From NCBI GenBank assembly GCA_036393515.1, contig DASWGV010000094.1, forward strand, positions 5,527-69,526: a stretch of DNA of 64,000 nt, given 5' to 3'. This document shows, piece after piece, positions 1 through 64,000 of this stretch; the first letter of the stretch is position 1; each line of letters begins with the position of its first letter. The position numbers were made by a program, and so were the translations under genes. The notes beneath the pieces are model-generated. The model saw nothing but the letters and a program-made list of their open reading frames with translations, was not told the origin of the DNA and did no database searches. Source of the DNA: Gemmatimonadales bacterium (GTDB taxonomy: Bacteria > Gemmatimonadota > Gemmatimonadetes > Gemmatimonadales > GWC2-71-9).

Positions 1-990
1 ACCAGCTTCGCGATTCTCGATACCGCGTGGAAAGGCGGGATCCGGTTCATCGACACGGCCGATGTCTATCCGGTGCCGATGACCCTCGCAACCTACGGCG
101 ACAGTGAGGTACTGCTGGGGCGCTGGCTGGCCGGCCGGAAATGCCGTGACGATGCGATCCTGGCGACCAAGGGCTATTTCACCGGCGGTCCGCTGCCGAT
201 CCACCGGGGCAACTCCCGCCGGCATCTGATCCACGCCTGCGAGGCGTCCCTCCGGCGACTGCGGACGGACCGCATAGACCTGTATCTATGTCACGGCTGG
301 GATCCGACCGTGCCGGTCGACGAGACGCTGCGAGCGTTAGAGCAACTCCGCCAGGATGGCAAGGTGCTGTACACCGGCGTCTCCAATGTCCGCGCGCACG
401 AAGCGGCGGCGGCCCTGGTCGAAGCGACTCGGCTCGGCGTGCGCGGGTTTGACGGGCTTCAGCCACGCTACAGCGTGATTCAGCGGGAGGCCGAGGAGTC
501 CCTGTTTCCGCTGGCGCGCCGCTTCGGACTCGGCGTCATGGTGTACAACCCCATCGCCGGGGGCATTCTGGCCGGAAAGCACCGCCCCGGTCGGCCACCG
601 GCCAAGGGCACGCGGTTCGCCATGCCCGGGGTTGGCGAGGTGTATCGCAAGCGCTATTGGGATGAGCGGGTGCTGGAAGAAGTTGTCGCGCTCAAGAAGG
701 ATGTGGCCGAGGCGGGGTTGTCCCTGGTCACGGCGGCGGTGGCGTGGGTCCTCACCAATCCAGCCGTGTCGGCGGCGATCATCGGGGCCAGCAAACCCTC
801 CCACCTGGCCGACCATTTGCGCGCGACCACGACCGTGCTGCCTGATGAGGTTCGTGAGCGATTGGCGCGGGTGTGGTTTGATCTGCCGCGCCGCGCGCCT
901 GACCTGGATTCCCCGCGGATCCAAGAGTTCTATGAACAAGACGGTCCCCGCCCGTCCGGTTCCGTCCGCCTCAGTCCGCCCCGGTTCTGA
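1..990 (+). CDS. aldo/keto reductase family oxidoreductase (5' partial)
   Basis: Frame is open from base 1 (TSFAILDTAWKGGIRFIDTADVYP...), extending ORF 73..990. AKR-like motifs seen: IDTADVY, LYTGVSN, YNPIAGG, IIGASKPSHL. The 5' end lies outside the window. Confidence 0.85.
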   Translation, partial: TSFAILDTAWKGGIRFIDTADVYPVPMTLATYGDSEVLLGRWLAGRKCRDDAILATKGYFTGGPLPIHRGNSRRHLIHACEASLRRLRTDRIDLYLCHGWDPTVPVDETLRALEQLRQDGKVLYTGVSNVRAHEAAAALVEATRLGVRGFDGLQPRYSVIQREAEESLFPLARRFGLGVMVYNPIAGGILAGKHRPGRPPAKGTRFAMPGVGEVYRKRYWDERVLEEVVALKKDVAEAGLSLVTAAVAWVLTNPAVSAAIIGASKPSHLADHLRATTTVLPDEVRERLARVWFDLPRRAPDLDSPRIQEFYEQDGPRPSGSVRLSPPRF

Positions 991-1366
991 CCTTCACCGT
1001 CCGCCGGGGGCCGATGAGGGCGTTCGCAAGGAATCCGGTGAGCGCCACGATGATCCAGGCCGCGACGGCCGCGCCCAGCCCGGCGACGTGAAACCCCGTC
1101 ATGAGGCGCGCCACCAGCAGCAGCATGGCCCCGTTCACGATCAACAGAAAGAATCCCAGTGACAGGATGGTTAACGGCAACGTGATGAGCACCACCAGCG
1201 GGCGGACCACCGCGTTCACCAGGCCAAGCAGCAGTGCGGCGATCCAAAGGGAGCCCGGTCCGTCGAACCGGATCCCGTCGAGCAACGCATCCGCCACCAG
1301 CAGCCCCAGCCCCCCGACGAAGACCCGGGACACGAACCTCAGCATAAGTGGGAACGTTTCCGTCAC
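971..1366 (-). CDS. small 4-TM membrane protein, phage-holin-IV/DUF360-like
   Basis: 131 aa and almost entirely hydrophobic helices (LLLGLVNAVVRPLVVLITLPLTILSLGFFLLIVNGAMLLLVA). The pattern is typical of the YvlD/DUF360 holin-like family. Confidence 0.6.
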   Translation of the reverse strand: MTETFPLMLRFVSRVFVGGLGLLVADALLDGIRFDGPGSLWIAALLLGLVNAVVRPLVVLITLPLTILSLGFFLLIVNGAMLLLVARLMTGFHVAGLGAAVAAWIIVALTGFLANALIGPRRTVKVRTGAD

Positions 1367-2118
1367 ATGACCGGCACGTCAAGGGTTCCGTGACCGCGCT
1401 GGCGATAGCGTTTCACGACGCCACGTATCGGGTGGATGGGAGGGCGGTGCTGGGTCCGCTCTCCCTGGCCGTGACGACGGGGGAAATCGTGGTCCTGCTG
1501 GGTCGCTCGGGGGCTGGTAAGACCACCGCGCTCCGCATGATCAACGGCCTGGTGCTCCCGTCCGCGGGTGAGGTGCTGGTGGACGGCAGGAGTACCCGAG
1601 CCTGGGACCCCGTCCGGCTGCGGCGCGGGATCGGGTATGTCATTCAGGAGATTGGTCTGTTCCCGCACATGACGGTCGAGCGCAACGTGGGGCTGGTGCC
1701 CCGGCTGGAGCGCTGGCCGGCAGGGCGGATCAAAGCACGGGTGACGGAGCTGCTGTCGCTGGTGGGCCTGCCGCCGGACGAATTCAAGACTCGGTTGCCG
1801 CACCAATTGTCCGGGGGGCAGCGCCAGCGCGTGGGTGTGGCGCGGGCCCTGGCGGCGGACCCGCCCATCCTGCTCTGCGACGAGCCGTTTGGCGCGGTGG
1901 ATTCGATCGCGCGGGCCGAGCTCCAGGCCGAGTTCAAGGCACTCACCGCCCGGCTGGACCGCACCGTCGTGTTCGTGACGCACGACGTCCGCGAGGCGCT
2001 AGCCCTGGCCACCCGCATCGTCGTGCTGGAAGACGGCCAGGTCCACTTTTCGGGGAGCCCACAGGCTTTCCAAGAGAGCCGCGACCCGCACGTCCGGGCC
2101 CTGGGGGACTCCGCGTGA
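1348..2118 (+). CDS. ABC transporter ATP-binding protein (QAT / glycine betaine-choline type)
   Basis: Walker A GRSGAGKTT, signature [15 protein letters not shown], Walker B ILLCDEPFGAVD. Followed by a coupled permease and a betaine-type binding protein. The start could instead be the GTG at 1390. Confidence 0.9.
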   Translation: MGTFPSHDRHVKGSVTALAIAFHDATYRVDGRAVLGPLSLAVTTGEIVVLLGRSGAGKTTALRMINGLVLPSAGEVLVDGRSTRAWDPVRLRRGIGYVIQEIGLFPHMTVERNVGLVPRLERWPAGRIKARVTELLSLVGLPPDEFKTRLPHQLSGGQRQRVGVARALAADPPILLCDEPFGAVDSIARAELQAEFKALTARLDRTVVFVTHDVREALALATRIVVLEDGQVHFSGSPQAFQESRDPHVRALGDSA

Positions 2119-2762
2119 GATTCTTCGAGTACATGGTCACCTACCGCGCAGAGGTGTGGCTGCGCACGGTCGAGCACCTCCAGCTGGTGGCGATCTCGTG
2201 CGGTCTGGCGATCGCCATCGGTGTGCCGCTCGGCATCCTGCTGACCAGGCGTCCCGGACTGCGCACGCCGGTGCTGGGATTCGCCAACGTGGTGCAGACC
2301 ATCCCCAGCCTGGCGCTGTTCGGCTTCCTGCTCCCGTTGCCGTTTGTCGGGGGCATTGGACCGCAGACGGCGATCGTGGCCCTGGTGCTGTATGGCTTGC
2401 TCCCCATCATCCGGAACACGTTCACCGGCATCTCCTCCGTGGACCCCGCGGTGCGCGAGGCGGCGCGCGGCATGGGCATGAGCGACGTCCAGCTCCTGTG
2501 GATGGTGGAGCTGCGATTAGCCGCGCCGGTCATTCTCGCGGGGATTCGCATCGCGGCCGTGCTCGGGGTCGGGATCGGCACCATCGCGGCGGCGATCGGC
2601 GGCGGGGGACTGGGCGCCTTCATCTTCCGCGGCGTGGCAATGGTGAATCACGTGGTGATCCTCGCCGGCGCGATTCCGGCGGCAGTCCTGGCGCTGGTGG
2701 CGGATGGGGGGCTCCATTTGGTGGAGAGGAGATTGGATTGGCGGCGGACCAAAGCGGCCTAA
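2115..2762 (+). CDS. ABC transporter permease (QAT family)
   Basis: 215 aa polytopic membrane protein with a BPD-type permease EAA-like loop (EAARGMGMSDVQLLWMVELRLAAP). GTGA overlap with the upstream ATPase gene. Confidence 0.85.
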   Translation: MRFFEYMVTYRAEVWLRTVEHLQLVAISCGLAIAIGVPLGILLTRRPGLRTPVLGFANVVQTIPSLALFGFLLPLPFVGGIGPQTAIVALVLYGLLPIIRNTFTGISSVDPAVREAARGMGMSDVQLLWMVELRLAAPVILAGIRIAAVLGVGIGTIAAAIGGGGLGAFIFRGVAMVNHVVILAGAIPAAVLALVADGGLHLVERRLDWRRTKAA

Positions 2763-2785
2763 GTGGGCTAGCCGCCATCGCCGGC

Positions 2786-3691
2786 GTGACGACGCCTGCC
2801 TTCGGGCGTCTCTGCCGTCGCCATGCCGTGCCTGCCGCCTATGCCGCCTACGCCGCCTTGTGGGTGGGGTGTGGGCGGGCTCCCGACACCATCGTCGTGG
2901 GCTCCAAGAACTTCTCCGAATCCGTTCTCCTGGGCGAGATCGTGGCCCAGCAGCTGGAGCGTTACAACCTGAAGGTGGAGCGCAAGCCATTCCTGGGCGG
3001 CACGTTCGTGTGCCATCAGGCCCTGGTCGCGGGACAGCTGGACATCTACGTCGAGTACACCGGGACGGCGCACTCGGCCATTCTCGGGCTGCCGGTCGAG
3101 CGGGACCCGGGCCGCGTGCGGGCCACGGTGGACAGCGTGTACCGCGCGCGCTGGAATCTCGTCTGGACCGAGCCACTCGGGTTCGAGAACACCTTCGCCA
3201 TTCTGGTCCGGCGCCAGGATGCCGAGCGGCTGCGGTTGCGGACCATCTCGGACGCGGTTCCTCATGCTCGGGCGTGGCGCGCGGTGTTCGGCTACGAGTT
3301 CACCGAGCGGACGGATGGCTTACCCGGCCTGATGGCGACCTACGGCTTCCGGTTCGACCGGCCGCCGGCCACCATGGACCTGGGCCTGGTGTATCGAGCA
3401 TTGGCGGACAGGGTCGGGGACATCACGTCCGGCAACTCAACGGATGGCCAGATCGCGGCGCTGAACCTGCTGCAGTTGGAGGACGATCTCCACTATTTCC
3501 CCCCTTACGAAGCGGCACCGATCGTTCGTAGCGACGTGCTGGTGCGCTTTCCGGAGGTGGGTGAGGCCCTGCGGGCCCTCGGCGGCCGGATCACCGCCGA
3601 TCGCATGCGGGAGTTGAACCGGCTGGTGGATGTGGAGCACCGGCCGGTGTTTCAGGTGGCGCGGGAGTTTCTGACAGAGGTGCCGAGATAA
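2786..3691 (+). CDS. glycine betaine/choline-type ABC substrate-binding lipoprotein
   Basis: The C-terminal ~290 aa of ORF 2156..3691 look like OpuC/OsmF-type binding proteins (VGSKNFSESVLLGEI..., DIYVEYTGT, ENTFAILVRR). A lipobox-like WVGC precedes the mature part. The GTG at 2786 is my best guess for the start; the ORF-track N-terminus overlaps the permease. Confidence 0.75.
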   Translation: MTTPAFGRLCRRHAVPAAYAAYAALWVGCGRAPDTIVVGSKNFSESVLLGEIVAQQLERYNLKVERKPFLGGTFVCHQALVAGQLDIYVEYTGTAHSAILGLPVERDPGRVRATVDSVYRARWNLVWTEPLGFENTFAILVRRQDAERLRLRTISDAVPHARAWRAVFGYEFTERTDGLPGLMATYGFRFDRPPATMDLGLVYRALADRVGDITSGNSTDGQIAALNLLQLEDDLHYFPPYEAAPIVRSDVLVRFPEVGEALRALGGRITADRMRELNRLVDVEHRPVFQVAREFLTEVPR

Positions 3692-3698
3692 CTTGCGG

Positions 3699-4415
3699 AT
3701 GCTCAAGCTCGTCGCCGTGGCGGCGTCGCTCACTTTGGTGGCCGCTCGGGCTCCCGCCCAGGGTGTACCCTTCCGTCCCGATTCGCTTTCCCCCTTCGCG
3801 ACGGCCAAGGCCGAGACGTTGTTGCGCGACCGGCTGCCCTGCCTGGGCTGCCATCGTCTGAACGGCGAAGGGGGCGCCATCGGCCCCGACCTGACGGGCG
3901 TAGCTGCCCGCCGCCCTCCGTCGTTCATCTATGGGATGATCACCAATCCCGTCGCGACCTGGCCAGGCACCGGGATGCCCAAGACGCCGATGCCGGCGGC
4001 GTGGGCCCGGCTGGTGGCGAGTTACCTGGCAGAAGGCGCAGGGAGAGCAGCGGTGGCAGAAGGGGCAGAAACGCTGTCGGGTGCGGTGAACGCACCGCCG
4101 CCCAGGGGGATCGCTGACCCGGCAGCCCTGTACGTCCGGGTATGCTCCGCGTGCCACGGTGAGCGGGGTGGGGGTGATGGGTTCAACGCGCCGAACCTGC
4201 CGGTGAAGCCCACGGCCCACGCCGACAGCGGCTATATGTCTACCCGTCCGGACGACACCCTTTTCGACGGGATCTACGGGGGTGGGTACATCCTGAACCG
4301 GAGCCACCGCATGCCCGCCTTCGGGCTCACCCTTACCCGTGAACAGGTCCGCGGCCTGGTGGGGTACCTGCGGACCTTGTGCCGGTGCGAAGGACCGGTG
4401 TGGGCTCGCCGGTGA
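3699..4415 (+). CDS. diheme c-type cytochrome (secreted)
   Basis: Signal peptide MLKLVAVAASLTLVAARAPAQG. Two CxxCH motifs (CLGCH, CSACH), each followed by a distal Met region (GMPK, HRMPAF). Confidence 0.8.
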   Translation: MLKLVAVAASLTLVAARAPAQGVPFRPDSLSPFATAKAETLLRDRLPCLGCHRLNGEGGAIGPDLTGVAARRPPSFIYGMITNPVATWPGTGMPKTPMPAAWARLVASYLAEGAGRAAVAEGAETLSGAVNAPPPRGIADPAALYVRVCSACHGERGGGDGFNAPNLPVKPTAHADSGYMSTRPDDTLFDGIYGGGYILNRSHRMPAFGLTLTREQVRGLVGYLRTLCRCEGPVWARR

Positions 4416-4429
4416 CACGCGTGAGGAGA

Positions 4430-6718
4430 ATGGCCGGATGGGGAGCGGGCGTCGTCGTGCTCGGCCTGGTGGGATGGGGTGCCTACGGCGCGCTCACCCG
4501 TCGCATCGAGCTGCCGCCGCCAGGCGTGGTGGTGGACGAGGTTCCCGTGTCGCCCGCCGACTTTCTTGGGGCCGAGGGTTGTCGGGAATGCCACGCCTCG
4601 CAGTATGCCGCGTGGAGCCGTTCCACTCATGCCCGCGCGGGCGGCGCGCCCGGGCGCGAACGGGTAATAGCGCGGTTCGACGGCGGGCCGATCCGATTCC
4701 GCGACGCCGTCGTGACCCCCTCGATCTCTCCCCGGGGCGACTACCAATTCACCGTCGCGCAATCCGGGCGGAGCACCGTGGTGTATCGAGTCGCTGGTGT
4801 CATCGGCGGTGGCCACATGGTCGGCGGCGGCACACAGGGGTTCGTGGCGGAGTTTCCCGACGGCACGCTCCGGTTCCTGCCGTTTGACTTCGCACGGCGA
4901 GAAGGCGCATGGTTCTGCAATACCGTGGGGCGCACCGATACCGGATGGGTGCCGATTACGCCGAATCTGCCGATCGGGTCCTGCTCGGATTGGGCTCCCA
5001 CCCGGGTGCTGGGGACGGACACCCGGTTCTCCAACTGCCAGGAATGCCACGGCTCGCAGGTGAGGCTTCGGTTCGACCCCGCGGCCAGGCGATACCAGAC
5101 CGCCTACACCACGCTCCAGATCAATTGCGAGTCCTGTCACGGGCCGGCCAAACGGCACGGGGACCTGATGCGCGCGGGGGCCGACCGCCCGTCCGACGAC
5201 ATCGGGCTGGTTTCACTCGTCACGCTCACCAAGGATCAGTCGCTCCAGGTGTGCTTCCAGTGTCACGCGGTCAAAGACGTCCTGCGGCCGGACTATCTGC
5301 CCGGCGAGCGCCTGGACGCGCATTACTCGCTGGGCTTACCGGCGCTCGGCGACCAGCCGCTGTTTCCCGACGGTCGCGTGCGGACCTTCGCCTACCAGGA
5401 GAACCACCGGTACAGCGACTGCTACCTGAACGGCTCGATGACCTGCGGCGACTGCCACGACCCGCACGGTCAGGGGTATCGCGATCCGTGGGACGGGCCG
5501 CTGGCGGGCCGCTTCGCTGACGGACAGTGCACCAGCTGTCACGCGAGCAAAGCGGAGGAAGTCGAGCGCCACACCAGGCATCGCGCGGGATCGCCGGGCA
5601 GCGCGTGCGTAGCGTGCCACATGCCCTACCTCCAGCATCCCGAGCTCGGGGCGGCGGTCCGCTTCGCGCGCTCGGATCATACCATCGGCATTCCGCGGCC
5701 CGCGTTCGATGCTGCGCTGGGGATTGCCGGAGCGTGCGCCCAGTGTCATCGCGATCGGTCGGTGGAAGCGCTTGCGGCCGCAGCGCGAGATTGGTGGGGA
5801 GAGCTCAAGCCGCATCCGCAGCTGGTCGCTGCCCTGGCGGACACAACCGCGGGGGTGGATCATCCGAGCGACCGCATCCTTCGGCTTCTGCGCCCTGATC
5901 TGCGCCACCCCGCGGCCCAGGAACGTGCCCTGGCGGAGGTGTTGGAGAGATATCTGGAGCCCGACATGCCTTCGCTCGATGCCGACGTGGTGGACCGTCT
6001 GCGCCTCCTGGCGGCCAGTTCGGAGCTCGACGTCCGCGCCCTGGCGCTCGCGGCCCTCCACCTGGCCCAGGGGGAACGGCGCGCGGTCCGGCGGTTCCTG
6101 CGGGAGCAGCTCCGCGGCCTGGGTACCCGGGAGCGGATGGTGCGCGACCGGTGGCGGGTAGCGTTGGGGTACATGGGAGATCGGGATCGCGAGCGGGGAC
6201 AGTCCCGCCGCGCGCTTCAGGTCTACGCCAAGGCGTTGGAGATCGCCCCGGAACAGGCCGCCATCTTGCATGCCATGGGACTGGCCTTTGCCGCGGCGGG
6301 CGATCAGCAGGCTGCCGCGGAGCAGTACCGACGAAGCCTCCGAGCAGATCCGGTGCAGCCGCTCGCTCACATCAATCTCGGCGTGGCCCTCGAGGCCATG
6401 GGAGATGGGGCGGGCGCGACCGCGGCCTACCGGGCGGCGCTCGACCTGAACCCGGCGGAGCCGCTCGCATTGTTTAATCTCGGAAACGGCAGCTTCCGGC
6501 GCGGGGACTATGCCGGTGCGATCGGGTACTATCGCCAGGCCATCGAGATGGACCGAGGGCTGGCGGCGGCCCACGCGAACCTCGCGCGGGCGTACGGGGC
6601 GACGGATCAGCGGGCGGAGGCGCTCGCCGAAGCGCGTTGGGCACTGGAGTTGGCGCCCGGCGACCCTGCCGTGGTCCAGCTTGTGGGCCAGCTGGAAGCC
6701 CTGGGAGGGGGACGATGA
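4430..6718 (+). CDS. membrane-anchored octaheme c-type cytochrome fused to C-terminal TPR repeats
   Basis: Eight CxxCH motifs read directly: CRECH, CQECH, CESCH, CFQCH, CGDCH, CTSCH, CVACH, CAQCH. N-terminal TM segment (GVVVLGLVGWGAYGAL). The C-terminal ~200 aa carry TPR-like repeats (AIGYYRQAIEMD..., AYRAALDLNP...). Start is ambiguous among 4379, 4421 and 4430. Confidence 0.8.
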   Translation: MAGWGAGVVVLGLVGWGAYGALTRRIELPPPGVVVDEVPVSPADFLGAEGCRECHASQYAAWSRSTHARAGGAPGRERVIARFDGGPIRFRDAVVTPSISPRGDYQFTVAQSGRSTVVYRVAGVIGGGHMVGGGTQGFVAEFPDGTLRFLPFDFARREGAWFCNTVGRTDTGWVPITPNLPIGSCSDWAPTRVLGTDTRFSNCQECHGSQVRLRFDPAARRYQTAYTTLQINCESCHGPAKRHGDLMRAGADRPSDDIGLVSLVTLTKDQSLQVCFQCHAVKDVLRPDYLPGERLDAHYSLGLPALGDQPLFPDGRVRTFAYQENHRYSDCYLNGSMTCGDCHDPHGQGYRDPWDGPLAGRFADGQCTSCHASKAEEVERHTRHRAGSPGSACVACHMPYLQHPELGAAVRFARSDHTIGIPRPAFDAALGIAGACAQCHRDRSVEALAAAARDWWGELKPHPQLVAALADTTAGVDHPSDRILRLLRPDLRHPAAQERALAEVLERYLEPDMPSLDADVVDRLRLLAASSELDVRALALAALHLAQGERRAVRRFLREQLRGLGTRERMVRDRWRVALGYMGDRDRERGQSRRALQVYAKALEIAPEQAAILHAMGLAFAAAGDQQAAAEQYRRSLRADPVQPLAHINLGVALEAMGDGAGATAAYRAALDLNPAEPLALFNLGNGSFRRGDYAGAIGYYRQAIEMDRGLAAAHANLARAYGATDQRAEALAEARWALELAPGDPAVVQLVGQLEALGGGR

Positions 6719-7467
6719 ACCACAGGCCGGTGCGCGTGGCGATGGCGACTGCTCTCACGCTTCTGGCGGCGACTTCGTCCACCAGCCTGGCGCAGGCGGG
6801 CGCGACACGGGGCTACATGCCGCTTCGCTGGTGGCATCCGGTGGTAACGTCCGCCGGTGTGGTCGCGCTGTTCCTGGTGGACCAGCCGGTGCACGACCTG
6901 GTGCAGGATCATCGCTCCGGCACACTCGGCGCCGTCTCCCGCTTTGCCAACGGCTTCACCCGGCCGGAAGTGGTCGGCATTGCGGGCGGGGGCGCGCTGG
7001 CGGCCGGGCTGCTGCTGCGTAATCCGGTGGTCACGCGGACCGGCGCCCAGGTGTTTGCGGCCTACGGTTTGGCGTCCGGGGCGATGCTCGCGACCAAGTG
7101 GGCGGCGGGACGCTCGCGGCCCAGCGTGACGCCGGACGACAACATGGACTGGAACTGGCTGGGCGGGAGTGACGATAGCGCGCTCCCGTCGGGCAGCGCG
7201 GCCGTGGTGTTCAGCCTGGCGACCACGCTGGCCGACGCGGTAGATCGGCCGGCCGCGTCGGTGGTACTCTACGCCGTCGCCGGAGTGAACGGCTGGGCCC
7301 GTCTGTACGCCAACCGGCATTGGCTCAGTGACGTGGCGCTGGGGGCGATGTATGGCATTACGGCGGCCAAGCTGGTCAACGGCGAATGGCGGGTGTTCGG
7401 ACTCCGCCCACCCACGGCATCGGTGGGCGCGGAGGGCGTGGTAGTCGGGTACGATCTCCGGTGGTAG
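6715..7467 (+). CDS. PAP2 family phosphatase (membrane/secreted)
   Basis: The three PAP2 motifs are present: KWAAGRSRPS, PSGSAA, and ANRHWLSDVALG. Signal peptide MNHRPVRVAMATALTLLAATSSTSLAQA. ATGA overlap with the cytochrome gene stop. Confidence 0.8.
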   Translation: MNHRPVRVAMATALTLLAATSSTSLAQAGATRGYMPLRWWHPVVTSAGVVALFLVDQPVHDLVQDHRSGTLGAVSRFANGFTRPEVVGIAGGGALAAGLLLRNPVVTRTGAQVFAAYGLASGAMLATKWAAGRSRPSVTPDDNMDWNWLGGSDDSALPSGSAAVVFSLATTLADAVDRPAASVVLYAVAGVNGWARLYANRHWLSDVALGAMYGITAAKLVNGEWRVFGLRPPTASVGAEGVVVGYDLRW

Positions 7468-7525
7468 GCGGGGCCGCCGTTCGCCCAGCGCCTCAGGTCC
7501 ATGACGCACGCGAGAGGGGGGAGGG

Positions 7526-7846
7526 ATGATCAGCCGCCTCTGGAGGGGCTGGACCACTCCACAGAACGCCGACCCGTACGAGCACCTCCTTCGGGCCGAG
7601 ATCTTCCCGGGGATCGTGGCCCGGCGCATCCCCGGGTTTCAGGGTATTCAGCTGCTCCGCCGCGCGGTGGACGGGGAGACGGAGTTCGTGACCATCATGT
7701 GGTTTGACTCGCTGGATGCGGTCCGGGCGTTCGCGGGGAACGATCACGAGCGGGCGGTGGTGCCCGCCGCGGCTCGGCAGCTCCTGAGCCGGTTCGAGGA
7801 GCGGTCGGCCCACTTCGAGCTGCGGGAGCATAGGGCGCCCGGGTAG
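7526..7846 (+). CDS. ABM (antibiotic-biosynthesis-monooxygenase-like) domain protein
   Basis: 106 aa with an alpha+beta ferredoxin-like pattern (FVTIMWFDSLDAVRAFAG). GGGAGGG lies upstream of the ATG. Confidence 0.55.
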   Translation: MISRLWRGWTTPQNADPYEHLLRAEIFPGIVARRIPGFQGIQLLRRAVDGETEFVTIMWFDSLDAVRAFAGNDHERAVVPAAARQLLSRFEERSAHFELREHRAPG

Positions 7847-7935
7847 CGCGCCCTCCCCTGGCTCCCCGCGGCCGCTGCCGCCATCTTGAGCCGCTTGCGA
7901 AGCCTATCCCGTTCCCCACATCACCGAGTGCGCGC

Positions 7936-10479
7936 ATGTACAGGCTCCTCAAGGTCACCTTGCCGGTCGTCCTCATCGGTTGCGCCGCGGGCTGTGCTGG
8001 AGGTCAGCCGGCACCGGCCGGACCCAGGCCCGAAGCGACGGCGACGCCCGCTGGCGCCGCGCAAGCACCCGGCGCTCGTTCGGGGGCGGCCGCCCGTCAG
8101 GACACCACCGCCCGCATCCGCCCCTACGGCGACGTCATTACCGCGGTGGCCCGGACCGACAGCGGGGTGATCCACCTGCATTGGGTCGGGGAGCGGCTCT
8201 ACTTCGAGATCCCGGATTCCTTGCTGGGCCGCGACTTTCTCATGATGACGAGCGTCGCGGCCATTCCGGCGGGCATGGGAGGGTTCAGCGCGTCCGGCAG
8301 CGTCCTGCACCAGCAGGTGCTCCGCTGGCAGCGACGCGGCGACCGCCTGCTGCTCCGGAAACGGTCCTACACCAACGTGGCGAGTGACAGCACTGCGGTC
8401 GCGATGTCGGTCGAGGCCAACAACCTGGAGCCCATCATCCAGGCCTTCGACATTCGGGCTCGCAACCCGGACGCGAGCACCTCGGTCATCGAGGTGACCG
8501 AGCTGTATAAAGAGGATGTCCCGGCGATCGGTGCACTCACCAACACGCAACGCACCACCTACCGCATCCGGCGGCTCGACCCCCGTCGCACCATGATCGA
8601 TTACGCGCGGAGCTATCCGCAGAACGTCGAGGTGCGCCATACCCTCACCTATGACGCCGGGGAGCCGCCGTCGGACGCCGCCGCGAATACCGTCACGGTG
8701 CAGCTCCAGCAGTCGTTGGTGCTGTTGCCGCTCGTCCCCATGCGCCCGCGGTACGCGGATCGCCGAGTCGGATTCTTCTCGATCAATCAGGTGAATTTCG
8801 CGTTAGACGAACAGAAGGCCGCCACGCAAACGTTTATCCGCCGCTGGCGTCTGGAGCCGAAGGATCCGGTGGCCTACGCCCGGGGTGAGCTGGTCGAGCC
8901 CATCAAGCCCATTGTGTACTACATCGATCCTGCGACACCGGAGGGGTGGCGGCGTTGGGTGCGGGAGGGTATCGAGGCCTGGCGCCCGGCGTTCGAGGCC
9001 GCGGGCTTCCGGAACGCGATCATTGCGCGCGATCCCCCGTCACCCGCGGAGGACCCGGAGTGGAGCCCCGAGGACGTGCGCTATTCCAGCATTCGGTGGG
9101 TGGCGAACATGACGCGGAACGCGGTGGGGCCGTCCGTGTCCGACCCGCGCAGCGGTGAGATCATTGACAGTGACGTGATGTTCTTCCACAACCACCTGCG
9201 GTCCTATCGCAATCGGCTGTTGATCGAGACCGCGGCCGCGAACCCGGCGGCACGCACGCTGGACATGCCGGATACGCTGCTGGGTGACGCCATCCGGGCG
9301 GTGATCACCCACGAAGTGGGACATGCCATCGGCCTGCCACACAATATGATCGCCAGCTCCTCCTATCCAGTGGACTCTTTGCGCTCCCCGAGTTTCACCC
9401 AGCGCTGGGGCCTCACGCCAACCATCATGGACTACGCCCGGCAGAACTACGTGGCGCAGCCGGGCGACGGTGACGTGCGGTTCGTACGCATGCTCGGGCC
9501 GTACGATTTGTACGTGGTCAACTGGGGCTACCGCGTGATTCCCTCGGCGCGCAACCCGGAAGACGAGCGGCCGATCCTGAACCGCTGGATCCGCGAGCGC
9601 GATGGCGACCCCCGCTACCGGTATGGACCGCAACAGGGCGGTCTCCCCATCGATCCCAGCACGCAAACGGAGGACTTGAGCGACGATCCCGTTCGCGCCA
9701 GCGGGTACGGCATCGCCAATCTGAAACGCATCGTTCCCTCGCTGGTGGAATGGACCACCAAGCCGGGCGAAGACTACGCCGACCTGGACGAGGTCTACGA
9801 CGAGACCCTCGGCATTTGGAACCTGTACACCGGGCACGCGCTCACCCTGGTGGGCGGCATGCATCAGACCCTGAAGGCCAGCGATCAGCCGGGCACCGTG
9901 TTCCAGCCGACGACGCGCGATCGGCAGCGGGCGGCGGTCGAGTTCTTGATTCGCGAGGTGTTCACCACGCCGACGTGGCTCATGCCGGAGGACATTCTGC
10001 GGCGGATCGAGCACGCGGGCGCGGTCGATCGGCTGCGACAAGCCCAGGCCACCCGGCTCAACCAACTGCTCGACCCGGGCCGGTTGCAGCGGTTGATCGA
10101 GCAGGAAGCCTTTGATCCACGCGGCGCCTACAAGCTGGTGGACCTGTTCGACGATCTGCGGCGCGGCGTGTGGGGCGAGCTGGAGCGCGGCGGCGCGATC
10201 GAGGTGTATCGCCGCAATCTGCAACGCGCGCACCTCGAGCGCCTGGAGTACCTGCTCACCCAGGAGCCGGCTGCCCCAGCGGCGCCGTTCGGTGGCGGGG
10301 TGCGGACCAACGTTGATGTGAGCCAATCGGACATCCGTGCGCTGGCTCGCGCGCAGCTGACCGAGCTGGAGACCGCGGCGCGGCGCCGGGCGGCCTCAAG
10401 CACCGACCGTGCCACGCGGTATCATCTGGAGGATGTGGCGGCGCGCATCGGTGGGATTTTGAGGCCGGAGCGGCGCTAG
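7936..10479 (+). CDS. zinc-dependent metalloprotease lipoprotein (DUF4953/DUF5117-type)
   Basis: HExxH zinc site in VITHEVGHAIGLPHN. Lipoprotein signal LPVVLIGCAAGC. 847 aa, an architecture typical of large secreted zincins. Confidence 0.85.
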   Translation: MYRLLKVTLPVVLIGCAAGCAGGQPAPAGPRPEATATPAGAAQAPGARSGAAARQDTTARIRPYGDVITAVARTDSGVIHLHWVGERLYFEIPDSLLGRDFLMMTSVAAIPAGMGGFSASGSVLHQQVLRWQRRGDRLLLRKRSYTNVASDSTAVAMSVEANNLEPIIQAFDIRARNPDASTSVIEVTELYKEDVPAIGALTNTQRTTYRIRRLDPRRTMIDYARSYPQNVEVRHTLTYDAGEPPSDAAANTVTVQLQQSLVLLPLVPMRPRYADRRVGFFSINQVNFALDEQKAATQTFIRRWRLEPKDPVAYARGELVEPIKPIVYYIDPATPEGWRRWVREGIEAWRPAFEAAGFRNAIIARDPPSPAEDPEWSPEDVRYSSIRWVANMTRNAVGPSVSDPRSGEIIDSDVMFFHNHLRSYRNRLLIETAAANPAARTLDMPDTLLGDAIRAVITHEVGHAIGLPHNMIASSSYPVDSLRSPSFTQRWGLTPTIMDYARQNYVAQPGDGDVRFVRMLGPYDLYVVNWGYRVIPSARNPEDERPILNRWIRERDGDPRYRYGPQQGGLPIDPSTQTEDLSDDPVRASGYGIANLKRIVPSLVEWTTKPGEDYADLDEVYDETLGIWNLYTGHALTLVGGMHQTLKASDQPGTVFQPTTRDRQRAAVEFLIREVFTTPTWLMPEDILRRIEHAGAVDRLRQAQATRLNQLLDPGRLQRLIEQEAFDPRGAYKLVDLFDDLRRGVWGELERGGAIEVYRRNLQRAHLERLEYLLTQEPAAPAAPFGGGVRTNVDVSQSDIRALARAQLTELETAARRRAASSTDRATRYHLEDVAARIGGILRPERR

Positions 10480-11687
10480 AGGGAGGCAACGGGGGAAGCG
10501 GCGATGGCCTTTGCCGCCCGTCCCACGGCCCCCACCGCGGCGTGGAGCTGATCGTCCGTCAGATACGGGGCCGGGCCCACTCGTAGTAGCTCCCCCCGAT
10601 GGTCCGCCAGGACGCCTTCCCGGCGCAGGAGCCGGACCAGATCCCCGGCCCGCGGTGACCGGAGGGCGAGAAACCCGCCGATCGCCTCCGGCGGGACGGT
10701 CCGGTCGCGCGAGATCACTGCCGGGTCAAGAAGCAGCGCATCGAACGCTTGCGCGAGCACTCCCATTTGATGCTGACTGACCTCACGTAGCAGCGCGACT
10801 CCAAGCCCCTCCCGCTCGAAGAAGTCGAAGATGGCGGCAGCCCGGTAGTGACTGGTGGGGTCGTAGGTCGCCCCGGCAAAACGCGTCGCTCCCGGCCCGT
10901 AGGGGACTCCCGCGCCGGTCTCAGCCAACCCGTCGAACTCGGCGAACCAGCCCGTCAGCACGGGTCGCAGATCCCGTCCCGGAGGGACCCGAAGGAAGCA
11001 ATTGCCTTCGCCCAGCTGACAATACTTGTACCCGCCGCCGGTGACAAACGCGTCCTGGAGGCCATGCGCGGAGAGCCTGAACGGAACCACGTTCAGTGCG
11101 TGGTACGCGTCTACCAGCAGCTCGGCGCCCACGCGGCGGCAGGCGGTGAGCACACGGGCGAGTTCCGGGACCATGTGGGCGTTGGTGTACAGCACGGCCG
11201 AGGCCAGCACGGCGGCGGTTCGATCGTTCACCGCTCCGCACAGCCGCTCCGCGACGCCGTCGGCGGGATCGCTCGGAACCTTGACCACGTCGATGCGTTC
11301 CTCCGCCAGGCGATCAAGTTGCCGGCGGATGGTGTGAAACTCAGCGTCAGTGGTTACCAGTCGGGGGCGCTGGTGGAGGGGCAGGGCAGAAAGGAACCGG
11401 ACAACCAGCTCGTGGGTGTTCTGGCCCAGCGCGATGTTTGCCGGATGATCGTCCAGCAGACCGGCGAACCCGCGCCGCACCCGCTCCGCCTGGGCGAACG
11501 CCCGCTCCCATTTGTCGTCCACCAGCTCGGCCGCGTCGCGCCACGCCTGCTGCTGCGCCTCGAACCCCGCATCCGGCCAGGCCTGGTGCGAGTGCCCCGT
11601 GAGCAGGAGGCGCTCGCTCACCCGGAACCGCGCGTAGTGGTGCGCGATCGGATTCTTGGGTCGGCGAAAATCGCTGGGCGTCAGCAC
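10476..11687 (-). CDS. kynU: kynureninase (PLP-dependent, class V aminotransferase fold)
   Basis: 403 aa. The N-terminus (HHYARFRVSERLLLTGHSHQAWPD) and overall layout look like bacterial KynU. It sits directly downstream of tryptophan 2,3-dioxygenase. Confidence 0.8.
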   Translation of the reverse strand: MLTPSDFRRPKNPIAHHYARFRVSERLLLTGHSHQAWPDAGFEAQQQAWRDAAELVDDKWERAFAQAERVRRGFAGLLDDHPANIALGQNTHELVVRFLSALPLHQRPRLVTTDAEFHTIRRQLDRLAEERIDVVKVPSDPADGVAERLCGAVNDRTAAVLASAVLYTNAHMVPELARVLTACRRVGAELLVDAYHALNVVPFRLSAHGLQDAFVTGGGYKYCQLGEGNCFLRVPPGRDLRPVLTGWFAEFDGLAETGAGVPYGPGATRFAGATYDPTSHYRAAAIFDFFEREGLGVALLREVSQHQMGVLAQAFDALLLDPAVISRDRTVPPEAIGGFLALRSPRAGDLVRLLRREGVLADHRGELLRVGPAPYLTDDQLHAAVGAVGRAAKAIAASPVASL

Positions 11688-11690
11688 GCT

Positions 11691-12473
11691 CTAGAACGCA
11701 GTGCGGATCGCCCATAGGTCCGGAAAGGCCGGCTGGAAGAGCGACTTCCGGAGGTATTCGGCCCCGGCGGAGCCCCCGGTCCCCACCTTATCGCCGATGG
11801 TCCGCTCGACCATCTTCACATGCCGGTAGCGCCACTCCTGAAAGCCCTCGTCAAGGTCTACTAATCGCTCACAGACGCCCGCCACGACCGGGTTGGTGCG
11901 ATACACCTGAATCAGGACCTTCTGGGTCGTCGGTGAGGGGACAATGGGCAGCGTCACGTTGCGCTCGTTCACGTCCTCGCCGGCGCGGTATCCGTTGGCT
12001 TCCAGGTATCGCAGAAAGGCGTCCCACAGTGTGGGTGCCCGGTACCGCGCGTCGAGCCGGCGCCGGGCGGTGGAGCCGGCCGGGTATCGCTCCATGGCTG
12101 CCGGGTCCTTGCGGCCCAGCGCGAATTCCAGCTCCCGGAACTGCGCCGATTGGAAGCCACTCCCTTGCTCCAGCCGGTCACGGAACGCCAAGAACTCCAA
12201 CGGCGTCATGGTTTCCAGCACGTCGATTTGCGCCACCAGCGTCTTCAGAATGGTGAGAACACGCTTGAGCGTGTGCTGGGCGCGGGGCGTCTGGTTCGTC
12301 GCCAGCAAATTCTGCAAGTGATCCAGCTCGTGGAGCATCTCCTTGAACCAGAGCTCGTAGACCTGGTGGATGATGATGAACAGGGTCTCGTCGTGCTCGG
12401 GACCCTGGGACAAGGGTTGCTGGAGCGAGAGGAGTTCGTCCAGCTTGAGGTAGTTCCAGTACGTCACCGTCAT
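11691..12473 (-). CDS. kynA: tryptophan 2,3-dioxygenase
   Basis: TYWNYLKLDELLSLQQP...HDETLFIIIHQVYELWFK and GTGGSAGAEYL are classic TDO motifs. I chose the ATG at 12473 (MTVTYWNY); the ORF track starts 24 codons earlier. Confidence 0.9.
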   Translation of the reverse strand: MTVTYWNYLKLDELLSLQQPLSQGPEHDETLFIIIHQVYELWFKEMLHELDHLQNLLATNQTPRAQHTLKRVLTILKTLVAQIDVLETMTPLEFLAFRDRLEQGSGFQSAQFRELEFALGRKDPAAMERYPAGSTARRRLDARYRAPTLWDAFLRYLEANGYRAGEDVNERNVTLPIVPSPTTQKVLIQVYRTNPVVAGVCERLVDLDEGFQEWRYRHVKMVERTIGDKVGTGGSAGAEYLRKSLFQPAFPDLWAIRTAF

Positions 12474-12553
12474 AGTGGCTCCTTGCCGGCGGCCGTCGGT
12501 GCGCCGGGCTCGCATGTCCGTCACCCGGTCCGTCGGTCCGCCCACGCTTCAAT

Positions 12554-14800
12554 CTAGACGAATCGTGGCTTGTACCGGTTCAGCGACTCGTAGGGCGCTG
12601 GCCAGGGCAGGGGGTATCCCAGCTCCTGGGCCGCGTGCCGGGTCCAGTATGGGTCCCAGAGGTGAGCCCGAGCCATCACGCACAGGTCCGCTCGCCCAGC
12701 GGCGAGAATGGTGTTCACATCGGTGTAGGACGAGATATTGCCGACCGCCATGGTGGCGATCCCGGCGTCGTGGCGCACCCGGTCGGAAAACGGCGTCTGA
12801 AATTGGCGGCCGTACACCGGCCGCTGATGCGGCACGGTCTGGCCGGCCGAGACGTCCACGATGTCACAGCCGTCCGCCTTGAGCAGGCGAGCCACGGCCA
12901 CGGCGTCCTCGCCCTCATGGCCCCCAGGCGACCAGTCTACCGCGGAGATCCGGACCGAAAGTGGTTTATGCGCGGGCCACTCGGCTCGGACGGCATCCAA
13001 GATCTCCAGGGGAAACCGCAGTCGGTTCTCCAGGGAGCCGCCGTAGGCGTCCGTGCGCCGGTTGGTGAGCGGAGAGACGAACGACGCCAACAAATAGCCG
13101 TGAGCGAAGTGCAGTTCCAGGATGTCGAACCCGGCCTCCTCGGCGTATCCCGCCGCCCGGACGAAGTCCTTCCGCACGGTGTCCATGTCGCGCCGGTCCA
13201 TCTCCTTGGGAACCTGGCTGTGCGGGTGGTAAGGAAGGGGCGACGGTGCCAACACCGGCCAGGCGCCTTCCTCCAACGGCTGGTCCATGCCCTCCCAGGC
13301 AAGCCGGGTGGCGCCCTTGCGGCCCGCATGGCCCAGCTGCATCCCGATCTTGGCGCTGGTGTGCCGGTGCACGAAGTCAACGATGCGTTTCCAGCCGCCC
13401 ACGTGCGCCGGCTGGTACAGCCCGGCGCACCCGAGCGAGATACGCGCCTCCGGGCTGACGTCGGTCATTTCGGCGAACACCAGGCCCGCCCCGCCCATGG
13501 CGCGGGACCCCAGGTGCACCAGGTGCCAGTCGTTCGGCATCCCGTCCTCGGCGCTGTACTGGCACATGGGCGATACCACCACCCGGTTCTCCAGCACGAG
13601 GTCGCGCAGTCGGAAGGGCGTGAACAACGGGGGTGGAGCGGGTCGAGTCACCGTCCTGCCACTCTGCCGCTCCGCCGCTTCCGTGAACCAGACATTTACT
13701 CCCTCAACGAAGCGCGGGTCCCGTACCCGGAGATTGTCGTGCGTCACCCGAAAGCTCCGGGTGAGCAGATTGAACCCAAACTGAATGGGATCGAGGTCCA
13801 TGTAGCGTTCGGTGTCTTCGAACCACTGGAGGCTGATCTGGGCGGCCCGCTGCACGCTGTCCACGGCCGGCCGCCGGTCCGCCTCATACGCCGCGAGCGC
13901 CGCGCCGACATCGCGCTCCACCCCGACTGCCTGCGTCAGCGCCACGGCATCCTCCATGGCCAGCTTGGTGCCGGAGCCGATGGAGAAATGTGCCGTGTGA
14001 GCGGCGTCGCCCATCAGGACAACGTTGCCGTGGTGCCAGCGCTCCATCCGCACCGTGGGGAACTGCCGCCAAAGCGACCGGTTGGACAGGAGACGGTGCC
14101 CCTGGAGCTCCTCCCGGAACAGCGTCTCGCAAAACGCCACCGTGGCGGTCTCACTGGCCTGGTCCATTCCGGAAGCGCGCCAGGTGGCCTCGGTGCATTC
14201 CACGATGAAGGTGGAATGAGCGGCGTCGTACTGGTAGGCGTGCACCCGCCAGAGACCGTGCTCGGTGTTCTTGAAGTAGAACGTGAAAGCGGGGAACGGT
14301 CGCGTCGTGCCGAGCCAGACAAAACGGTTGGTGCGCCAGTCCAGGCTGGGGTGAACGTGATCGGCCAGGGCATCACGCAGTGAGCTGTTGATGCCGTCCG
14401 CCCCGAGGATCAGATCCGCGTCACCGATCTGGGGAAGGCTCTGTTCCCGCTCAAAGCAGATCTCGACGCCCAAGGCACGGGCGCGACGGGCCAGGATAGC
14501 CAGCAGCGTCTGGCGGGACAGCCCGCTGAAGCCGTGGCCGGTGGAGCTGATGACGCCGCCCTCATAGTGGATGTCAATGTCGTCCCAGCGGTGGGCTACT
14601 CGCGCCATGGCCGCGGAGGTTTCCGGATCCGCCTCGGCCAGCGTGGCCTGGGTGGCATCCGACAACACGACGCCAAAGCCGAATGTGTCGTCCAGGCGAT
14701 TGCGCTCGTACACCGTGATGCGGCGCGACGGGTCGGCTTTCTTCAACAGGATCGCCGAGTACAGGCCCGCGGGCCCGCCGCCGACGGAGACGATCCTCAT
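12554..14800 (-). CDS. fused FAD-monooxygenase / Old-Yellow-Enzyme reductase (2-aminobenzoyl-CoA monooxygenase/reductase or salicylyl-CoA 5-hydroxylase type)
   Basis: 748 aa. The N-terminus has the [11 protein letters not shown] fold and the monooxygenase motif [15 protein letters not shown]. The C-terminal half is OYE-like ([30 protein letters not shown]). Neighbours are an aryl-CoA ligase and kynA/kynU. Confidence 0.85.
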
Positions 14801-15957
14801 GAAGGGATCGCTTCGGTGCCGTCGCGCAGCAGATGACGGGCGATGATCAACTGCTGGATCTCCGTGGTACCCTCATAGATCCGGAGCGCCCGCACCGAGC
14901 GGTACAGGCGGTCCACCGGATGGTCGGCGAGCACTCCCCGGCCGCCCAACAGCTGGACGGCGTCGTCCACAATGCGTTGCGCTGCTTCTGTGGCGAACGC
15001 CTTGGCCATCGCGGACTCAAGCGTGACGCGCTCCCGGCCGCCGTCCAGCTCGGCCGCCGCGCGGTAGACCAAGAGGCGCGCCGCCGCGAGGTCCGTGGCC
15101 ATCCGGGCCAGCTTGTCCTGGGTGAGTTGGAAGTCCGCCAGCGCCTGGCCAAACTGACGTCGAGTCCGCACGTGTTCCAGCGCCTCCCCCAGCGCGCGCT
15201 CGGCCAAGCCACAGGCGGCGGCGCCCACCGTGGCACGCAGGCGATCCAGCGTAGCGAGTCCCAGCTTCATGCCCTGGCCGGGAGGTGCCAACACGCCATC
15301 GGCGGGAACGCGGCAATCGGTGAACGCGATCTCCCCCAGCGGATGTGGCGCGCTCATCACCTGCGCTCGTACAAACCGGAATCCAGGAGCATCGGCGGGG
15401 ACCAGGTAGCAGCCGATGGCCTTGGATCCGGCGCCCGGTTCCGAGGTGGCGAAGACCACGTAGTAGTCGGCCAGCCCCGCGTTGGAGATGTACGTCTTGG
15501 TGCCGTTCAGAATGAAACCGGATCCCTCGGGGGTGGCCCGGGTGGTCATGGCGCCGACGTCGGAGCCGGCTTCAGGCTCCGTCATCGCGAACGCCGCGAT
15601 CGCCCGCCCGGCCAGCGCCGGCTCCAGCCAGCGCCGTCGCTGGGCCTCGGTGCCGGCCAGGACCACCGGCAGGCCGCCCAGGGCCTGAAGGGCGAACACT
15701 GCGTCGGCCAGGGGCGTCGCCGCCGCCAGCGTCTCCCGGATCAGGCAGCAGGCGCGGACGTCGCGCTCACCGATCGGCCGGAACCATCCGCCGCCGCCCA
15801 GCACCTCGGTGACGTTCCTCGCCTGCACGCGGGCCGCCGCGTCGTCCGCGGGTACCGGAAGCGGTGCGATCGTCGCCGCCGTGAACGCGGCGCACCGCGA
15901 TGCCAGCTCGAGGTGGGACGGATCGAGAAAGGCGCGAACGGCCGTGACGTCAGGCAC
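14797..15957 (-). CDS. acyl-CoA dehydrogenase
   Basis: [21 protein letters not shown] and a C-terminal IYEGTTEIQ motif. 4-nt overlap with the downstream gene. Confidence 0.9.
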
Positions 15958-15965
15958 GGCGACCG

Positions 15966-16766
15966 CTAGACGAACCGCGCGTCGCGCTTGGCGCGGAACG
16001 CCTCGTAGGCTTCGCGAAAGTTCGGGTTGAGCATGCAGCGCGCCTGGGCCTGTGCCTCCGCTTCAAGCGCGGACTCGAGATCCATGGCGGCTTCGCGGTT
16101 CAGCGCGTCCTTGGTGACGGCCTGGGCCTCCGACGGGCCACGCGCCAACCGCTCGGCAAACGCTTGGGCTTCAGCCGGCAATTGTGCGGCGGGCACCACC
16201 CGGTGGTAGAGCCCGATCCGGTGAGCCTCGGCAGCCTCGAGGAACTCACCCGTCATCAGCAGCGCTGTGGCGCGTCCCAGACCGATGATCCGGGGCAAGA
16301 GCCACGCCGCTCCCATGTCCGCGCCCGACAGCCCCACCTTGGTGAACAGGTACGCGATCTTCGCCGTGTCGGCGGCGATCCGGACGTCGCAGGCCGTCGC
16401 GATGACCGCGCCCGCACCCGCCACGGTGCCATTCAGCGCCGCCACGACCGGCCGCCGACACCGGCGGATCGCGAGGATCAGGTCGCAGGTCATGCGGGTG
16501 AACTCGAGCAAGCCTGAGTGGTCCCGGGCAAACAAGGCGCCGATGATGTCCTCGACGTCGCCGCCGGAGCAGAACCCCTTGCCCGCTCCGGTGATCAGGA
16601 TCACCCGGACGCCGGGGTCGCTATCCAGGGCTCGAAACGTGTCGCGGAGCTCTGCGTAGACTTCGAACGTCAGCGCGTTCAGCCGCTCGGGTCGATTGAG
16701 CGTGATTGTGGCCACATTGGTTGCGGTGTCGTGGGCGTACAGGAACGACTTAGGCGCCAGCGGCAT
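15966..16766 (-). CDS. enoyl-CoA hydratase/isomerase (crotonase) family protein
   Basis: Crotonase motifs: ITLNRPERLNAL, GKGFCSGGD, AALNGTVAGAG. Confidence 0.9.
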   Translation of the reverse strand: MPLAPKSFLYAHDTATNVATITLNRPERLNALTFEVYAELRDTFRALDSDPGVRVILITGAGKGFCSGGDVEDIIGALFARDHSGLLEFTRMTCDLILAIRRCRRPVVAALNGTVAGAGAVIATACDVRIAADTAKIAYLFTKVGLSGADMGAAWLLPRIIGLGRATALLMTGEFLEAAEAHRIGLYHRVVPAAQLPAEAQAFAERLARGPSEAQAVTKDALNREAAMDLESALEAEAQAQARCMLNPNFREAYEAFRAKRDARFV

Positions 16767-17172
16767 CAGACGCGTCCCTTACCACCGCGGTGGCTTCGAT
16801 CTCAACCAGTACCCCCGCATCAACCAGGCGCTTCACCTCCACCAGTGCCATCGCCGGGTAATGGGTCCCCATCAGCGACTGGTAGGCCACGCCCAGCGGC
16901 TTGCGACTCGCTCGGTAGACATCGAGGTCGGTAACGTAGATCGTGAACCGGCCGACGTCTTCCGGGCTCCCACCGGCCGCGCGGACCACCGTGAGGACCT
17001 TCTCCAAGGCGAGCCGGAACTGACTCACGAAATCCGTCGTGGCCACGCCGCCTCCCGTGGCGGCCGTTTGGCCGGCCACGAACAGCACCCGGCCGCCGGC
17101 CGACGCCAGAAGTCCATGGCTCCATCCGCTGGGCCGGCCCAAGGACGCGGGATTGACGATCTCGAAGCTCAT
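16750..17172 (-). CDS. RidA/YjgF family enamine-imine deaminase
   Basis: 140 aa. VFVAGQTA and the C-terminal EIEATAV pattern are typical of RidA. Confidence 0.8.
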   Translation of the reverse strand: MSFEIVNPASLGRPSGWSHGLLASAGGRVLFVAGQTAATGGGVATTDFVSQFRLALEKVLTVVRAAGGSPEDVGRFTIYVTDLDVYRASRKPLGVAYQSLMGTHYPAMALVEVKRLVDAGVLVEIEATAVVRDASDAAGA

Positions 17173-17948
17173 GCCTGCGCTCCGCCGTCAATCACCATGG
17201 TCTGGCCGTTGATTCCCCGCGCCTCTTGGTCACACAGGGTGGCAACGGCGTGCGCTACCTCATCCGGTGCGATCAGCCGGCGTTGAGGATTGAGCGCCAG
17301 GATGTGTTCCAGGGCCTGCTCGCGGGTAATCCCCGCCTTGGCTACCATGCGGTCCATTGATTCCACCGTCATCTCCGTGTCCACGTAGCTGGGGCAGACG
17401 GCGTTCACCGTGACGCCGGACGCGGCCACTTCCGCTGCGAGGCTCCGGGTGAAGCCGATAACGGCGTGCTTGGACGCGCTGTATGCGGCGATGTATTTCG
17501 CGCCGTGGAGTCCCGCCACCGATGCCACGTTGATCACGCGTCCCCAGCCTCGCCGCATCATGCCCGGTACGAATGCCTGGGAGCAGAGGAGTGTCCCCGT
17601 CGCGTTCACAGCGAACAACCGCTGCCAGTCCTCCAACGTGATGCGGTGCAGTGGCGCCGAGTGTGCCAGGCCGGCGTTGTTGACCAGGATGTCCACCTGG
17701 CTCAGCGTCTTGGCGGCGAAGTCGGCCAGGGCGGCGACGCTCTCGGGGTCCGTCACGTCGCAGGTCTGGGCCCATGCCGAGCCCCCGTCGGCGATGATGT
17801 CGCGCGCCACGCCGGCCACCTGGCTCTCGGAGCGCGCCGCGACAATCACCGCGGCGCCTGCCGCCGCCAGCCGTCGGGCTACGGCCGCACCGATGCCTCG
17901 GCCGCCGCCCGTCACGAGGGCGCCCTTGCCTGAGAGCGGCTGCGTCAC
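17169..17948 (-). CDS. SDR family oxidoreductase (3-hydroxyacyl-CoA dehydrogenase-like)
   Basis: TGGGRGIG cofactor motif, NNAG, and catalytic YSASK. Confidence 0.9.
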   Translation of the reverse strand: MTQPLSGKGALVTGGGRGIGAAVARRLAAAGAAVIVAARSESQVAGVARDIIADGGSAWAQTCDVTDPESVAALADFAAKTLSQVDILVNNAGLAHSAPLHRITLEDWQRLFAVNATGTLLCSQAFVPGMMRRGWGRVINVASVAGLHGAKYIAAYSASKHAVIGFTRSLAAEVAASGVTVNAVCPSYVDTEMTVESMDRMVAKAGITREQALEHILALNPQRRLIAPDEVAHAVATLCDQEARGINGQTMVIDGGAQA

Positions 17949-18733
17949 GGAGTGGACGCCTTGAGCGCCGCCAGCACCGCGTCCTCCAGAATGCCCCCTA
18001 ACACCTCGATGGTGGCGCGCCCTTCTTCCGGCGTGGCGGCCGCGGGATCGCCAAAGTACGCGGCCGGACCACCGGCCTCCTCAAAGCTCTGCTTGCCCCC
18101 CCGGATGGCCGTCGCCAGGGACACCGGGTTAGATGATAGCCGGTCCATGCGGTCACGGCGTACCAGGTCCGGCCGCACCGCCAGCACGACCGAGGTCTCG
18201 AACTGTCCGGCGTGGCATGCGCCACTCTTGAACTCCGGGGTCAACCGTGAGCCCCAGGCGCGCTGGGTGAGATCGGGGAAGACCAGGCGCACCGCCGTGC
18301 CGCGCCAGTCGCGCACCGCACACCGCAGCGCCTCCAGGTGGCCCGGATCCAGATGTGCGTTGGCGACCGCGAGCGCCGCGACGCGCAGACGCGCGAGATT
18401 CAGTCCGATGTCACGAAGCAGCCCCGGTAACCGCGCGGCGTCCACCGACACCGTGCCGGGAAACCCGGCCGCGAATCCGGCAAAGCTATACGACACCGCG
18501 GGGAGGATCAGCACCTCCATCCCGCGGGCGGCCAGCCGCTCCGCCCCGCGCCGGGCCATGGCCTCCGCGATAATCACATCCGTGGCCAGTGGCAAGTGGG
18601 GGCCATGCGCCTCGATCGCCCCCACCGGCAAGATCGCGACGGCGCCGGGCCCAAGGCGCTGTGCCTCCTCCCAGGTCATCGAAGCCAGTTCAAGCACTGG
18701 CATGTCGGGCAGGGCCGCGCCGTTGACTGTCAC
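17945..18733 (-). CDS. creatininase-family amidohydrolase
   Basis: LPVGAIEAHGPHLPLATD metal-binding motif. 262 aa. Confidence 0.8.
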   Translation of the reverse strand: MTVNGAALPDMPVLELASMTWEEAQRLGPGAVAILPVGAIEAHGPHLPLATDVIIAEAMARRGAERLAARGMEVLILPAVSYSFAGFAAGFPGTVSVDAARLPGLLRDIGLNLARLRVAALAVANAHLDPGHLEALRCAVRDWRGTAVRLVFPDLTQRAWGSRLTPEFKSGACHAGQFETSVVLAVRPDLVRRDRMDRLSSNPVSLATAIRGGKQSFEEAGGPAAYFGDPAAATPEEGRATIEVLGGILEDAVLAALKASTP

Positions 18734-18757
18734 CGCCGCGCGGCATATCTCCCCGCC

Positions 18758-20287
18758 ATGGCGTACGCGCCCCCCGAGCAGTTCAACATCGCCGACTACT
18801 TTCTGGGCGACCGCATCCGCGAAGGCGCGGGCGGTCGCACGGCTGTGGTCACGGATCAGGGGCGCCTCACCTACGCCGAGATCGCGTCGCTGGCCAATCG
18901 GTTCGGCAACCTGCTGCGCGAGGCGGGGGTGGAGCCCGAGCAGCGCGTCGTCATCGCCCTGCCCGACGGTCCCGAGTTCGTCGCGGCCCTGTTCGGCGTG
19001 CTCAAAATCGGTGCCGTGGTGGTCATGGTCAACCCGTACGCCAAACCGGACGAGGTTGCATACTTCCTATTGTATACCAGGGCCAGCGCCGTGCTGACGC
19101 ACTCGGAGACGGGCGCCGTCTTTGCGGCCGCGGCGCGCACGGCTCCGGCCGTCAAGCGGGTTCTGGTGGTGGATACCCCGGAGTTCCAAAGTGCGCTTGA
19201 GGCGGTGAGCGAGCGACTCGTCACCTATCCTAGTCACCGGGACGACGCGGCGATCTGGCTTTTTTCCGGCGGTACCACCGGACGGCCCAAGGCCGTGGTG
19301 CAGACCCATAGGTCCTTCGCCAACACCACGGAATGCTACGCCAAGGGCGTCCTGAGCTATGGCCCCGGGGACGTCACGCTGTCCGTTCCCAAGCTGTTCT
19401 TCGGATATGCCACCGGATGCAACCTCCTGTTTCCTTTTTCGGTCGGGGCCACGGCGGTGCTCTTTTCGGAGCGGTGTACCCCTGAGGTCCTGTTCCGGCA
19501 GATCGCCCACCACCGGCCCACCATCCTGGTAAACGTGCCGACCATGGTGAATCAGATGGTGAGCCATCCGGACGCCGGGAGACAGGACCTTTCCTCGCTG
19601 CGGTTCGCCACGTCGGCGGGGGAGGCGTTGCCGGTGGAGCTGTACCAGCGGTGGAAGGCGACCTTCGGCGTCGACCTGCTGGACGGTCTGGGGACGGCCG
19701 AGATGTGGCACATTTTCATCTCCAACCGTCCGGGCGACGTACGCCCGGGAACCCTGGGTCGCGTGGTGGCGGGCTTCGAGGTGCGTGTCTGCGACGATCA
19801 AGGAAGCGAGGTGCCGCCGGGCGAGGTGGGTTGGCTGTGGGTGCGGGGCAACTCGCGGGCCATGGGCTATTGGCAGCAGATGGACAAGACGGCGGCCGCG
19901 TTTCGGGGGGAGTGGTATGTTTCCGGCGACATGATCAGCCGGGACGCCGAGGGCTACGTCACGTACGCGGGGCGCGGCGACGACATGCTCAAGGTCTCGG
20001 GGCGCTGGTTATCGCCGCAGGAGGTGGAGAACTGTTTGCTGCAACATCCCCAGGTGCGGGAGGTCGCGGTGGTCGGAGTGCAGGATTCAGCCGGGCTCAC
20101 ACTACCGCGCGCGTTCGTCGTGGCCAAGGGGAGTGGCAGTCAACTGGCCGAGGCACTCAAGGGGTTCGTGAAGGCGCGCCTGACCAGTTACAAGGCACCG
20201 CGTGACGTCGTGTTCATGGAAGCGTTGCCGAGAACGCATTTGGGGAAGGTGGATCGGGCCGCGTTGAGAAAGGCTGGGCGAGCATGA
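18758..20287 (+). CDS. benzoate/2-aminobenzoate-CoA ligase family (AMP-forming aryl-CoA ligase)
   Basis: AMP-binding motifs SGGTTGRPK, YGTAE-like GLGTAEM, GDMISRDAEGYVTYAGRGDDMLKVSG. ATG at 18758 (MAYAPPEQFNIADYFL) was chosen because the ORF-track start overlaps the divergent neighbour. Confidence 0.85.
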   Translation: MAYAPPEQFNIADYFLGDRIREGAGGRTAVVTDQGRLTYAEIASLANRFGNLLREAGVEPEQRVVIALPDGPEFVAALFGVLKIGAVVVMVNPYAKPDEVAYFLLYTRASAVLTHSETGAVFAAAARTAPAVKRVLVVDTPEFQSALEAVSERLVTYPSHRDDAAIWLFSGGTTGRPKAVVQTHRSFANTTECYAKGVLSYGPGDVTLSVPKLFFGYATGCNLLFPFSVGATAVLFSERCTPEVLFRQIAHHRPTILVNVPTMVNQMVSHPDAGRQDLSSLRFATSAGEALPVELYQRWKATFGVDLLDGLGTAEMWHIFISNRPGDVRPGTLGRVVAGFEVRVCDDQGSEVPPGEVGWLWVRGNSRAMGYWQQMDKTAAAFRGEWYVSGDMISRDAEGYVTYAGRGDDMLKVSGRWLSPQEVENCLLQHPQVREVAVVGVQDSAGLTLPRAFVVAKGSGSQLAEALKGFVKARLTSYKAPRDVVFMEALPRTHLGKVDRAALRKAGRA

Positions 20288-20784
20288 GTGTGCATCTGAC
20301 GACCGTCATTACCCGCGAGCTGCGGGCCCTCGCTCGGGAGATCCGCGCTTATCCGGATGACGAGTCCCTCTGGCAGCCCATTCCCGGGGCGGCCAACGCC
20401 GGGGGTACACTGGCGCTCCATCTGGCCGGCAACATCCAGCATTACGTCGGCGCCAGGCTCGGCGGCTCCGACTACGCGCGCGACCGGGCCGCGGAGTTCG
20501 CGCGCCGCGGAGTGTCGCGCCTCGAGCTCATGGCGGAGGTCGAGAAAGCGATCGCCGCTGTCGAGCACACGCTGCCCGCGATGCAGCCTCATGTCTGGGC
20601 GGCGGATTTCCCCGAGGTTGTGGGCGGGCGCATCATTCGGACGGACGAATTCGTGCTCCACCTCGCGACCCACCTGGCCTGGCACCTGGGCCAGATGGAC
20701 TATCACCGGCGCGCGGTGACCGGCGAGGCCGCCAAGATCGGGGCCGTGGCGGTGACGGAGCTGGGGACGGCGAGGCTGGCCTAA
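20284..20784 (+). CDS. DinB-family (four-helix, metal-binding) protein
   Basis: 166 aa with His-containing helices (LALHLAGNIQHYVG, HLATHLAWHLGQMDYH) typical of DinB/YfiT-like proteins. Confidence 0.6.
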   Translation: MSVHLTTVITRELRALAREIRAYPDDESLWQPIPGAANAGGTLALHLAGNIQHYVGARLGGSDYARDRAAEFARRGVSRLELMAEVEKAIAAVEHTLPAMQPHVWAADFPEVVGGRIIRTDEFVLHLATHLAWHLGQMDYHRRAVTGEAAKIGAVAVTELGTARLA

Positions 20785-20791
20785 CGGCCTC

Positions 20792-22561
20792 TTATCTGAA
20801 CCCAACCCTTGGTAACGCCGTGAACAATCCCCATGCGGCCGCCGCGCCAGCGGCCAGGCACACCAATCCGGGCATCATCCGTCCATAGATCACATACCCC
20901 GTCCCGAAGAGAGCCAGGTAGATCGCCGCCACGCCGAGGAACCAGCACAACAAGGCCGCCGTGATGCTGTCCTCTCCGTCCGAAGCGCGGACGGTCACGG
21001 CGGCGCGCCAGCCTCGACCATGCGGCCGGATGCGGTCGTAGAACGCCTGGAGCGTGGCGCGATCCGTGGGTGGAGTCAGGAACGTGACGACCAGCCATCC
21101 CGCGGTGGTGATTGCCACGCCCAGCACCAGCTGGGCGGACGGCGTGAGCGGGGACAGGTCGAGCACCGGCGCGTGCACGAACTGGAAGTACAGCGCAACG
21201 GTGAAGGAGATAGCCATGGCGGCGATCTCCGTCCATGCGTTGATCCGCCACCAGAACCATCGCAGCAGGAAAATGAGCCCGGTTCCGGCGCCCACCTGGA
21301 GCATGATCTGAAACGCCTGGAAGGCGTTCTCCAGCCACAGCGACAGGGCACCTGCAAGGATGATCAAGCCCACCGTCGTCACGCGGCCCACGGCGACATA
21401 GTGCCGCTCGTCGCGGTCCGGTGCCGCGAACCGGCGATACACGTCTTCCACCACGTACGACGCCCCCCAATTGAGATGGGTGGCGATGGTGGACATGTAC
21501 GCCGCGGCGAGGGATGCCACCATCAGTCCAAGGAGGCCGTGGGGGAGGAACACCAGCATGGCCGGGTAGCCCAGATCGTTCCGCACGATCGCGGGGTCAA
21601 TATGAGGGAACCGGAGCGCAATCGTCTCGAGGCTGGGGTAGATGACCAGGGACGCCAGCGCCACGATGATCCAGGGCCACGGGCGCAGGGCGTAGTGCAG
21701 CACGTTGAAGAGGAGCGTGGTGCGCATGGCATCCCGTTCGTTCCGCGCCGCCAGCATCCGCTGGGCCACGTACCCGCCCCCCCCCGGCTCAGCCCCCGGA
21801 TACCACGTGCTCCACCACTGGACCGCAAGCGGGATCACGAACACGGCGGCGGCCGTGTTCCAGTCGCTGAAGTCCGGCAGCAGGGAGAGCTTGTCCGCCA
21901 CGCCGGGATGCGCCATCAGGCCCGCGAGCCCGCCGACCTCTGGCAGGCGCAGCGCGACCACGGCCGCCGCGACCGAGCCCACCATGGCCAGGCCGAACTG
22001 CACGAAGTCCGTGAGCACCACCCCCCACAGCCCGGAGCTCGCCGCGTAGAGCACGGTGGCGGCGCTCCCCACGAGAACGGCGGTATGCCGGTCCCAGCCC
22101 AGCATCACCCCGGCGATCTTGGTGGCCGCGAGGTTGACCGACGCCATGATCATCAGGTTGAAGAACACGCCCAGGTACACCGCCCGAAAGCCGCGCAGAA
22201 ACGCTGCCGGGCGGCCGGAGTAGCGCAGCTCGTAGAAGGCGATGTCGGTGAGGGCCTCGGAGCGCCGCCACAGCTTGGCGTAGAAGAACACGGTGCACAG
22301 GCCCGTCACGGCGAAGGCCCACCACACCCAGTTCTGGCTCACCCCGCCGCTCCGGACCAGGTCTGTCACCAGGTTCGGCGTATCGGTGGAGAAGGTGGTG
22401 GCCACCAGCGAGACGCCCAGCAGCCACCAGGGGAGCTTCCGTCCGGACAGGAAGAACTCCTGCCGCCCGGCGCCGGCGCGGCGTGCCACCATGAGGCCCA
22501 CGGCGATGCTGAACGCGCCGTAGAGCGCGAGCACCGTCCAGTCGAGTGCGTTGAGTTCCAT
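20792..22561 (-). CDS. sodium:solute symporter (SSS) family transporter
   Basis: 589 aa polytopic protein. N-terminus FFLSGRKLPWWLLGVSLVATTFSTDT is typical of SSS. Confidence 0.85.
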   Translation of the reverse strand: MELNALDWTVLALYGAFSIAVGLMVARRAGAGRQEFFLSGRKLPWWLLGVSLVATTFSTDTPNLVTDLVRSGGVSQNWVWWAFAVTGLCTVFFYAKLWRRSEALTDIAFYELRYSGRPAAFLRGFRAVYLGVFFNLMIMASVNLAATKIAGVMLGWDRHTAVLVGSAATVLYAASSGLWGVVLTDFVQFGLAMVGSVAAAVVALRLPEVGGLAGLMAHPGVADKLSLLPDFSDWNTAAAVFVIPLAVQWWSTWYPGAEPGGGGYVAQRMLAARNERDAMRTTLLFNVLHYALRPWPWIIVALASLVIYPSLETIALRFPHIDPAIVRNDLGYPAMLVFLPHGLLGLMVASLAAAYMSTIATHLNWGASYVVEDVYRRFAAPDRDERHYVAVGRVTTVGLIILAGALSLWLENAFQAFQIMLQVGAGTGLIFLLRWFWWRINAWTEIAAMAISFTVALYFQFVHAPVLDLSPLTPSAQLVLGVAITTAGWLVVTFLTPPTDRATLQAFYDRIRPHGRGWRAAVTVRASDGEDSITAALLCWFLGVAAIYLALFGTGYVIYGRMMPGLVCLAAGAAAAWGLFTALPRVGFR

Positions 22562-22677
22562 GAATCGCTGCGGTTGGCCTGCCCGAAGCTGGCCGGAACT
22601 GAAGTGACGTCAAGGGTGTCTGGCGCCGGGCGCGCCCCACGGTGACCTTGGGCCCTGGGATCCCAAAGGGAGGACCC

Positions 22678-23487
22678 GTGACCGCCCGAAATGGTTTGAC
22701 CGCGCTGGCTTTGGCCGGCGCCGCAGCTGTTGCCTGCGCCGGTGGGGCGCCGGCCCCGGACCGCCTGGACCAACTGTTCGCCGGCGACCTGCGGGTGGTA
22801 GACCTCACCTATCCGGTGGCGGGGAACATCCCCTACTGGCCCAGCCCAACCGGCAGGCCGTTCAGCCACGACACGCTCGCGCGGCACGCCAGCGGGGCCC
22901 CGTCCATGGCCGCCTATCGGACATCAGAGCATTACGGCACACACCTCGATGCCCCGATTCACTTCGCCGATGGTCAGCCGTCGGTAGATCTCCTCACGGC
23001 CCAGGACCTGTTCGGTCCGGCGGTGGTGGTGGATGTTTCGGCAGAGGCTGCGGCCCACCCCGACTACGCGCTCACCCGCGAGGACCTCGCGGCGTGGGAA
23101 GCCGAATACGGGCCAATTCCCCAGCGGGCGATCGTGCTGCTCCGCACCGGATGGGGCGTCCGGTGGTCCGATTCAGTGGCCTATCGCAACGCGGATGCTC
23201 GTGGCGTCATGCATTTCCCCGGCTTTGGCGAGGACGCCGCGCGGTTTCTGGTCACCCAGCGAGATATTCGGGGCATTGGAATCGACAACTTGAGCGTGGA
23301 TCCTGGCGCGGCGGACGGGTTCCCAGCGCACCTGGTGGTCAATGGCGCCGGGCGGTTTCACCTGGAGAACGTGGCCAACCTCGACCAGCTCCCGCCAACC
23401 GGGGTCTACTTGCTGGTGGCCCCCATCAAGATCGCAGGTGGGTCCGGAGGGCAGGTGAGGCTGTTCGCGGTGTTAGCGGAGCCCTGA
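22678..23487 (+). CDS. cyclase-family protein (kynurenine-formamidase fold) with signal/lipoprotein-like N-terminus
   Basis: SEHYGTHLDAPIHF cyclase/arylformamidase motif. The GTG at 22678 is preceded by GGGAGGA. The N-terminus TALALAGAAAVACAG looks like an export signal. Confidence 0.7.
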   Translation: MTARNGLTALALAGAAAVACAGGAPAPDRLDQLFAGDLRVVDLTYPVAGNIPYWPSPTGRPFSHDTLARHASGAPSMAAYRTSEHYGTHLDAPIHFADGQPSVDLLTAQDLFGPAVVVDVSAEAAAHPDYALTREDLAAWEAEYGPIPQRAIVLLRTGWGVRWSDSVAYRNADARGVMHFPGFGEDAARFLVTQRDIRGIGIDNLSVDPGAADGFPAHLVVNGAGRFHLENVANLDQLPPTGVYLLVAPIKIAGGSGGQVRLFAVLAEP

Positions 23488-23565
23488 GTGTTCCGGCCCG
23501 TCCCGCTCTGACGGCAGGCGGTACGTGGGCCCTGGGTAGATCATCCGCGCTGCGTGGCGACATCC

Positions 23566-23763
23566 TCACCGCCCTGCTGACTCGGCCGACCCGGGGCGCC
23601 TGGCGGGGCGCTCAGCCCGGAGGCGCCCGGCCCTCATGACCGCCTCACGGAGCACGAACTGGATCTGACCGTTGACGCTCCGCAGTTCGTCGGCGGCCCA
23701 CCGCTCCAGGGCGTCGTAGACCTCGGGTTCGAGGCGGAGCGGAAAGGCCTTGCGCGGCGCCAC
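23566..23763 (-). CDS. ribbon-helix-helix (Arc/CopG-like) DNA-binding protein
   Basis: 65 aa. [38 protein letters not shown] matches the beta-strand/helix/helix RHH pattern. Confidence 0.55.
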
Positions 23764-23774
23764 GGTCCGCCCGG

Positions 23775-24641
23775 CTAGTACAGCGAGCCCGCGTTCACCA
23801 CGGGTTGCGGGTTCCGGTCGGCGCAGAGCACCACCAGGAGGTTGCTCACCATGGCGGCCTTCCGCTCGGCGTCGAGCTCCACCACGTGCTTCCTGGCCAG
23901 ATGGTCCAGCGCCATCTCCACCATGCCCACCGCGCCCTCGACGATCTTCTGGCGCGCAGCGATGATGGCGCTGGCCTGCTGGCGCTGGAGCATGGCGCTG
24001 GCGATCTCCGGGGCGTAGGCCAGGTGGCTGATCCGGGCCTCGATCACCTCGACCCCCGCCTTGGCGAGCCGGTCCTGCACGTCCGCCTTCAGCTTCTCGG
24101 CAATCTCCATCATGTTGCGACTCAGAGACAGCTGGCCCTCCTCGAAGGCATCGTACGGATACGCGGTAACGGTCGTCCGCAGGGCGGACTCGCTCTGGAC
24201 GTGCACGTACTCGTTGTAGTCGTCCACCTCGAACATCGCTTCGGCCGTGTCTACCACCTTCCAGACCACCACGCTGGCCACCTCGATCGGATTCGAGTTC
24301 AGGTCGTTCACCTTGAGTTTGGTGGTTTCGAAGTTCCTGACCCGGACCGACACCTTAGCCTTGGTATAGAAGGGGTTGGCCCATTGCAGGCCGGGCGTGC
24401 GCACCGTCCCCGCGTATTTGCCGAACAGCTGAAGGACACGGGCTTCGTTGGGGTGCACCATGAAGAAGCCGGCCCACAGGATGCTCAGGATCACGCCGGC
24501 AAGGGCGGAGACGACGATCAGGGTGGTGTTCTGGCTACGTACCGTGCTGACCAGCCAGAAGCCGGTGCCTACCGACGTCACCAACAGCAGCAGGATGGCG
24601 ACGTAGCCGGACATGGGGTCGCGCTTGATTTCGCGGAACAT
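23775..24641 (-). CDS. SPFH/Band-7 (stomatin-prohibitin) domain membrane protein
   Basis: N-terminal TM segments followed by an SPFH core ([16 protein letters not shown]..., [20 protein letters not shown]) and a coiled-coil tail. Confidence 0.9.
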
Positions 24642-24659
24642 ATGGTGCTCATGGCAGAT

Positions 24660-24685
24660 GTATCACTATGATATCATGGTGATAC
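24660..24685. promoter_or_regulatory. 26-bp near-perfect palindrome (operator-like) upstream of the SPFH gene
   Basis: GTATCAC-TAT-GATATC-ATG-GTGATAC. 12 of 13 positions per half-site are symmetric. It lies 19 nt upstream of the SPFH ATG, in the most AT-rich stretch of the window. Confidence 0.4.
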
Positions 24686-24821
24686 CAATCGCGCAAGGGG
24701 ATTGCCTTGCAGGGTGGGGCCGGCCAGCGCCGGGGGCAAACGGAGGTGACCGGCCGACGGCACCGTCGCCGGTCCGAGCGCGATGGGCGGGGTGTGGTCG
24801 GGGGGGGCCCTGATTGAGAAC

Positions 24822-25046
24822 CTACGGCTTCTCGGTCGCCTGAGCGCCGAGCCTGACGCGCTGGCGAGCCTCTTGCTCCACCTGCCTGAGGGCGTAGCGC
24901 ATGGCCCGACCCAGGAGCGCCGGCGGGTGGCCCTGGAGAAACGGCTCCGGTGGATCGACGTAGAGCCAGAAGATCTCCATGCATTGCTCGTCGGTGAGAT
25001 CATCGATCCACTCGGTGTCAGGTTCTGGGCCAGGGCTCGACATCAT
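24822..25046 (-). CDS. hypothetical small acidic protein (74 aa)
   Basis: ATGATG at 25046 is preceded by GGAGATA. GC-rich third codon positions. It lies 38 nt downstream of the HTTM gene on the same strand. I recognise no family. Confidence 0.45.
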   Translation of the reverse strand: MMSSPGPEPDTEWIDDLTDEQCMEIFWLYVDPPEPFLQGHPPALLGRAMRYALRQVEQEARQRVRLGAQATEKP

Positions 25047-25083
25047 GTTGTATCTCCTTCGAGCGGTTCGGCGGACCGTGGCT

Positions 25084-26043
25084 TCACGCGGGAGCGCCTG
25101 TTGGTTTGCTGGCCGGCGATGCGATCCCAAGGCGTGTCGCGGTGAGCACCGTCCAACGATGGCGCACCCATTCCCAGTCGACGAAGAGCAGAATAAGCCA
25201 GGCCTCACCCACGTGGATGTTCATGGTCACCAGGATCCCGACGTGAAACGCAAGCGCCAACGGGACCAGCCAAACGCGTGCTCCGCGCCTGAGGAGCGCG
25301 AGAATGAAGCTCCATTCCAGCAGGACCGCACCAACGCCGATGGCCAGGCAGATGGCCGGGCGGTCGGCGAGCCACAGGCCCGGTAACCGAAAAACCGACA
25401 CGCGGTCGTCAAGGTTGAACAGCAGGAACCACCGCCGCATGTTGTCCGCCGAACTCCACGAGAGCCCCGTTTGCATCAGCTTCCCGTACGCGGCAAACAG
25501 GTAAATTTGGCAGACCAGCAGCTGAATCAGCCGAAGCGGCCACCCGTGTCCCCATGATGCCGTGGGTTGCGTCGAGAGTTGCGCGCGTCGTTCGCGCGTC
25601 ACGGCCAGCCGGTCGCCAGATCGGGAGCAGGCGAGGACGATCAGGGCGGCAGGCGCGAGTGTCAGTCCACGCGCGTAGGGTGATGCGGTCCAGATGATCG
25701 ATTCCAGTGGCGCCAGGTGGTACAGCAAGACCCCCGCGATGGCGCTCGATACCCGTGGGTAGATACCCAACAAGGTGCCAAAGAGCGCTCCGATGGCGCT
25801 CCACTGGAGCGTCTGCTCCAATGCCGGGTGACCTTCGAACAGGAGGTAGCGCCAGCGCAGGCTTTCCGGCACCCCCGTCCAGAAATCGGGAAGGCCAGCA
25901 ATGGCCGCGTAATCGCGAGACAGGAGGAACCAAAGAGCATGGGCGGCAACGATTACGCGGGCGGCGGCGAGGTTGAACGCATGCTCCGGCTCGAACCAGA
26001 ATCGATTCCAGGCCGCTGCCGCTCTTCGAGAGAGGTGGGTCAG
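25084..26043 (-). CDS. HTTM-domain (vitamin-K gamma-carboxylase-like / SdpB-like) polytopic membrane protein; no canonical start codon
   Basis: ORF 25084..25872 plus 73 upstream in-frame codons. Those codons encode the expected HTTM N-terminus (AAAWNRFWFEPEHAFNLAAARVIVAAHALWFLL) but contain no ATG, GTG or TTG. The 5' end is set at the CTG (26043) that overlaps the upstream TGA. Confidence 0.7.
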   Translation of the reverse strand: MTHLSRRAAAAWNRFWFEPEHAFNLAAARVIVAAHALWFLLSRDYAAIAGLPDFWTGVPESLRWRYLLFEGHPALEQTLQWSAIGALFGTLLGIYPRVSSAIAGVLLYHLAPLESIIWTASPYARGLTLAPAALIVLACSRSGDRLAVTRERRAQLSTQPTASWGHGWPLRLIQLLVCQIYLFAAYGKLMQTGLSWSSADNMRRWFLLFNLDDRVSVFRLPGLWLADRPAICLAIGVGAVLLEWSFILALLRRGARVWLVPLALAFHVGILVTMNIHVGEAWLILLFVDWEWVRHRWTVLTATRLGIASPASKPTGAPA

Positions 26044-26693
26044 GGGTCTCCCGGGAACTCGAATACTCGGACGAGTTGGATCGAGTGGGGATTACGGCGT
26101 CGAGCCTCGACGTTGTAGTACTCCCGGTACAATCGGATCCGGACGAACGGCTCCGGCGGTAGGTCGGCGGTTCCTGACCAGATTGTCGGGTGCAGGGTGT
26201 GAGAGGGGGCCACCAACGGACCCAGGAAGCGGTGGAAGTACCCGGGTGGTCGGCCCGCTTGCACCGCCGACCAGCCCTGGTTCGCGCGGCTGAGCAGAAA
26301 CGCCCCGACGCGGACGCGTTCACCCGCGGCCAGCGTGGGCAGGACGCGATGCCACCATGTGCCGAGCTCCTCGATGTTCAGCGGTTGCCACACACGGTAG
26401 TCGACGGGGTACTCGATGCCTCGGGTGTCCACCGCGGCGACGCGGATGCGCGCGGGCTTTGGGCTGTCTCCGATATCGCGGGGGGCGGTCCCGACCATGA
26501 GTGCCCAGGAGGAGAATGGCCACATGTCGCGTCCCGTGAGAGCGGCGCCAAACGTCGCGGCCACGACGTACAAGATCAGCAGGTTCACCCGACGCCGTTG
26601 CTTCGGGTGTCCGTTCGTCCGCTGTCCCCAAACAACGACAATGCCGCATAGGAGGAAGCCGGCGAAGCACAATCCACTGAAGAGGTTCAACAT
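26040..26693 (-). CDS. N-terminally anchored membrane protein (SdpA-position partner of the HTTM protein)
   Basis: 217 aa with two N-terminal hydrophobic segments and then a soluble domain. Coding-like codon usage. Its stop overlaps the putative HTTM start. Family not recognised with confidence. Confidence 0.55.
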   Translation of the reverse strand: MLNLFSGLCFAGFLLCGIVVVWGQRTNGHPKQRRRVNLLILYVVAATFGAALTGRDMWPFSSWALMVGTAPRDIGDSPKPARIRVAAVDTRGIEYPVDYRVWQPLNIEELGTWWHRVLPTLAAGERVRVGAFLLSRANQGWSAVQAGRPPGYFHRFLGPLVAPSHTLHPTIWSGTADLPPEPFVRIRLYREYYNVEARRRNPHSIQLVRVFEFPGDP

Positions 26694-26729
26694 GTTGCGC
26701 CTAAGCAGGCTCTCCGAAAGGGTTGGGTG

Positions 26730-27611
26730 CTACGCCAGGCAAACGTATCCGCCACGGCAGGCGAGGTTCCAGCCGCTGCTGACCCTGGCGATGCTTCCGG
26801 GCCGCTCTTGGTGGCGCGATTCGCTGTAGCCAACCACCCGCCGGTAATGGATGGTCCGTCCGCGAGCATCGGCCAGGGGCTCTCGAAACCGGGACGCGAG
26901 TCCTCCAAGGAAGTGCCACACTCGTTCCACGTCCCATTCTGTGAACCGGACCATCGGCGTTCCCGGATTGACCCGCGGGGCCCGGGTGGCCAACCGTTCG
27001 TCCTGGGGCTGTCGCTGGACGACGCCTCGTTCGATGGCGGCCACCGTACGCCGCAGCAGGGTCGCCCCGCGACGCCCCATTTCGGAATACAACGCGTCGA
27101 TGGGGGTGCCTCGGTGGAGGGCGAACCGCTCCTGATCGAGAAGAGCCCCCGCGTCGGCACGCTCGCCGGCCTCGTGGACCGTCACCCCGGTCTCGCGGTC
27201 GTCGTGGTAGTACGTCCAGAAGTACGGGTTCGCCCCACGGTGACGCGGCAGCAGGGATGGGTGCAGGTTCACGGTGCCGTAACGCGGGATGGTGAGGAGG
27301 CCGGGATCCAGCAGCCAGGGGAACGTCGCGATACAGGCGACGTCAGGCTTGATTTGCGCCAGCGCCGTCATCATCCTTTCATCGCTGCCGCGTTGAGCCC
27401 GAAGCACTGTTATCGGGGCTCGCCGCGTCCACATCGCCACCGGGTCCTTAGGGCGAAGGCCAGTCGCGCGGGCCGCTCTGCCGAGCAGTCTCCTCGCTAG
27501 GGAGGCTGTTGAGACGGGCCTCACGACCGCGACGATTTCGTGGTCCTCCGCCAGGGCCTCCAGGGCCTGGAGACCGAACGTCCCCCCATTGGTCAAGAAG
27601 GCAATCCTCAT
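26730..27611 (-). CDS. formyltransferase (Fmt/PurN-like N-terminal domain plus Fmt-like C-terminal domain)
   Basis: MRIAFLTNG..., the catalytic region TVNLHPSLLPRHRGANP, and 293 aa length. Confidence 0.8.
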   Translation of the reverse strand: MRIAFLTNGGTFGLQALEALAEDHEIVAVVRPVSTASLARRLLGRAARATGLRPKDPVAMWTRRAPITVLRAQRGSDERMMTALAQIKPDVACIATFPWLLDPGLLTIPRYGTVNLHPSLLPRHRGANPYFWTYYHDDRETGVTVHEAGERADAGALLDQERFALHRGTPIDALYSEMGRRGATLLRRTVAAIERGVVQRQPQDERLATRAPRVNPGTPMVRFTEWDVERVWHFLGGLASRFREPLADARGRTIHYRRVVGYSESRHQERPGSIARVSSGWNLACRGGYVCLA

Positions 27612-27632
27612 GACGGACCTTTACGAGAACCG

Positions 27633-28217
27633 ATGTCAGTCTCGATTCCGCACCTCCCGGTGACCCAGCACCCGATCGCCGAACGTGAAGCACGGTTACG
27701 CCAGCTCCTACCGCTGCTCAAGCGGGCGGGCAGCGAATTCGAGTCCGTCTTGAACGGGTCAAGCATGATCCCGGCCATCCCCGACGGCGCAGTGATTCGC
27801 ATTCGATGCGCCAGTCTGGTCGATTGCCGCGTCGGTGACATCGTTGTCACGCAGGACGCTGGGCAGCTGGTTGCGCACCGAATCGTCTATCGGGGGCGTC
27901 GTGCGGCGGCATCGCGGCACATCCTCACGCGGGGAGATGCGCTCTGGCTTCCCGATCCGCCGCTCCCCGTCGACGCCTTGCTGGGGCGTGTGACCGAGGT
28001 CCACCGTAATGGGGCGTGGGCGCCGCCTGAGGGGGCACGGCCGGTCCCGGGGCCCGCTCGACTATGGCTCAGCGTGATCTCGTGGGTCCTTGAGTCCAGC
28101 GTGCCGCTGGCTGTGGGATTGGCGCTGGTCGCGGGCGCCCTTCGGCGACTCACGCTCAGAATGCGTCGGGCGGTCGCACGGCTACGGGCCGGAAGCCGCC
28201 CGCGCGGAGCCGCGTAG
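27633..28217 (+). CDS. S26/S24-family serine peptidase, SipW (ER/archaeal)-type signal-peptidase-like, C-terminal TM anchor
   Basis: NGSSMIPAIPDGAVI (catalytic Ser box), VAHRIV (His box), TRGDA (the KGDNN-equivalent), and a C-terminal hydrophobic segment LAVGLALVAGAL. ATG at 27633. Confidence 0.65.
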   Translation: MSVSIPHLPVTQHPIAEREARLRQLLPLLKRAGSEFESVLNGSSMIPAIPDGAVIRIRCASLVDCRVGDIVVTQDAGQLVAHRIVYRGRRAAASRHILTRGDALWLPDPPLPVDALLGRVTEVHRNGAWAPPEGARPVPGPARLWLSVISWVLESSVPLAVGLALVAGALRRLTLRMRRAVARLRAGSRPRGAA

Positions 28218-28251
28218 GCGCATCGCGTCCACGCGGCGACGAGCAACCGCC

Positions 28252-29037
28252 TCACGTGCCGGGGGTGATGGCCTTCCTGCTCGCCTCTACCGCCGCCCGC
28301 CGGGCCGTTGACATCTCGGCCGCCCTGCGTACTTCATCCGGATCGAAGCCGGCCTCGAGCCGTTCTGCCTGGGCAACCGGGTACTTCGAGACCTCGGTCC
28401 CCCCCCGGGCGAAGACCACCTGGAAGGCCCTGGCCGCGTGGGTCAGGGCCGTTGCCATGCGGAGCACGTTTCGGGGGTCCTGGCCGACCTGCCGCCGGAT
28501 CCATTCGTTGGCAAACCCGACGTGGACGATCTCGTCAGCTTGCTGCGCTTCGAGCATGCGGGTCATCGCGTCGTCGCCCATGGCTTCGGCCTCTCGCACG
28601 CCCAGGGTCACGGCGTCCAGGCCGTCGGCTTCGAAGGTGCGGTTCTCGACCGCCAGGCGGCCGATCAGTGTATTGATTTGCCTCAGGACGCGGTACTGGA
28701 AATTCAAGACGGGATACTCGCCGATGCGAACGCCGCGCGCCCGCATCAGGCGGCTGTAGAACAAGACATGCCGGGCTTCATCGGAACACTGACGTGCCAG
28801 CCACATCCTTATGCCCCAGTCCGCATCCGGGAAGTCCACCAGGCTTTGCGCCGCGTTCTCCATCACGTTGGCTTCCTCGTTCATCTGGCGATGCAGGAAC
28901 TCGCGGCGGTGCTCGGGTGTGCCATCCGCATGATTCACCAACTCGGCCCAGAGTTCCTTAACCGTGAACCGCGCGTCGCGGGCCTGCCCCTCTCCCAGCA
29001 GCGAAGGATCGAGGCCTGGTGGGGCGCTGGTCGTCAC
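28252..29037 (-). CDS. ferritin-like di-iron protein, DUF455-like (paralogue 1)
   Basis: Di-iron carboxylate ligand pattern: NEEA...DEARH...NRTFEA...ADEIVH. Clear paralogy to the upstream gene. Confidence 0.65.
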   Translation of the reverse strand: MTTSAPPGLDPSLLGEGQARDARFTVKELWAELVNHADGTPEHRREFLHRQMNEEANVMENAAQSLVDFPDADWGIRMWLARQCSDEARHVLFYSRLMRARGVRIGEYPVLNFQYRVLRQINTLIGRLAVENRTFEADGLDAVTLGVREAEAMGDDAMTRMLEAQQADEIVHVGFANEWIRRQVGQDPRNVLRMATALTHAARAFQVVFARGGTEVSKYPVAQAERLEAGFDPDEVRRAAEMSTARRAAVEASRKAITPGT

Positions 29038-29846
29038 GCGCTCGCCCTTTCCGCCAGCCGTGAGGGGAGGATCGAGCGGAACCCGGCTTGCCGCAGGACT
29101 TCCTTCACCTCGTCCTCGGTGAAATCCGCAGCCAGTCGGTCATCTACGTTGACCGCCGGTGCGGCCTTTGGCTTGAGGGGGACGCCCACAGCGTTGACTT
29201 CGCCCTCGCGGATCGCAACGTTCTCGTTGGCTCGACCCAGGAAGCGGACGGCCATCGCCACCTTGAGCAACACGGTCGGATCCTGCTCGGTCATCTGCCT
29301 GATCCATCGGTTCGCGAACCGGACGTGCGTGATCTCGTCGGCCAGGATTCCGTCGAGGAGGTCCGCGGTGACCCCGTCGCCCGCCTCCCTCCAGGTGTTG
29401 CGCAACGCGCCGAGGAGGTCGATCAGCCCGGCCTCGAATGTCCGGTTTTGCACAGCCAGACGACCGGGGAGGTTCTCCAACATTCCCGTCACGCCCCACT
29501 CATAGTTGGCGATGGGGAACTCACCCTTGTACCCCCCGAGCTCGCGGAGCCGGCGGTACAACAGGGTGGCGTGACGTGCCTCGTCGGCGGCCTGGCGCGC
29601 CAGCAGCATCCGGAGCTCCCATGGGGCATCCGGGAAGTCCGAGACACACAGCGCAGCGATTTCCAGCGCTCCGGCCTCGTTATTCATGTGGCGATGGATG
29701 CGTTCGCGGCGGGACATGTCCGACATGTCGGGCCATTCGGCCATCTCGGAATCCAGGTCCACACAAGTGAAACACGGCTCCCGCGCGGGTGCCTGTCGGA
29801 GGGTGACGCCACGGACCACCTTGGTCTCAAACGACACGCCAGTCAC
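29034..29846 (-). CDS. ferritin-like di-iron protein, DUF455-like (paralogue 2)
   Basis: NNEA...DEARH...NRTFEA...ADEITH. Shares blocks with paralogue 1 (DFPDAxW, LARQxxDEARH, GRLAVxNRTFEA, FANxWIR). 4-nt overlaps at both ends. Confidence 0.65.
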   Translation of the reverse strand: MTGVSFETKVVRGVTLRQAPAREPCFTCVDLDSEMAEWPDMSDMSRRERIHRHMNNEAGALEIAALCVSDFPDAPWELRMLLARQAADEARHATLLYRRLRELGGYKGEFPIANYEWGVTGMLENLPGRLAVQNRTFEAGLIDLLGALRNTWREAGDGVTADLLDGILADEITHVRFANRWIRQMTEQDPTVLLKVAMAVRFLGRANENVAIREGEVNAVGVPLKPKAAPAVNVDDRLAADFTEDEVKEVLRQAGFRSILPSRLAERASA

Positions 29847-30406
29847 ACAACCTCCGCGGTCTTGGGCGGAGGCCGGAAATCGACGTAGTCCCGGGCACTG
29901 GCGGCCATCCTCCTGAGGCGCTCCAGCCAGGCTCGGTCGGCGGTCGGGAGGTCCGGACGTTCCTGGCCGAGCTGCTCTCGGTCCCGCCGCATCCTCGTGA
30001 AGTCGGCCAGCACGCGTTCGAGGATGCGGACCGTGGGCTCGTCCATCAGGTGGTCGGTCTCATCGAGATAGCGGCGGCAGCGGGACCCCAGGTCGGGCAT
30101 GAGGACCTCGAAAAAACCGTCGAGGCGCTCAGGGGTTCCCGCCGCCCCAGCCATGGTCTCGAGGACCACCATGAACGCCGCAGTCGGCCGGCGGGATTGA
30201 TGGAGTCCGAGGCGCAGCTCCGCGGTTCGCTTGCCGAACGCGTCGGCGTGCTGGGCCAGATCCCACAGATGCCGTCCGAAGAGCACCTTGACCTCGAGCT
30301 CCGGCGTGGTCGGTACCCAGCGCGCCAGGGTTTCCATCAGGTAGACCGAAATGAAGCGAAAGGTCGCGACCGCATCCGCTTTTTCCCGAATCGACAGCCC
30401 CATCAA
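29843..30406 (-). CDS. hypothetical all-helical protein (possible ferritin-like accessory subunit)
   Basis: 187 aa, helix-rich (FISVYLMETLARWV, GRHLWDLAQHADAFGKR, LMDEPTVRILERVL). Translationally coupled on both sides. Family not recognised. Confidence 0.45.
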   Translation of the reverse strand: MMGLSIREKADAVATFRFISVYLMETLARWVPTTPELEVKVLFGRHLWDLAQHADAFGKRTAELRLGLHQSRRPTAAFMVVLETMAGAAGTPERLDGFFEVLMPDLGSRCRRYLDETDHLMDEPTVRILERVLADFTRMRRDREQLGQERPDLPTADRAWLERLRRMAASARDYVDFRPPPKTAEVV

Positions 30407-31497
30407 TCCTCCGGAAGTCGTTCGAGGACATCGGCCGCTTCATCGGCCGACCTTACCTCCAGGAAATAACAGCGCACCTGCGAAAACAGTGTGAGCACCC
30501 GCATAACGCGCTCCGCCGGTCGCGCACGCCACAGCGAGCACCCTAACGGGGAGAATATCGCCCACTGATCCCGCCCGGGTACGAACCGGACCAACCTGGT
30601 CGTATCCCCGAACCCGCGGAGCACAACGACCGATCGGAGCGGGACCGGTCTGACTCCGGACTCGGGAAACAGCTCACCGACCCGTCCCCGCAGGCGGGTC
30701 GAGCCGTCGGGGAACGCCTCGGTTTGGAGGTGGGCCTGAGCCAGCGTCCGCTGCACGGCGGTGGCCGTCGGCCCGGGCCGCACCGAAACGGACCGGCGGA
30801 ACGGAAGCAGGACCCGGGTCGCGACGCGCACCGCGGCCACTTCGTCCCCAAGAAAGTCGTGACCGCGCGCCGCCAGCGCCAGGGCCAATGTCGTTTTTCC
30901 CGCTCCCTTGGGCCCGGTGAGCAGCATCCCGGCACCGTTCACGCCGAGCGCCGCCGCGTGGTAACACAGGAGGTCCGGCTGCTGGCCGAGCACCTGGTTG
31001 ACCGCGAGGTTGGCCACGAACCGCTGCCAAGGCGCCCGTCGGTCGACGAGGATCTCGTCCGCCCCGAATGCGAAGAGCGTCCCACTCCCGTCACTCGGCG
31101 TCAGTCCGCGCCAGCCCGCGGTGCCGACCGCGACCTCCCGGTATCCTCGGCCGCCGAAAAGATGCAGGGCAAACTCCATCAGGTCGAGTCGTCCACCGTC
31201 CACCTGCACCAGGGAGCGCGACGGGGAGTCGATCGACCGTACCGAGTAGGCCACCGGCGTACCTTCCGGTGCCGCGCCCCGCGTCGCGCACTCCCGATAC
31301 AGTTCGTCAAACCGGTTGGAGAACTCGGCGTCATCGGCCCGTACGCCAAGATGCCCATCACCGAGCCGGTACCACGTGGTTCCGGTCGGGATGGGCATCC
31401 GGTCGAACTTCGAATGGCAGGCTGCGATGTCTTGGGGCGACCGCAATCCTACGGACGGCTTGTGGGCTGCACCGTCCGGATCACGCTCCCCGGCCAT
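30403..31497 (-). CDS. HprK-related P-loop serine kinase-like protein
   Basis: The C-terminal half has GMLLTGPKGAGKTTLALALAARGHDFLGDEV, the HPr-kinase C-domain P-loop pattern. 364 aa. Confidence 0.75.
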   Translation of the reverse strand: MAGERDPDGAAHKPSVGLRSPQDIAACHSKFDRMPIPTGTTWYRLGDGHLGVRADDAEFSNRFDELYRECATRGAAPEGTPVAYSVRSIDSPSRSLVQVDGGRLDLMEFALHLFGGRGYREVAVGTAGWRGLTPSDGSGTLFAFGADEILVDRRAPWQRFVANLAVNQVLGQQPDLLCYHAAALGVNGAGMLLTGPKGAGKTTLALALAARGHDFLGDEVAAVRVATRVLLPFRRSVSVRPGPTATAVQRTLAQAHLQTEAFPDGSTRLRGRVGELFPESGVRPVPLRSVVVLRGFGDTTRLVRFVPGRDQWAIFSPLGCSLWRARPAERVMRVLTLFSQVRCYFLEVRSADEAADVLERLPED

Positions 31498-31536
31498 CCC
31501 GCCAAGCGACGCAGTACAGTGTGGGGATCGCTGTCG

Positions 31537-31656
31537 CTACCACCACCAACTTGCGCCGGCGCTGGTGATCTGGAAGGCCGCCAGCATTTCGGTTTCGTCC
31601 ATGACCTTCACCGTCGGCGTCTGGTACTTGCGTTTGGACACGGGGGTCTGCTTCAT
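31537..31656 (-). CDS. candidate RiPP/cofactor precursor peptide, 39 aa (MKQTPVSKRKYQTPTVKVMDETEMLAAFQITSAGASWWW)
   Basis: Read by hand; it is below the ORF-track size cutoff. ATG at 31656, TAG at 31539-31537, and GAGGAG 5 nt upstream. 34 of 39 codons end in G/C. It sits between the PqqD-like and HprK-like genes on the same strand. It has a YxxPxV leader-like motif. Confidence 0.6.
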   Translation of the reverse strand: MKQTPVSKRKYQTPTVKVMDETEMLAAFQITSAGASWWW

Positions 31657-31696
31657 GTGTTCTCCTCGTGGTGCGGTTTGACCGTGATCGACCGGG

Positions 31697-32035
31697 TCAC
31701 ACGGGAACGACGATCTTCAACTCCGCAAACTGTCGTAGGGTCTTCTGAACGTCCTGCGCGGCCAACGGCGCGTCCACACCCTCGAATTCGCTACAGAGCT
31801 GTGATGACAGATCATCTTCGCTCCTCGGGTGCTCCAGCAGCTTCCAGAGGAACGCCGCCGTCTCGTTCAGCACGCAGAACTTCTTGGTCACAGGGTTGAA
31901 CAACACCGCTTCGTCCTGCATCGGCGCCGCTTCAATCTCCGGACTTCGCTGATACCGTGTCACACCCACCCTCCCACTGGCAACAGCTTCAATAACTTCG
32001 CTACCGGAAGCTGTCAAGACAAGCACGGCCATCAC
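31697..32035 (-). CDS. PqqD-family peptide-binding protein (RRE-type chaperone)
   Basis: EAVLFNPVTKKFCVLNETAAFLWKLLEHPRSEDDLSSQLCSEF...DVQKTLRQFAELKIV matches the PqqD pattern. The start (GTG 32035 or ATG 32032) overlaps the upstream stop. Confidence 0.8.
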   Translation of the reverse strand: MMAVLVLTASGSEVIEAVASGRVGVTRYQRSPEIEAAPMQDEAVLFNPVTKKFCVLNETAAFLWKLLEHPRSEDDLSSQLCSEFEGVDAPLAAQDVQKTLRQFAELKIVVPV

Positions 32036-32940
32036 ACCAGCGTTGCTCGCTCGGCCACTTCTCGTTTGGGACCCTCCGGGTCTTCACGCGTGGGCCTCCG
32101 AGGCGCGAATTGGCGCGCGAGTAGCCCGAACGGCGTAACGAGGTGGGCGAGGAGCGACTCCTTCATTTCGAGTCCCGGAACGCCGTAACGCACCGGGCGC
32201 GGCGCATGAGTGATGGCGGTTCCGAAAACATAGTCCCAAAAACTGAACATCGCTCCGAAGTTCCTGTTTGCGTGCGCCGGGTCCGTCGAGTGGTGAATGG
32301 AGTGAAACACGGGGCTGACGACCACCGGGTACCCGGGGCCAAACCGCCAATTCAACTCGGCATGTTGCAGGGCCTGCAGGGCGACGAGGATCGCGTACAG
32401 TGGGATCCAGGTGCGCATGGGAATGCCGAGGATCAACACGAACACGACGAACATCACCACTTGGGCATAGAGCATCTCCAGCGGGTGACGCCGGTACTGC
32501 GTGAGGGTGTTCAACTGCTCCTGAGAATGATGGACGGTGTGGAATGCCCACAACATCGGTACCGCATGCTGTAACCGGTGGATCCAGTAGAGCACGAAGT
32601 CGCCGACGATGAGATAGATGGGAACCGCGATGATGGAGGGCATGTTGGGAAGGAGCTCGAGCCGCAGGAATTCCAGGCGGGCCCCCAGCGCGTTCGTGAC
32701 CACGGAGAGAATGAACATCACGTACACGCCGCTCCGGTAAAACAGCGCCCAAGCAGCGTCCGTCGCAAAATGCTTGGAGAGGAGTCGGCGCGACGACACG
32801 CCCTGGCGTCGCTCCGCCAGCTGCACGAGGATCACGACACCCAACAGCAGCGCGGTGCCGAACAGCGCCGATCTCGTCAGCTCTCCCAATCGCAGCGTCG
32901 CGACGAGGTCCGTGGCGACGTCCGGTTCGCTTGTTGTCAT
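32032..32940 (-). CDS. fatty-acid hydroxylase / sterol desaturase superfamily membrane di-iron enzyme
   Basis: Three histidine boxes (HRLQH, HTVHH, HSIHH) in a polytopic membrane protein of 302 aa. Confidence 0.85.
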   Translation of the reverse strand: MTTSEPDVATDLVATLRLGELTRSALFGTALLLGVVILVQLAERRQGVSSRRLLSKHFATDAAWALFYRSGVYVMFILSVVTNALGARLEFLRLELLPNMPSIIAVPIYLIVGDFVLYWIHRLQHAVPMLWAFHTVHHSQEQLNTLTQYRRHPLEMLYAQVVMFVVFVLILGIPMRTWIPLYAILVALQALQHAELNWRFGPGYPVVVSPVFHSIHHSTDPAHANRNFGAMFSFWDYVFGTAITHAPRPVRYGVPGLEMKESLLAHLVTPFGLLARQFAPRRPTREDPEGPKREVAERATLV

Positions 32941-33030
32941 ACCATTGAACTATCGGTCTTGAGTCCACGACGTGTCAAGCAGCCGCCGGCTTCGTGAGGG
33001 TTCCTCCTGGCCACAGATCGGAGAGCCCGT

Positions 33031-34995
33031 CTACTCGAAGCGGACCGCGAAGCGCTCAGCCCACATCGTCACGCCGACGATACGCCACAGGAGAAACGCC
33101 TGCCGCATGCCTAGTGTGCCCCCGACCCGCACCGACGCCGATAGCGGTCCCAATCCCGCCCGGGACAGCGCCGGAATCCGCCCGGCGGCTTCGAGGAGCT
33201 CGGTCAGGCGGGGGATCTGTGCCGGCCAGGTGTGTACCGGCACGGCGAATCCGACCTTGTCGGTCCGGTTGAGGATCGCCTCGGGGACGATCCCCCGCAT
33301 AGCCTCCCGGAAGACCCGCTTGGTCGATCCATCATTTCCGATCACGTAGTCCTCCGGGAGGCTCAGCACGAATTCGGCGAGCTCGCGCGTCAGGAATGGC
33401 AACCGTCCCTCCACGGAGTGCGCCATCGAGTTCCGATCCTCATACCGGAGCAAGATCGGCAGATTCACCTCCATGCCGTGCCGCAGCGCGCCGCGGAGCA
33501 CGTGGTGGTCGCTGACCCGAAGGGGTGGCCGCCCCTCGACACGCTGCTCCCGACACCAGGCTGCATTGATCCAGGGTTGCACCTTCCGGCTTCTGAATTG
33601 AGGCGAGAACCGTGGAGGCAACGACAACTGGATACCCCTCGCGGCGGTATGCCACGTCGGGGCCCCGCGTGCGTCACGCCGCCGCGCGGTCTGCCGAAGG
33701 AAGCGGCCCGCGGTGATGAATGAGCCTTCTCGCAGCATCGTGGCCAGGCGAGGTCCCCATTGGTGCCGATACCCGCCCATCACCTCGTCTCCGCCCTGGC
33801 CGCCCAAAACGACCGGCACCCCGGCTGCCCGCGCCGCCCCGAAGAGCCGGTATTGCGCGTAAATGGCGATGCTACCGAACGGCTCGCCCTGCGCCTCGAC
33901 CACCCGATCGATGTCCACCAACCAATCGCGAGGCTCCAGGTGGACTTTGTGTGGCAGCGCCTGGGAGGCCCCGTTCACCATGTCGATCCAGGACTCCTCG
34001 CTCACCGCTCCTTGCCCGCCGATATAGCTGAATGTGTGAAGATCGAGGCTTGGGCCGGCAAGGTGCCGCATCGCCATGACGATGGACGACGAATCGGTGC
34101 CACCGGACAACAGGGTCCCCACCGGTACATCACTGCGGAGATGCAGCGAAACGCTTTCCAGAAAGAGCTCTCGCAGACGAGAGGCCGCTCCCTGGAAGGC
34201 GAGCGGACGCTCGTTTGGCGTGATCTCCAAGCGCCAATATCTGAGCGGCCGGAAATCGTCCAGACGGTCGAGGCCGACGGTGACCGAGTGCGCCGGAGGG
34301 ACCGCGCGGATGTCTGCGAACGGGGTCGCAGCCGAGTGTCCCGTGATCCCCGTGTCGAGATACTCAAAAAGGGACTGGGGATCGACCCTCCGGCTGACCC
34401 CACGGAATCCGAGGAGCGCCGGGATTTCGGAGGCGATCACCCAACCCGACGGGATCCGCGCGTAGTACAGCGGCTTCATGCCGAAACAATCCCGTGCCAG
34501 GAACAGCCGGCCGGCGTGGAGATCGAGAATCGCGATCGCGTACATACCGTTCAGCCGTCCGAGGCACGCGGCCCCCCATTCCGCATAAGCCTGCAGCAGA
34601 ACCTCCGTATCGGAGCGTGATCGGAAGGGCCGACCACACGCTTCCAATTCCCGGCGCAATTCGAGATAGTTGTAGATCTCCCCGTTCAGCATCACCGCGT
34701 ACCGGCCGTCGGGACTGACCATTGGTTGGTGTCCGGCTTCGGTCCGGTCAATGATCGCGAGGCGCCGGTGGCTGAAGATCACGTTGGCCCACCCCTCGCG
34801 GTCACCCATCGGAGGGTGAATCTCACTGAGCTGGTCGTGCGCACTCCATTGGTGGGCTTGCCCCCGGCTCGGCCGGAAGACCAGGATGCCGCGATCGTCC
34901 GGGCCCCGGTGACCGACAGCGATGGCTGCGGCCCTCACGGACTCAGACATCTGATCGGGATCTGCGTGACCTACATAGACGACGATGCCGCACAT
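33031..34995 (-). CDS. asparagine synthase (glutamine-hydrolysing) family amidotransferase
   Basis: MCGIV N-terminal nucleophile, HRGPD, HRRLAIID, NGEIYN, SDTEV, and the PP-loop LLSGGTDSS. ATG at 34995 was chosen; the ORF-track extension is non-homologous. Confidence 0.9.
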   Translation of the reverse strand: MCGIVVYVGHADPDQMSESVRAAAIAVGHRGPDDRGILVFRPSRGQAHQWSAHDQLSEIHPPMGDREGWANVIFSHRRLAIIDRTEAGHQPMVSPDGRYAVMLNGEIYNYLELRRELEACGRPFRSRSDTEVLLQAYAEWGAACLGRLNGMYAIAILDLHAGRLFLARDCFGMKPLYYARIPSGWVIASEIPALLGFRGVSRRVDPQSLFEYLDTGITGHSAATPFADIRAVPPAHSVTVGLDRLDDFRPLRYWRLEITPNERPLAFQGAASRLRELFLESVSLHLRSDVPVGTLLSGGTDSSSIVMAMRHLAGPSLDLHTFSYIGGQGAVSEESWIDMVNGASQALPHKVHLEPRDWLVDIDRVVEAQGEPFGSIAIYAQYRLFGAARAAGVPVVLGGQGGDEVMGGYRHQWGPRLATMLREGSFITAGRFLRQTARRRDARGAPTWHTAARGIQLSLPPRFSPQFRSRKVQPWINAAWCREQRVEGRPPLRVSDHHVLRGALRHGMEVNLPILLRYEDRNSMAHSVEGRLPFLTRELAEFVLSLPEDYVIGNDGSTKRVFREAMRGIVPEAILNRTDKVGFAVPVHTWPAQIPRLTELLEAAGRIPALSRAGLGPLSASVRVGGTLGMRQAFLLWRIVGVTMWAERFAVRFE

Positions 34996-35217
34996 CGAAT
35001 GCACCACGCTGGACAGGAAGGGGCGACAGTGTGGACGGCGCCTGCGGAAACGAGCCAGTCCGATCCACACTGGGCAGAAGGTAAGGTGCCGCCGCGCGAC
35101 GTACATCCTCGGCTCCGTGCCTCCAAGGCCACCGCCCCAGTTCCGACTGTGTTGACAGCCGGGGCCGGGGCGCGACACCTTGCCGTTCGTTCGGGCAGTA
35201 GCCAGACCCTAGTCTGC

Positions 35218-35235
35218 TGTCCCATTTGTCCCATT
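35218..35235. repeat. tandem 9-bp direct repeat TGTCCCATT x2 in a divergent intergenic region
   Basis: Read directly: tgtcccatt tgtcccatt. It lies in the 392-nt gap between the divergent AsnB-like and nucleotidyltransferase genes. Function unknown. Confidence 0.5.
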
Positions 35236-35387
35236 CCAGTTGGACAGGCTTGCAGGGTTGCGGGAGTACTTGTCTCGAGCTCCGATGAGTACTGGCCGTC
35301 CTCGTACGCTCGAGATCACGCTATCGGCGACCAAACGCGCCGCAGCGAGCCCCACGTGGCCTGCCGGAACCTGCCACCCGACGCGAG

Positions 35388-36677
35388 GTGATGCCGGGAG
35401 CGATCGGGCCTGACGGCCTCGGCGTCGCGGAACGCCGGCTACTTCTGACGCTGTTGCGTCCATCGGTTGAGACTCAGCCCGCCCTCCGGGCGGACGCCGG
35501 CGACTGGGTCAGGCTGGCCGAAGCGATTCCCTGGGGGCTCGCGCCGTACGTCTACTGGTCCGCGACAAGGGTGGCAGCCAGCGCGGCGATCCCGAAGGAA
35601 CCCCTGGAACAGCTGCGGGCCGTCACCGGCCGCCTTGCCCTGACGCGCCTGCGTCAGCAGGCCGCGTTCCGCAGCGTCTGCGTTGGGCTGCGTGAGGCGA
35701 ACGTCCCCCATTTGGTGCTCAAAGGCGCAGCGCTGGCGCACCTCGTCTATCCCGATCCCGGTCTCCGCCCCATGAGTGACGTCGATCTCTGGGTGCCAGC
35801 GGACCGGCTCGAACAAGCCACGGCCATCCTGATGGCCCAGGGTCTGGAGTACCCCGAGCGCGTACGACTGGGTGCGCCGGTGGGAAGTCCGCCCGATCGA
35901 GCCTCCAGCCGAACGCTCGAGCCCCCCGGTGGCGGCGTGACGATCGAACTGCACGGGTCCGTTCCTTCACTGCACGGCGTTTCCTGGGGGACCTTCGACG
36001 CCGCGTGGCGGTCGGCCGTGCCCGCGACGCTCCACCACATCCCGGCGCACATCCTCTGCCCGTTTCACTTCCTGACTCACGTGGGCCTTCACGCCGCCCG
36101 GCGCGAACGCTTTCGCACCGGTCTGCTGCCGCTGCTCGACATCGCCCTCCTGGCCGACCATTGGACTCGCGAGTGGGACTGGGACGGGATGGCGGCGGCT
36201 TGGAATCGGGAGCGCGTTGGTCCGTGGATGCTCCTCTGTCTCACCCTGGCCCGAGACCTCCTGGCCGCGCCCATTCCCCACGATCTGGAGCGCCGCTGCG
36301 GCGTCCCGGTCGGCTGGACCGAAATGCGACAACTGGCGGAGGAACAGCTCTGGGACGGGCCGCGGTATCGGTTCCTGCTCGACCCCATGCGGGTTCGTGC
36401 AAACCGGGGCCTGCTGGGTTGGATGCGCCAGCGCATCGTGGATTACTACTGGCATTCGCCCCAACCACGTCCCGTGGCCGAGGTCGTGCGCGATGCGTTC
36501 CGCCGCGCGCGGTTTGACCTCACGGTCAAGCTGCCGCGCCACGTCCGGGGCTGGCGCAGCGGCGTGGTGGACCTGGGCTCACTGCGCCGCGGCGCCGCGT
36601 TGGCGCACGCCCGGCGCCAGCTGGAACAGCTGGTCCTTGGAGCGGGCGGCTTGGGCAGTCCGGATAGCGAGCCGTGA
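35388..36677 (+). CDS. uncharacterised nucleotidyltransferase family protein (NTP_transf_5-like)
   Basis: 429 aa. The pattern LVLKGAALAHLVYPDPGLRPMSDVDLWV...IELH is typical of the family that co-occurs with PqqD/HprK-like genes and lasso-type clusters. Confidence 0.7.
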   Translation: MMPGAIGPDGLGVAERRLLLTLLRPSVETQPALRADAGDWVRLAEAIPWGLAPYVYWSATRVAASAAIPKEPLEQLRAVTGRLALTRLRQQAAFRSVCVGLREANVPHLVLKGAALAHLVYPDPGLRPMSDVDLWVPADRLEQATAILMAQGLEYPERVRLGAPVGSPPDRASSRTLEPPGGGVTIELHGSVPSLHGVSWGTFDAAWRSAVPATLHHIPAHILCPFHFLTHVGLHAARRERFRTGLLPLLDIALLADHWTREWDWDGMAAAWNRERVGPWMLLCLTLARDLLAAPIPHDLERRCGVPVGWTEMRQLAEEQLWDGPRYRFLLDPMRVRANRGLLGWMRQRIVDYYWHSPQPRPVAEVVRDAFRRARFDLTVKLPRHVRGWRSGVVDLGSLRRGAALAHARRQLEQLVLGAGGLGSPDSEP

Positions 36678-36811
36678 AGGTCCGCCCCTCGCGGGCGGCG
36701 GGTTCTGTCGTCGGAAGAAGTCGGGTTGCCGCGAGTCCGGCGTCGCGATAGACTCCGCGGTGAGCCGGGCTCCCCGGTCTCCGCAGCCGAACATCGCAAG
36801 GAGTCGCCGCC

Positions 36812-37228
36812 GTGGCCTCCCCCTCGGTTGTTTCATCCGAAGTCGTCCAGACCGCCCAGGACAGCTACGACCGCTGTCGGCAGGCCCACGACTTTTTCCC
36901 CAAGTTCTACAACCGCCTGCTGGCCAGCAACGAGTCCATCCCGCCGATGTTCGTCAACACATCGTTCGAGAAGCAGAACAAGCTGCTCGATCACGGCATC
37001 GGGAGCTTGCTGATTTTCGCCAAACGGCGGAACCCGGCCCTCCTGCAACGGATCGCGGAGCGTCACGGCCGCCGTGACCTCGCCGTCAAGCCGTCCCTGT
37101 ACGGCTGCTTTCTGGACAGCCTGATCGCCGCGGTGGCGGAGTTCGATCCGCAGTTCAGCCCTGACGTCGAGCGGGCGTGGCGCGCTGCCATGACGCCCGG
37201 TATCGAGTTCATGAAGGCGGCGTTCTAG
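36812..37228 (+). CDS. single-domain globin
   Basis: 138 aa. VQDSYDRC...FFPKFYNRLL...F...KQ..LL.HGI...A.RH...V is a globin-fold pattern with a proximal-His candidate in AERHGRR. AAGGAG lies 8 nt upstream of the GTG start. Confidence 0.65.
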   Translation: MASPSVVSSEVVQTAQDSYDRCRQAHDFFPKFYNRLLASNESIPPMFVNTSFEKQNKLLDHGIGSLLIFAKRRNPALLQRIAERHGRRDLAVKPSLYGCFLDSLIAAVAEFDPQFSPDVERAWRAAMTPGIEFMKAAF

Positions 37229-37230
37229 CG

Positions 37231-39699
37231 ATGACCACGCAGGCCGCATGCGCCACCTGCGGCGCAGCAATCGAGGCGGGTGCTCGCTTTTGCGCCAGCT
37301 GCGGCACGGATGTCTCCGGCGAGCAGGGCAGCGTTGCGACCCGCCAGCTCAAGCCCAGCGCCGGGACCGCTGAGATCCGGGCCCTGCTACTCGAACGGCT
37401 CCGTGACGCCACGCTGGGAGACCTGGAGATTCTGGTTGAGCTGGGCCGCGGCGGGATGGCGACCGTCTATCTGGGGCACGACATCCACCTGGACCGCAAG
37501 GTCGCCGTCAAAGTCATGCACCCCGCGTTGCTCGAGGGCGAGGGCATGGTAGAGCGGTTCAAGCTGGAGGCCCGCACCGCCGCCAAGCTGAGCCACCCCC
37601 ACATCATCCCCATCTTCGCCGTCCGCGACGCCGACCAACTGCTCTACTTCGTCATGAAATTCGTCGAGGGGCGTCCCCTCGATTCCATCATCAAGGAGAT
37701 CGGCAAGCTGCCCATCCCCATGGTGCAGTCCATCCTCTCCAAGGTCGGCGAGGCGCTGGGCTATGCCCACCGGCACGGCGTCATCCATCGAGACATCAAG
37801 CCGGCCAACATCATGATTGACGTGGAGGGGCTGCCGGTCGTCACCGACTTCGGGATTGCCAAGGTGGCGGACAAGCAGGGCCTCACCATGACCGGCGCGA
37901 CCGTCGGCACGCCCACCTACATGAGTCCCGAGCAATGCACCGCCGGTACCATCACCGGCGCCACGGACCAGTACTCACTGGGCGTGGTGGCCTACGAGAT
38001 GCTCACCGGTCGCCTGCCGTTCCAGGGCGAGACCATCGTGAGCCTGATGTACAAGCACTGCCACGAGCCGCCCCCGCCGTTCCAGGAGATGCGCCCGGAT
38101 TGTCCCCCGGCGCTGCACGACGCGGTCATGCGCATGCTGCGCAAGGCGCCCGACGAACGGTTCCCCTCCATGGAGGCGGCGGTGGCCGAGATCGGCACGG
38201 TGGCGCTGGGCTTCGACGACCCCGTGCGGACGCAGCTCATCAGCTTGGCCAAGCAGGGCGAGAACCTGACGATCCTGAAGCGGGTAAGCACACCAACCAG
38301 CCAGACTCCCCTCGGCACCCGGGCGAAACGCACGGCGGTTCCGCGATCGGTGACGTCCGCGCCCACGGTGATTGAGCGGGCCAACCTGCCGCCTGAGCGA
38401 CGCCGCAGTCCCGTCGTCGCCGCTGCGGGTGGTGCCCTTGCGGTTGCGGCGGTGGCGCTGGTCCTCTGGCTCAAGCCCTGGGCCGGAGCAGCTCCCGCCG
38501 GATCGGCGATGCCAACGGCTGATCCAGGCGCTCCGGGCACGCTGCCCGCCGCCCGACTGACAGTCGAACCGGCGACGGCCCAACTCGTCGTGGGTGGCAC
38601 CATGCAGCTTGGGGCGACGATCCGGGCGGCTGATGGGAGCGGAAAGCCTGCGGGGGACGCGCGCTGGTCATCCACCAACCCGAGTGTGGCCTCCGTTTCC
38701 CCGGCGGGGCTGGTGACGGCCCTTGCTGCCGGCGCGACGACCATTCGCGTGACGACCGCGACCGGCGAGGCAGCCGCGGAGCTTCAGGTCGCGGCGGCGG
38801 CTGCCGCGCCATCCCCGGGCGGCGGGCCGGCGCCCGTCGTGGTGGCCTCGGTGCGGTTGGAGAGCGCGCCCGGGGTGCTCCGCGTGGGCGAGACCACTAC
38901 CCTACGCGCCACCGTGCTGGACCGGGCCGGGCGGCCGGTGGCCGGGCGTGACGTGACCTGGTCCAGTAACGACCGGTCGCGAGCCACGGTGTCGGCGGCA
39001 GGTGTGGTCACCGCACTGGCTCCGGGGGTGGTGCGGATCACGGCTCTCAGCGACGGTGCCAGTATCCTTCACACGCTGGAGATCGAGCCGGCGCGCGTCG
39101 CGTCCGTCACGGTCTCGCCGCCTCCCGGGGAGATCCCGGTTGGGGGATCGGCGCGACTGACCGCGACCCTCCACGCCGGGGACGGCCGTGCGCTGGCGGA
39201 TCGCGCCATGGTGTGGCGCAGCGCCAACCCGGGCGTCGCCACGGTGCAGGACGGCCTCGTGGTCGGCGTGGCGCCCGGCTCAAGCGTCATCAGCGCTGGC
39301 AGCGACGGGATCGAAGGCTCCGTCCCTGTTACGGTGGCCACGCCCGCTGCGGCGGCTAGGCCGACATCGGTGGATCCGCGGGAGGCAGTCGGCGCGGTCA
39401 TTCAGGAATACGCGCGCGCTCTGGAGTCGCGGGATATCACCGAGGTGCGGCGGGTCTATCCCGGCATTCCGGCCAACCAGGAGGCGCAGGTCGCCCAGAC
39501 ATTGCGCTCGCTGGACAACCTGAAGGTGACCCTGACGGTGCAACGGCTGGAGATTCGCGAAGACGTGGCCCGCGCCGACGTCAGCGGGCAGTACAATTTC
39601 TTCAGCCGCGACAACCGGCGGAACGAAAACCTCCCGGTCCGGCTCCAGATGGTCCTGGAACTGCGAGGCGGCGGTTGGCGTATCCAGTCCATTCAATGA
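37231..39699 (+). CDS. Ser/Thr protein kinase with N-terminal zinc-ribbon, TM segment, three Big_2-type Ig-like repeats and C-terminal NTF2/SnoaL-like domain
   Basis: CATCG...CASCG zinc ribbon. Hanks kinase motifs GRGGMATVY, VAVKV, HRDIKPANIM, DFGIAK, GTPTYMSPE. Repeated ...VSPAGLVTALAAGATTIRV... Ig-like modules. Confidence 0.9.
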   Translation: MTTQAACATCGAAIEAGARFCASCGTDVSGEQGSVATRQLKPSAGTAEIRALLLERLRDATLGDLEILVELGRGGMATVYLGHDIHLDRKVAVKVMHPALLEGEGMVERFKLEARTAAKLSHPHIIPIFAVRDADQLLYFVMKFVEGRPLDSIIKEIGKLPIPMVQSILSKVGEALGYAHRHGVIHRDIKPANIMIDVEGLPVVTDFGIAKVADKQGLTMTGATVGTPTYMSPEQCTAGTITGATDQYSLGVVAYEMLTGRLPFQGETIVSLMYKHCHEPPPPFQEMRPDCPPALHDAVMRMLRKAPDERFPSMEAAVAEIGTVALGFDDPVRTQLISLAKQGENLTILKRVSTPTSQTPLGTRAKRTAVPRSVTSAPTVIERANLPPERRRSPVVAAAGGALAVAAVALVLWLKPWAGAAPAGSAMPTADPGAPGTLPAARLTVEPATAQLVVGGTMQLGATIRAADGSGKPAGDARWSSTNPSVASVSPAGLVTALAAGATTIRVTTATGEAAAELQVAAAAAAPSPGGGPAPVVVASVRLESAPGVLRVGETTTLRATVLDRAGRPVAGRDVTWSSNDRSRATVSAAGVVTALAPGVVRITALSDGASILHTLEIEPARVASVTVSPPPGEIPVGGSARLTATLHAGDGRALADRAMVWRSANPGVATVQDGLVVGVAPGSSVISAGSDGIEGSVPVTVATPAAAARPTSVDPREAVGAVIQEYARALESRDITEVRRVYPGIPANQEAQVAQTLRSLDNLKVTLTVQRLEIREDVARADVSGQYNFFSRDNRRNENLPVRLQMVLELRGGGWRIQSIQ

Positions 39700-41300
39700 C
39701 GCCGGCGAGGCTCGGTCGTCTGGCGTGGGCCGCCGGCACGGCGGCACTTGTGGGGTTGGCCTGTGCCGACCTGATGACGATCCTCGAGCCCAGGGTCGTG
39801 AGCGTCCGGATCACCCCCGACACGGCGTATCTGCGGATTGGCGACGTGGCGTTGTTCCGGGCGGCGCCGCTGGACGGCTCAGCCGCCATCGTGGCCCAGG
39901 CCCGCGCGGTCTGGAACAGCAGCGCGCCGGCCGTCGCCGCGGTCAACGATACCGGATTGGTGGTCGCCGCCGCCGCGGGCGTCACCACGGTGACGGCCGC
40001 CGCCAACGGCGTCGAGGGCCAGTCCCACGTGCAGGTGAGCGGGGCCCCCGCCGCCATCGCGATCGCCGCGGGGGACAACCAGACCGCCGCGGTGAACGCC
40101 GCCGTCTCGGTGCCCCCGGCCGTCCGCGTCACCGACGCCTCCGGGAACCCGGTCCCGCAGGAGCCGGTGACGTTCGCGGTCACGAGCGGGGGGGGCACCG
40201 TGAGTCCCACGACCAGCGTCCTCACCGGCGGTGACGGCGTCGCCCTCGCGACGTCATGGACCATGGGGCCTTCTCCCGGGACCAATACGCTCACCGCCAC
40301 CGCCAGTGCTAGCGGTCTCGTCGGCAATCCCGTGACCTTCAGCGCCACCGCGACCGTGGGACCGCCGCACGCCGCGCAATCCTCGGTGATCGCCGCGCCC
40401 GCGACTATCGCACCCAGCTCTGGCGCCAGCTCCACTACCATCACCGTCACCGTGCGGGATTCGGCGGGCAGCACCATCAGCGGAGCGACCGTGGTGTTGG
40501 CGGCGACCGGGAGCGGCAACGCGATCACGCAGCCGGCGGGGCCCACTGATCTCCAGGGCCAGGCGCAGGGCACGCTGAGCTCCACCACCGCGGAGACCAA
40601 GGTGGTGTCGGCCACGGTGAATGGGACCGTCCAGGTCACCCAGACCGCCAGCGTGCTGGTCTCGGCGACGGCCCCCGCGGGGCTGGCCATCGTGACGCAG
40701 CCGGCGGGCGCCACCGCCAACGTCGCGTTGGGCACGCAGCCGGTGGTGGACGTCGTGGACGGCTTCGGGAACCGGGTCGCGGCGGCCACGGACGTGGTCA
40801 CCGTCAGCCTGGCCGGCGGGGAGGGCACGTTGATCGGGCCGAACGGGGAGGTCGGGTCGGTCAGCGTCGCCGCGAGCGCCGGCCGCGTGGTCTTCGCTGG
40901 CCTCCGCATCCGAGGCCCGAGCGCCACCAGTGACACGCTGGGCCCGGGGGTGCATCAGCTGCGCTTTGCGGCGTCAGGGTTCAGCGACGTGGTGTCGGCG
41001 AATCTCAATGTCGAGGTGTCCTACGGGTACAATGTGCAGCGGGTGTACGACCTGAATGGCTGCGTCACGTGTCACGGCCTCACCTACGCCAACAGCGTGA
41101 ATCAGCCCACCGGGGCAGGCGCGTGCGCCGGACGCCTGCGGGTCGTGCCCGGCGATACCACCGTGGCGAGCGTCATCTATGACAAGGTGCGGACCGCCAC
41201 GCCGTCGTGCGGCGTGGTCATGCCGCCGGCGGGCCTGATATCCGCCCGACAGATCACCATCATTCGCGACTGGATTCTGCAGGGCGCCAAGAACAACTGA
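39696..41300 (+). CDS. Ig-like repeat lipoprotein with C-terminal PSCyt1-type (planctomycete cytochrome c-like) heme domain
   Basis: Lipobox LVGLAC. Big_2/Big_1-like repeats. C-terminal CVTCHG...VVPGDTTVASVIYDKV...MPPAG.ISARQITIIRDWILQGA. ATGA overlap with the kinase stop. Confidence 0.7.
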   Translation: MTPARLGRLAWAAGTAALVGLACADLMTILEPRVVSVRITPDTAYLRIGDVALFRAAPLDGSAAIVAQARAVWNSSAPAVAAVNDTGLVVAAAAGVTTVTAAANGVEGQSHVQVSGAPAAIAIAAGDNQTAAVNAAVSVPPAVRVTDASGNPVPQEPVTFAVTSGGGTVSPTTSVLTGGDGVALATSWTMGPSPGTNTLTATASASGLVGNPVTFSATATVGPPHAAQSSVIAAPATIAPSSGASSTTITVTVRDSAGSTISGATVVLAATGSGNAITQPAGPTDLQGQAQGTLSSTTAETKVVSATVNGTVQVTQTASVLVSATAPAGLAIVTQPAGATANVALGTQPVVDVVDGFGNRVAAATDVVTVSLAGGEGTLIGPNGEVGSVSVAASAGRVVFAGLRIRGPSATSDTLGPGVHQLRFAASGFSDVVSANLNVEVSYGYNVQRVYDLNGCVTCHGLTYANSVNQPTGAGACAGRLRVVPGDTTVASVIYDKVRTATPSCGVVMPPAGLISARQITIIRDWILQGAKNN

Positions 41301-41316
41301 CCGTGGCGCCGGCGGG

Positions 41317-42591
41317 TCAGAAGCCGAACTCGATGCCGCCGGTCCAGAGGAAGTCTGGTTGGAGCCCCGCCTTGCGCAGCGGGATGATCCCGTTCACCAG
41401 CAGAACCGTGCCACCCCGCATGGTGAACTTGACCCCCAGCGACGCGTCCAGCCGATCCTCCCGGCGCTCCGGGAACGAGGTCGCCGGAACCTGACGCACG
41501 ATCGGCGTGGCGAACTGGATGACGCCGGGAAGCGGCAGCTTGCTTTCGCCTACTCGCCACTCCGAAATCAAATCAAAGGCCAGCGTGGCCCACGGTGTCA
41601 TCAAGTTGTCGAAGCCCAGGTTGGCCAGCACCGCGTCGCTCTGGAGCGCGCCCGTCCGGACCAGATAGCCGGCGTTCGCATGGGGGGAGAAGTTGCCGAA
41701 CTGAAGCGCCACGATGCCCAGGCCTCGAGCGGAGGTCGCTCCAGCGCCGAGCAGGTTCTCCTCGTCCCCCGTGGGGAAGCGCACTTCGGCCAGCAGGGCC
41801 GCCCCACCCTTGGACCCCTGTCCGAGGTTCACCTTGAGACGTCCCACCACGTCACCCAGCCCCGCCGCGGAGGCGTTCATGCTGCTGGTGGCGCGGACCA
41901 CCGGATTGGCGAGGTCGCCGCCGAAGAAATGCGCCGTGGGATAGCCGAAGGGCTCGACCTGCGCCGTGCTCACGCCGCGCAGCGACGTGCGCACGAACGG
42001 CACCGCCACACCCAGGTCCACGAAGTCGCTGATGCCCCAGGTGGCAATGACCGACGCCAGCAACAGGTCAATGTTCAATCCGAGGTCCAGCCGGATCACG
42101 TCATTCTCGAACACCGGATCACCCAGCCCGGGGTTCCCCACGTCCTGATGCGCGAAGTTGAGCACCAGGTTGTCCAGCGGGTCGCCGTTCAGCGTGGTGA
42201 ACGAGACGGCGCTCACGTTCGCCCCCAAGAAGAACCTCCCCCGGCCCAGCGTCTGCGAGCGCTCCCCGAACACCGGTCCGGCCGAGGTGGACGTCCTCAC
42301 CGGCAGTCCACCGACGACGGAAAAGGTGGCGCCGCTGCTGGTGGCTCCGATCGGCGTCGTGGCGGTGCTCCGGGCCATCGCTTCCGTGAGGAACGCGATG
42401 ACGGTGAGGTTCCCCGCCGCCACGTCAGGCAAGAAATGGCTCCCGTGCTCGTTGTCGAGGTCGAGGCACAGCGGCTGGCCGCACGTCCCGAAGGTGAACA
42501 GGTCGGAGAATCGCTCGCGCAAGCTCTGGGCGTGCCCGGCGGACGAGAACGTCAGGACGGCGAGGGTGGCAAGCGTGAGGGCACGGGGCAT
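41317..42591 (-). CDS. outer-membrane beta-barrel protein (MetA/phenol-pathway-like transporter family, tentative)
   Basis: Signal peptide ...SSAGHAQS, alternating beta-strand pattern, and a C-terminal GGIEFGF with terminal Phe. Confidence 0.6.
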   Translation of the reverse strand: MPRALTLATLAVLTFSSAGHAQSLRERFSDLFTFGTCGQPLCLDLDNEHGSHFLPDVAAGNLTVIAFLTEAMARSTATTPIGATSSGATFSVVGGLPVRTSTSAGPVFGERSQTLGRGRFFLGANVSAVSFTTLNGDPLDNLVLNFAHQDVGNPGLGDPVFENDVIRLDLGLNIDLLLASVIATWGISDFVDLGVAVPFVRTSLRGVSTAQVEPFGYPTAHFFGGDLANPVVRATSSMNASAAGLGDVVGRLKVNLGQGSKGGAALLAEVRFPTGDEENLLGAGATSARGLGIVALQFGNFSPHANAGYLVRTGALQSDAVLANLGFDNLMTPWATLAFDLISEWRVGESKLPLPGVIQFATPIVRQVPATSFPERREDRLDASLGVKFTMRGGTVLLVNGIIPLRKAGLQPDFLWTGGIEFGF

Positions 42592-42716
42592 CGTATCTCC
42601 GGGGGTGGACAGCGTGGTCGGGCGTAAAGATAGGAGCGGCTCGCTGGTGCTGGAAGTGCGTCACGGGAATCCGCTGCCTGGCGTTCGCGCCCTGACGCGG
42701 CCACATTGAGCCGGAG

Positions 42717-43994
42717 ATGCGTTCGCTCCTCCTCTGCGCCGCCACGGCCTGGGCGGCCAACCCGCTCGCAGCCCAAGACACCACGCAAGTCGTTCAAGAG
42801 ATCACGGGCGGTCGCTCAGCGGCCGCCGCGGCCCTGGACCTTCCCTTCCGCGTCGCGCTGTTTCCCTTGCGACTGCTCGCCCACGGGCTGAGCGACGGGT
42901 TGGGCTGGGTTGAAGGCGCGGGCGTCATCGCCATGGTGACCACGCTACCCGACCGGATCCGCCCGGCCTCGATCCGGATCGGTGGCTTGGGCGAGCACTC
43001 AGGAGCAGGGGGCGGGATCGGCGTCGCGCTGGGTCAGCGCGACGTCGCGGCGTATGGGGCCGGCGCCACGGCGAACGCGACCACGTCGGGCTATCAGCTG
43101 CACGCCGCGGAAGTCTGGTATCGGCTGGGCCCATCCCTTGCCGCCACGGTTGACGGGCAATTCCGGGTGAACACGCGGGACGAGTTTTACGGGGTGGGGA
43201 ATGCGTCCGCTCCGGGTGATCGCTCGGATTACGACTTGCGGCGGCTGGCGGGCGGCGTGGGTCTGGAATGGCGGCCTCATGACCGCGTGCGCGTGGGCGG
43301 TCGCGCCGGGTGGCGCCGGGAGAGGGCGGGGGGTGGTGGACGGAACCCGACCGTTGCAAACACCGAGCTGGTGTTCGCCGCCAGCCTGCCCCCGGCCTTC
43401 GACGTGAGTTACCGGTACCTGCGGCCTTCGATGGAGGTGGCCTGGGATGGACGCCGAGCCACGCCGCGGGGCGTGCTGGGGGCGTGGGTGAGCACCCTGT
43501 ATGCCTACAATCGCGTGGTCAATGCCGGGACGTCGGTCCCCGACGTTCGGTTCCACGAACTGGGCGGCGAAGCGCACGCCTATGCGTCGCTCGGCGGGTT
43601 GCGTCGTATCCTGGCCCTCCGCACCTGGCTGGAAGTTCGGCGCGCTGAGCGCGGGACCATTCCGTTCCACCGCCTCGCCGCCATCGGCGGCAGTCGAGAC
43701 CTGCGGGCGTTTCCCTCCACCCGGTTCCGGGACAATGACGGCCTGCTGCTCACGGCCGAATACCGCTATCGCGTGTGGGAGGACGAGCGGGCCGCCAATG
43801 GTCTCGACATGGTGCTCTTCGTGGACCAGGGCGCTGTGGCCCCGAACCTGTTTGCCGGGCTCAGGGCGAACGACTTCCACAGCGGCTACGGGATCGGCGT
43901 GCGCTTGACGGGCAAAGCTGTCCTTGGCCGGGTGGAGGTGGCCCACGGCCGCGAAGGAACCCGTCTCCTGGTTCGCGCGGGCCCCCCGTTCTGA
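42717..43994 (+). CDS. Omp85/surface-antigen (D15) family outer-membrane barrel, no obvious POTRA repeats
   Basis: Signal peptide. The C-terminal barrel motif IGGSRDLRAFPSTRFRDNDGLLLTAEYRY and a terminal ...RAGPPF. Confidence 0.65.
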   Translation: MRSLLLCAATAWAANPLAAQDTTQVVQEITGGRSAAAAALDLPFRVALFPLRLLAHGLSDGLGWVEGAGVIAMVTTLPDRIRPASIRIGGLGEHSGAGGGIGVALGQRDVAAYGAGATANATTSGYQLHAAEVWYRLGPSLAATVDGQFRVNTRDEFYGVGNASAPGDRSDYDLRRLAGGVGLEWRPHDRVRVGGRAGWRRERAGGGGRNPTVANTELVFAASLPPAFDVSYRYLRPSMEVAWDGRRATPRGVLGAWVSTLYAYNRVVNAGTSVPDVRFHELGGEAHAYASLGGLRRILALRTWLEVRRAERGTIPFHRLAAIGGSRDLRAFPSTRFRDNDGLLLTAEYRYRVWEDERAANGLDMVLFVDQGAVAPNLFAGLRANDFHSGYGIGVRLTGKAVLGRVEVAHGREGTRLLVRAGPPF

Positions 43995-44005
43995 CGCGGC
44001 ACCCC

Positions 44006-45688
44006 GTGTCCAGCCGAGTCGCCGTCGCCCTGGGAGTGGTCTTTGCGGGCCCGGCATGCGCCGGAGCGCCCCGACTCGTGGTCATCGAGCCCTACGGCGC
44101 CTACGCCGACACCACGCACGTCCCGGCTCCGCGAGCTCGGCAGTTCAGCGAGATCGCGGACATGATTGAGCGGACGGTGCTCGAGCCAGTCGAGCGATTC
44201 CTGAGTCTGGGGCGCCGGGTGCGCCGCGCCAGCCGGAGCGGGCGGGAAGCGCGGAACGTCAACGCGTGGGACGACGTCGAGAACTCGGCCTGGTTTGAGC
44301 ACCGAAACGATGTCGCATCCCTCACCATAGAGGAGCTACGGGACGGACCCGTTCCCGACGCCCGTCCGGTGGCGGCCGGACCACTCACCATTGTCGGGCC
44401 CAAACCATCCGGTGTGACGCCGGGCTTTCGCGTGCGCGACGCCAGCGGCCGGCAGTATGTCCTGAAGTTCGATCCGGTTGAGGCGCCGGAGTTGGCCAGC
44501 GCGGCCGAGGCGATCGCGACCAGGGTGGTGCACGCGGCGGGCTACCACACTGCGCAGACGTCGGTCTTCACCTTTGATCCGGCTCGCCTGGTGATTGCCG
44601 AGGGCGCGCGCATGCGTGACCGGAGCGGCGTTCTGCGCCCCATGACGGCCGCCGACGTGGAGGCCGTCCTGCAACGCGCCCATCGCCTTTCGGATGGCCG
44701 GATCCGCAGCCTGGCGAGCCGGTGGATCGTCGGGGGCATTGGGTCGTTCGACTGGGAGGGCCGGCGACAGGACGACCCCAACGACGAGATTCGGCACCAG
44801 CACCGGCGGGAGCTGCGAGGGTTCTATGTAGTCTCTGCCTGGCTCAACCACGTGGACGCGCGGCGCGGCAATACCCTGGACCAGTTTGTGGGAGACACGG
44901 CGGGCGGATATGTCCGCCACATCATGCTGGACGTCAGCTCGACGCTGGGTAGCGCTTCGAATCGACCGCAAACCCCGCGCGAAGGGGCGGAAACCACGGT
45001 GTCCTACCCGCACATGGCTCTCCGGGCGCTCACCGCTGGTGTCTATCGCGCGCCCTGGGAGCGGTTGGATACGGCGCGCGCGGGCCCGTCGGTCGGGTAC
45101 TACTCGGTGGCGAATTTCGACCCGGGCGGCTGGGCGCCGCTCCGCCCCAACCCGGCCTTCGAGGAGCGCACCGCCCGCGACGGGTATTGGGGCGCGAAGC
45201 TGGTGGCGTCCTTCTCCGACGATCAGTTGCGGGCTGTGGTCGCGGCGGGCGAGTACAGCGACCCACGCGCGGCCGACGCGATCCTCCAGGCGCTCCGCGA
45301 CCGCCGCGACGCCAGCCTCCGCTACTGGTTTGGGCGGGTCACCCCCATCGAGCAGCCCGTGGTCCGGTGTGAGGGTGAGGACCTGATGGTGTCGTTCCAG
45401 GACTACGCGGTGCGGTACGGGGTGGCGGAGGCGGCGGCAACCCGGTACGAGGTAGCGTTGGTTCACCAAGAGGCAGGGTTGCGGCGACAGGCTGAGGACG
45501 TCACGGTGCCCATTCGCGTCACCGGGGGGAAACCGCCCCGTGCCTTTGCCCCGACAACCGACGCGGCCCGCATCGGCCGGCTGATGGTGCGAGCAGTGCG
45601 CGGCGGACGGCCCGCACCGCCGGCCACCGTGTATCTGCTGTACCAGCCCGAGCGGGAGTGCTATCGAGCCGCCGGGCTAGCCCACTGA
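44006..45688 (+). CDS. secreted hypothetical protein with protein-kinase-like catalytic-loop signature
   Basis: GTG at 44006 gives a signal-like N-terminus (RVAVALGVVFAGPACAG). Internal YVLKFDP, WLNHVDARRGN and IMLDVSS resemble the Lys / HxDxxxxN / DxG elements. No family recognised. Confidence 0.45.
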   Translation: MSSRVAVALGVVFAGPACAGAPRLVVIEPYGAYADTTHVPAPRARQFSEIADMIERTVLEPVERFLSLGRRVRRASRSGREARNVNAWDDVENSAWFEHRNDVASLTIEELRDGPVPDARPVAAGPLTIVGPKPSGVTPGFRVRDASGRQYVLKFDPVEAPELASAAEAIATRVVHAAGYHTAQTSVFTFDPARLVIAEGARMRDRSGVLRPMTAADVEAVLQRAHRLSDGRIRSLASRWIVGGIGSFDWEGRRQDDPNDEIRHQHRRELRGFYVVSAWLNHVDARRGNTLDQFVGDTAGGYVRHIMLDVSSTLGSASNRPQTPREGAETTVSYPHMALRALTAGVYRAPWERLDTARAGPSVGYYSVANFDPGGWAPLRPNPAFEERTARDGYWGAKLVASFSDDQLRAVVAAGEYSDPRAADAILQALRDRRDASLRYWFGRVTPIEQPVVRCEGEDLMVSFQDYAVRYGVAEAAATRYEVALVHQEAGLRRQAEDVTVPIRVTGGKPPRAFAPTTDAARIGRLMVRAVRGGRPAPPATVYLLYQPERECYRAAGLAH

Positions 45689-46912
45689 CTACGCCCGCCG
45701 CAGTACCAGCGCGGCGTTGACACCCCCGAATCCGAACGAGTTGGAAAGGATCACATCCGGCGCAGGCAGGGGATCGCCATTGGCGTGGAGCCGCAGGTCG
45801 CACGCCGGATCGGGGACACTCAGGTTGATCGTGGGCGGCAGCCAATCGTGCCGGAGGGCCAGGGCGCAGATGGCGGCCTCGAACGCGCCGCTCGCCCCCA
45901 GCGCATGCCCGTAGTAGCCCTTGGTGCCGCTCACCGTGAGACGCGTTGCGTGTTCGCCGAACACCGCGCGGATGGCCTTCGCTTCGGTGACATCGTTCAG
46001 CGGCGTGGACGAGCCGTGCGCGTTGACGTACCCCACCTCGTGCGGCGCCACGCGCGCGTCGGCCAACGCCAGGCGCATGGCGCGCGCCGCCTGTGCGCCA
46101 TCCGGTCGCGGCGCGGTCATGTGATGCGCGTCGTTGGTGAGGGCATACCCCGCGAGCACACCGTAGACCGGGGCGCCCCGTGCTGCGGCGCGGTCGCGGC
46201 GTTCCAGCACCAGCACGGCCGCGCCTTCGCCCATCACAAACCCGTCGCGATCGCGGTCGAACGGTCGTGACGCCGTGGCGGGATCATCGTTCCGGGTGGA
46301 CATGGCGCGAATGATGGTGAACGAGGCGTAACACAGCGGCGAGAGCGGCGCCTCGGCGCCACCGGCGAGCATGATGTCCGCCTCGCCGCGCCGCAGCACG
46401 TGCAGCGCTTCGCCCAGAGCCACCGCCCCCGAGGCACAGGACATGGCGTTGGTGGCGTTGGGCCCGGCGGCCCCGGTGTGAATGGCGACGTTGCACGATA
46501 CCGCCCCGCCGAACACCGAGAGCGCCAGGCACGGGTCCACGCCCCGCAGGCCCTGAGCCGCATAGGCGCCGGCCTGGGCTTCGGCGAACGCGATCCCGCC
46601 CAGCGCGGAGCCCATCATCACGCCGATCCGGTCCCGGTCCTCCCGGGCGGGATCGAGCCCGGCGTCCTCCAGCGCCATCGCCGCGGCGGTCACGCCCAGC
46701 TGGGAGAAGCGGTCGAGCCGCTTGACCGTTCGGCGGGGCAAGTGATCGCCGCCGTCGAAGTCGGGGACCTCGCCTGCCATGCGGCTGCGGAACGGCTCGG
46801 GGTCGAAACGCGTGATGGTTCTCACCGCCGACCGCCGCGCTTGAAGGCCGCGCCACAGCCCCTCGACACCGGTGCCGATCGGCGTGACGCAGCCGATGCC
46901 GGTGATCACCAC
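45689..46912 (-). CDS. beta-ketoacyl-ACP synthase (KAS II/FabF-like)
   Basis: VITGIGCVTPIG, active-site Cys in NAMSCASG, His in DAHHMTAP and NAHGSSTP, and a C-terminal SFGFGGVNA. The start is uncertain (GTG near 46912); the ORF-track N-terminus overlaps the upstream gene. Confidence 0.85.
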   Translation of the reverse strand: MVITGIGCVTPIGTGVEGLWRGLQARRSAVRTITRFDPEPFRSRMAGEVPDFDGGDHLPRRTVKRLDRFSQLGVTAAAMALEDAGLDPAREDRDRIGVMMGSALGGIAFAEAQAGAYAAQGLRGVDPCLALSVFGGAVSCNVAIHTGAAGPNATNAMSCASGAVALGEALHVLRRGEADIMLAGGAEAPLSPLCYASFTIIRAMSTRNDDPATASRPFDRDRDGFVMGEGAAVLVLERRDRAAARGAPVYGVLAGYALTNDAHHMTAPRPDGAQAARAMRLALADARVAPHEVGYVNAHGSSTPLNDVTEAKAIRAVFGEHATRLTVSGTKGYYGHALGASGAFEAAICALALRHDWLPPTINLSVPDPACDLRLHANGDPLPAPDVILSNSFGFGGVNAALVLRRA

Positions 46913-46920
46913 GTCGGCGG

Positions 46921-47376
46921 TCAGGTCAACTCCGCGCGCCGCTTGACGCCGGCCAGGGTGCGCGACGCGATGTGGTGGATGAAGACGGGACCGATCACCA
47001 CATCCGCCGCGAGCCCGCCGATGAGCGGCCAACCGGGGCCAGTCCACTCATGAACGATCTCGACCCCGACGCCGCCGGCCACCGTATCCAAGCGCCATTC
47101 GACGTCCATGCCGGCGGTGATACCGCGGATGTGCCGGAACCGAATACGGTGGGTCTCCAGGTGCAGCGACATCTCGGAGACCCACCACGTGGGCCAGTCC
47201 AGGAAGCCGAACCGGCGCCAAGCGCTCATCTCGACCACGCCGCCCTGGGCGCGGCGCTCCAGGAACCGCACCCAGCGATAGTGCTCCAGGAAATCGGGCC
47301 AACGCTCCACGCTGGAGGCGACCTCGAAGACCCGCTGGATGGGCGCGGCCACCTGGATCTCGTCCACGGCGCGCAT
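46921..47376 (-). CDS. SRPBCC (START/polyketide cyclase-dehydrase-like) family protein
   Basis: 151 aa starting MRAVDEIQVAAPIQRVFEVASSVERWPDFLEHY, a typical SRPBCC N-terminus. Its start overlaps the stop of the methyltransferase gene. Confidence 0.75.
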   Translation of the reverse strand: MRAVDEIQVAAPIQRVFEVASSVERWPDFLEHYRWVRFLERRAQGGVVEMSAWRRFGFLDWPTWWVSEMSLHLETHRIRFRHIRGITAGMDVEWRLDTVAGGVGVEIVHEWTGPGWPLIGGLAADVVIGPVFIHHIASRTLAGVKRRAELT

Positions 47377-48050
47377 CAGCGCTCCTTCGCCCACCAGGCC
47401 ACCAGTCGCCAGCCGGGCCGCCGGGCGACCGTGGGCCGGACACCAGCCGCGGCACACAGGGCCGCCAGCTCGCGCCGATGGAATCCACGACCCACGGACA
47501 GCATCCCGTCCCGGCGAGTGACCGGATGAAAGGGGAGGATGTGCCCGGCGGCCCAAATGCCCGCTTGTGCCAGGCGCGCGCGCCGGAGATCGGCCACGAC
47601 CACGCCCATCCCCGCGAGTCCGTTGAGACACCGCAGGAATGCGGGGACCTGGTTCCGCGCCAGGTGATGCAGGACCTGGCTGACCAGCACGACGTCGACC
47701 GCCCCGGGCCGGAGCGGCAGGTGCGCCAGGTCAGCCACCAGGGCCGGCAAGTCAGCGGCTTGGCAGAGCCGCGCCGCCGGGCGCAGGTGGTCCAGCGCGA
47801 CGGGACGGAGTGCCCAGCGGGGGGCCAGGCGCGCCACCAGGTGCCGCGCAATGTCCCCCATCCCGGCCCCCACGTCCAGCAGGGTGATGGGTCCGGCGGC
47901 GCGGCCGGCCAACAGTCGCCGCACCCCCCAGGTGGCCGCCTGGCGGCCGCCGAACAGCGTGTTGCTCACGGCGATGTCGGCCAGGGTCGCGCGCACCACG
48001 GCGGGGTCGGCGTCGCGACGGTCCAGCGTCTCGACCGCGGCCGCGCTCAC
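47376..48050 (-). CDS. class I SAM-dependent methyltransferase
   Basis: LLDVGAGMGD motif I and VDVVLVSQVLHHL. GTG at 48050 in a GTGA overlap with the upstream stop. Confidence 0.75.
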   Translation of the reverse strand: MSAAAVETLDRRDADPAVVRATLADIAVSNTLFGGRQAATWGVRRLLAGRAAGPITLLDVGAGMGDIARHLVARLAPRWALRPVALDHLRPAARLCQAADLPALVADLAHLPLRPGAVDVVLVSQVLHHLARNQVPAFLRCLNGLAGMGVVVADLRRARLAQAGIWAAGHILPFHPVTRRDGMLSVGRGFHRRELAALCAAAGVRPTVARRPGWRLVAWWAKER

Positions 48051-49192
48051 GACACCAGCCGCAGCATGAAGGCGGGATGGAGCACCTGCCGGGCCGGGAG
48101 CTGGTGGCCACACACCCCTACCCAGGCATTGATCAGGTCCGAACGCCGTTGCAGACGGCGGGTCACATGATTGAAGAGTGGAGGCCGTCCGACCGCGGCG
48201 CTCACCAGGCGCTCCACCATCCATTTGCCCATGAACGCGCGCCGTCGCGCGGCCCCGTACGCCGCCAGACGATCGGGTGCGGCCGCCGCCTGCGCCGCCA
48301 ACTCCGCGCCGCGCAGCGCGGCCCAGATTCCGTCGCCGGTGAACGGGTCGAAAAAGTCCGCCGCGTCGCCCACCAACAGGAGGCGTTCCCCCCAGGCGCG
48401 GGCGGCCCGCCGCCCAAACGGTCCCACGCCCCGCACCCGATCCACCCGCCGTCCGTGCGCCAGGCGGCGAGCGATGTCCGGCACGCGGGCCACCAGCGCG
48501 TCGAACCACTCGGCGGCGTCCCGCCCGGCCGCCTCACGGCCGCGATCCACCACCACCGCCACGTTGACCAGGTCGCCGCCCACGGGAGCCACCCCCACGT
48601 ATCCAAAGCCCGTGACGTGCATCTCGCCCACGTCACGCATGTCCGGAACGGCGGTGTAGTGGGTGACCAGGGCGATGCGCCTGGAGGTCGGCGGGTACCG
48701 GCCGACCACGTGACGGGCGCAACGGGAGTGGAGGCCGTCGGCCGCCACCACGAGATCGGCGGCAACGCGCGACACACCGGCCCCGGTGCGAAGCGTCACC
48801 CGCCCCGGCCGGTCGAGCGGCTCGGCCGCAGCGGTCACCAGCGCGGCGCCGCGCGCCACCGCGTGCTCGACCAGGAGATGGTCCAGCCGGTCACGCGGGA
48901 GGGCGAGCCCGCTCGTGGGCCCGTACCACCCGGTGGCTTCCGCGCCGGATGGCGCCACGATCCGCATCCCGCGAACCGCCGCCGGCCCTCGCGCCTGCAC
49001 CGCGGGCAATACGCCAAGCCGCTGGAGGAGCGAGACGGCATCAGGGTTCAGGTATTCGGCGCAGGGCTTAGGACGGGGGAACGTGGCGCGGTCCACCAGC
49101 GCGACGCGAGCTCCGCGCCCGGCGAGCAACGCCGCGGTGGCGCTCCCGGCGGGCCCAGCACCGACCACCACGACGTCATAGCGCGGGGGCAT
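48047..49192 (-). CDS. geranylgeranyl-reductase-family FAD-dependent oxidoreductase
   Basis: YDVVVVGAGPAGSATAALLAGRGARVALVD, PKPCAEYL, and LLVGDAADFFDPFTGDG. Confidence 0.85.
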   Translation of the reverse strand: MPPRYDVVVVGAGPAGSATAALLAGRGARVALVDRATFPRPKPCAEYLNPDAVSLLQRLGVLPAVQARGPAAVRGMRIVAPSGAEATGWYGPTSGLALPRDRLDHLLVEHAVARGAALVTAAAEPLDRPGRVTLRTGAGVSRVAADLVVAADGLHSRCARHVVGRYPPTSRRIALVTHYTAVPDMRDVGEMHVTGFGYVGVAPVGGDLVNVAVVVDRGREAAGRDAAEWFDALVARVPDIARRLAHGRRVDRVRGVGPFGRRAARAWGERLLLVGDAADFFDPFTGDGIWAALRGAELAAQAAAAPDRLAAYGAARRRAFMGKWMVERLVSAAVGRPPLFNHVTRRLQRRSDLINAWVGVCGHQLPARQVLHPAFMLRLVS

Positions 49193-49228
49193 GGTCCGCT
49201 GTCCGTTTTGGCCCCGTCCGCCGCTCCC

Positions 49229-49591
49229 TCATCCCGCCAACAACGGCACCCGCTGGAGGATCTTCTCGCTCACGTCCTTGGGCAGGGCTGTTTTCACCGC
49301 GGCTCCCACGGCCGAGCCCACCTGACGCATCTGCGCGTCCGAAAGGCCGTTCTGGCTCAGCTGACGTTTGAGTGACTCCGGTCCCGCCAGCGCGATGATC
49401 TCACCCGTCCGACCCTGGGCCAGCTGGATTCCCCGCATCCACTCGTCGACCTGGGGGAACGCCGGGCCGATCTTGGAAAAGGTCGGCGTGTCGATGGCCA
49501 TGCGGACGGATGTGAACACGCTCCCCAAGACCGATCGCGCCTTCACGTCATCGCCGCCCAGAATGGTCGCTACCTGTTGGACCAAATCCAC
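49229..49591 (-). CDS. hypothetical protein (DUF2780-like, tentative)
   Basis: This is the C-terminal part of ORF 49229..49867 that does not overlap mnmA. GTG at 49591. The helical repeat pattern ...LGGDDVKARSVLGSVF...LSQNGLSDAQMRQVGSAVGAAV... gives weak family recognition. Confidence 0.35.
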   Translation of the reverse strand: MDLVQQVATILGGDDVKARSVLGSVFTSVRMAIDTPTFSKIGPAFPQVDEWMRGIQLAQGRTGEIIALAGPESLKRQLSQNGLSDAQMRQVGSAVGAAVKTALPKDVSEKILQRVPLLAG

Positions 49592-49604
49592 GGCACGCCC
49601 CCGC

Positions 49605-50696
49605 TCAAAGAGTGATGACGCCGCCGCCGAGCAGGCGGTCGCCGGCATACAGGGCCCCGGATTGCCCGGGCGTGATGGCGCGGGCGGGCTCGAGCAGCTC
49701 CAGCACCAGCCCCGTCCTGTCGTTCGGCATGAGGCGCGCCGGGACGGCCCGGGCCCGGTAGCGCACCTGGACCTGGCACTCGGCGCCGGGCGACAGAGGC
49801 TCACCCAGCCAGTTGACCTCCTCCAGGACGACGCGGTTCCCCAGGAGATCGCGTTCGGTGCCAACAATCACCCGGCGATCCGACGGCGAGATGCCCACCA
49901 CATACAGGGGCTTCCGGGAGCCACCCGGCAGGCCCCGTCGCTGGCCAATGGTGAACCGTGCGTATCCCGCGTGCTGACCGATCACGTCGCCTGCGGTGGT
50001 CACCAGGGGGCCAGGGGCCAGGGCCGGCGCATCAGCTGCCAGGTGACGCTCGAGCACCGTCACATAATTGTCGTCGGGCACAAAGCAGATCTCCACTGAC
50101 TCCGGCTTTTCAGCCGTCACCAGCCCCAGGCGCCGCGCCGCGGCGCGGGTCTCCGCCTTGCTCAGCGCGCCGACCGGCGTGAGCATCCGCGCCACCACCG
50201 CCCGGTCAATGCCCCACAGGAAATAGCTCTGATCCTTGGACCGGTCCCGTCCGCGATACAGCATCCCTTCCCGGGCCACAGCATAGTGACCGGTAGCGAG
50301 GTAGGCGCAGTCCAGCGCGTTCGCGTGAGCCAGGAGATCCCGGAACTTGGTGAACGAGTTGCACCGCACACATGGAATAGGGGTCCGCCCGGACGCGTAC
50401 TCCGACACGAAGTTCTCGATCACGTCATGCCGGAACCGGCTCTCGAGATTGAGCACGTAATGCGGGATCCCGAGCTTGGCCGCCACGTCCGCCGCGTCCA
50501 CGATCGAGTCCAGCGAGCAACAGGGCCGGTCCGGTACGGACTCGCCGTAACAGAACAGCTTCAGGGTGGCGCCGATGACGTCGTAGCCCGCCTCCACCAG
50601 GAGCGCGGCCGCCACCGATGAGTCCACCCCACCCGACATGGCGACGAGAACCCTTGGGCCTGCCGCCCTGCCGCCCTGCCGCTCTGCCGCCCTCAT
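49605..50696 (-). CDS. mnmA: tRNA 2-thiouridine(34) synthase
   Basis: [17 protein letters not shown]-loop, catalytic-Cys context IPCVRCN, and [16 protein letters not shown] at the C-terminus. Confidence 0.9.
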
Positions 50697-51865
50697 CGTC
50701 GCAACACCCCCGCCAACGACCTCACCTTCCCGATGATCCCCGGCAAATGCTCCACCACGTAATCCACGTCCTCCAGGGTTGTGGTCTTCCAGAATGAGAA
50801 CCGCAGCGCCGCGATCGCCCGGTCAAACGGAACCTTGAGCGCGGTGAGCACGTGGGATGGCTCGACCGAGCCCGTGGAGCATGCCGAGCCCGCCGAACAG
50901 GCGATCCCTGCCAGATCGAGGTGCATCAGCATCGCCTCACTGTCCGTGCCCGGGACCGTCACGTTGCTCACGTGCGGGGCGCGCGGCGCGTCCGCGGCCG
51001 TGACGTCCGCGTCGGGCACGGCCTCGAGCAGGCCCTGCTCGAACCGCTGGCGCAGGGCGCAGGTACGGGTCCGGAAGTCGTCCAGCTCTTGCACTGCCAA
51101 CTCCACTGCGCGGCCCAGCGCGACCGCGCCCGCTACGTTTTCCGTTCCGGGCCGGAGACCACCTTGTTGCCCCCCGCCGTGCACCAGCGGATGCACGGCG
51201 TTGCGATCCCGGATCACGACGGCGCCGATCCCCTTGGGCGCGCCGAGCTTATGGCCGGAGAGCGTGAGCATGGCGCAGCTCACGTCTACGACCGACACGG
51301 GCACCTTCCCCACGGCCTGCACCGCGTCCGTGTGGAAGGGCGTCCGGGCGGCCGCACAACGCTTCGCAATTGCCCTCACGTCCTGGATAACGCCGACCTC
51401 GTTATTCACCCACATGACGCTCACGACCGCGACACCGCGCTCCAGGGCCGCGTCCAGGGCATCCAGGTCCAGCTGGCCCTGGCGGTCCACCGGCAGGGTG
51501 ATCGCCTCACCCCCCAGCGCCTCAACCGCGTGGGCCGCCCCCAGCACCGCCTTGTGCTCCGTGGCGGCCACCGCGACGCGGAACGGCCCACCGGCGGCGC
51601 GCGCGGCCAGGGCGGCCCCCACGATGGCCAGGTTATCGCCCTCAGTGCCGCCCGAGAGCAAATACACCTGGCCCGGCTCGGCGCCCAGCGCCGCGGCGAT
51701 CTTGCGCCGGGCTTCGTGCACCGCCGCCCGTGCCTCCCGGCCGAACCGGTGGGCCGAGCTGGGGTTGCCGAACCCGCTGCCCGAAACGAATGGCTCCATT
51801 GCCGCGAGGACCTCGGGGCGAATGGGCGTGGTGGCGGCGTTGTCGAGGTAGATCGGGGGTCTCAT
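50693..51865 (-). CDS. cysteine desulfurase (NifS/IscS class V aminotransferase)
   Basis: [21 protein letters not shown] (PLP Lys), and the active-site loop SAGSACS. ATGA overlap with mnmA. Confidence 0.9.
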
Positions 51866-51933
51866 ACGCGGGGGGAAAACTACCTGCCATCGGGGGGGTG
51901 CGGTACTGCACGGCTCTCGTCGGCCGTGGTCGT

Positions 51934-52674
51934 CTATAGTGATCGAACCCCCATCGCCACGACATCATCCACCCGCACCGTCTCCTGCGTCACAAAGGGC
52001 TCCCCGTACGGGACTCGGATCAGGCTCCCGCAGTGGGCGTTCTGAGTGCGGATCAAGTCATACAAATCCTGCCCGGTGGGGTAGATCTCTCCCGCCGATT
52101 GGGTCCCGTCGAACTGGGAGGGGTAACAGCGGATGGCGCGCAGCTTGGTCTCAAACTCTTCGGAGATGTCCACCACGAACGACGGCTTCACAGGATCTTC
52201 TCGATACGCCAGGGCGTAAAGGACCTTCTCCACGCGGTGAGGCTCTCCGGGCGCGTCGTACTTGACGAGGGTGGCCAGAAAGCAGGCGTCCCGGCCCAGC
52301 TCGGAAGCCACCCGGTGATCCGGATGCCGGCCAACGGGGAAGGGCAGGACCACGGTGCGAGGGCGGAGCATCCGGATGAGCTCGACCACCACGCGGCGGG
52401 TCTGATCCGTGTTGTGCAGATGACCGTCTGGCAGCTCCGCGCGCAGGCGCACAGCCGTCCCCATGACTCGCGCCGCCTCCTGCGACTCCTTGCGCCGGGA
52501 CTCAACGTCGCCTCGGGTCCCCATTTCGCCGTTGGTCAGGTCCACGATGCCGGTGGCGTACCCCTGGCGCGCCATCTTGATCAGGGTTCCGGCGCAGGTT
52601 AGCTCCACGTCGTCGGGGTGGGCGGCGATGGCGAGAATGTCGACCGGCTGCCTCCCCTTTTCTCTCTCACTCAT
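51934..52674 (-). CDS. bshB1: bacillithiol biosynthesis deacetylase BshB1 (PIG-L/LmbE family)
   Basis: DILAIAAHPDDVELTCAGTLIKMARQGYATGIVDLTNGEMGTRG and the HPDH motif. Confidence 0.75.
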   Translation of the reverse strand: MSEREKGRQPVDILAIAAHPDDVELTCAGTLIKMARQGYATGIVDLTNGEMGTRGDVESRRKESQEAARVMGTAVRLRAELPDGHLHNTDQTRRVVVELIRMLRPRTVVLPFPVGRHPDHRVASELGRDACFLATLVKYDAPGEPHRVEKVLYALAYREDPVKPSFVVDISEEFETKLRAIRCYPSQFDGTQSAGEIYPTGQDLYDLIRTQNAHCGSLIRVPYGEPFVTQETVRVDDVVAMGVRSL

Positions 52675-53911
52675 ACCTCAGCGCCTCCACCGGATCTAAC
52701 CTCGCCGCCCGGTTCGCCGGTAACAACCCGAACGCCAGCCCGATGCCCACCGACACGCCGGTGGCCACCACGGCACTCCAGACGGGCACGCCCGATTCGA
52801 ACCCCAAGAGCCCCTTGAGCACCTGCCCCAGGCCCAACCCCAACAAGATGCCGATGGCCCCTCCGATCCCGGTCAGCGTAGCGGCTTCGACCAGGAACTG
52901 CCACAGAACGTCCTGCCGCGTGGCCCCGAGGGCCTTGCGCAGCCCGATCTCCCGAGTGCGGCTGGTGACGGACACCATCATAATGGCCATCACGCCGATG
53001 CCCCCCACCATCAAGGCGACGCTGGAGAGGACGATCATCACCAGAAAGAACGCGCCGGTCAGCCGATCGAAGATGCCCAGAATCTGTTCCGACGTGATCA
53101 TGTCGAACGAGTTGGGATCTTCAGTGCGGAGGCCCCGCATCCGGCGGAGCTGGAGCGTGGCGGCGTCCATCGCCTTCGACAGCGGGACGTCCGGCCTTGG
53201 TTTGGCCAGGATGATCAAGGCATTGGTCTCGTCGTAGCGGAACGAGCGGCGCGCGGTCTCAAAGGGCGCCACCACCGCGATCTCGGGCGTGCCGGGCGCC
53301 TCAAAGATGTTCTCCGGTTTGGCGTAGAGGCCGACGACCCGGAGCGGCCGTCCGCCCACTCGCACGGTCTGGCCGATTGGGTTCAGCCCGCCCAGCACGC
53401 GCTCGGCGGCGCGACGTTCCAGCACAGCTACCGGCGCGCCGGATCGGGCCTCGGCGGTGGTGAACAGGCGGCCGGTGACCAGCTCCCCACCCAGGATCTC
53501 CATGAAACGCTCGTCCGCCCCGAACACGCTGACCAGTTGGGTCCGCACCGGACCATGCTCGACCCGCTCGAACACCTGTACCCAGATGGCCGAGTATTGG
53601 ATCTCAGGCAGTCTGGCGATGGCCTCCGCCTCCACCGCCCGCAGTACGGGACGAATGCGCACCTCGCGCGGCAGCTGATCCGGGTTGAGCGGCGTCTGGG
53701 AGAAGAACCGGAGGATGCGAAACGTCGTGGGGCCCACGACTTCGAGCGTCGTCACGATTTGCTGGCGGATGCCCTGCACGATAGACGCCATCGCCATCAC
53801 CGTCGCCACCCCGATCACCACGCCGAGGATGGTCAGCAACGACCGCAGCTTGTTGTCACGGATGGTCCAGAGCGCGATGGAGGCGCCTTCGGTGAGCGCG
53901 TCGAGCCGCAC
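52667..53911 (-). CDS. MacB-type ABC permease (FtsX domain), type B'
   Basis: 414 aa: N-terminal TM, large periplasmic domain, and the C-terminal FtsX 3-TM bundle with TREIGLRKALGA. Most similar to the permease at 55943..57178. Confidence 0.85.
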   Translation of the reverse strand: MRLDALTEGASIALWTIRDNKLRSLLTILGVVIGVATVMAMASIVQGIRQQIVTTLEVVGPTTFRILRFFSQTPLNPDQLPREVRIRPVLRAVEAEAIARLPEIQYSAIWVQVFERVEHGPVRTQLVSVFGADERFMEILGGELVTGRLFTTAEARSGAPVAVLERRAAERVLGGLNPIGQTVRVGGRPLRVVGLYAKPENIFEAPGTPEIAVVAPFETARRSFRYDETNALIILAKPRPDVPLSKAMDAATLQLRRMRGLRTEDPNSFDMITSEQILGIFDRLTGAFFLVMIVLSSVALMVGGIGVMAIMMVSVTSRTREIGLRKALGATRQDVLWQFLVEAATLTGIGGAIGILLGLGLGQVLKGLLGFESGVPVWSAVVATGVSVGIGLAFGLLPANRAARLDPVEALRYE

Positions 53912-53914
53912 CGC

Positions 53915-55159
53915 TTACTCCTGTCGCAGCGCCGCGATGGGGTCCAGCCGTGCCGCCCGGGCGGCAGGGTACACGCCGAACAGAATTCCCACCCCGGCGC
54001 CGAGGCCGAGGGCGACGGCCGCCGCCCACCAGGTCACGCGGGCGGGCAGCGGCGAGGCCACGTCCACCAGGAACGCCACGATCCACCCACCCGCGAGTCC
54101 CAGCACCCCGCCGAGCACCGCGAGCGTCACGGACTCCGCCAGGAACTGCCGCCGGATGTCGCGCCGGCGGGCCCCCAGCGACTTCCGGAGCCCGATCTCG
54201 CGAGTGCGCTCGTGCACGCTCATCAGCATGATGTTCATGATCACGATGCCGCCCACCACGACGCCGATGGCCACAACCACCGGCACCACGGTGAACAGCA
54301 CGCGGGTGAGGCTCTGCCAGAAGGACACCAGCCCTTCGGCGGTGTCCACCGAGAAATCGTTGGGCTGCCCCGGCCGCAGCCGGTGGGCGATCCGCATCGC
54401 TTCCTCGGCTCGGGCCATGCCATCGGCCACCTGGGCCGCTTCGGCCATCTTGACCGAGATCACGGTGGTGCGGCGCCGCCCATACATGGTCTCGAACGCG
54501 GTGAAGGGCAACATCACGAAGCCATCCATGGATTGTCCCAGGACATTGCCTTTCCTGGCGACCACGCCCTTCACCACCAGCTGATCGTTCCGGACGCGCA
54601 CTTTCTGTCCCACGGCTAGCGCGACGTCGTCGAACAGCTTGTCGGCGACGTCAAATCCCAGGACCGTCACGCGGCGGCGCTCCCGCACGTCCAGGTCGGT
54701 GAGGGGCTCGCCCGCCGCCAGCGCGTAGTCCTGCACGATCATGAACGAGGCGGTGACTCCCAGGATCTGGGCGTCGCCCACCGTGCGGTTGCGCCAACTC
54801 ACGTCGGCCACCGGCGTCGGCCAGCCGGATTGGAGGGCGATCGCCTCGGCTTCCGGAAGCGCGCGCGCGACATGCGGGACGTCTTCCGGGGCGATGATCG
54901 GACGGCGTTGGAGCTTGTTCCACTCCTCATCGTCAAAGAACCCGACCGTGATGGGCGTGCGGCGAATCTGGAAAGCATTGCGCCCCACGATCGCGCCGGT
55001 CAGGTTCTCGCGCACGTACGCGTTCATCCCCTGGATGATCGCCACCACGGCCACCAGGAACGCGACGGATACGATGATTCCGAGCAGCGTGAAGAAGGAT
55101 CGCAGCTTATGAGCGGCAATCACCTGGAGCGCGAGCCGTAGTCCTTCGGCGAAAGACAT
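53915..55159 (-). CDS. MacB-type ABC permease (FtsX domain), type A'
   Basis: 414 aa, TREIGLRKSLGA. The N-terminus MSFAEGLRLALQV... is paralogous to the permease at 57182..58420. Confidence 0.85.
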   Translation of the reverse strand: MSFAEGLRLALQVIAAHKLRSFFTLLGIIVSVAFLVAVVAIIQGMNAYVRENLTGAIVGRNAFQIRRTPITVGFFDDEEWNKLQRRPIIAPEDVPHVARALPEAEAIALQSGWPTPVADVSWRNRTVGDAQILGVTASFMIVQDYALAAGEPLTDLDVRERRRVTVLGFDVADKLFDDVALAVGQKVRVRNDQLVVKGVVARKGNVLGQSMDGFVMLPFTAFETMYGRRRTTVISVKMAEAAQVADGMARAEEAMRIAHRLRPGQPNDFSVDTAEGLVSFWQSLTRVLFTVVPVVVAIGVVVGGIVIMNIMLMSVHERTREIGLRKSLGARRRDIRRQFLAESVTLAVLGGVLGLAGGWIVAFLVDVASPLPARVTWWAAAVALGLGAGVGILFGVYPAARAARLDPIAALRQE

Positions 55160-55186
55160 GCGTCAGAAAGTAGCTGGTGCGGAACA

Positions 55187-55921
55187 ATGGGGCGCAGGTG
55201 GGGCATTTGCATCGCCGCGGCCTTAGAGAGGGGGGTGGCAGGTAGGCCGTCGCGCCGCGAATGTTCGCGGGTGCCAACGCCGGAGAATCCCCTTGCGCTC
55301 GCCGACTGGCGTCTCCGCGTGGCAAACTTGTACTCCGAGGTACGCCGTGCGCCGCCGGGCCGCGAGCCGGACGCCTGTGGCGCGTTTCGCCGAGACCGGA
55401 ACCACCTGTTCGCGAACCATGCGGAGACGCCGCTGGAGCCGACGGCCCGAGTGGCTTTCCGAGGGCTTTCGTACTACCCCTATGATCTCCGGTGGCGCGT
55501 GCGTGGAACGGTGGACCGGACGGTGGCCCCCCTGAGCCATGCGGTCACGCTCTCCGGCGATGGGCCCGTGGAGTTCACCCGCGTAGCGCTGGTGCGCTTT
55601 CGCTGTCCCCCCGGCGACGCGGCGCTGAGTCTCTACTGGCTCGAGGGGTACGGGGGCGGGTTGTTTCTGCCCTTCCGCGACGCGACCTGCGGCCGCATCA
55701 CCTACCCCAGCGGCCGGTATCTGATCGACACGGTCAAGGGGGCAAACCTGGGCCTGGCGGGCGACGAGATCGTCCTCGACTTCAACTACGCTTACAACCC
55801 GTCCTGCGCGTACAACGATCGGTGGGCGTGCCCCCTGGCTCCGCGAGAGAACTGGTTGGCGTTCGAGGTGCCGGTGGGCGAGCAAAACCATGAAAGACAA
55901 GGAGGCCAACCCGGCGCGTGA
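55187..55921 (+). CDS. DUF1684 domain protein
   Basis: ADWRLRVANLYS...LSYYPYDLRWRV...ITYPSGRYL...LDFNYAYNPSCAYNDRWACPL is the DUF1684 pattern. The start is uncertain (ATG 55187 or GTG 55271). Confidence 0.7.
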   Translation: MGRRWGICIAAALERGVAGRPSRRECSRVPTPENPLALADWRLRVANLYSEVRRAPPGREPDACGAFRRDRNHLFANHAETPLEPTARVAFRGLSYYPYDLRWRVRGTVDRTVAPLSHAVTLSGDGPVEFTRVALVRFRCPPGDAALSLYWLEGYGGGLFLPFRDATCGRITYPSGRYLIDTVKGANLGLAGDEIVLDFNYAYNPSCAYNDRWACPLAPRENWLAFEVPVGEQNHERQGGQPGA

Positions 55922-55942
55922 CCGATCCCCCCTCCCCCGCCC

Positions 55943-57178
55943 CTACTCGTACCTGAGCGCTTCCACGGGATCCAGTTTCGCCGCCTTGGCGGCGGGATAC
56001 ATCCCGAATCCAACGCCCGTCAAGACGGACGCCAGGATCGCCGCCACCACCGACCAGAGGGGCACCACGGCCGGAATCGGCGTGACTTTGCTCACCACGA
56101 AGGCGATCAAGCCACCCAGCACCATCCCGGCGACGCCCCCCACCAGGGTCAGGGTCGCGGCCTCTACCAGGAACTGCCACAGGATCTCCCGGCGCCGGGC
56201 GCCCAACGCCTTGCGCACCCCGATCTCTCGCGTCCGTTCGGTGACCGAGATCATCATGATGGCGACCACACCGACGCCCCCTACCATCAACCCCACGCTC
56301 GACAGGGCGATCATCACCAAAAAGAATACGCCGGTGATCCGATCCCAGGTCTCTAACATCTTGTCCTGCGTCACCAGGGCGAACGTGTTGTCCTGGCCCG
56401 GCCGGAGCCCGCGGATGCCGCGGAGGGTGGCCGTCACGTCGTCCATGGCCTGGTCCAGCGTCGCGGACTCGGTGGGCACGGCGAAAAACTGGAGCCAGCC
56501 GCGCCAGTGCGGCACGTACTTGTCGAAGGTGGAATGGGGGATCGCGAGGCGGGGCCGGTTGCCCTCGCCAAACAGGTCGGGCGGGGGGGTGTAGACCCCG
56601 ATCACCTCATACGGCATGCCCCCCACCTTGATGCGCCGGCCAATGGGGTCCAGCGTGCCGAACAGCTCCGAAGCGAGCTTGGCGTTCGGCACGGCCACCG
56701 CGGCCCTGGCCTCGTATTCGAGCTGGGTGAACGAGCGGCCAGGATACACATCGCCGCCGGACACGCGCAGCCAGTTGGTGCCCAGCCCGCGCACGTTGAC
56801 GGATGCCAGCTCCCGCGAGCCGTACGAGACTGGTGTGCCCGCGTCCTCGCTCACCGCAACCACGGAGAGGGACGGCAGCCCCGCCAGCCGGTCCCCTTCG
56901 TCCACCGTAAGGGGAGGATTGCGGCGCCAGGGGCTCATCTCGTCCGACCCGTCCGACACGACAATTCCCCCCTGGAAGAACCGTGCGATCATGAAGGTGC
57001 GCGGGCCGGACTGCTGGAAGATGTCGGCGACGCCCTGATTGATCCCGCTGATCATGGCGGCAATGACCATCACCACCATCACACCGATCGCGATGCCCAA
57101 GATGGTGAGCGTGGCCCGCAGCTTGTTGCTGCGGAGCGACTGGAGCGCGATGCCGACGCCTTCGAACAGGGCGAGCAT
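55943..57178 (-). CDS. MacB-type ABC permease (FtsX domain), type B
   Basis: 411 aa, TREIGVRKALGA. N-terminus ...IALQSLRSNKLRATLTILGIAIGV. Confidence 0.85.
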   Translation of the reverse strand: MLALFEGVGIALQSLRSNKLRATLTILGIAIGVMVVMVIAAMISGINQGVADIFQQSGPRTFMIARFFQGGIVVSDGSDEMSPWRRNPPLTVDEGDRLAGLPSLSVVAVSEDAGTPVSYGSRELASVNVRGLGTNWLRVSGGDVYPGRSFTQLEYEARAAVAVPNAKLASELFGTLDPIGRRIKVGGMPYEVIGVYTPPPDLFGEGNRPRLAIPHSTFDKYVPHWRGWLQFFAVPTESATLDQAMDDVTATLRGIRGLRPGQDNTFALVTQDKMLETWDRITGVFFLVMIALSSVGLMVGGVGVVAIMMISVTERTREIGVRKALGARRREILWQFLVEAATLTLVGGVAGMVLGGLIAFVVSKVTPIPAVVPLWSVVAAILASVLTGVGFGMYPAAKAAKLDPVEALRYE

Positions 57179-57181
57179 GGG

Positions 57182-58420
57182 CTATTCGTGCCGCATGGCG
57201 TCCACCGGGTCCAGGCGCGAGGCGCGGCTGGCGGGGTAGAGTCCCGCCGCGATGCCCACGCCTCCCCCGAGCAGGACCCCGACCAGCACGGACCAGGGCG
57301 CTACCGTGGCGGGCAGCGGCGTGCTGGAGGCGACCACCTCGGCCAGGAGGATGCCGGTGCCGATGCCGATCAGCGCTCCCACCACGGCCAGTGTGGCGGA
57401 CTCCACCAGGAATTGCCGCATGATGTCGCGCCGGCGCGCGCCCAACGCCTTGCGGATGCCGATCTCCCGGGTCCGCTCCGCTACCGCCATCAGCATGATA
57501 TTCATGATGACGATCCCGCCCACCACCAGCGAGATGGACACGAGCCCGGGGAGCGCGGCGAGCAAGATGGTGTTGATCTTGCCCCAGACGTCGAGGATCC
57601 CCTCGGAGGTCTCCAGGGCGAAGTTGCTGTCCTCGGATGGCCTGAGCCCGCGCCGGCTCCGCATCACCGCCTCGGTCTGTTCCATCGCGAGGCGCATCTC
57701 GTTCACGGAAGTGGCCCGGACCATCACGGCATCTACCAGGCCCGGGGGATTGGTGAAGCGCTTGACGGGCGAGGTGTAGGGGGCCACCGCGAACTTGTCG
57801 AGCGAAATGCCAAACAGGTTGCCTTGCGGCTCGACCACGCCGACCACCCGGTAGGGCGTCTCCCGGATGCGCAGCTCCCGGCCGATCGGGTCCAGGTCGT
57901 CGAACATCCGGGCCGCCAGCTCGTGGCCGATCACGACGACCGGCGCGCCGGCGCGCACCTCCTGCGCCGTGAAGGAACGCCCGCGTTCGAGCCCGTAGTT
58001 CTTGATCTCGAAGTACTTTTCGCTGGCTCCGGTAATCTCGATCTGGGTAGCGATCCTCCCCCTGAACTGCACCGTGGCCGAAGCGGTGGATTGCCACGCG
58101 ATGGTCACCGGCAAGGTCACCCGGTCGGCCACCACCTGCGCGTCCGTCTCCGTGATCCGAGGGCGGCGGCGCCAGACCCGCCGGGTTTCCGGGGGCACGT
58201 CATCGGTGAACGCCGGGAAACGCCGCAGATGGAACGTGTTGACGCCGAAGAACGTGCCCGCGAACCGGTCCGTCATGTACCGGTTCATGCCTTCCACGAT
58301 GGACACCACGGCAATGAGGAACGTGACGCCGATGAACACGCCCACCAGCGAAAAGCCGCTCTTCATTTTCTGCGACCAGAGCACCCGCAGCGCCAGCCGG
58401 ATTGCCTCGGCGAAGGGCAT
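57182..58420 (-). CDS. MacB-type ABC permease (FtsX domain), type A
   Basis: 412 aa, TREIGIRKALGA. N-terminus MPFAEAIRLALRVLWSQKMKSGFSLVGV. Confidence 0.85.
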   Translation of the reverse strand: MPFAEAIRLALRVLWSQKMKSGFSLVGVFIGVTFLIAVVSIVEGMNRYMTDRFAGTFFGVNTFHLRRFPAFTDDVPPETRRVWRRRPRITETDAQVVADRVTLPVTIAWQSTASATVQFRGRIATQIEITGASEKYFEIKNYGLERGRSFTAQEVRAGAPVVVIGHELAARMFDDLDPIGRELRIRETPYRVVGVVEPQGNLFGISLDKFAVAPYTSPVKRFTNPPGLVDAVMVRATSVNEMRLAMEQTEAVMRSRRGLRPSEDSNFALETSEGILDVWGKINTILLAALPGLVSISLVVGGIVIMNIMLMAVAERTREIGIRKALGARRRDIMRQFLVESATLAVVGALIGIGTGILLAEVVASSTPLPATVAPWSVLVGVLLGGGVGIAAGLYPASRASRLDPVDAMRHE

Positions 58421-58423
58421 GGG

Positions 58424-59122
58424 TCAGGCGGCGGCGCGAAACTCGTCGGAATGCACGGTGCCGTCCCGCAGCGTCACGATCCGCCGGGCGTGCGCCGCGA
58501 TGTCCGCTTCGTGGGTCACCACGATGATGGTCTGACCCTGGTCGCGGAGATGCTCGAATACCGCCATGATCTCGGCGCTCGTGGTGGAGTCCAGGTTGCC
58601 GGTGGGCTCATCCGCCAGCAGGATGCTGGGCTCGTTCACCAGGGCCCGCGCGATGGCCACGCGCTGGCGTTGCCCGCCTGAGAGCTCGTTGGGCCGGTGT
58701 CCCATGCGGTCCTGCAGGCCAACGCGCGCGAGGGCGTGCGACGCGCGGCGCCGCCGCTCGGAGGCGTTCACGCCCGCGTAGACCAGTGGCAACTCCACGT
58801 TGTGGAGGGCAGTGGCGCGGGGCAGAAGGTTGAAGGTCTGGAACACAAAGCCGATTTCCCGGTTGCGAACCCGCGCCAGCTCGTCGTCGCTCATGCGGGA
58901 GACCTCAATGCCATTCAGCCAATATTCGCCGGCCGTTGGCGTGTCCAGGCACCCCAGCACGTTCATCAGCGTGGACTTGCCGGACCCTGACGGCCCCATG
59001 ATCGCCACGTACTCGTTGCGCTGAATGGTGAGGTCCACACTGCGCAGCGCGCGGATGGTCTCACTGTCCAGCCGATAGTCCCGGGTGAGTCCCCGGACCT
59101 GGATGATGGTGGCCTGAGTCAT
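58424..59122 (-). CDS. ABC transporter ATP-binding protein (MacB/LolD-type)
   Basis: [35 protein letters not shown]. Confidence 0.9.
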
Positions 59123-60375
59123 GGGCGGCGTTGCTCCGTGGTGGGGGTCCGCTGCGCGCGGACCCGCGTGCTGTCCTTGAGATCGCGAATGGTCTGATAG
59201 GGACCGGCCACGATGGTATCGCCGGCCCTCAACCCCTCGAGGACCTCGAAGTACTCCTCGCCCGCGATCCCTACGCTGATTGGACGGAACTGGGCCCGCC
59301 CTCGTTCGGTGATGAATACACCTTCCGTTTCCTTTTTCTTCGTGGTGTCCTGCGGCATGGTCTCCGTCGAGATGGGTTTGTGCTCGCGCACGGTGAGGGC
59401 GATGATCGGAATGCTCAACACGCTGTCCCGTGTTGCGGTGACCATCTTGGACGTCGCGGACAGGTCGGGTCGAATGTCGGGCGGCGGATTGTCCAGCGTG
59501 ACCTCGACGTCATAATCCACGGCGCGGTCCCCGGTGGCCGACGCGGCGGCGCTGGCCGCGAGGATGGCGCTGTGGGCGATCTTGGTCACCCGGCCCGAAA
59601 ACGTGGTGTCCGGAAAGGCGTCAATGGTGATCTCCGCCGAGTCACCCAGGTGCAAGCGCACCACATCAGTCTCGTCCACCTGCACCTTCACCAGAATCAC
59701 GGACAAGTCGCTGACGGTGAGCAGCAAGCCGGTCTCGCGCGAGAACGTGCCGGGCACCGCGACCTCGCCTTCTTCCACGGCCACCCGGGTCACTTGTCCG
59801 TCGAGGGGCGAGCGGAGCACGGTCTTGGCGAGCTGGTCATTGGCCTCGCGTAGCCCGGCGCGCGCCTGTTCCACCTGGTGCGCGGCTGATGTGGCCAGCG
59901 CCTCGGCGACCTCGAAGGAGGTTTGCGCCTGCTCCAACTGCTCGTCGGACACCAGGTTCGGATCGGTGCGGCGAAGCGCCTGCGAACGGTCCAGGGCCCG
60001 CCTGGCCTGATCCCGGTTGGCGCGTGCCTGGAGTGCGGACGCCTCCGACGAGGACAGGAGCGCCTGCGACCGCGCCACCGCCGCCTCGTACTGGGACGGG
60101 TCGATCCGGACCAGAAGATCCCCCTTCCGCACCCGCTCGCCCTCCTGCACCGGTAGGCTCACGATCCGGCCCGTGATATCCGCGCTGATGTCCACCGCGC
60201 TCTTGGGGGTGATCCGGCCACTGGCGGTCACCGTGGAAACGAGCGACCGGTGGGCGACGGCCTCGAGCCGTACTTCCGTTCCCCGGTCGCCCCGGGCCGC
60301 CGTTCCCACCACCACGGCACCGACCAGCACCGCGAGCACGCCACTGGTGAGCAGAACCTTGTTGCGTCGAGACAT
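59119..60375 (-). CDS. efflux periplasmic adaptor (MFP, HlyD/MacA-like)
   Basis: N-terminal anchor, a coiled-coil hairpin region ([21 protein letters not shown]...) and beta-barrel domains. 4-nt overlap with the ATPase gene. Confidence 0.85.
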
Positions 60376-60390
60376 GTCAGGTGAGTTCTC

Positions 60391-61881
60391 CTACTGCATG
60401 GGCCGGCCGACGGCGGCCTCGAGCGACGCCCGCGCCCGATGGTATTCGTAGACCGCGGCCACGTAATCGTTTTCGGCTTGCTGCCCGGTGAGCTGGGCAT
60501 CCAGCAGCTCAAAGAAGGTGCCCGAGCCGACGCGATACCGCTCGGTGGCGAGCCGCAGTTGCTCCCGTGCGGCGGTGCGATTGTTCTCCTGGATCTGGAT
60601 GGTGCGGTGCGCCGTGAGCAGGCCGTAATACCCCTGGCTCACGTCCGTACGAACCTGAAGAGCCCGTGCCCGGACTGCCTCGCGGGCATCGTCCGCCTGC
60701 GTGGACGCCTGGGAGACGCGCAGCTCCCGATCGAACTGATTGAAAATGGGGAGCGATACTGAGAGCCGGGCCGAAAACGGGTTTCGCCGGAAGCTGAAGG
60801 GAAACACACTGTTGGCGTCGCGGATGGCCTGTTCCTGGGCCGGCGTGAAGGCCAAGGCTGAGCAATCGATTTGCGGTGCGTTGGGGTTGACCAGAACCGT
60901 GTTGGTGTAGTTGCACTGATCAATGCGGTCCTGAGCGTTTTCCTGCGCCCCCACAATGGCGGACGAGGGGTTGGTGAACTGCTGGGTGAACCCCGACCAG
61001 CCTGCCTGGACCGTGAACGACGGCAGGAACTCCGACTTGGCCGCCCGCTCTCCCCAGGCTGCCGAGCTCTCCAAGGCGCGCAGCGAGTTCAGGTCTGGAT
61101 TCTGGTCGTCGGCGCTGGCCAGGAGTTCCGCCAGAGTCCCATGCGGTTCCACGATGGGGAACGTGTCCGACAATGAGACGACCGACGGATCTTCGGGGGC
61201 GGCCACGCCCATGTGCTGAAACAGCCGGAGCTTTTCAACCGTGACGTTCTGCCGCTCCTGCAGCAGCGCCACTTCGGAGCGGCCTCGGGCGACTTCGGCC
61301 TGCCGAACATCGAGAACGGTGGTTTGGCCCACCTCGTAGCGGGCGCGAGCCAGACGGAGGAACTCTTCGTTCCGCTTGAGCTGCGCGTCGGACAGCGTCA
61401 CCCGCTCCTGCGCCTGGAGGACGGCGAGGTACTGGCTCACGATCTGGGACCGCAGATTGATGCGAGCCCCCGCCACTGTCGCGTCGGCCGCGTTCAATTG
61501 AGCCTTGGTCAGGGCGGGTTGGGAGAGGGTCTGACCTGAAAGCTGCCAAAACAGGCTGAGCGAGTACCCGGAGCCGATGGTGGCGGACGGCTGTATGAAC
61601 TCCTGGGTCAGAAAGGTCTGGGAGCCGGCTCCACGGTAGTCCATGCTGCCGTTGACCGAAAACGACGGAAGGAAGCTGGCGTACGCGTTGCGGAGGCCCC
61701 ATCCAGCCGGACCCCGGTCATTGGCGGTCTGCCGGAACGTTGGACTGTATTGTGTGGCCAGGGTGACCGCGTCTTCCAGGCTCAGAGATTGAGATACCGC
61801 GGGAAGGGGGCGATCCTGACCCCGGAGCGGCAGGGCGACAAGCAGCAAGGCAATACCGCCCAAGCTTGAGTATCGTGGCAT
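60391..61881 (-). CDS. TolC-family outer-membrane efflux channel
   Basis: Signal peptide and two repeated halves with TolC-like motifs (LSLEDAVTLA..., ...YEVGQTTVLDVRQAE..., ...YRVGSGTFFELLDAQ). Confidence 0.85.
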   Translation of the reverse strand: MPRYSSLGGIALLLVALPLRGQDRPLPAVSQSLSLEDAVTLATQYSPTFRQTANDRGPAGWGLRNAYASFLPSFSVNGSMDYRGAGSQTFLTQEFIQPSATIGSGYSLSLFWQLSGQTLSQPALTKAQLNAADATVAGARINLRSQIVSQYLAVLQAQERVTLSDAQLKRNEEFLRLARARYEVGQTTVLDVRQAEVARGRSEVALLQERQNVTVEKLRLFQHMGVAAPEDPSVVSLSDTFPIVEPHGTLAELLASADDQNPDLNSLRALESSAAWGERAAKSEFLPSFTVQAGWSGFTQQFTNPSSAIVGAQENAQDRIDQCNYTNTVLVNPNAPQIDCSALAFTPAQEQAIRDANSVFPFSFRRNPFSARLSVSLPIFNQFDRELRVSQASTQADDAREAVRARALQVRTDVSQGYYGLLTAHRTIQIQENNRTAAREQLRLATERYRVGSGTFFELLDAQLTGQQAENDYVAAVYEYHRARASLEAAVGRPMQ

Positions 61882-62037
61882 ATGGTCCTCGGAAAGACGG
61901 TGAAGAAGTATCGTGAGACATCCGGCCGTACGGGCGGGCGCCGCCCGGGGTTTCAGGCTGGGACGCAGTCTGCAAAATAGCGTGTTAGGGAGGCGGTGTG
62001 CGTCAGAGCAAGCGCGCCGGTGGGCGGAATTACGCGT

Positions 62038-62751
62038 TCAGAGGGGGCCTTCCTGGCGCTCGGCCGTCAGCCCGGTGCCCAGGTCCTCGACCTTCATCAA
62101 GCGTCCGGTGCCGTCATACCACAGGTGCCGCACGCCGTTGCCGAAGGGGAGAGTCACCCGTTCCAGGGTATGTACCACGCCGCCCACCAGTGTGCGGTCC
62201 GTCCCGGACCAGGTCGCCTCGCCCGTCTCGCGGCGGTCGTGTCGGGGCGCAAGGATCGTGAACCCGCCGCCGCCGGCGCGCGGCACGAGCGCCTGGAGGG
62301 CGAACACCGAGTCATCAACCACCAATGAGCGCGTGGCGCCGGGGTACTCACGGGCCGCCTCACCCCGGGGGCGGACGTTCCGCACCGTCACCCGGCGCGG
62401 CCCGATCACCGCATAGACCCGTCGCGCGTCCGGGCCGGCAAGATCGAGCTGGAGGGCGGCGGGCAGGGAATCGGGTCCCAACTCCAGCGCGACGGTGAGT
62501 GTAATCACCGGCCGGGCGGCGGGGTACCGTGCTGTGGTGGTGATGGTGAACCCTGTCCCAGCCGGTTGGCCCCGGCGCACGGTGAACTCCTCGCGCCCTA
62601 CCGCCGCGCCGTCGCGAAGGATAAGGAACGCGCCGGCGTCCACGGTCTGGGCCTGACCCGATCCGGCCGGGAGCCCAAGGAGAGTGAGGACCAGCGGGGC
62701 CGCCCAGGGACGCCTGCTTGCGGAAGTCGACCGAATCGCCGATATCCGCAC
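62038..62751 (-). CDS. secreted hypothetical protein
   Basis: 237 aa. Signal peptide ...LVLTLLGLPAGSGQAQ. Beta-rich; no family recognised. The GTG start overlaps the upstream stop by 1 nt. Confidence 0.5.
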   Translation of the reverse strand: MRISAIRSTSASRRPWAAPLVLTLLGLPAGSGQAQTVDAGAFLILRDGAAVGREEFTVRRGQPAGTGFTITTTARYPAARPVITLTVALELGPDSLPAALQLDLAGPDARRVYAVIGPRRVTVRNVRPRGEAAREYPGATRSLVVDDSVFALQALVPRAGGGGFTILAPRHDRRETGEATWSGTDRTLVGGVVHTLERVTLPFGNGVRHLWYDGTGRLMKVEDLGTGLTAERQEGPL

Positions 62752-63509
62752 TAGGAGACCGTCTCGACGGGCGTGGGCCGCCCGAGTACGCGCGAGGCGA
62801 TGCGTCGGTAGATCAGCCGGTACAGCTCCTCGCCACGCACGGCCGAGGCGTTAGTGGGCCAGCCCAGGGACCCGGGACTCTCGGCCGGTATGGCGCCTGC
62901 GGAGCCGCGGTGGTAGCGGCGCGCGGTTCGCGGGGATGGCGTAAAATCCCGCGCCCGGTCCAGGGCGACGAGGTCCGCGTCGATGAACAGGAGCAGCGAC
63001 GTGTCAATTTCGCCGCCGTGGATGGGGAGCGCATCGTCGGCGCTGGGCTCGGTGGGCCGCGCCGGCACTGCGAAGATGTCCACCGTCCGCACTGTGGCGC
63101 CGTTGGTCCGCAGTGTGCTGAGGGCCTCCTGATGGGGGTCCTGTCCATGAGCGGTGAGTATCACAAACTGTCCTACCCCGCCGGCCTCCCAGGCTCCCAC
63201 CAGGTCGTTGAGCATGCGGTGCAGCGTCTTGCGCCGGACGCCGGCGCTTCCGGGAAACGGCCTGGCGGTGCGGGCGTTGACGCCGAATTCGAGGGTTGGG
63301 GCACGAAGCACCTGGAATTCTGCCGAGAGATCGTCGGCCAGGCGCTCGACGATAATGGTGTCACAGCCCAGGGGCAGGTGGGGGCCATGCTGCTCCGTCG
63401 TCCCGACCGGCAGGATGAGGCGCGCATCGCGCCGCAGATGGGCCCGGACCGCCTCCGGCGTCAGGAACTTCAGCCGTAGCGGATGAGCGCCCTGCGGAAG
63501 CTCGCTCAT
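62751..63509 (-). CDS. creatininase-family amidohydrolase (second copy)
   Basis: LILPVGTTEQHGPHLPLGCD motif. ATG at 63509 (MSELPQGAHPLRLKFLTPE) was chosen; the ORF-track N-terminal extension is low-complexity. Confidence 0.75.
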   Translation of the reverse strand: MSELPQGAHPLRLKFLTPEAVRAHLRRDARLILPVGTTEQHGPHLPLGCDTIIVERLADDLSAEFQVLRAPTLEFGVNARTARPFPGSAGVRRKTLHRMLNDLVGAWEAGGVGQFVILTAHGQDPHQEALSTLRTNGATVRTVDIFAVPARPTEPSADDALPIHGGEIDTSLLLFIDADLVALDRARDFTPSPRTARRYHRGSAGAIPAESPGSLGWPTNASAVRGEELYRLIYRRIASRVLGRPTPVETVS

Positions 63510-64000
63510 GCGTGGGGGGCCCTGGCGGCCGGCGTTGCGCTCGGCGCCTGGCTGGCCCAGCCCGGGCTGGTGTTCGCGGCGGCCGCACTGGTGGCGGCGG
63601 GTGCCAGCCTGGTTGTCGGCCGCGGTGGCTGGCGCACCATCGTTCCCGGGTTGGTCGGCGTCGCGGGCGGGATCGCGGCCGCGAACACCGCGCTTGCGGT
63701 GCGCCGGATAGAGACCGCCTGGCCCGTGGTTCGCGAGGACCTGCTGGAAGAGGGTCGTGCGGGACTCGACCGCACGCTGGGCGAGGCGGTTTCCCTGGCC
63801 CGCCGGATCGCCGATGCCGGGCTCAGCGCCGGGGCCGTCCCTCCCGAGCGACGCTTCCCACTCCTGGAGAGGGCGCTCCGGCCCGGGGCCGCGGAGCATG
63901 GCATCGCCCTGTTCGACGGGTCGGGCCGCGCCGTCGCCTGGGCCGGCCGCCACCGCCTGCGCCCCGTCGTGGGGACCGCCGATCTGGTCGCTTCCATCAC
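63483..64000 (+). CDS. membrane protein, 3' partial (possible sensor N-terminus)
   Basis: Not in the ORF track because it runs off the window. The ATG at 63483 follows an in-frame TAG. GC-rich third positions. Two hydrophobic segments (ALAAGVALGAWLAQPGLVFAAAALVAAGASLVV; IVPGLVGVAGGIAAANTALAV) are followed by a soluble region. Confidence 0.4.
   Translation, partial: MSALRKLAHAWGALAAGVALGAWLAQPGLVFAAAALVAAGASLVVGRGGWRTIVPGLVGVAGGIAAANTALAVRRIETAWPVVREDLLEEGRAGLDRTLGEAVSLARRIADAGLSAGAVPPERRFPLLERALRPGAAEHGIALFDGSGRAVAWAGRHRLRPVVGTADLVASI

Follow-up and report, generated by a model that had tools for sequence, protein, structure and literature searches.

The three adjacent genes at positions 28252 to 30406 of the window, the whole stretch of 64,000 nucleotides of Gemmatimonadales DNA that was analysed, more likely than not encode the subunits of a ferritin-like oxidase or oxygenase of the di-iron type, a heteromer of three paralogues of the DUF455 superfamily, which would be the signature tailoring enzyme of a widespread and previously undescribed RiPP-like pathway. 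The conserved synteny of this triad with a peptide carrying a Trp-Trp pair and with a recognition protein suggests, from gene content and order, a peptide-modifying pathway that has not been described before, and no published description of such a system was found in the literature searched (DUF455, ferritin-like plus RiPP, and PF14907/TIGR04352). DUF455 is a large ferritin-like family distributed from bacteria to eukaryotes. No function of DUF455 (PF04305) was found in the literature searched, in which the real mentions were incidental only, in agreement with the preliminary description of this DNA, where the family was held to be uncharacterised in peptide maturation. The locus gives DUF455 its first functional context, with a testable hypothesis on its substrate, a peptide of 39 aa whose core has an invariant F-Q...W-W pattern.

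The triad is encoded on the minus strand in the order Hel187, DUF455-A and DUF455-B. Hel187 (29843..30406), a degenerate subunit of the DUF455 superfamily predicted to lack a di-iron site, has 187 aa when read from a TTG start and 186 aa when read from the ATG at 30403, where the public record places its start. DUF455-A (29034..29846, 270 aa) and its paralogue DUF455-B (28252..29037, 261 aa), both with an intact site, scored 92.0 and 82.1 bits, respectively, against the Pfam DUF455 model, above its gathering cutoff of 34.3 bits, and were found to be 42% identical over 236 residues (BLASTP, E = 8e-49). The five shared blocks from which their paralogy had been proposed (DFPDA.W, LARQ..DEARH, GRLAV.NRTFEA, ADEI.HV.FAN.WIR and QDP) are all present in the pairwise alignment. 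The proposed coupling of the helical protein to the two paralogues was borne out as well, with 4-nt overlaps (GTGA) readable in the sequence at both the Hel187/A and A/B junctions, while the gene for an HprK-like protein shares 4 nt with Hel187 if TTG is the start of the latter, and 1 nt if the ATG is. The stop/start overlap between Hel187 and A recurs across phyla and is kept in 52 of 77 loci, the A-to-B overlap of 4 nt is found in 40 of 78, and an overlap of 4 or 1 nt between the HprK-like gene and Hel187 in 60 of 72. Hel187 and A remain neighbours even in the rearranged loci L009 and L013.

By predicted fold and ligand set, DUF455-A and DUF455-B are of the ferritin-like di-iron carboxylate type. 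The AF2 model of DUF455-A (pLDDT 89.2) exhibited four long helices with the ligands in mid-helix, and its nearest solved folds were aldehyde-deformylating oxygenase (ADO), bacterioferritin, VlmB, PaaAC and T4moH. Long antiparallel helices with a four-helix-bundle core are seen in the high-confidence models of both DUF455-A and Hel187, whose top Foldseek PDB matches were all ferritin-like proteins, with E-values of only 3e-3 to 0.2. The complete E/ExxH/E/ExxH sets previously read in both paralogues correspond to E57/E89..H92/E138/E171..H174 in DUF455-A and E55/E87..H90/E136/E169..H172 in DUF455-B, and align with the motifs of the bacterioferritin ferroxidase centre. Non-conservation of these ligands among homologues, which had been named as a finding that would speak against a di-iron role, was tested, and the residues were found to be conserved in all 90 A-type sequences (100%) and in at least 97% of 80 B-type sequences, spanning at least five phyla, together with many further invariant polar residues around the site. 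With a full E/ExxH/E/ExxH site in each, both proteins are putatively catalytically competent.

Hel187 yielded no Pfam or NCBIfam match, and none of its 901 homologues retrieved by a word-based search is named. Its AF2 model (pLDDT 93.8) comprises six helices, and the best PDB fold matches were ferritin-like, including YciF, CADD, TenA, PaaC and the T4mo beta subunit (TM 0.5–0.66); nothing meaningful was returned when its profile was compared with the sequences of PDB chains. The first hhalign comparison of Hel187 with the DUF455 profile was not significant (probability 0.24%), and significance was reached only with profiles enriched by the domains of fusion proteins (probability 96%, E = 3.7e-9, 160 columns). 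Additionally, weak reciprocal HMM matches in the correct register were obtained. The six ligand positions are occupied in Hel187 by S19, L49, H52, M102, F135 and M138, of which only the His (H52) is retained. Judging by these alignments, Hel187 is a remote homologue of DUF455, a degenerate third paralogue in which five of the six ligands have been lost. The preliminary description was correct in presenting a coupled helical partner of 187 aa, and is refined here in that this partner is itself related to DUF455; its figure of up to four non-heme di-iron-type proteins in the operon is reduced to three intact ones (DUF455-A, DUF455-B and a membrane FA_hydroxylase), because the 187-aa protein lacks a di-iron site. 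In other phyla, fusion proteins of 400–550 aa carry a Hel187-like domain N-terminal to an intact DUF455 domain and make up roughly a fifth of the best 150 representatives. Such natural fusions of proteins that are separate elsewhere ("Rosetta-stone" cases) are evidence that Hel187-like and DUF455 domains work together physically, and a degenerate third paralogue that is fused to DUF455 elsewhere represents a clear case of the evolution of a pseudo-enzyme partner.

About 80 loci, distributed over Gemmatimonadota, Acidobacteriota, Proteobacteria, Binatia and Rokubacteria, share a core set consisting of PqqD, the 39-aa precursor, the HprK-like protein, Hel187, DUF455-A, DUF455-B and an S26-type peptidase. 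Presence was counted on the 45 loci flanked on each side by 6 kb or more of sequence, in which Hel187, DUF455-B and the S26-type peptidase were found in 45/45, PqqD in 44/45 and the HprK-like protein in 43/45. In the window, whose locus region has a GC content of 66%, the PqqD-family RiPP recognition element (31697..32035, minus strand) was identified with the Pfam PqqD model (E = 2.7e-15) and gave sub-threshold matches to the models of the lasso PqqD chaperone and the HPr-rel-A PqqD. The HprK-related P-loop protein, a putative kinase (30403..31497, minus strand), matched Hpr_kinase_C and TIGR04352 below their cutoffs and has an intact GPKGAGKTT motif. The S24/S26 peptidase (27540..28217, plus strand), similar to SipW or the archaeal-type signal peptidase I and provided with a C-terminal membrane segment, matched TIGR02228 (E = 1.5e-8) and, weakly, Peptidase_S24; it is probably the leader peptidase, and its gene usually lies directly after DUF455-B.

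The precursor peptide MKQTPVSKRKYQTPTVKVMDETEMLAAFQITSAGASWWW (31537..31656, minus strand, 39 aa) ends in SWWW and is the sole ORF of its kind in the window. The HprK-like gene sits between this ORF and the triad, so that the triad lies downstream of a Trp-rich precursor and a kinase, as had been noted, and this arrangement is conserved across phyla. Of 81 distinct loci, 68 contain a homologous small ORF, a count that includes six long-flank loci missed by phmmer and recovered by hand. Across these 68 loci, Y-17, P-14, [VIL]-12, L-3, F0, Q+1 and the WW pair are invariant or nearly so; with the leader positions counted from the invariant Phe, Y was found in 66/67, P in 67/67 and V, I or L in 65/67, and the spacer between F-Q and W-W has seven residues in 49 of 68 precursors. 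The leader motif spans −17 to −12, the positions at which lasso leaders carry the YxxPxL motif bound by PqqD-type RREs (PMC10368454). The boundary between leader and core may lie before F-Q or after a T-S-A-like site. One clade has a third DUF455 copy, and there the core is altered (…EIS.A.CWW) and followed by Cys-rich tails, so that the core sequence varies together with the set of enzymes.

Several accessory genes accompany the core set. The membrane FA_hydroxylase (32032..32940, minus strand; Pfam FA_hydroxylase, E = 1.3e-29), already recognised in the preliminary description as a membrane histidine-box enzyme, is a histidine-box di-iron protein with HRLQH, HTVHH and HSIHH in its translation and occurs in 29/45 well-flanked loci. 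A homologue of glutamine-dependent asparagine synthase (AsnB; 33031..34995, minus strand; TIGR01536, 384 bits against a cutoff of 267) is found in 35/45, an NTP_transf_5 nucleotidyltransferase (35388..36677, plus strand; Pfam PF14907, E = 1e-37) in 32/45 and a formyltransferase homologue (26730..27611, minus strand; Formyl_trans_N, E = 5.6e-25) in 31/45. The ORF of the AsnB homologue extends to 35178, its likely start being MCGIV at 34995. An uncharacterised pair (25084..26693, minus strand), composed of a 217-aa protein (26040-26693) and a 262-aa membrane protein (25084-25872; weak HTTM match, E = 0.005), is present together in 21/45 loci and is at times duplicated.

The frequent presence of an OlsE-like membrane hydroxylase, an ArnA/Fmt-like formyltransferase, NTP_transf_5 and the AsnB homologue is typical of lipid or glycan decoration, and would fit a triad that oxidises a non-peptide substrate (an acyl chain, a sugar nucleotide or a small metabolite), the product being joined to the peptide or employed on its own. 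Even with the peptide as substrate, the lipid- or sugar-type FA_hydroxylase, formyltransferase and nucleotidyltransferase would allow for a non-peptide co-substrate. The nearest solved folds, some of which belong to enzymes with lipid or small-molecule substrates (ADO, acyl-ACP desaturase, PaaAC and VlmB), point towards a non-peptide substrate, as do the distant fused Hel-like::DUF455 homologues of Bacteroidota, Ignavibacteria and KSB1, which sit among glycoside hydrolases and peptidases and near which no PqqD, kinase or small peptide was found. The DUF455 scaffold is therefore not intrinsically peptide-specific. A consistent placement of homologues in contexts unrelated to small peptides and with a known different function, which had been named as a further finding that would speak against the first reading, was not borne out: orthologues of at least 49% identity adjoin PqqD (44/45 well-flanked loci) and a small conserved peptide (68/81 loci), unlike these distant fused homologues. 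Nevertheless, a non-peptide substrate is considered somewhat unlikely, since the accessory enzymes are missing from 22–36% of the well-flanked loci whereas the triad, PqqD, the precursor and the S26-type peptidase are essentially universal, the core sequence shifts along with the DUF455 copy number, and translational coupling links the triad to the HprK-like gene, itself directly downstream of the precursor.

If the triad is an oxidase of the peptide, as preferred here, a Hel187:A:B complex would draw indirect support from the natural fusions and the conserved coupling. Alternatively, A and B could be independent sequential enzymes that do not form a single complex, with Hel187 as a peptide-binding adaptor or chaperone. 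The retention of complete sites in both A and B would agree with this, as would the separation of B from Hel187-A in locus L009, the gene order A-Hel187-B in L082 and L083, and the fact that the known fusions join Hel187 to only one DUF455 domain. Independent action is regarded as unlikely, given that A and B overlap or are separated by at most 4 nt in most loci, and that PaaAC and the multicomponent monooxygenases, ferritin-like oxygenases with degenerate partners that appear among the fold matches, are obligate hetero-oligomers.

The DUF455 proteins have also to be considered as ferroxidases for iron storage or detoxification, of the bacterioferritin or rubrerythrin type, beside which the peptide gene would be incidental, some JGI records naming the orthologues "bacterioferritin" or "rubrerythrin". 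This was found to be very improbable: the local match to the bacterioferritin profile over the ligand helices (query 84-177, E = 1.3e-4) is confined to the ligand motifs, the proteins, of 260–270 aa, are 100 aa longer than the cage subunit of about 160 aa and have extra N-terminal strands and C-terminal helices, the invariant polar residues around the site are many, the site-less paralogue Hel187 is still strictly conserved, and synteny and coupling with RiPP machinery extend over about 80 loci across phyla. The bacterioferritin/rubrerythrin annotation was rejected on the local nature of the match and the greater length. Hardly credible, finally, is a spurious ORF or regulatory leader in a locus that is not a RiPP pathway, since the small ORF, which lacks a Pfam or NCBIfam family match and is skipped by gene callers in some records (e.g., L002), exists in 67 distinct nucleotide versions that differ by codon position in a coding pattern (0.38/0.24/0.57, with a third-position excess) under invariant Y, P, L, F, Q, W and W, is preceded by a ribosome-binding site (GAGGAG), bears a lasso-type leader motif beside a PqqD RRE and is fused in frame to PqqD in three loci.

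In the pathway proposed for the heteromeric di-iron enzyme, the PqqD protein would bind the lasso-type Y-x-x-P-x-[VIL] leader, and the di-iron module would then oxidise the core with O2 by hydroxylation, cross-linking or desaturation. This scheme presumes chemistry based on iron and O2 that acts on the peptide, at Trp; the target would most likely be the invariant Trp-Trp pair, possibly with one Trp for each catalytic subunit, and Hel187 could serve as a structural or substrate-presenting partner, comparable to PaaC for PaaA or to the beta subunit of multicomponent monooxygenases. The HprK-like protein would subsequently phosphorylate the peptide or spend ATP otherwise, the leader would be cut off by the membrane S26-type peptidase, and the AsnB homologue, formyltransferase, nucleotidyltransferase and membrane hydroxylase might modify the product further in some lineages. 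Among the conserved and accessory genes of the approximately 80 loci, none for a reductase or ferredoxin was found; an oxygenase cycle would need host donors or substrate-derived electrons. A more specific proposal, regarded as quite unlikely, is that the triad cross-links or oxygenates the adjacent Trps (and the neighbouring Cys in the three-copy clade), so that a short ribosomal peptide would carry a tryptophylquinone-like moiety resembling TTQ or CTQ, or some other group with redox or metal activity. If so, a new class of peptide-derived cofactor or metallophore would be conserved in at least five phyla, and RiPP maturation would gain its first known ferritin-fold di-iron enzyme. Confirmation of the broader pathway would establish a new RiPP class in Gemmatimonadota, Acidobacteriota and Proteobacteria of soils. 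The ferritin-fold di-iron scaffold would then join the radical-SAM enzymes, P450s, MNIOs and alpha-KG enzymes as a RiPP-tailoring metalloenzyme, and the lasso-type module for leader recognition by an RRE would prove to have been combined anew with wholly different enzymes for tailoring and cleavage. Two cultured carriers, Sphingomonas antarctica CIP111604T and Betaproteobacteria bacterium GR16-43, make experiments feasible.

The system belongs neither to the lasso clusters nor to the HPr-rel-A system, and it is not a bacterioferritin. With lasso clusters of the paeninodin/BsfA type it has in common a PqqD-type RRE, a leader with Y-17, P-14 and a hydrophobic residue at −12, an HprK-like protein, NTP_transf_5 and an asparagine-synthase homologue. 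The lasso-type YxxPxL leader (−17 to −12) and a PqqD-type RRE are thus both present, with the lasso-specific PqqD models below their cutoffs. Lasso clusters, however, encode a B2 transglutaminase-type protease, of which no match was found among 13 conserved cluster proteins and in place of which the locus has the S26-type peptidase. The AsnB homologue retains its glutaminase domain and falls far below the cutoff of the lasso cyclase model NF033535 (244 bits against 525), passing instead TIGR01536 for glutamine-hydrolysing asparagine synthase. A macrolactam would require an Asp or Glu at core positions 7–9, but the stretch from F-Q to W-W is free of acidic residues in the window core FQITSAGASWWW and in the majority of the 68 homologues. 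On the missing B2 protease, the sub-cutoff cyclase score and the lack of a ring-forming acidic core residue, the identity of a lasso peptide cluster was rejected; the class-defining genes here are, unlike in lasso clusters, those of the DUF455 triad. Haft's HPr-rel-A system was rejected with scores of 51.7 bits against 200 for TIGR04352 and 28.7 against 35 for TIGR04353, the locus being related to it without being a member. Within DUF455, the present clade is set off by its tandem A/B pair, its degenerate third paralogue, which is without a Pfam DUF455 match and is recognised as a remote homologue by hhalign only, unlike A and B, and its RiPP synteny, whereas other DUF455 proteins, including fused ones, occur in unrelated contexts.

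The closest architectural parallels are offered by PaaA/PaaC of phenylacetyl-CoA epoxidase and by the alpha/beta subunits of toluene-4-monooxygenase (T4mo) and other bacterial multicomponent monooxygenases, in which, as proposed for the triad, a catalytic four-helix-bundle subunit with an E/ExxH/E/ExxH set is paired with a homologous subunit that has lost its ligands. In these systems and in the triad alike, the genes lie side by side and are translated together. The best fold matches included PaaC and the T4mo beta chain for Hel187, and PaaA and T4moH for DUF455-A. The triad differs from PaaAC and the multicomponent monooxygenases in showing no significant sequence similarity to them, in a conserved set without reductase, ferredoxin or effector protein, in having two catalytic paralogues instead of one, and in its presumed substrate, a leader-bound ribosomal peptide as opposed to a small aromatic compound or CoA ester. 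In the MNIO (DUF692) systems, such as MbnBC, the bufferins and TglHI, an O2-activating non-haem iron enzyme and a non-catalytic partner act on a leader-bound ribosomal peptide, and these systems are widespread and have highly conserved precursors (PMC9060507, PMC12452194). No DUF692 gene was found in the region of the window that was scanned. The proposed triad system may be likened to them in its combination of an O2-activating iron enzyme with a partner, its wide spread and its conserved precursor, but the MNIO fold is a TIM barrel with a different metal site and an RRE-type protein as partner, whereas the triad would employ a four-helix bundle accompanied by a degenerate paralogue.

Three minus-strand open reading frames form the module under study: Hel187, a 187-aa helical protein (29843–30406), DUF455-A (hereafter A; 29034–29846, 270 aa) and DUF455-B (B; 28252–29037, 261 aa). 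A and B share 42% identity across 236 residues (E = 8e-49) and match Pfam DUF455 with 92 and 82 bits, respectively (threshold 34.3), and the Hel187/A and A/B junctions are GTGA overlaps in the window sequence, bearing out the preliminary description of tandem paralogues in overlapping genes. NCBIfam had no model for any of the three proteins, and Pfam gave no match to Hel187. The Hel187 start overlaps the upstream gene of an HprK-like putative kinase (30403–31497) by 4 nt with TTG or by 1 nt with the publicly annotated ATG at 30403. Among homologous loci, the stop/start overlap was conserved in 60/72 from HprK-like to Hel187 and in 52/77 from Hel187 to A, and the A to B junction was −4 nt in 40/78, with +4 nt in 16 more. 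Hel187 and A were still neighbours in the rearranged loci L009 (5894–10807) and L013 (3956–13455), which parallels the Hel187-like::DUF455 fusions found elsewhere. At these two loci, B or the precursor and kinase genes were relocated to another position or strand.

Orthologues of A gave 1955 matches, the best 120 of which (66–100% identity) came from Gemmatimonadota MAGs and were named only DUF455 or hypothetical. When one genome was scanned for each GTDB species, 112 loci matched, and 80 were kept, with A identities of 49%–78%, from Gemmatimonadota, Acidobacteriota (Vicinamibacteria, Thermoanaerobaculia and Terriglobia), Burkholderiales, Steroidobacteraceae, Pseudomonadales, Binatia and Rokubacteria; two carriers are cultured, Sphingomonas antarctica CIP111604T and Betaproteobacteria bacterium GR16-43. 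When all locus ORFs were searched with the window proteins, the recurrent core was found to comprise PqqD (the putative RiPP recognition element, RRE), a small peptide, HprK-like, Hel187, A, B and an S26-type peptidase. Forty-five loci had flanks of 6 kb or more on each side; among these, Hel187, B and the S26 peptidase were each present in 45, followed by PqqD (44), HprK-like (43), the precursor as detected by phmmer (39), the asparagine-synthase homologue AsnB (35), NTP_transf_5 (32), a formyltransferase (31), FA_hydroxylase (29) and a 217/262-aa pair (21). This pair, a 217-aa protein and a 262-aa membrane protein with a weak HTTM match (E = 0.005), lies at 25084–26693 (minus strand) in the window, accompanies the cluster in roughly half the loci and occurs in two or three copies at L044, L060, L066, L070 and L073. 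Directly beyond the NTP_transf_5 gene, the window also encodes an 840-aa protein (37177–39699, plus strand) that combines a Ser/Thr protein kinase domain with a zinc ribbon and Big_2 repeats, and an 837-aa gene is similarly placed in L003.

The precursor is a 39-aa peptide encoded at 31537–31656 on the minus strand (MKQTPVSKRKYQTPTVKVMDETEMLAAFQITSAGASWWW) and preceded by a GAGGAG site; no second ORF like it was found in the window, and no Pfam or NCBIfam family covers it. The homologues, found in 68 loci, comprise 67 distinct nucleotide sequences across the aligned block; those of eight loci were found by hand after phmmer misses, six of them in long-flank loci (L048, L056, L074, L081, L082 and L083). 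Pairwise differences at codon positions 1, 2 and 3 were 0.38, 0.24 and 0.57, the pattern expected of a translated gene. Counted from Phe, the 67 distinct precursors conserve Y−17 (66/67), P−14 (67/67), V/I/L−12 (65/67), L−3 (66/67), F0 (65/67) and Q+1 (67/67). W-W is present in 68/68 loci, separated from F-Q by seven residues in 49/68 and followed by just one or two residues in 43/68. In L056 (7924–8391), L074 (9385–9849) and L081 (9269–9841) the PqqD ORF reads in frame, without a stop, into the precursor, and these ORFs are natural RRE-precursor fusion proteins.

Lasso-peptide leaders carry a YxxPxL motif in the register −17 to −12 (PMC10368454), the same register as the Tyr, Pro and aliphatic residue found here (31540–31626, minus strand, and 67 homologues), which suggests, purely by analogy, that the core starts at Phe. 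A lasso cluster was nevertheless rejected: there is no B2 protease, most cores have no ring-closing acidic residue, and AsnB scored 244 bits with the lasso cyclase model (cutoff 525) versus 384 bits with TIGR01536 (cutoff 267). The AsnB ORF (33031–35178, minus strand) has a 61-codon N-terminal extension, with the glutaminase nucleophile motif MCGIV at codon 62, so its true start is probably at MCGIV (coordinate 34995). With its nucleophile Cys intact, AsnB is more likely an amidotransferase than a lasso-type cyclase, and it is predicted to be a bona fide glutamine-hydrolysing asparagine synthase. Membership of the HPr-rel-A system was rejected on scores below cutoff for both TIGR04352 (51.7 versus 200) and TIGR04353 (28.7 versus 35).

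A first alignment comprised A, B and the orthologues of three loci, and a larger one covered about 80 loci with 90 A-type and 80 B-type sequences. In the latter, the A ligands E57, E89, H92, E138, E171 and H174 were invariant and the B ligands E55, E87, H90, E136, E169 and H172 at least 97% conserved, so the complete E/ExxH/E/ExxH set attributed earlier to both paralogues holds across these orthologues. A dense polar shell (H51, Q85, D88, R91, N134, R135, D143, D157, D170 and N179) is conserved as well. The AF2 model of A (pLDDT 89.2) places the ligands mid-helix in four long helices (43–70, 76–102, 126–154 and 158–188), with additional N-terminal strands and C-terminal helices. The closest solved folds were aldehyde-deformylating oxygenase, bacterioferritin, the azoxy synthase VlmB, PaaAC and toluene-4-monooxygenase; no match was better than E = 3e-3, which leaves DUF455 without a close relative of known structure. 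In the family profile, the ligand motifs align to the bacterioferritin ferroxidase-centre motifs; a bacterioferritin or rubrerythrin identity, given by some automatic names, was rejected.

The 901 homologues of Hel187 are all unnamed. Its AF2 model is a helical bundle (pLDDT 93.8) with ferritin-like best PDB matches (TM 0.5–0.66, E 0.03–0.2), including PaaC and the T4mo beta chain, which are non-catalytic partner subunits. Profile searching against 1.84 billion representatives gave 967 relatives; about one-fifth of the best 150 were 300–550 aa long, and most of the long relatives tested (Pfam and local HMM searches) had an N-terminal Hel187-like domain and an intact C-terminal DUF455. The DUF455 profile weakly matched the N-terminal domains of such fusions in the correct register (P0340, p~4e-8; P0326, p~2e-7, the latter retaining ADEERH in helix D), and the Hel187 profile reciprocally matched the C-terminal domains weakly. 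Comparison of Hel187 with DUF455 by hhalign was non-significant at first try with narrow profiles; after both were enriched with fusion-protein domains, the probability was 96% (E = 3.7e-9, 160 columns; Hel187 6–170 against A 44–210). At A's six ligand positions Hel187 has S19, L49, H52, M102, F135 and M138, His alone being retained (81% of sequences); with five positions changed, it would lack the capacity for a canonical di-iron centre. Hel187 is strictly conserved despite this loss and is, by profile alignment, a degenerate paralogue of the DUF455 proteins.

The fused family gave 427 matches, in Bacteroidota, Ignavibacteria, KSB1 and Syntrophorhabdaceae. In all three contigs examined the fused gene (about 405 aa; L085:8001–9215, L086:8001–9221 and L087:8001–9233) lies beside or close to a GH38 alpha-mannosidase, with GH3 glycosidases, ROK proteins and M1/M28 peptidases variably around it, and the neighbourhood lacks PqqD, a kinase and any small conserved peptide. 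The fusion C-terminal domain is about as close to A (37% identity, E = 7e-34) as to B (34%, E = 2e-28). The occurrence of fused forms outside peptide loci therefore indicates that the two-domain scaffold predates the peptide pathway and is more general than it.

An extra A-like DUF455 gene was found directly 3′ of the precursor in L058, L063, L064, L065, L067, L071, L074 and L081 (Burkholderiales, Binatia, Rokubacteria and Steroidobacteraceae), where cores read FQMTAAEIS.A.CWW followed by Cys-rich tails. The proteobacterial loci L082 (9732–12656) and L083, one of them in the complete genome CP019169, have the same core, two DUF455 copies only and no HprK-like gene. Core sequence and enzyme complement therefore vary together; of the indirect evidence for an action of the DUF455 proteins on the core, this co-variation weighs most. 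Hel187 and A, probably with B too, would assemble as a hetero-oligomer; PqqD would present the leader, and the two intact predicted di-iron sites would oxidise the core in an O2-dependent manner. That the peptide is the substrate of this heteromeric module is put forward with moderate confidence. The adjacent invariant Trp pair would be the most likely target, Trp as the modified residue being a more tentative assignment. The S26-type membrane peptidase would then cut off the leader, either between L-x-[A/V/T/S] and F-Q, in agreement with the lasso-like register, or at a T-S-A-like site downstream. No reductase or ferredoxin was found within the conserved gene set, which fits oxidase-type chemistry (cross-linking, desaturation or quinone formation), in which electrons come from the substrate; host ferredoxins may also serve the di-iron sites.

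A full-text literature search yielded no account of a function for DUF455 or for the present gene set, and the RiPP reviews it found do not mention ferritin-like enzymes. The leader register is common to this locus and lasso clusters, whereas the lasso protease and cyclase are absent from the window locus. The putative hetero-oligomer of Hel187 and A, with or without B, can be likened to PaaAC or to the alpha/beta core of multicomponent monooxygenases. Both the RRE-dependent RiPP pathway and the heteromeric ferritin-like oxygenase are known kinds; the system would be a variant that combines them, possibly with new chemistry.
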